Positions 1 through 24,919 of a stretch of 24,919 nucleotides of DNA are shown piece after piece (the stretch's first letter is position 1; every line of letters starts with the position of its first letter). The notes below the pieces were generated by a model. The model ran no database searches. It was not told where the DNA came from and worked only from the letters and a program-made list of their open reading frames with translations. This DNA comes from Candidatus Odinarchaeota archaeon. Lineage in GTDB: Archaea > Asgardarchaeota > Odinarchaeia > Odinarchaeales > Odinarchaeaceae. Location of the stretch: contig JAWBON010000015.1 of NCBI GenBank assembly GCA_038826135.1, positions 1 through 24,919 on the forward strand. Direction: 5' to 3'. Both the position numbers and the translations under genes were made by a program.

Positions 1-2
1 AA

Positions 3-242
3 CAGCTTATCTTAAGAAAATATAATCAGAGGCGGGCGGCTTACCAGACTATGAGAGAGTTCGCCGCACAGGTTGTTAACAAGACAGATCTGAATTCAAA
101 AGCCCTCTACGAGATTTTATCTATGGTGGAGAAGGCTAAGTACAGTAAGCTGCAATTAACAGACAGTGATTTAACTCAGTCTATAGCCGGCTTCAAGCTT
201 CTTTATAATCAACTAACCGGAGAGGAATTTCAAGGTGGCTAA
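3..242 (+). CDS. DUF4129-like protein, C-terminal part (5' end outside window)
   Basis: Frame is open from base 3 (QLILRKYNQRRAAYQTMREFA...), so the ATG at 51 is probably internal. The pattern T-x-R-E-F-A...L..I...VEKAKYS resembles DUF4129. It lies in the usual DUF4129-DUF4350-MoxR-DUF58 neighbourhood and its stop overlaps the next start. Confidence 0.6.
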   Translation, partial: QLILRKYNQRRAAYQTMREFAAQVVNKTDLNSKALYEILSMVEKAKYSKLQLTDSDLTQSIAGFKLLYNQLTGEEFQGG

Positions 243-1527
243 GCCGAGTATTAAAATAATAATTTTCACATTCATCTTCGCCTTCAGCTTTATACCATTA
301 GTATTACCTTTGATAGGTGTCGGTAACGCGACTGTGGCTGACTACTCGATTTATAATAATAACTGGAACGGGCTTTCAACATTTAAATCAGCTGTTGAAC
401 GAGAAGGGTACCAGGTTAAACCTATTATATCTTCTATAAGCAGTATTAACCGGATTAATAACAGGTCTATTTTATTAATGATAGGGCCTTCAACCATGTA
501 TGACACGCTCTCCGCTTTAGCTTTAGTAGACTATCTTAATGAAGGTGGAAACGTGATAATTGCGGACGACTTCGGCTCCTCTTCATCCCTACTATCAATT
601 TTAACCACGCTTTTACCGGGCGTGGGGTTATTTGAAGGCCATCTGCTGTTAGACGCAGGCTCATACGATAAAAATGTTTCTTTACCTTTAATAAAATCTT
701 TTAACAGTCACCCGGTATTTGACGGTGTTGACACGTTAATATTGAATTACGCTACTGTTATCGCGGGGAGTGCGCTAACTCCTTTAGCTTACACTTCCAG
801 CCTCTCATGGCTGGATGCTAATGCTAACTATGCCTATGATAGTGGAGAGCAGATAGGCCCGTTCACGGTTATAGCTTCAGCAAACTACGGGAACGGGAGT
901 ATGATATTAATTTCTGACCCGTCGATATTCAGTAATGATATGATTAATAGAGCTGATAATTTAAGATTCGCTATTAACTTAGTTAACTGGGCTGCTGGAT
1001 ATAACACCTCCACGCTTATAATATTTGATGAAGGGCATAGACTAGACGTCACAGCCTCAACTTTTTTCTTCGGAACTATATTAGGGGAGGTGAACTGGAT
1101 ATCAAGTAATTGGCTACTAGCACCATTATATCCGATTATCACCGTTTACCTGGTTAAATCATGGCTTCCTAAAAGAGAGAAGAAACCAGTATTATATGAG
1201 GCTTCTAAGCCTTTTAAGAGTGCCTTTTCAAGTAAAATAGACTGGTATAAGATATCCCAGAATTATAATAAAGCTGTAGAGGTTCTGTTCAAGAAATTGA
1301 AAAAAGATCTTTTAGCCGCATACCACCTCAACTATTACGATATAGGATTAGTAGCTGACGCGGTGTTAACTAATAAACCTGAGATTAAAAGAGTTGAAGT
1401 TGAGGTTTTTCTTAAAAATCTGGAGGCGCTTGTTAAAAGCGGTAAAATAATAGTTGATAAAGATATTTTTCTCCGTGTATTTTTAGATATATACAGGTTC
1501 AGAGAGAAGGTGGGTTTAAAATGGTAG
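235..1527 (+). CDS. DUF4350 / GIFT (GATase-like fold) membrane-anchored protein
   Basis: GTG start. N-terminal hydrophobic anchor, then DYSIYNNNWNGLSTFK, LVDYLNEGGNVIIADDFG, MILISDPSIFSNDM and IIFDEGH, typical of DUF4350. A second hydrophobic segment lies near aa 290-310. Directly upstream of MoxR. Confidence 0.8.
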   Translation: MAKPSIKIIIFTFIFAFSFIPLVLPLIGVGNATVADYSIYNNNWNGLSTFKSAVEREGYQVKPIISSISSINRINNRSILLMIGPSTMYDTLSALALVDYLNEGGNVIIADDFGSSSSLLSILTTLLPGVGLFEGHLLLDAGSYDKNVSLPLIKSFNSHPVFDGVDTLILNYATVIAGSALTPLAYTSSLSWLDANANYAYDSGEQIGPFTVIASANYGNGSMILISDPSIFSNDMINRADNLRFAINLVNWAAGYNTSTLIIFDEGHRLDVTASTFFFGTILGEVNWISSNWLLAPLYPIITVYLVKSWLPKREKKPVLYEASKPFKSAFSSKIDWYKISQNYNKAVEVLFKKLKKDLLAAYHLNYYDIGLVADAVLTNKPEIKRVEVEVFLKNLEALVKSGKIIVDKDIFLRVFLDIYRFREKVGLKW

Positions 1528-2489
1528 CTGTTGATGAGAAAACTGTTGAAAGCATTACTGTGGAGAACATTAAAAATTTTAGTGCCGCGATTATAAGAGA
1601 AGTCGGTAAAGTAATAATTGGTAAAAAAGAGCTTATTCGAAATATATTAATCGCGCTTCTGTGTAGAGGCCATGTGTTACTTGAAGGTGTTCCTGGGGTT
1701 GCTAAAACAGAGCTGGCTAAATCATTCGCTACAACTTTAGGCTGCGAATTTAGACGCATCCAGTTCACACCAGATCTTCTCCCATCCGATATTTTAGGCT
1801 CAGTTATATTCGATCAACAGAAAGCTCAGTTTTATCTTAGAAAGGGGCCGATATTCACGAATATATTATTAGCTGATGAGATTAATAGGGCTCCTCCTAA
1901 AACCCAGGCAGCTTTACTTGAATCTATGCAAGAGTTTCAAGTTACTATAGAAGGTAAAACAAATCCTTTAAACCATCCATTCATGGTTTTAGCTACTCAG
2001 AACCCTCTTGAACAGGAGGGTACGTATCCTTTACCGGAGGCTCAGATAGACAGATTCCTGTTCCGTTTAATTGTAGAATACCCGGATGAGAAGGAGGAAG
2101 TTGAAATGCTCTTGAAAAGAAGTATACGCGCCTCCGCTGACATTAAGCCTTTAGCTTCACCTAATATTGTAATCGCGTTACAAGAGTATATTAATAAAAT
2201 ATACGTTGACCCATCTATAATATCGTATATTAAAGATATTGTGATTAAGACTAGGAGTGACCCTCAAATACTTTTAGGCGCCAGTCCTAGAGCCTCAATA
2301 GTTCTTTTAAACTCCGCTAAAGCCCTCGCAGCTATAAGCGGCCGCGATTATGTGATACCGGACGATGTTAAAATTTTAGCTTTCAGTGCTTTGAATCACC
2401 GTCTAATTTTAAGACCGGAGATAGAGCTGGAGGGAATGTCTGTTAAAAGAATAATTGATAGAATATTAGAGTCCACATCCATCCCGTAA
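1521..2489 (+). CDS. moxR: MoxR-family AAA+ ATPase
   Basis: Walker A GVPGVAKT, RIQFTPDLLPSDILG, Walker B LLADEINRAPPKTQAALLE, ATQNPLEQEGTYPLPEAQIDRF, GASPRA. Confidence 0.95.
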   Translation: MVAVDEKTVESITVENIKNFSAAIIREVGKVIIGKKELIRNILIALLCRGHVLLEGVPGVAKTELAKSFATTLGCEFRRIQFTPDLLPSDILGSVIFDQQKAQFYLRKGPIFTNILLADEINRAPPKTQAALLESMQEFQVTIEGKTNPLNHPFMVLATQNPLEQEGTYPLPEAQIDRFLFRLIVEYPDEKEEVEMLLKRSIRASADIKPLASPNIVIALQEYINKIYVDPSIISYIKDIVIKTRSDPQILLGASPRASIVLLNSAKALAAISGRDYVIPDDVKILAFSALNHRLILRPEIELEGMSVKRIIDRILESTSIP

Positions 2490-2498
2490 AGAATATAA

Positions 2499-3830
2499 GT
2501 GGTTGTTATGTTTACTGGAAGAGGGAAGGTTTTAGTTTTAACAGGGGTTTTTCTACTAACCTCCGGGTTCTCATTTATAAACTATTATCTTCTCACAATC
2601 GGGGTTATGCTCATATTCGCGGCGGTCGTGAACCTGCCTTTTTTTAAGCGAAAACAGTACAGTAAACATATTCGCGTGGAGAGAAGCGTAGACAGTGATA
2701 AGGTTTTCGCCCGCGACTTTCTCCATGTGACTGTTAAGATTGAAAACACCGGCGGTGGTGTAATAGACTCCTTAAAGTTTACGGATATGATTCCTGAAAC
2801 ATTTAATCTTGTGCTCGGAAGCAATAGTTTAACCGCTTATCTTAACCCTAACGGTAAATTAGAGTTCTCTTATATAATTCAACCAAGACTTAGAGGAGAG
2901 TACCGTATAGGGCCTTCGAAAGTTACTGTTCACGATAGGCTTCAACTGAACTCTGAGGATATTAACTTTGACAATTACTCTGAGATTCTCGTTTACCCAC
3001 CTTACGATGATATCCGCCGCTACGGGCAGGTCGGTCAGAGAAGAGTTTTAGGAGTTTTATTCGGAGCGCATAAGTCTCGTGATAAAGGTATCGGAATGGA
3101 TTTCTTCGGTATTAGGAGATACGATCCTTCTGATGAGCTGCGCTGGGTTGATTGGAAGGCTACAGCTAGAACTGGTAAACTCATGACTAGGGAGTATGAG
3201 TCTGAGAGAAACATTAAAGTAATGATTCTACTCGACTCATCCGCTTCTATGAGTGCAGGTGACATGGAGAATAATAAGTTGGAGTACTCGATACGTGCGG
3301 CGGTTCTTCTATCCCAGATTGCTTTAAGCCGTAGAGATGAAATCGGATTAGTGGTTTACAGTTCTAAAATAGATGTTTTTATAGAACCCAGATCTGGTAG
3401 TAAGCAAATATTTAGAATTTTAGACGCTTTAGCCAAGGTTTCATCATCCGGGGTTTCTAAAACATATAACGCTGTTAAATACACGGTTGAACGTATGCGA
3501 AAAAACGTTTTCTACATTATGCTCACCGACTTAGAAGGCTCAGCTAAACCAATACTAGAGTCAGCGAAACTGATAAAAGCTAAAGGATCCGAGGTTTTAA
3601 TTATCTCACCGTTCAGTCCGTGGTTTGAAGTGAAATTATACAGTTCAACACCTGTTGAAAAAGCCTTATCGTTAACCGTCGCTGAAGAGTTTTATGAGGT
3701 TAGGCAGAAACTTCTTACAGAATTGAATAAGTATCAGATTCCTGTTTTAACCGTCGGACCTGACGATTACATTCTCACCGTTGTATCAGAATATCTTAAA
3801 GCTAAGAAGAGAGGGGTTGGAGTAACGTAA
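2499..3830 (+). CDS. DUF58 / von Willebrand factor A domain protein (MoxR partner)
   Basis: N-terminal hydrophobic hairpin and Ig-like region. DUF58 motif GMDFFGIRRYDPSDELRWVDWKATAR...REYESER. MIDAS-like LLDSSAS and LTD. The true start may be the ATG at 2508. Confidence 0.9.
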   Translation: MVVMFTGRGKVLVLTGVFLLTSGFSFINYYLLTIGVMLIFAAVVNLPFFKRKQYSKHIRVERSVDSDKVFARDFLHVTVKIENTGGGVIDSLKFTDMIPETFNLVLGSNSLTAYLNPNGKLEFSYIIQPRLRGEYRIGPSKVTVHDRLQLNSEDINFDNYSEILVYPPYDDIRRYGQVGQRRVLGVLFGAHKSRDKGIGMDFFGIRRYDPSDELRWVDWKATARTGKLMTREYESERNIKVMILLDSSASMSAGDMENNKLEYSIRAAVLLSQIALSRRDEIGLVVYSSKIDVFIEPRSGSKQIFRILDALAKVSSSGVSKTYNAVKYTVERMRKNVFYIMLTDLEGSAKPILESAKLIKAKGSEVLIISPFSPWFEVKLYSSTPVEKALSLTVAEEFYEVRQKLLTELNKYQIPVLTVGPDDYILTVVSEYLKAKKRGVGVT

Positions 3831-3841
3831 AGGAGATATAT

Positions 3842-4900
3842 ATGAGTAAGCTGGTTAAATTATTTAAGGCTCTAAGCGTTTCACTCGCAGTGATATTTTT
3901 AACATTCATACTATTAAGTGTTAAAATAGACGTTTGGAGAGCGGAAGCTCTTCCAACACTAATATACCAGTCAGGCTCGTATATCCGATACGGTTTCACA
4001 TTAATAAACTATTATTCAACAATAGCCTTCATAGAAACGCTGTCTTTTTTAACAGCTTCTTTTAACCCTGCTCTAAGCCAAGCTTTAGCTGAGCTCAGCA
4101 GCGGCTACTACAATAATATCTGGATGTCTCAAACAACATCTTTACCAGCATTAAACTCTATGGCGATGAACCTCTACTATTTAGGTTTTCAAATATTATT
4201 AGCAGCAGCTATTCTCTCTCTCGTATTATTTGTTATTAAAACTCAAGTTAAATACGCTGTTATCACATTTACCTGTTTAAACGGCGTCATTGCATTAGCA
4301 GCCTTGCTAGGTAATACACTGATAGGTTTAACACCTTTATCAGGTAATCCTGTAGTATTTTTCACAAACCCTGTGCTGTTGTTAACTGTTATCTCATACT
4401 TCTACTTAGAGGTTTCTTTCACCTATGTTCATGTAAGTGAACTCTTTAACGATAACAGCAAGCGATCAGAAAACATTCTGAATCGAGTAGCCAGCCTTAA
4501 AACTATTCGTGTCCTAGGGGAGAATATGGTTGAAGCAACTCAGGTTAACGCTGAGCAGAGAGCTACTCTATTTAAACTATCAAGCTTTATCGAAAAATTA
4601 GAGCGGGAAAACCCGTCGTTTCCAAGTCTAATAAGCGGTGAATCAGCTGTTCCTGACCAGAAAAAACTGCTTACAAATTTTATAGTAAAATCGCTTTCAA
4701 GAGCGCTGGCGATTATAATACTTGTATTTATATGCGTTAACCCTCTGCCGATATTAGCATTCATCGCACCTACAGCTTTATTGGAGAGCGTTGAGTTTAT
4801 AACACCGGAGATAACGATACTCTTACTACTACCAATAGCTCTTCTTTTCCCAATGCTTTCCTTAATACTATCATATCGCAGAGAGAAAAATACTAGGTGA
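3842..4900 (+). CDS. Polytopic membrane protein of unknown function (about 6-7 TM)
   Basis: 352-aa ORF with AAGGAG SD at 3830-3835, 11 nt after the DUF58 stop. Several hydrophobic segments flank a roughly 85-aa hydrophilic loop. No family recognised. Confidence 0.75.
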   Translation: MSKLVKLFKALSVSLAVIFLTFILLSVKIDVWRAEALPTLIYQSGSYIRYGFTLINYYSTIAFIETLSFLTASFNPALSQALAELSSGYYNNIWMSQTTSLPALNSMAMNLYYLGFQILLAAAILSLVLFVIKTQVKYAVITFTCLNGVIALAALLGNTLIGLTPLSGNPVVFFTNPVLLLTVISYFYLEVSFTYVHVSELFNDNSKRSENILNRVASLKTIRVLGENMVEATQVNAEQRATLFKLSSFIEKLERENPSFPSLISGESAVPDQKKLLTNFIVKSLSRALAIIILVFICVNPLPILAFIAPTALLESVEFITPEITILLLLPIALLFPMLSLILSYRREKNTR

Positions 4901-5143
4901 GCGTTAAATACATGATTTAATAATCCCTACAGATCTATTAGGGAAACTGTAAAAAAGAATTAATATTTTTCTTATTTTAAACCCCTCCACCCTATACTGT
5001 AAAATATTTCGCTATACGGATTTGAGTGAATTTTAAAAAGTTTCATCGTTGAGTTAAAAAATAGATTTAAAAATTTAATGCACTCTTTAAATTAGATTTA
5101 AATAATAATAAGCGATTATATGTTTAGTTGATTAAAACTAGGG

Positions 5144-5929
5144 ATGGTTGTATTGGTTAAAATATCTTATTCTAAAAAATTATCCACCGAGGAGTTGACT
5201 GACTTAATCAGAGAGATAGCCCTGCTGGCTGAAAAAAAACACGGCACTGTAACTATAGACGGGATACCTGTACCTATAACTTTAGCTAAAATGGTTGATC
5301 TAGATTTAGAGCTTGAAGTTGGTAAGGATGAAAACGAGCTTGAATTAGAGCTTAAATGGTCTAAGACCGGGAGCATTGAAGCTGAGAAAGCTACAATTAA
5401 AGCTATAAAAGAATTAAGCGAAACATCGGGAGTGGAGCTTGGGTCTAATGAGGTTCGGGTCGAAGCTGAGAAAACACCGGAGCCTATAAGCCATGTGACT
5501 GAGCCCCTTTCAGAGGAGAAGACGGTTTTACCGGAACAGGCCCCGCTTGAAGAGAAGGCGGAGGCTGATATTGAGAAAAGAATGGAGGCTGTGCTTCAAG
5601 CTTTAACCTCTGAGAAAGAGGGTGAAACAACAGGCGGCGGTGAAATAGACTTTAAACCGCAGGGTAACCTTCTAAAAATAGCTGAGAAAGAAACAGGTGA
5701 ACAGGCTGAGTCTAGTAAGATAAGCAGCTTAGAGGAGAAAATGCCTGAATACACGTCGCTTACCGAGTCTTCGGTAGCGCAGATAGTTGAAAAACTAGAG
5801 GTTACCCCTGAAAAAACGGAAAACAAAACTGAGAAAACCGATGAACTTGACTCTACAGAGGAGCTTGAAAAAATTTTGAAAGCTTTGAAGGAAAGCCGGT
5901 TATCCGAACATGATAAGGAGGCTCAGTAA
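5144..5929 (+). CDS. Amphi-Trp domain protein with long acidic low-complexity C-terminal tail
   Basis: aa 1-73 (KKLSTEELTDLIREIA...VDLDLELEVGKDENELELELKW) match the amphi-Trp pattern ending in ELELxW. The remaining ~190 aa are rich in E/K/S/T. Confidence 0.7.
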   Translation: MVVLVKISYSKKLSTEELTDLIREIALLAEKKHGTVTIDGIPVPITLAKMVDLDLELEVGKDENELELELKWSKTGSIEAEKATIKAIKELSETSGVELGSNEVRVEAEKTPEPISHVTEPLSEEKTVLPEQAPLEEKAEADIEKRMEAVLQALTSEKEGETTGGGEIDFKPQGNLLKIAEKETGEQAESSKISSLEEKMPEYTSLTESSVAQIVEKLEVTPEKTENKTEKTDELDSTEELEKILKALKESRLSEHDKEAQ

Positions 5930-6011
5930 TCTAAGTGTAGCTTTTACCCGGAATATTTGAAGTTTATTTTACGGGCCCGTAGCGAAGCCAGGACATCGCG
6001 CAGCCCTCCGG

Positions 6012-6023
6012 CTCCTAGAAGAA
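6012..6023 (+). other. tRNA intron 1, canonical 37/38 position, 12 nt (CTCCTAGAAGAA)
   Basis: Central helix C32-G, U33-A, C34xA (mismatch), C35-G. 3-nt bulges G36-G37-c and a-a-A38. Relaxed BHB. Confidence 0.85.
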
Positions 6024-6045
6024 AGGCTGAACTCACCGGTTCGAA

Positions 6046-6061
6046 TTTTAAAAGACGGAAA
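6046..6061 (+). other. tRNA intron 2, non-canonical T-loop 59/60 position, 16 nt (TTTTAAAAGACGGAAA)
   Basis: Full BHB. Outer helix is the T stem. 3' bulge a-a-U60. Central helix U54-A, U55-G, C56-G, G57-C. 5' bulge A58-A59-u. Inner helix U-A, U-G, U-A closing an AAA loop. Confidence 0.9.
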
Positions 6062-6084
6062 TCCGGTCGGGCCCGCCAACACTG

Positions 6085-6588
6085 TTAAACACCGCATGCT
6101 CTAATGAATTCATCATTATCCGCCGGTGTTATTATAGCGCTCAACATGTTTTTTTGATATATTTCAAGCAGGTCTCTATCTCTCACTATAGCAACTATTA
6201 TTTTTTCCGGGCTTCCTGCAGTGATCTTCAGCTTTCTCCTAGCTGTTATCTCACTTATTTTTTTAATCTCTGTTAACTGTTCTAAGGGTATTATTTTTTT
6301 ATCAAGACCGTATTCTATTATTATATTTCTCCCAGTGACAGCGTACCTCATATTACTATACTTTATGTGAAAATAAACGCCGAGAGTCACAATCACCCCG
6401 CCTATTGAAACCGAGAAGAGTAGATTATAAACCGGGTTATACACAGTCTCGTACGGGAAAGGCATCAGTAAATAAATCACAATCATAAGTAAAAATCCTG
6501 TGATTAAAAGCGGCAGAGATCTATGCCAGCTTGGAACCCTCATTTTATCCTCGTATACAAGTTCAGCTTCAGACATATCAGCCCTCAT
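6085..6588 (-). CDS. Membrane protein with two TM helices and a bacterial-PH-like domain
   Basis: Two hydrophobic helices, then YAVTGRNIIIEYGLDKKIIPLEQLTEIKKI...IITPADNDEFIRAC, the pattern of bPH-type membrane proteins. The start could be the second Met. Confidence 0.6.
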   Translation of the reverse strand: MRADMSEAELVYEDKMRVPSWHRSLPLLITGFLLMIVIYLLMPFPYETVYNPVYNLLFSVSIGGVIVTLGVYFHIKYSNMRYAVTGRNIIIEYGLDKKIIPLEQLTEIKKISEITARRKLKITAGSPEKIIVAIVRDRDLLEIYQKNMLSAIITPADNDEFIRACGV

Positions 6589-6754
6589 AATAGGTTGAAG
6601 ATTTCACAGTAGCTATTTAAAGGATGTTCGCCTCGTAACATATAAATATAACCGCGTATTATTATATTCGCTGGCTTTAACAACCGCTGATTATATGCTT
6701 GTTAACTAATATAATGTTTAATTGGGTTTTTAATATTTTAAACGGTGCTCTCAG

Positions 6755-8551
6755 ATGGCTCGTATAGCTGTTTTGAAAAGAACTAATTGCAGATCTAGGG
6801 ATTGCGGGAAACCGTGTATGTCCTTCTGTCCAGGTGTGAGAATGGGTGATGAGACGATAAAATTTGAAGAGGGTTCTAAGTACCCTGTTATATCAGAGAC
6901 ATTATGTTCAGGCTGCGGTATATGTGTTAAGAAATGCCCGTTTAACGCGATAACAATAGTGAACACTCCGGAAGCGGTGGAGTCGGAGGCTTCTCACAGA
7001 TATGGTGTTAACCAGTTCGCACTTTTCAGACTACCAATACCGCGGCCGGGAAAAGTTTTAGGAATAATAGGGCGGAATGGAGCTGGTAAATCCACGGCTT
7101 TAAGAATACTCGCCGGTGAGATAAAGCCTAATCTGGGTAATATTACTGACGCCCCTGAATGGGATGAAATCATACAATTCTACAGGGGCTCTGAGTTGCA
7201 ATCATACTTTGAAAATTTATCTAAAGGTGCTCTGAAGATAAGTTATAAGCCTCAATATATCACTAATATACCTAAGGTTTACAACGGTATTGTAGGCGAC
7301 CTCCTCACTAAAATCGATGAGAGAGGTGTCGCGGAGAAATTGAAGCGTGATCTTTACTTGGAGACTATCTGGGGTAGTCAGCTCTCAACTCTTTCAGGCG
7401 GGGAGCTTCAGCGCGTGGCTATAGCTGCTACAGCTGCTAAAGCTGTTGACGTGTACTTATTCGACGAACCGTCCAGCTACCTGGATGTTTTTCAAAGAAT
7501 CACTGCAGCTAAAATCATAAGAGGTCTAGCTGAAGCGGGTAAAACAGTTATCTGCGTTGAACACGATTTAGCTGCTCTCGATTTTCTAAGCGATTACACA
7601 TGCGTGTTATTCGGGGAGCCCGGAGTCTACGGGATTGTATCCCACCCGTACGGTGTTAAAGAGGGTATAAACATATTTCTAGACGGGTATTTACCCGACG
7701 AGAACATCCGATTTAGAGAGGAAGGGATTACTTTTAGTAGAGCTCCTGTACCTAAAATAGTTCAAAAAGATGTCTCGCATCTTCTATTATACGATGGATT
7801 TGAAATAAAACTAGACGGGTTTAAACTGGAAGCGCATTCTGGAGACGTGAAAAAATCTGAGATTATAGGGATTTTAGGTGCTAACGGTATAGGTAAAACA
7901 ACGTTCATCAAAGTATTAGCAGGCTTAATTAAACCAGATACTCCCTTCACCGGCGCAGGGTCCTTGAAGATAAGCTATAAACCCCAGTACCTGGAAAACA
8001 CGTATAATGGGAGTGTTAGAGAGTTCCTTTTATCTGTAGCTAAAACACCCGTCTTGGACTCCTCCACTAAATCCGGGATTATCACACCATTAGAACTTGA
8101 CGACTTAATGGATAAGCCTATACCTATATTGAGCGGAGGGGAATTGCAGAGGGTTGCTATAGCGGGATGTTTGCTAAGAGATGCTGATATATATTTAATA
8201 GATGAGCCTAGTGCTTTCCTAGATGTTGAGCAGAGATTTGCAGCTGCTAAGATTATTAGGAGAATAGTGGAGTCGAAGGGGAAAGCCGCCTTCATAATAG
8301 AGCATGACCTTATAATGTGCGATCATGTGGCTGACCGTCTTATAATATTTGAAGGTGATCCTGGTAGAAAAGGGTTAGCTAACAGCCCCCAGGATATGCG
8401 CGGCGGGATGAATATGTTCTTGAAAATGATGAATATAACTCTTAGACGTGATGTTAAAACAGGCAGACCTAGAATAAATAAAATAGGCTCTAAACTAGAC
8501 ACCGCACAGAAATCTATAGGTGAATACTATTACGCGCCTGTAAAAAAATAG
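6755..8551 (+). CDS. abcE1: ABCE1 (Rli1/RNase L inhibitor homolog) ribosome-recycling ATPase
   Basis: N-terminal 2x[4Fe-4S] motifs CRSRDCGKPCMSFCP and CSGCGICVKKCP. Two NBDs (GRNGAGKS and GANGIGKT, LSGGELQR twice, DEPS twice, EHD twice). C-terminal GRPRINK. Confidence 0.97.
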   Translation: MARIAVLKRTNCRSRDCGKPCMSFCPGVRMGDETIKFEEGSKYPVISETLCSGCGICVKKCPFNAITIVNTPEAVESEASHRYGVNQFALFRLPIPRPGKVLGIIGRNGAGKSTALRILAGEIKPNLGNITDAPEWDEIIQFYRGSELQSYFENLSKGALKISYKPQYITNIPKVYNGIVGDLLTKIDERGVAEKLKRDLYLETIWGSQLSTLSGGELQRVAIAATAAKAVDVYLFDEPSSYLDVFQRITAAKIIRGLAEAGKTVICVEHDLAALDFLSDYTCVLFGEPGVYGIVSHPYGVKEGINIFLDGYLPDENIRFREEGITFSRAPVPKIVQKDVSHLLLYDGFEIKLDGFKLEAHSGDVKKSEIIGILGANGIGKTTFIKVLAGLIKPDTPFTGAGSLKISYKPQYLENTYNGSVREFLLSVAKTPVLDSSTKSGIITPLELDDLMDKPIPILSGGELQRVAIAGCLLRDADIYLIDEPSAFLDVEQRFAAAKIIRRIVESKGKAAFIIEHDLIMCDHVADRLIIFEGDPGRKGLANSPQDMRGGMNMFLKMMNITLRRDVKTGRPRINKIGSKLDTAQKSIGEYYYAPVKK

Positions 8552-8564
8552 AAGAGGGAGAAAT

Positions 8565-10535
8565 TTAATCAGGGCCTTTATAGCCAACCTCTTTCTTCAA
8601 TCCCTCTACACTCTCCGGGTTCTGGAGAGTCATAATATTCCCTAAAGGCTCATTTCTAACAAGTGCTCTGAGAATTCTCCTCATTATTTTACCGCTTCTT
8701 GTCTTAGGTAGATCCTCTGCAAAAATTATTCTCTCAGGTTTACCGGTAGGCCCTATTCCCTTAACCACCTGTTCAACGATCTCCTTCTCTAATTGCTGGG
8801 TTACTGTGGCCCCTGGTTTAAGAATTATGAAAGCCACAGGCGCCTCTCCTTTAATCTCATGTGGTTGAGCTACAACCGCTGCTTCAGCCACAGCAGGATG
8901 GCCGCAGATAACACTTTCAAGTTCACCTGTCGATAGCCTGTGACCTGCAACCTTCATAACATCGTCCACTCTGCCTGTAATCCTTATGTACCCTTCCTCT
9001 GTGAAATAGGCACCGTCAGAGCTGAAGTATACTTTACCACCGTACTCTCCGAAATATGTTTTCTTGTATTTCTCAGGGTCACCCCAAATAGTTCGAAGCA
9101 TACCTGGCGCTAGGGGAGTTTTCTGTACAAGGTAGCCTACATCTCCTTCAGCTGGTCTGTTACCTTTATCATCGTATATGTCGTGTTGAACCCCTGGGAA
9201 TGATCTACACGCTACAGTTGGGATAAACGGCCCGATTCCTGGTATGGAGTTAATTATGGTACCCCCTGTTTCAGTCTGCCACCATGTGTCTGTTATAGCG
9301 CAGCGGCCTCCGCCTACAATGTTAAAGTACCACATCCACGCATCTAGGTTAATAGGCTCACCAACTGTTCCGAGGATTCTGAGAGTGCTTAGATCATATC
9401 TTTTAACCCATTCATCACCCATCTTAATGAACATTCTAATAGCTGTCGGCGCTGTGTAGAAAATGTTTATACCATATTTCTCGATTATAGACCACCATCT
9501 ACCCCAATCCGGTGTGTCAGGGGCGCCCTCGTATATTACCTGTGTTCCACCGCATAGAAGCGGGCCATAGCAGGCGTATGTGTGACCTGTAACCCAACCG
9601 ATGTCAGCTGTACACCAGTATATGTCCTCGTCATGTAAGTCGAAAACCCATTTAGTTGTTATATAAGCTTGAACAGCGTAGCCGCCTGTTGTGTGAACTA
9701 TACCTTTAGGTTTCCCTGTTGTTCCGCTTGTGTAAAGGATGTATAACACGTCTTCGCTATCCATCTGCTCCGGTTCACAATAGTCGTCAGCTTCACTCAT
9801 TAACTCATGATACCAGTAATCTCTTCCATTAATCCAGTTTACATCGATTCCAGCCCGTTTAACAACTATAACTTTCTCAACAGTTGTTCCCTCTACAGCT
9901 TCATCAGCACTAGCTTTAAGATTTATAACTTTACCTCTCCTATAGTAACCGTCAGATGTTACCAGAATCTTCGACTTAGCGTCATCTATACGGTCTTTAA
10001 GCGACTGTGCGCTAAACGCTGAGAAAACCACACTGTGCGGTGCTCCTATTCTAGCACATGCGAGCATGGCGATCTGAACTTCAGGTATCATAGGTAAATA
10101 AATGCTTACTCTATCACCTTTCTTAACACCCAGCTTCTTTAAAACGTTAGCGAATTTGTTAACTTCTCTGTAAAGATCGTTATAGGTTAAAATTCTATTA
10201 GGCTCATTTACCGGTTCAGGTTCCCATATTATCGCTGCCTTATTTCTCCTCCATGTCTCCACATGCCTGTCTACAGCATTATAACACATGTTTAATTTAC
10301 CGCCTACGAACCATTTGAAAAATGGCAGGCTCTCTTCATACACTTTATCGAATGGTTTAAACCATGTTATCGTCTCTTTAGCTATTTTAGCCCAGAAACT
10401 CACAGGATCCTTCTGTGCGTCCTCATATATTTTATCATCGCTCATAATAGCGTACTTTTTAAGCTCTTTAGAAGGCCAAAAAACATTCGGTTTTTTAGCA
10501 TCTTTTACAACCCATTGAACTCCCTTTCTTATCAT
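8565..10535 (-). CDS. acsA: AMP-forming acetyl-CoA synthetase
   Basis: YTSGTTGKPKG, DTWWQTETGG, GRVDDV and PKTRSGKIMRR (acetylatable Lys). GAGGTGAT SD just upstream of the ATG. Confidence 0.95.
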   Translation of the reverse strand: MIRKGVQWVVKDAKKPNVFWPSKELKKYAIMSDDKIYEDAQKDPVSFWAKIAKETITWFKPFDKVYEESLPFFKWFVGGKLNMCYNAVDRHVETWRRNKAAIIWEPEPVNEPNRILTYNDLYREVNKFANVLKKLGVKKGDRVSIYLPMIPEVQIAMLACARIGAPHSVVFSAFSAQSLKDRIDDAKSKILVTSDGYYRRGKVINLKASADEAVEGTTVEKVIVVKRAGIDVNWINGRDYWYHELMSEADDYCEPEQMDSEDVLYILYTSGTTGKPKGIVHTTGGYAVQAYITTKWVFDLHDEDIYWCTADIGWVTGHTYACYGPLLCGGTQVIYEGAPDTPDWGRWWSIIEKYGINIFYTAPTAIRMFIKMGDEWVKRYDLSTLRILGTVGEPINLDAWMWYFNIVGGGRCAITDTWWQTETGGTIINSIPGIGPFIPTVACRSFPGVQHDIYDDKGNRPAEGDVGYLVQKTPLAPGMLRTIWGDPEKYKKTYFGEYGGKVYFSSDGAYFTEEGYIRITGRVDDVMKVAGHRLSTGELESVICGHPAVAEAAVVAQPHEIKGEAPVAFIILKPGATVTQQLEKEIVEQVVKGIGPTGKPERIIFAEDLPKTRSGKIMRRILRALVRNEPLGNIMTLQNPESVEGLKKEVGYKGPD

Positions 10536-10661
10536 CGTATCACCTCTGGAAAGAGATAATTAATCAGTTCACTGTTAAAAATATATTCCTATAAAAAGCT
10601 TTAGGAGTAATCATCAATGTGTTAAAGGAAACTGTTTCACGTTAAAATGTTGCTAGGTAAA

Positions 10662-10676
10662 CGTAAAATTTATAAT
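10662..10676 (+). promoter_or_regulatory. Probable BRE-TATA promoter of carAB
   Basis: CGTAAAA followed by TTTATAAT, about 55 nt upstream of the carA ATG. Resembles the archaeal BRE/TATA consensus. Not experimentally mapped. Confidence 0.45.
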
Positions 10677-10728
10677 ATTAGTGTAGGTTAAAGTTTTGAG
10701 CTTGAGATAATAATTTAACGGTGTAAGC

Positions 10729-11865
10729 ATGTTTAATAAGAGGGAATTATTCAACGCGGTGCTTGTTTTAGAGGATGGCTCTATTTTCAGAGGATTCAGC
10801 TTCGGTGTGAAAGGCGAGTTTGAAGGTGAAGTTGTATTTAACACAGGTATGGTCGGCTACCCTGAATCTCTCACCGACCCATCTTACCATGAACAATTTT
10901 TATGTTTAACATATCCGTTGATAGGGAATTACGGTGTTCCTTCATATGATGTAATTGAATATTCTTTACCAAAATATTTCGAATCGGATAGGATCCAGGT
11001 TAAAGGCTTAATAATAAGCGAATTATGTTTTAACCCAAGCCACTGGCTTTCTGCTAAAAGTTTAAACAACTGGCTAGTTGAACACGGTATCCCCGGAATT
11101 TTCGGAGTGGATACTAGAAGTCTTACTAAAAAACTCCGGGAGAAAGGGGTTATGCTAGGGATTCTTAAAACAGCTGAAAGCGCTGCTGAAATAGATGAAT
11201 CCGAGCTTATTAAGAAAGCTAAGAGAATCCGTGATCCTAATGAGAGGAATCTGGTGGCTGAGGTGAGCACTAGGGAAACTTTAATTTACAATGAAGGGGG
11301 GCGGCTGCGTGCAGTCTTATATGACTGCGGTGTTAAATATAATATAATTAGGTGTCTTGTGAAAAGAGGAGTTGAGGTTGTAAGAGTCCCCTATGACACG
11401 CCGTTTGACAAGGTTCTCAGCTATAAGCCTAACGGTGTTTTAATAAGTAATGGACCGGGTGATCCTAAAAAAGTAACTTCACTAATACTTAACGTTCGTA
11501 AACTTTTAGAAACGGATCTAACTATTATGGGGGTTTGTTTAGGTAACCAGATTTTAGCTTTAAGCGGCGGCGCGGATACATATAAATTAAAATACGGGCA
11601 CAGGTCTCAGAATCAGCCTTCACTGGATGTTTTCACCAATAAATGTTATATTACCAGCCAGAACCACGGCTACACGGTTTCAGAGAATACTTTAGAGGGA
11701 ACCGGGTTCAAGCCATGGTTTGTAAACGTGAACGATCATACGAATGAGGGTATAATCGATAAGACCGGTAATGTATTCGCAGCGCAGTTTCACCCTGAAA
11801 ATCATCCCGGCCCTGTTGAAACAGAATTTATTTTCGACATGTTCGTGAAGAGGATGAGTGGCTGA
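10729..11865 (+). CDS. carA: Carbamoyl-phosphate synthase small (glutaminase) subunit
   Basis: GEVVFNTGMVGYPESLTDPSY, ISNGPGDP, catalytic GVCLGNQ and QFHPE. Confidence 0.97.
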   Translation: MFNKRELFNAVLVLEDGSIFRGFSFGVKGEFEGEVVFNTGMVGYPESLTDPSYHEQFLCLTYPLIGNYGVPSYDVIEYSLPKYFESDRIQVKGLIISELCFNPSHWLSAKSLNNWLVEHGIPGIFGVDTRSLTKKLREKGVMLGILKTAESAAEIDESELIKKAKRIRDPNERNLVAEVSTRETLIYNEGGRLRAVLYDCGVKYNIIRCLVKRGVEVVRVPYDTPFDKVLSYKPNGVLISNGPGDPKKVTSLILNVRKLLETDLTIMGVCLGNQILALSGGADTYKLKYGHRSQNQPSLDVFTNKCYITSQNHGYTVSENTLEGTGFKPWFVNVNDHTNEGIIDKTGNVFAAQFHPENHPGPVETEFIFDMFVKRMSG

Positions 11866-11867
11866 GT

Positions 11868-14800
11868 ATGCCTAAAATGGAATGGATTCGGAAAACATTA
11901 ATACTGGGAAGCGGGGCTATTAGAATAGGACAGGCTGGTGAATTCGACTATTCTGGAAGTCAGGCTTTAAAAGCACTCTCCGAGGAGGGTGTCCAGACAA
12001 TTCTGGTTAATCCTAACATAGCTACTATTCAAACCGATCCTAAACTAGCCGGTAAAGTCTATCTTCTACCTTTAACAGCAGAATATATTGAAAAAGTTAT
12101 AGAAAAAGAGAGGCCTGACAGTATTCTTTTAAGCTTCGGAGGCCAGACGGCTCTCAACGTTGGTGTTGAACTGTATGAGAAAGGTATCCTAGACAAATAC
12201 GGGGTTCGGGTTATCGGAACCCCTGTTCGAGCTATTCAAGTAACCGAGGATCGTGAACTTTTTAAAGAGGCTATGATGGAAGCCGGTGTTAACGTTTTAA
12301 AAAGCAAGGTCGCTGTAGGCATAGAGGAAGCTGTCAGAATAGCTGAGGAGATAGGCTACCCTGTGATTGTTAGAGTAGCTTACACTCTAGGTGGTAAGGG
12401 TTCAGGTGTAGCCTATAACTCAGAGGAGCTTTTAGAGATAGCTCAGAGAGGTTTAAAACAGAGCAGAATCAGCCAGATACTTATAGAGGAATACGTGGGA
12501 GGCTGGAAGGAGATAGAATACGAGGTTGTCCGTGACAGTGATGATAACTGCATAATTGTATGTAACATGGAGAATTTTGACCCTATGGGTGTACACACAG
12601 GCGAATCAATAGTAGTAGCTCCATCTCAAACCCTCACTAATAACGAATACCACGCTCTAAGGGATGCTTCTATCAGAGCTGTTAGAACCGTGGGCGTTAT
12701 AGGTGAATGCAATATACAGTATGCTCTCGACCCTAACTCTGATAGATTCTACGCTATAGAGATTAATGCACGGCTTTCAAGATCTTCAGCTCTCGCTTCG
12801 AAGGCGACAGGTTACCCGTTAGCGTATATAGCAGCTAAACTCGCAATCGGCTATACTCTACCTGAACTTATCAATAAGGTAACCCTTAAAACAACAGCCT
12901 GTTTTGAACCGGCATTAGACTATATAACCGTTAAAATACCTAGATGGGATCTCCGTAAATTCCATAACGTAAGCCGTCTTCTAGGACCGCAGATGAAGAG
13001 TGTAGGAGAGGTTATGTCGATCGGTAGAAGCTTCGAGGAGGCTCTTCAGAAAGCTGTTCGAATGCTTGACATCGGTAAAATAGGGTTGGTTGCTAATAGA
13101 AACCAGCCGCATCTTTCACGTGAAACAATAGAATACAGGCTCGCTCATCCCACGGATGAGCGGCTATTCGATATAGTGACTGCTTTAAAATCAGGTTTCA
13201 CAGTGGAGGAGGTTAGTAAACTAACTGGGATAGATCAATGGTTTATAGGTAAAATAAGAAGCATCATCGATTTAGAGTATAATCTATCAAGTTATAGAGG
13301 TAAGATTACCCGACCAGATTTCAGTCTGATAAAACTTTTAAGAGACGCTAAGAAAGCCGGTTTCTCAGACCTGCAATTAGCTAGAATACTCGGAGACGAT
13401 GAGAAAAATATCAGGGAATTACGCAAAAAACATGGGATAACCCCCTACGTGAAGCAGATCGACACTTTAGCAGCGGAGTGGCCTGCTAAAACAAACTATC
13501 TTTACCTTACTTATAATTCTGAGGAAGATGACATGGAATCATTGGATGAGGAGTCTGATAAAATTATTGTCTTAGGGTCTGGAACTTATAGAATAGGTAG
13601 CAGTGTCGAGTTTGATTGGTGTGCTGTCAACATGGTTTGGTCTCTTAAAAAAATGGGTGTGAAACAAGTTATAATGGTTAACTGTAACCCTGAAACTGTT
13701 TCAACCGATTATGATGTATCTGATAAATTATATTTTGAAGAGTTAACTGTGGAGCGGGTACTAGACATATATGAGAAAGAGAAACCTAAAGGTGTTGTTA
13801 TTTCTGTTGGAGGGCAGACCCCTAATAACATAGCTTATCCATTATATGAAGCCGGTGTACCTATACTAGGAACATCCGCTGTTGATATTGATAGAGCTGA
13901 AGACAGGTCTAAGTTCAGCTCCCTACTAGACCGTCTTAGCATACCCCAACCTAAATGGGAGACTTTAACATCGCTTCAAGAGGCTAAGAATTTCTGCAGT
14001 ATAATCGGTTACCCAGCTCTCATACGTCCATCATATGTTTTATCGGGCGCTGCTATGAGGGTTGCTTACGATGAGAGGCAGTTGGAGGAGTTTTTAAAAG
14101 TAGCTTCAGAGGTGTCTGAGGATCATCCTGTAGTTATCAGTAAATTCCTAGAAGATGCTATGGAGGTTGAGGTTGATGGTATATCTGACGGTGAGGAAAC
14201 GTTGATCGGCTCCCTTATCGAGCATGTAGAGTTAGCTGGAACCCATAGTGGAGACGCTACCATGATTATACCCCCGCAAAGTATTCCACCATCAGTTGAA
14301 TCCAAGATAATTCATTACACTCGTAAAATCGCCTCTGCTTTAAATATAAGGGGGCCCTTCAACATACAATACCTTGTGAAAGGCCATGATGTGTTTGTTA
14401 TAGAATGTAATCTAAGAGCATCCAGGTCGATGCCGTTCGTCTCTAAGATAAGAGGCATTAACTTGATGACTATAGCTGCATCTATTCTCCTCGGTAATAA
14501 AATAAGGAACATCTGGTTTGAGGATTACACTTACCCGAGTTATCCAAAATATATTGGTGTTAAAGTCCCGCAATTCTCTTTCATGAGACTTCACGGAGCT
14601 GACCCTGTTCTAGGGGTTGAGATGTTATCCACAGGAGAGGTTGCCTGTATAGGTAAATCTTTTCCAGATGCGTTTATAAAAGCTCTTTTATCAGCGGAGA
14701 ACGAGATCCCGCTTCAAAACGGTAGGGCTCTCTTTTCAGTGGGTGGTGTTGAGTTGAAAGAAAGATTGACGCCTGTGGTTAAAGCTTTTAACGATTTAGG

Positions 14801-15161
14801 ATACGAGATATACGCTACAGAGCACACAGCTGAAGCGTTAATTAAAGCAGGTCTGCCTGTTAAAACAGTCTATAAGATTAGAGAATCCCAGCGTAAACCG
14901 AATATAAAGGATTTGCTTGTAGGTAGACAAATAGATTTAGTGATTAACATACCACAGACAACTACGATAGAAAAATACGTGGAGATTCTGCAGGACGAGT
15001 ATGAGATAAGGCGTAACGCTGTGGAATACAATATCCCTGTTATAACTAATATAAAACTTGCAGAAGCTTTAGCGCATGCGCTTCAAAAAATAAGAGACGA
15101 GGAGATAACAGTGGTTTCATTGAACGAATACATGGATTCTCTTCCACTTAAACTATGGTGA
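11868..15161 (+). CDS. carB: Carbamoyl-phosphate synthase large subunit
   Basis: GSGAIRIGQAGEFDYSG, GVHTGES, IEINARLSRSSALASKATG, second ATP-grasp half GSGTYRIGSSVEFDW...ECNLRASR, and a C-terminal MGS-like domain. Confidence 0.97.
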   Translation: MPKMEWIRKTLILGSGAIRIGQAGEFDYSGSQALKALSEEGVQTILVNPNIATIQTDPKLAGKVYLLPLTAEYIEKVIEKERPDSILLSFGGQTALNVGVELYEKGILDKYGVRVIGTPVRAIQVTEDRELFKEAMMEAGVNVLKSKVAVGIEEAVRIAEEIGYPVIVRVAYTLGGKGSGVAYNSEELLEIAQRGLKQSRISQILIEEYVGGWKEIEYEVVRDSDDNCIIVCNMENFDPMGVHTGESIVVAPSQTLTNNEYHALRDASIRAVRTVGVIGECNIQYALDPNSDRFYAIEINARLSRSSALASKATGYPLAYIAAKLAIGYTLPELINKVTLKTTACFEPALDYITVKIPRWDLRKFHNVSRLLGPQMKSVGEVMSIGRSFEEALQKAVRMLDIGKIGLVANRNQPHLSRETIEYRLAHPTDERLFDIVTALKSGFTVEEVSKLTGIDQWFIGKIRSIIDLEYNLSSYRGKITRPDFSLIKLLRDAKKAGFSDLQLARILGDDEKNIRELRKKHGITPYVKQIDTLAAEWPAKTNYLYLTYNSEEDDMESLDEESDKIIVLGSGTYRIGSSVEFDWCAVNMVWSLKKMGVKQVIMVNCNPETVSTDYDVSDKLYFEELTVERVLDIYEKEKPKGVVISVGGQTPNNIAYPLYEAGVPILGTSAVDIDRAEDRSKFSSLLDRLSIPQPKWETLTSLQEAKNFCSIIGYPALIRPSYVLSGAAMRVAYDERQLEEFLKVASEVSEDHPVVISKFLEDAMEVEVDGISDGEETLIGSLIEHVELAGTHSGDATMIIPPQSIPPSVESKIIHYTRKIASALNIRGPFNIQYLVKGHDVFVIECNLRASRSMPFVSKIRGINLMTIAASILLGNKIRNIWFEDYTYPSYPKYIGVKVPQFSFMRLHGADPVLGVEMLSTGEVACIGKSFPDAFIKALLSAENEIPLQNGRALFSVGGVELKERLTPVVKAFNDLGYEIYATEHTAEALIKAGLPVKTVYKIRESQRKPNIKDLLVGRQIDLVINIPQTTTIEKYVEILQDEYEIRRNAVEYNIPVITNIKLAEALAHALQKIRDEEITVVSLNEYMDSLPLKLW

Positions 15162-16655
15162 ACTGATTATACTGTTAACCTCTTTAGTAAGCCTATCATA
15201 TTTTTCTTTAAGATGCTTTTTAACACCGAGCGTTGATTCTTCGAATTCTCTAATCTTTTTCAATCTATCCGCTCTCATCCTCACATTCTCAGCGGGAGCT
15301 GGCCCGCCTAAATGGGTTTTTCTCTTAATATTCGCTGACGGGTTTAACGCTTCAAGTAATTCGCTTTCACTGATATTTACTTTAACACCTGTCTCTGAGA
15401 GCACTATGTTAACCAGTTCATCACGTGTCAAATCCTTCAAGGTTTTTTTATTCTTTAAAAGCTGGTTAACCAGCCGCCCGGTAATCTGATAGGCTGTTCT
15501 GAAAGATATCCCTTTTTTTACAAGTAGATCTGAAATGTCAACAGCGCTGGAGAAACCCTCCTCAACCATTTTAATCATTCTATTCTTGTTAATCTTAACT
15601 GAGCCTAACATCTTCGATAAAATACTTATAGAGGCTGAAGCGGTGTCTACAGTTTCGAAGAGTATTCTCTTCGTCTCCTGGTAGTCTCTATTATACCCGC
15701 TAGGAAGACCTTTCAGAATACTCATAATCGAGCATAGATTCCCTATAATCCGGCTGGCTCGCGCTCTTATCAACTCAGAGACATCCGGATTCTTTTTCTG
15801 AGGCATAACACTGCTACCTGTAGTGAATTTATCCCCTATCTCAATAAAACTGAACTCGTATGTAGACCATAAAATAGTGTCCTCCGCTATTCTTGAAAGA
15901 TGAACCATCACCATGCACAGTATTGATACAAGTTCAGCTTCAAACTCACCTCTTGATGATACCACATCCAGCGTATTCTCTTGTACACTGTTGAATCCGA
16001 GCAGTTCAGCGGTTAACTCTCTTTTTATACTCCAGGTGAATCCTGCTACAGCGCCAGCGCCCAGCGGGTTTTTATTCAACCTATTATATAACTGGTGGAG
16101 TCTTTCCAAGTTTCTAATAATCGTGTCTACATGACTTAAACACCAGTGTGAAAAAGTAATAGGCTGAGCGTGCTGCATGTGAGTGTATCCTGGCATAATC
16201 GTGTCATAATTCTCTTCAGCTAAATCTAATAGAGTCTTTGAAAAATTAGTTAAACCCTCCATCAAACTTACTATCGCTTCACGCATAAACATTCTTATAT
16301 CTAATATCACCTGGTCGTTTCTAGATCTTGCCAGATGGATTTTACCCCCTATCTCCCTCCCTATTTTCTCCGTGACTAAGTGTTCAATATTTAAATGAAC
16401 GTCTTCAAATTCTCTTCTCAGTTTAATCTTACCCTCTATGTACTCTTTTTTTAAATCCTCTAAAGCCTTTAATATCTTCGATATCTCATTCTTTTTTAAA
16501 AGACCTATCTGGAAGAGCATTATATCATGAGCTTGTGTGCCTAGTATATCGTATAGTATAAGCCTCTCATCAAGCTTAATATCTTCACCAGCCGTGTAAT
16601 CTATTGTTTCATCAACTGTGTCTTCGTTAAAGCGGGCTCGCCAGAAAAAACTCAT
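15153..16655 (-). CDS. argH: Argininosuccinate lyase
   Basis: FEDVHLNIE, ARSRNDQV, MPGYTHMQHAQP, signature GSSVMPQKKNPD and YNRDYQE. Confidence 0.97.
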   Translation of the reverse strand: MSFFWRARFNEDTVDETIDYTAGEDIKLDERLILYDILGTQAHDIMLFQIGLLKKNEISKILKALEDLKKEYIEGKIKLRREFEDVHLNIEHLVTEKIGREIGGKIHLARSRNDQVILDIRMFMREAIVSLMEGLTNFSKTLLDLAEENYDTIMPGYTHMQHAQPITFSHWCLSHVDTIIRNLERLHQLYNRLNKNPLGAGAVAGFTWSIKRELTAELLGFNSVQENTLDVVSSRGEFEAELVSILCMVMVHLSRIAEDTILWSTYEFSFIEIGDKFTTGSSVMPQKKNPDVSELIRARASRIIGNLCSIMSILKGLPSGYNRDYQETKRILFETVDTASASISILSKMLGSVKINKNRMIKMVEEGFSSAVDISDLLVKKGISFRTAYQITGRLVNQLLKNKKTLKDLTRDELVNIVLSETGVKVNISESELLEALNPSANIKRKTHLGGPAPAENVRMRADRLKKIREFEESTLGVKKHLKEKYDRLTKEVNSIISSP

Positions 16656-16700
16656 ATCTAATCCTCTTATTAAAATAACTGTTAATATATGGTGGAAGCT

Positions 16701-17918
16701 CTAGGTTAAATGTTTTTTCAATATTTTATGGAATAACTGGGATTGTTGAAGCATGATGTTAATATAGCCTAATGATGATTTCTGGTCAAATATAGAACCC
16801 TCCTCATAGGTTGCTATGTTCTTATCGTATAGCATCCAGTCAGATTTACGACCGACAACCTGACAGTGACCTTTATAAAGTTTCAAGCGGACAACACCGT
16901 TAACTCTTAAATTAATTTTGTCTATAAACGCCTCTAAGGCTTCTCTTAAAGGATCGAACCATAACCCCGCGTATGCCAGGTAGGTCCAGCGTTCATCCAC
17001 TAATTCTTTAAAATGAAGCTCCTGGAATGTTGACACTGATTTCTCAAGATCTTTATGAGCGGTTATAATTGTAATCGCAGCAGGGCACTCATATGTCTCC
17101 CTTGATTTAATACCTGTAACCCTGTCCTCCATATGATCTATTCTACCAACACCGTGTCCGCCGGCAACTTTATTCAAATACTTTATCAACTCGACTAGAC
17201 TCATCTTCTTGCCGTTAACCGACACGGGAATGCCTTTTTCAAACTCGATTTCAACGTATTCTGGTTTAGCCGGAGCCTTCTCTGGATTAACAGTCATCTG
17301 CCACCCGTCTTCTTTCGGCTCAGAATACGGGTCCTCTAGTATACCACACTCTATAGAGCGACCCCACAGGTTTTCATCAACACTGTATGGGGTTTTAACT
17401 GTGACAGGTACCGGTATTCCGTGTTTTTCAGCGTATTTAATAGAATCGCTTCTACTTATACCCCAGGTGATGACAGGTGTTAAAACCTCTATGTTCGGGG
17501 CTAGTGTTTTTATCCCTATACCCAGCCTTACATTATCATTTCCTTTACCTGTACAACCGTGAGCTATAACATTGATGCCCTCTCTATTAGCTACTTCAAC
17601 AGCTATCTTAGCTATTAGAGGTCTGCCTATAGCTGTGCTAAGAGGGTATGCTCCTTGATAAAGAGAGTTTGCTTTAATAGAGTAACTGACATATCTTTCA
17701 GCGAACTCTTCTTGAGCGTCAACTGTAAAATGTTTTTTAACACCTAGATTTAACGCTTTCCGCTCTACTTCACTCCAATCCTTCTCCTCCTGCCCTAAAT
17801 TAACTATTAGAGTGTACACATCATACCCGTATTCGTCTTGAAGCCATTTAAGCATACATGAAGTGTCAAGTCCACCTGAATAAAGCAGTAAACATTTTTT
17901 ACCTTTCAAAAATACCAC
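16701..17918 (-). CDS. argG: Argininosuccinate synthase (true start probably TTG at 17909)
   Basis: LYSGGLDTS, YPLSTAIGRP, HGCTGKGND, YSVDENLWGRSIE and GIKSRETYECP. Confidence 0.97.
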   Translation of the reverse strand: MVFLKGKKCLLLYSGGLDTSCMLKWLQDEYGYDVYTLIVNLGQEEKDWSEVERKALNLGVKKHFTVDAQEEFAERYVSYSIKANSLYQGAYPLSTAIGRPLIAKIAVEVANREGINVIAHGCTGKGNDNVRLGIGIKTLAPNIEVLTPVITWGISRSDSIKYAEKHGIPVPVTVKTPYSVDENLWGRSIECGILEDPYSEPKEDGWQMTVNPEKAPAKPEYVEIEFEKGIPVSVNGKKMSLVELIKYLNKVAGGHGVGRIDHMEDRVTGIKSRETYECPAAITIITAHKDLEKSVSTFQELHFKELVDERWTYLAYAGLWFDPLREALEAFIDKINLRVNGVVRLKLYKGHCQVVGRKSDWMLYDKNIATYEEGSIFDQKSSLGYINIMLQQSQLFHKILKKHLT

Positions 17919-17958
17919 CGTTTAAAATTAAAACTGGGAATTGGAGATATCAACCATA

Positions 17959-17985
17959 CTTTTATAGGTTCCGTAATTTTTATAA
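17959..17985 (-). promoter_or_regulatory. Tandem TATA-like elements upstream of argG
   Basis: Minus strand reads TTATAAAAA then CCTATAAAAG, about 50-75 nt upstream of argG, which suggests argG-argH has its own promoter. Confidence 0.35.
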
Positions 17986-18008
17986 CAAGGGTATAGTGAT
18001 CCGGTTCT

Positions 18009-18022
18009 AAAAACAACAAAAA
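18009..18022 (-). terminator. Oligo-U-type terminator candidate after the ACT gene
   Basis: TTTTTGTTGTTTTT on the minus strand, about 44 nt after the ACT-gene stop. Archaeal intrinsic terminators are U-tracts. Confidence 0.4.
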
Positions 18023-18065
18023 CTGCGGTGACTGAATATTTTTAAAATTAAATTACTATTACCTA

Positions 18066-18743
18066 TTAAACCAGGCTGCGCATTGAAATAATCTTATCTT
18101 CGAGTAGACGGTACGCTGTTAGAGCATCTCTCCTATCGATCAGGAAGACAGTGTCCGTGTGACATGAGATTATCTGAGTTATATTAATGTTATTAGTAGC
18201 TAATAATTCGAGTAAATGGGATACAACACCTGGTGTTTTAATTATTTCAGGAGGGCTTATAAGGATTATAGCTGACTGGCTTCCGCAAACCTCTATTATC
18301 CCTTTAGGGTCTATAACTTTTTTAACAGAGTCGAAGCTTTTCTCATCAATTATAAGGTTGAAAGTTGTTGTTCCCTGTGTTAACTGTAAGAATCTGAAGT
18401 TAGGAACTGAAGCGAATAGTTTATCTATTTTACCCTCCAGCACAGTCTGCTTCACAGTTAAAAGTATTAAATCATTTTTAAGTTCAAGAATGCTCTCCGC
18501 TATTATTTTTTTAACCCGGTTTTGTAACATGGAAACTGTTTTCTTTATTTCCTCAGCATATCTCATAAGAGCCATTTTAATAGCTTCAACACTTGCTTTT
18601 CTCCCTATAATTTTCTCAACATTTTTAACAGTTAACTCCGCGAGTGAGGAATAATTTACAACATCAAGTTTAATCGCATCTATTATTGAAGGCATGTTTG
18701 AAATAACACGTCTACTAGCTTCAGCTATAGATATCTCCTGCAT
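18066..18743 (-). CDS. ACT-domain regulator (N-terminal helical/HTH-like domain plus tandem ACT-like domains)
   Basis: N-terminal SIAE...P...A.KLDVVNYSSLA...AIKMALMRY, typical of an archaeal ACT-regulator family. C-terminal TPGVVSHLLELLATNNINITQIISCHTDTVFLI is an ACT_7/aspartate-kinase-type ACT. ACGGTGG SD upstream. Confidence 0.85.
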   Translation of the reverse strand: MQEISIAEASRRVISNMPSIIDAIKLDVVNYSSLAELTVKNVEKIIGRKASVEAIKMALMRYAEEIKKTVSMLQNRVKKIIAESILELKNDLILLTVKQTVLEGKIDKLFASVPNFRFLQLTQGTTTFNLIIDEKSFDSVKKVIDPKGIIEVCGSQSAIILISPPEIIKTPGVVSHLLELLATNNINITQIISCHTDTVFLIDRRDALTAYRLLEDKIISMRSLV

Positions 18744-18796
18744 TAAACCACCGTCTCGGTAAAAATTATTATTTTTTCAATAATCTAAAATCAGCT

Positions 18797-18832
18797 ATAG
18801 GCTTAAAATTATTTAAAGGCTTTTAAACCTAT
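18797..18832. repeat. 12-bp inverted repeat (1 mismatch, 12-nt spacer) upstream of the ACT gene
   Basis: ATAGGCTTAAAA (18797-18808) and TTTTAAACCTAT (18821-18832) pair at 11 of 12 positions. On the minus-strand RNA the mismatch becomes a U-G pair. Confidence 0.6.
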
Positions 18833-18853
18833 TAAAAACGATTTTATCACTTA

Positions 18854-19741
18854 TTAGAAATTTAAACCAGCCTTAAATTTTTGTATCATGTTTTTTAAAA
18901 GATTTATTTCATCCTCTCGAAGTTTTCGAAGGGGGAAACGGGGGAGACCGCAATTAACCCCGTTCTCTCTTAAAATATAGTATATTGCTGTGGGGAATGA
19001 CCCTATAAACATAGCATCTATTAAACTATTAGCTTCTTTTTGAAGTTTAACAGCCCTTCTAAGATTTTTATCCGCTAAGCATTTATATAATTCAATCCAT
19101 AAACCTGGTATAAAATTAGCGCTCGCTAGTATCGCACCCTCCCCTCCCATAATTAATGATTGCAGTGTCAAGGAATCGTCTCCTATAATTCTTTTAAAAC
19201 CTTTAACTTTATTGGTTAAAATAATTATCTTCTGAAAGTTTTGAAACACACCAGATGTGTCTTTAACACCGTCAATTAACCCCTCGCTCGCTAACACAGA
19301 TATTATCTCAGGGGTTAACGGATTATTTGTCAACTGTGGTATATTATACGCTATAATTTTTAAAGAAGTTTCAATTCTAACGCGTTTGTAAAACCCTATT
19401 ATCTCTTCACCGCTCAGCTTTATATAGTAAAGGGGAGGTAAAAGTATGGTGTCAACCCCTTCTCTCTCACAGTATCTAATAAGCTCCACGATATAATTGT
19501 AGTTAGAGTGGCCTACACACACTATTATATCGTCGCCTTTGTTTTTATTGTTTAAAACATAATCAATGCACGTCTTCCGTTCATCCTGATCTAAGTAAGG
19601 GAATAACCCGGTTGTTCCATTAACTACAAAGCCTCTGATCCCGGCTGCTCTCAAATAGTTTATTAGATCATTGAATCCTGTTCGGCTTGGTTTTTCCAGT
19701 TCATCGAAAGGCGTGATTAGAGCAGCATAGATACCGCTCAT
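18854..19741 (-). CDS. DapA/NAL-superfamily class I aldolase, KD(P)G-aldolase-like
   Basis: ALITPF, VNGTTGL, PPLYY, YNIP, Schiff-base GVKDT, GDDSL and ASANFIP. Confidence 0.85.
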   Translation of the reverse strand: MSGIYAALITPFDELEKPSRTGFNDLINYLRAAGIRGFVVNGTTGLFPYLDQDERKTCIDYVLNNKNKGDDIIVCVGHSNYNYIVELIRYCEREGVDTILLPPLYYIKLSGEEIIGFYKRVRIETSLKIIAYNIPQLTNNPLTPEIISVLASEGLIDGVKDTSGVFQNFQKIIILTNKVKGFKRIIGDDSLTLQSLIMGGEGAILASANFIPGLWIELYKCLADKNLRRAVKLQKEANSLIDAMFIGSFPTAIYYILRENGVNCGLPRFPLRKLREDEINLLKNMIQKFKAGLNF

Positions 19742-19766
19742 AATTGAACATTTCCAGGATTTTCAT

Positions 19767-20864
19767 TTATATTTTTTCGAATCTTCCTTTAAGCTTTGAT
19801 AAAACCTCTGGTAAAGTAGTATATTCTAATTCCTCCGGTCCAAGTCTTGAAGGCTCGAAAGGCCCGTGTCTGCGCATATAATCAGCTATCTCCGCGGCTT
19901 TAAGTCGAATAGTGTCAAACGCGGGGTCGTCGAAGAGATCGGCTGGACCTACTAACTTACCGTCAGATAGTTGGAATCCTAAAGCTATCACTCTGGGAGG
20001 GCCGTCAAACCTTGTGCATTTAGCGTTTTTAACACTCACAGGCATCATGGGGCCGTGATGGCTGCCTCTCATCCAGCCGGCTACAATATGTGGGAAGGAG
20101 AATCCCTCTAATACTTCACCAACAGCTGGAAGCCCGCTTTGAGCCCTAACCACCGCGCACGGGTCATCTTTACCCACATATTTACCTGCTATAAGGGATA
20201 GTCTGGACGTGGAGCATGAGGCTGCTGGTAGACCGTCTTTTCTAATTATCTTCTTGATTACGTATCTGCCTGTTGTTCCTATAAGTGCTAGTAGATCATA
20301 CATCTCTTCAGGAGTGTGTAACTTCACTATTCTGCTCTCTTTCACATCCATCACTTCGAATATGAAGCCGCCATGTATTGATTTATCTATGATTAACCCT
20401 GCTGTGCAGAACGGGTCGGCGAACACGCGGAATAAAGGTAGGTTAAACGCCCCGGGCTCTGTTTTATCCATCATAAACGCTATTACAGGATCGCTAGGTC
20501 TTTCCTCAAACTCCAGTTCAGCGACCCCGGGCCCCATACCTTTAACGTTCCCGGAGAAAGTGTCCGATAAAAGGTCCTGGCCTGCTCCGTAAAGCTTTAA
20601 CTCTTTAGATCTTTTAGTTGCAGCGCAGAAAGTATCCCAGGCAAGACCGTGAATGTTCTCATCGTCTTCACCTCTCCTATGGGTCATAATCAACTCTAAA
20701 TCGTCGCCGCAGTTAGTTACATAGAAGTCTATTATCTTATTACTTTCTTTAGCTTCTTTGAGTTTTTTTCTAGCAACTTCTATTAAATCCGGGTGGACTA
20801 CATGATGGCCGCAAAGTGATCCTATATCGGCTTTTATTACAGAAAAAGTTATTTTCTCAGGCAA
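19767..20864 (-). CDS. fbp: Bifunctional fructose-1,6-bisphosphate aldolase/phosphatase (FBPase class V)
   Basis: IKADIGSLCGH, CGDDLELIMTH, GAGQDLL, DKTEPGAFNLP, YVGKDDP and GWMRGSHHGP. TTG start after GGAGGA. Confidence 0.96.
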   Translation of the reverse strand: MPEKITFSVIKADIGSLCGHHVVHPDLIEVARKKLKEAKESNKIIDFYVTNCGDDLELIMTHRRGEDDENIHGLAWDTFCAATKRSKELKLYGAGQDLLSDTFSGNVKGMGPGVAELEFEERPSDPVIAFMMDKTEPGAFNLPLFRVFADPFCTAGLIIDKSIHGGFIFEVMDVKESRIVKLHTPEEMYDLLALIGTTGRYVIKKIIRKDGLPAASCSTSRLSLIAGKYVGKDDPCAVVRAQSGLPAVGEVLEGFSFPHIVAGWMRGSHHGPMMPVSVKNAKCTRFDGPPRVIALGFQLSDGKLVGPADLFDDPAFDTIRLKAAEIADYMRRHGPFEPSRLGPEELEYTTLPEVLSKLKGRFEKI

Positions 20865-21021
20865 TTTTCATCCTCCAGTAGTTCTAAAATAGCTTTAAAT
20901 TTCGATGTATATAAGATTTTACACGGTTTACGGCGCCCTAAACTTTTATATTTATTCAAAATAATACAGTTGTAGGTTTACACCGTGATTATATTATTAA
21001 CAGCTGAGAGGTTTCATCATA

Positions 21022-24000
21022 TTGAATAAAAATCTGTTATTCCCCCTTACAATTCTATTTTTTTTAGTAACACCAGTATTCATAGTTCCCAGTATAGGGG
21101 TTTCTTCAACCGTCCAGAACACAGGGGACTTCAACATAAAATTAAATAATGGTATATACGACCGTGGATTAGAATGGTACCTGGTAAACTACCCTTCATC
21201 ACAGGATATTCCTGTAATAATTGTTTTCAGCAGAGATGTACAGGCTCTAGCCGGTAAAGAACTTTTAAGTATACAGGGTTTTCCAAGCTTAAAAATTAAG
21301 TATTTACACGATTCAATCAACGGCTTATCCGCTAAAATATGTAAACAAGATCTTATAGGAATAGCAGATTTACCGTTCATTCAAAAAATATATCTCGATA
21401 AGGAATATAGTTTCGAACTGCCTGAAAAGTCTATTACAAGTAGTAGTATTGAAGCCCTCTACTCATCAGGTTTAGAAGCTATCGGAGCTCTCCCTCTTCA
21501 ATCAAATTATTCCGGGAGCGGTGTGAAAATAGCTATATTAGACTCCGGTATAAGTTCATCTCACCCTGATTTTACAGGTAGAATAATCGCTTCTAAATCT
21601 TTCGTAGAAGGTGAGAACGCCACGGATCTTAACGGCCATGGAACTCATGTAGCCGGTATCGCTGCAGGAAGCGGCACGGCCTCTAACGGTCTTTATAAAG
21701 GAGTCGCCCCCGGGGCTTTGCTTATAAACGCTAAATGCGCTCAAGTCTCAGGTATAGCTTTAACATCCGATGTAATCGCCGCCATAGAGTGGAGTGTAAG
21801 CGAACAGGGCGCTGATATTTTATCGATAAGTTTAGGTGGAGGCTTAGGAGACCCTGATTCACCTCTATCAACAACTGTTGACTGGGCTGCCTCTCAAGGT
21901 GTTATAGTCTCAATATCAGCCGGTAACAGCGGCCCAGACTATGCTTCAGTAGCTTCACCTGCAGCTGGTAGAAGAGTTATAGCTGTAGGCGCCTCTGACT
22001 ATGATGATAGAATTGTCTATTTCAGCAGTAGAGGTCCAACAGTTGACGGCCGAGTCTCACCTGATGTTGTAGCCCCTGGCTACCAGGTTATTTCAACACT
22101 CGCAGCTGAGTCGATTATAGATCTTGTAAGCCAATACTATCTCTACCCCGACCCTAGGATAAGGGGTTCAGGTTTATACAGCGGCGGCTACTATTACATA
22201 GCTTTAAGCGGAACAAGCATGTCCTCTCCCTTCGTTTCAGGAGCGGCTGCTCTTCTACTCTCAGCTTTCCCGAATCTTAAAGGTAACCCGCAAGCGGTGA
22301 AATCCGCTTTAATGAACACGGCTGTTAAACTGGTTAACGCTAGTAGTGTAGAGTATGATCCTAATATTCAAGGATCTGGTAGAATTAATGTAACAGCAGC
22401 CTATAATTATTTACTTGATAGGAATAGTTCAAGCTCCTATATTCCAACCACAACTATTCTCCCCTGCGAAGCCCCGGTTGAACCATACAGGATGATGTAT
22501 CCCGGTCAGGAGACGAATATAATAATAAAGTTTCTAACAGGTGAACCTTTGAATATATCTATTGTAAATGAAGCATCCTCTAACGCTTCTAAGTTCTTAA
22601 GTTTCGGTAACAATAGCTATACTACAGACAGTGACTGGAATATTACAGTTCAAGACTATTTAGAGATATTTCTTAAAATAGAACTACCTTTAAACACTAC
22701 ACCAGGCTTCTATACTGGTAGAATAGAGGTTTTCAATAGTTCAAGCGGTTTAAGCCTCCATAATATTACAGTGAGCCTGCAGGTGGCTGTGCCTTTAGCT
22801 AGAATATACTTCGACGCGCTTCATAATAGCGATTACGATGACACGCCTCTTAGAAATTACCGAGGCTTCATAAACACACTGATGTCTGACGGGTACGCTG
22901 TTAACTATGGTTTAAATCTTTTAACATACGAGTTTGTGAAAAACTTTGATTTAATCATACTCTCAGATATTGAAATTCAACTTTTACCCTTCGAAATAGA
23001 AGCATTGCAAAAATATGTGTCTGAAGGGGGAAGCCTGCTTATCTTAGGCTCCTTTTACCCTTTAACAGCTTCAGAATCAGTGAACCAGCTTATCTCCCCG
23101 TACGGGATTCAGTTCAGTGGCGGCTATGCGGGTAATCTTATAAGTTACACTGACTTGGGGCTGGCTCGCGAATATGAAAATCTCATAGTTAATAATATAG
23201 TAAACGACCCTATCACTCAAGGAGTCTCATCATACACGTTCGGTTCAGGTATCAGTTTAACAGTTAACTCGCCAGCTAAAATATTAGCCAGGCTCAGCGG
23301 TAAACCTGTTTTAGCCTCCTATGATAATATTACCGTGACAGGCGGCCGTGTGGTTGTTTTCTCAAATGAGCTGACATTTTACTCTGATAATCTTCAATCA
23401 ACTCAGCAAAATAATCTGCAACTGGCTAGGAACACTATAACCTGGTTGCTGAAGGAAAGCCAAAATTTGGTGACAGTTTCAGCTGAACATACAGTGATAG
23501 AAATCTCCGGGTCACATACTGAGAACGTGTATATTTACGTATCTAGCAATGGAATACCCGTTGAAGGGTTAATCAACGGTTCAAGCATATCCGCTACACT
23601 TAACACTTCAACTCCGTTAACAATTATCGAGGTAGGGTCAGGAATATACTCCTGTAATTTCACGGTCACATCACCTGGAGTTTATAGAGTGGATGTTCAT
23701 GTTAGTAACGGGGTGGTTACTGGATCAGACTCAGCTCAAACGATTCTAGTAGACAGCCTACCTTCCGTGACCTCTATAAATATTATTAAATCCGGTAGTG
23801 TTCAACCGGGTGTAACCTATCCTTCTTGGGTTGAGTTAGGGGATTTTGATCCTGATCTAACGATATCTAAATTCGGGGAAAATATAACAATAGTGGTTAA
23901 ATCAACCGGAACCGATAATATTCTTTTAGCCGCGAACAGCGATCCGCAGCAGTTTTACGAGTTAACAAGCCGTAGTATAACCTACATACGTGATAATATG

Positions 24001-24864
24001 AGTTATATTAGCGGTTTATGGTATTATACAATAACCCCGGATGTCTCCTATACAGCAAGCTCCTACCCTATAATATTAATTCCTTTGAACACCTCCTTAA
24101 ACAGTGTAAACCCGACAAACTTTATTCTCAAAACTATATTGATTGTAGGAGCTGAACCGGAAATTGACAGTGATAAAACCACGGTTAACGGAACCCCTGT
24201 TGACAATCTTCAAAAATATAGTTTAGAAGGCGGCGAGACTATACCGTTATTCTACTACTCGCTAGGGACCATCTCACAGCTTTCAACAACAGGTTCAGAT
24301 ATTCAAGATGATGTTTCTTCTATGAAAGCTTACGTGTGGATTATAGACGTGCTATTATACTATTATTTAGGAGAACCCTTATACGTGTTAGAGCTTGAAT
24401 ATGCTTCAGTGAACAAGGTTTTCACAAACAATCTTTTAATTTCAACCTCAACGATTTCAGGGCCGATTGGCACAGTTTCTTTAAGAGCAAACTGGGCTTA
24501 TTACCTGATATTCTTCCTAGTTAACTCTGAAGGTGACTTCGGTCAAGGTCCTCAAATCCTTTTAGTCTTCCAGCAAAGCTACCCTCTTCTCCCCAGCCCG
24601 TTTATACTGATACTTATCGGTTTAATCCTTCTTACACTACCCTTCTACATAATGCAGAGGCGTAGAATTAAGAGAAGCATTAAAGAAGCTGAGCAAATTT
24701 ACAGAACATCTATAGAGGCTCCTACTATTGAAGAGTCAACACTGCCTCCAAGATTCTGTCCATATTGTGGGGCGAAGGTTAATTACGGTGATATTTACTG
24801 TTTATCTTGCGGTAATCCCCTGCCAGAAGACTATTTCCAAAGCGGTGACGACCAGGGATTCTAA
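21022..24864 (+). CDS. Membrane-anchored multidomain S8 subtilase (site-1-protease-like architecture, cytoplasmic zinc ribbon)
   Basis: TTG start, signal peptide and I9-like propeptide. Catalytic D174 (ILDSG), H206 (NGHGTHVAG), oxyanion N302 (AGNSG) and S399 (SGTSM). Then an Ig-like region, a GIFT/GATase-like domain (about aa 594-813), beta-rich regions, a TM (about aa 1194-1211), a basic stop-transfer, and CPYCG...CLSCG. Confidence 0.92.
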   Translation: [1280 protein letters not shown]

Positions 24865-24919
24865 TAATAAACGCTTATTTATTTGAGGCTGTGAGATTAA
24901 TTTCACCCTGGATTTAGAA

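Follow-up and report, generated by a model that had tools for sequence, protein, structure and literature searches.

The question raised by this locus is whether 106 nt of archaeal DNA in which tRNA finders see no gene encode a working tRNA. It lies at positions 5973-6078 (+) of the window, by which is meant the whole 24,919 nt stretch that was analysed, and an earlier note, made from the letters alone, had proposed that it is a gene for tRNA-Arg(CCG) concealed by two introns, one of them inside the T-loop. ARAGORN called no tRNA on the genomic window, and the Rfam tRNA model RF00005 did not match the genomic sequence, either at the gathering score or, on 5900-6150, at E<=10, a miss to be expected of a model that cannot accommodate an insert in the T-loop. 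When the two inserts were deleted, ARAGORN called a 78-nt tRNA-Arg(CCG) with its stems intact, so that both the proposed identity and the invisibility of the genomic form to finders were borne out. The reading put forward here is that 5973-6078 (+) is the one functional gene for tRNA-Arg(CCG) in an Odinarchaeia archaeon, from which both introns are spliced out (probability about 0.9), with transcription of the precursor, its cleavage at the exact bonds and its ligation as predicted steps.

Layout, conservation and setting of the gene

Read directly from the sequence, the gene has three exons. Exon 1 (5973..6011, +; tRNA positions 1-37) holds the 5' strand of the acceptor stem (GGGCCCG), TA, the D arm (GCGA / AGCCAGGACA / TCGC) with A20, a single G, the 5' strand of the anticodon stem (CAGCC), and the start of the anticodon loop (CTCCGG), which comprises C32, U33, the anticodon C6008 C6009 G6010 and G37. 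It is identical in 4/4 genomes and lies within the Arg(CCG) call that ARAGORN made on the spliced sequence. Intron 1 (6012..6023, +) follows G37 and is a 12-nt insert at 37/38, of a relaxed bulge-helix-loop form. Exon 2 (6024..6045, +; positions 38-59) continues with an A, the 3' strand of the anticodon stem (GGCTG), the variable loop AACTC, the 5' strand of the T stem (ACCGG, 6035-6039) and the T-loop bases TTCGAA (6040-6045), and among the four genomes it varies in the variable loop only. Intron 2 (6046..6061, +) is 16 nt long and sits at 59/60, between TTCGAA (54-59) and T60, where it presents a full hBHBh' motif. Exon 3 (6062..6078, +; positions 60-76), which is invariant in 4/4 genomes, supplies T60, the 3' strands of the T stem (CCGGT) and acceptor stem (CGGGCCC), the discriminator G and an encoded CCA. 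The coordinates, insert lengths and junctions given in the earlier note were exact, as was its description of four intact stems: acceptor (7 bp), D (4 bp), anticodon (5 bp) and T (5 bp), with all 21 pairs Watson-Crick. Once the inserts are taken out, the anticodon loop and T-loop have 7 nt each. The conserved tRNA nucleotides are present (U8, A14, G18G19, A20, A21, U33, TTCGAAT, C61 and GCCA). A20 is an arginine identity element in other systems, and two further genes of the assembly, Arg(GCG) and Arg(UCG), have it as well.

Folding of the 106-nt precursor with RNAfold gave an MFE structure (-34.1 kcal/mol) that is a cloverleaf with both insert helices, the latter being thermodynamically marginal and missing from the centroid. 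The energy is unexceptional when set against shuffled sequences (z = -0.25; 74/200 shuffles as stable), so it cannot be used alone as evidence. The case beyond chance is a comparative one, resting on the specific architecture, the conserved tRNA nucleotides and the comparison with congeners.

That comparison used this assembly (G000, 93% complete) and three congeneric genomes (G001, G002 and G003). G002 is a single contig of 1,418,269 bases and is probably the closed chromosome of Ca. Odinarchaeum LCB_4. A BLAST search against 60 relatives found full-length orthologues in 3/3 of the congeneric genomes. In the alignment of the four genomes, variable columns number 3/78 in the exons, all of them in the variable loop, as against 17/31 in the inserts and 33/45 in the flanks (Fisher p about 6e-9, with non-independent sequences). 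A strain contig from a second sample carries the gene unchanged, its six differences over 701 bases all falling outside it.

The protein-coding neighbours of the tRNA gene include RLI/ABCE1 (6755-8551, +) and acetate--CoA ligase (8565-10535, -), together with a 261-aa amphi-Trp protein (5144-5929, +) whose N-terminal domain falls just under the NCBIfam cut-off, and ORFs at 2499-3830, 3842-4900 and 6085-6588 that have no NCBIfam match. The tRNA gene lies upstream of the RLI/ABCE1 gene in this assembly and, by matching coordinates, in G001. The earlier note had raised the possibility of an Asgard-related host, and the RLI/ABCE1 protein places it in the Odinarchaeia, since it is 84-85% identical to the proteins of the MAGs Candidatus Odinarchaeia RPA3 and Odinarchaeota J65_bin.29, with the next matches, at about 55%, coming from Bathyarchaeia. 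The sequencing runs that contain this DNA are hot-spring metagenomes. No shared, positioned TATA-like motif was found upstream, all the tRNA upstream regions being AT-rich. A scan of GC islands for other hidden RNAs returned 439 islands and was too unspecific to be of use; those at 19920-20540 of the window sit within a 365-aa ORF and were rejected as hidden RNA.

An intact Arg(CCG) gene elsewhere would have counted against the proposal. None was found when the mature sequence was searched by blastn-short against the 93%-complete assembly, and the single-contig relative G002 gave one Arg(CCG) match. Arg(CCG) was not among the model matches in the sister family (G004-G006, 78-91% complete), which is no evidence of its absence there. 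A covariance model built from the precursor (R1) located all five Arg isoacceptors in this assembly. Besides Arg(CCG), with introns at 37/38 and 59/60, these are Arg(GCG) (C8:17638-17753, -), which has the same two introns in the same layout; Arg(UCG) (C45:290-381, -), with a 37/38 intron only; and Arg(CCU) (C36) and Arg(UCU) (C58), which have no introns. The hairpin of the T-loop intron in Arg(GCG) displays a compensatory change, C:G to or from U:A, across the four genomes. Nearly all tRNA genes of the assembly encode the 3' CCA, and it is absent from Arg-CCU and Arg-UCU, the two uninterrupted Arg genes. As a further observation on gene finding in this genome, ARAGORN -i misplaces introns and gives false identities, reporting Arg-UCG as SeC-tca and three genes as 'Stop-tta'.

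The two introns and their predicted removal

The two inserts are not alike in their motifs. For the T-loop insert, the helix, 3-nt bulge, 4-bp helix, 3-nt bulge and helix described earlier can form and are kept in relatives. Its outer helix (h) is the 5-bp T stem, and the central helix pairs U54 U55 C56 G57 (6040-6043, TTCG) with 6056-6059 (CGGA). The bulges are A6044 A6045 T6046 (A58, A59 and the first intron base) and A6060 A6061 T6062 (the last two intron bases and U60), the inner helix (h') consists of 3 bp, 6047-6049 with 6053-6055, and both predicted junctions fall after the second bulge nucleotide. All pairs of the motif are kept in 4/4 genomes. The inner pair 78-85 appears as U.G, C:G or U:A across them, with one compensatory change, and two central-helix pairs alternate between U:A and U.G. 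Over the four-genome alignment 99.2% of cells pair, compared with 30-54% when the partners are slid; a pair-count shuffle control (242/500) was uninformative for four near-identical rows. For the T arm of G003, the MFE structure coincides exactly with the hBHBh' motif. The strict T-arm BHB of this strain comes to -4.5 kcal/mol versus -6.8 kcal/mol for the local MFE; h' is weak, and RNAfold favours a 2x2 internal loop over the bulges. The cut can be placed at 59/60 or one base further on, at 60/61, since the intron begins with T and position 60 is also T; both placements give the same mature sequence, and bulge geometry favours 59/60. Judged by its pairing, intron 2 is a strict archaeal BHB intron of hBHBh' form, at which cleavage would be expected.

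Intron 1 is not a full BHB. Its bases 7-10 (6018-6021, GAAG) stand opposite C32-C35 (CUCC), and its 3' bulge, A6022 and A6023 with A38, adjoins the anticodon stem. With its 5' splice site in a loop, the element is a relaxed bulge-helix-loop. The central helix has 4/4 pairs (CUCC:GGGG) in G001, G002 and G003, and 3/4 in this strain, where C34 is opposite A6019 and RNAfold does not form the helix. The arm MFE in both G001 and G002 consists of the stem, 4 bp and a 3-nt bulge at 37/38. Seven of the 12 intron positions differ from the nearest relative, the exons of the two being identical. Intron 1 ends in TAGAAGAA, the same eight bases that end the 14-nt 37/38 intron of the Arg(UCG) paralogue (G000:C45:290-381, -), in which GAAG pairs perfectly with CUUC. 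In G002, the 37/38 introns of Arg(CCG) and Arg(UCG) share their first seven bases, ATGATTA. Exchange or common origin of the 37/38 introns of these two genes is possible, the matches being short and weak as evidence.

The earlier note expected this lineage to possess a splicing endonuclease of relaxed positional specificity, and an enzyme of the matching architecture was found. Two EndA paralogues (PF01974) are encoded in each of the four genomes. In this assembly the alpha gene is split by an assembly break into G000:C48:1-135 (-) and G000:C72:2-247 (+); the ends of these contigs share an overlap of some 125 almost identical bases, and the joint protein is co-linear with the complete 188-aa copy of G002 (L048:1216-1779). 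Alpha matches A. pernix 3P1Z_B at 1e-43 with the Tyr/His/Lys residues conserved, the catalytic His occupying the column that is mutated to Ala in 3AJV, and its loop GKPVGIRKPKVPEFDRPL aligns gap-free with the Crenarchaea-specific loop (CSL) of A. pernix, GQPLDVEKPRGADFEGPL, including the conserved Lys. Beta is full length (185 aa; L046:1477-2031, -), is most similar to M. jannaschii EndA (1A79), and has Ala where that enzyme has its catalytic His. By these alignments the EndA of this genome is assigned to the (alpha-beta)2 type with a CSL/L1 loop. Such a loop confers broad specificity (PMC3241643; PMC5829648), and an (alpha-beta)2 EndA with L1 loop has been reported in Asgard archaea including Odinarchaeota LCB_4 (Kaneta et al. 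2018, PMC5829648). RtcB and Archease are also encoded in the genome. The RtcB gene (G000:C16:2439-5360, +; L097:140-3061) is a 973-aa frame containing an intein with a LAGLIDADG homing-endonuclease domain, flanked by RtcB model positions 1-50 and 49-426.

With these components, transcription would yield a precursor of about 106 nt in which U54-G57 would pair with bases towards the 3' end of the 16-nt intron, and the T stem and the 3-bp intron hairpin would flank the T-loop motif with its two 3-nt bulges. The heterotetrameric (alpha-beta)2 EndA would cut after the second base of each bulge, and the same enzyme would cut the relaxed bulge-helix-loop at 37/38. RtcB and Archease would then join the three exons to give a 78-nt tRNA already ending in CCA. 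The T-loop modifications of this tRNA would presumably have to wait for splicing; in C. merolae, precursors whose T-arm holds an intron receive no pseudouridine 55 from Pus4 (PMC9602550).

Other readings of the locus

Were the gene a decaying pseudogene, both inserts would represent damage that is never removed and CGG codons would be read by Arg-UCG. No RNA dataset was listed for the locus, the contigs of four runs showed no joined exon form, and the libraries labelled RNA did not cover the gene, results that carry no weight on expression; the 37/38 motif is imperfect in this strain; and the Arg(UCG) tRNA (G000:C45:290-381) could in principle read CGG by wobble. The pattern of change is, however, the opposite of that of a pseudogene, with exons invariant outside the variable loop in four genomes and inserts and flanks diverging. 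Changes within the insert keep the BHB pairs, and Arg(GCG) shares its architecture, as do five further tRNAs for which no intact copy exists, all of which makes decay very improbable. Retention of the T-loop insert, either in a functional tRNA with a 23-nt T-loop or in a tRNA-like RNA with another role, has nothing specific in its favour and is less probable still. The ends of the insert are constrained just as a BHB needs, with four bases pairing with U54-G57 and then a two-base bulge before position 60, and this constraint is shared by the four orthologues and by six paralogous introns with otherwise unrelated bodies. From what is understood of tRNA structure, an unspliced RNA would also have U54-G57 locked in a helix, and its T-loop/D-loop contact would be lost.

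The identity of the tRNA could also be read differently if the first intron is placed after C35, giving tRNA-Trp(CCA), and ARAGORN -i does report Trp(cca) with a 12-nt intron when only the T-loop intron is removed. That parsing works in this strain only, where the intron ends A-rich, whereas in the three relatives the sole 7-nt loop available is CUCCGGA. It also takes no account of the 3-nt bulge geometry, both A20 and G73 agree with Arg, and a separate candidate for the Trp(CCA) gene exists at G000:C7:10219-10389, so that a tRNA-Trp is the least probable of these alternatives. A functional, twice-interrupted tRNA-Arg(CCG) gene is the reading kept in what follows.

Recurrence of T-loop introns and their wider meaning

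The earlier note also predicted that further tRNA genes of this lineage would be hidden by introns, and a genome scan uncovered at least six others with an intron at 59/60. RF00005 returned 32 tRNA matches in this assembly, 6 of them compact. The scan for T-loop inserts was anchored on the acceptor and T stems and demanded 7/7 acceptor pairs, U8 and GC-rich stems, and because of this strictness its count of seven genes is a lower bound. Inserts of the form TTCRAA | hairpin ... YGRR-AN | T were found in at least seven genes of the assembly, Arg(CCG) included, the others being Arg-GCG (C8:17638-17753, -), Pro-UGG (C5:24247-24377, +), Pro-CGG (C29:12159-12271, -), Leu-CAA (C16:9622-9741, -), Gln-CUG (C28:1819-1981, +) and a tRNA with a CAU anticodon (C5:12805-12986, -) that carries about four inserts. 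ARAGORN finds 0/6 of these further genes, and RF00005 gives only a truncated, sub-threshold match to Pro-UGG. Their central helix with U54-R57 has 4/4 pairs in five and 3/4 in one, and the hairpin bodies of the seven 59/60 introns are unrelated. About 36/42 candidate tRNA genes of the assembly are interrupted, by a hand count that is an uncurated lower bound. A hand-parsed candidate for tRNA-His(GUG) (G000:C66:2351-2479, -) has an insert at 37/38 and another, of 21-22 nt, at about 53/54, the start of the T-loop.

Beyond the genus, model R1 had matches in 117/151 Asgard genomes. Among the matches inspected, 59/60 introns occur in Arg(GCG), Arg(UCU), Gly(UCC) and Ser(GGA) of the sister family, and in Arg(CCU), Arg(CCG), Lys(CUU) and other tRNAs of other Asgard families. 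The same ends, TTCRAA | ... GAAA-N | T, were seen at loci L055, L057, L058, L064, L069, L075, L076, L079, L080, L081, L084, L085, L090 and L093-L095. In family f7 the Arg(CCG) gene is interrupted in the D-loop, at 37/38 and at 59/60, and in family f8 at 37/38 only. Given the occurrence of 59/60 introns across Asgard families, the T-loop can be regarded as a half-site that is always on offer to BHB introns throughout the phylum. A broader proposal is that Odinarchaeia are a further heavily intron-loaded Asgard lineage in which the universal T-loop UUCRA-N serves as a ready-made BHB exon half, 59/60 introns having been gained repeatedly and independently in unrelated tRNAs; this is offered tentatively and is, on balance, doubtful. 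If true, a new 59/60 intron would need only a 3' end that pairs with U54-R57.

The position at 59/60, put forward as non-canonical, is one already known (PMC3239211; PMC3978253). In ARMAN-2, pre-tRNA-Cys(GCA) and pre-tRNA-Pro(GGG) have 59/60 T-loop introns, and the Cys precursor was cleaved in vitro (Fujishima et al. 2011, PMC3239211). The insertion point is the same, the BHB is likewise made from T stem and T-loop, and Pro(GGG) has a strict hBHBh' like that of intron 2. ARMAN-2 is, however, a DPANN host with an epsilon2 EndA, whereas Odinarchaeia are Asgard archaea with the (alpha-beta)2 form, and its genes lack the combination of 59/60 and 37/38 introns seen in Arg(CCG). The permuted tRNAs of Thermofilum pendens and Cyanidioschyzon merolae are joined at 59/60 (PMC3978253), at the same T-loop processing site and by the same BHB logic, but those genes are circularly permuted and Arg(CCG) is collinear. 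tRNA genes with several introns are a typical feature of Thermoproteales (Sugahara et al. 2008, as summarised in PMC4033280). According to the reviews, each of these genes likewise carries two or three short introns, of BHB or relaxed form, at positions both canonical and non-canonical; they are missed by simple finders and rely on an (alpha-beta)2 EndA with the Crenarchaea-specific loop; they belong to another phylum, and the intron positions are compared here as the reviews give them. At the level of the protein sequences, the predicted Odinarchaeial enzyme resembles the (alpha-beta)2 EndA of A. pernix (PDB 3P1Z/3AJV, PMC3241643) in having two paralogues, a catalytic alpha with an aligned CSL and a His-less beta; it differs from that of P. 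aerophilum, in which beta is short, the Odinarchaeial beta having 185 aa.

The nearest parallels are within the Asgard archaea themselves. Introns interrupt 92-95% of the tRNA genes in three complete genomes of Atabeyarchaeia and Freyarchaeia (Valentin-Alvarado et al. 2024, PMC11291895), and in a preprint the Asgard introns that are called lie mostly at 37/38 and in the T-arm, with 25-30% missed by tRNAscan-SE (Goswami et al. 2026, 10.64898/2026.10.13.758758). The likeness is close: the phylum is the same, most genes are interrupted, many of them by several introns, and insertions in the T-arm are common, the majority of them at canonical BHB motifs. Those two studies, in which splicing is likewise predicted from sequence, differ from the present case in being centred on Atabeyarchaeia, Freyarchaeia and Jordiarchaeaceae. 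The word 'Odin' is absent from the main text of the preprint as far as that is accessible, and no description of the Arg(CCG) gene or of the Odinarchaeial tRNA set was found in the accessible text of either. The weight that the earlier note gave the locus for the origin of eukaryotic tRNA splicing was overstated, as the Asgard (alpha-beta)2 EndA with L1 loop and the T-arm introns were already published (PMC5829648; PMC11291895; bioRxiv 10.64898/2026.10.13.758758). The gene is a new case of a published kind, with enzyme type, intron position and Asgard intron richness all known, and it is ordinary for its lineage; it opens no new question, and what it says about eukaryotic origins goes little beyond the literature.

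For the organism, this is the sole Arg(CCG) gene found, and simple finders miss it together with at least six other tRNA genes of the assembly, as a result of which the tRNA set of an Odinarchaeia MAG appears incomplete though it is not so. For the phylum, the four orthologues, the compensatory change and the paralogue of the same layout provide, by comparison of sequences, a documented case in which the Asgard broad-specificity two-subunit endonuclease would act on T-loop introns, and the 59/60 position recurs because the conserved T-loop supplies half of the splicing motif.
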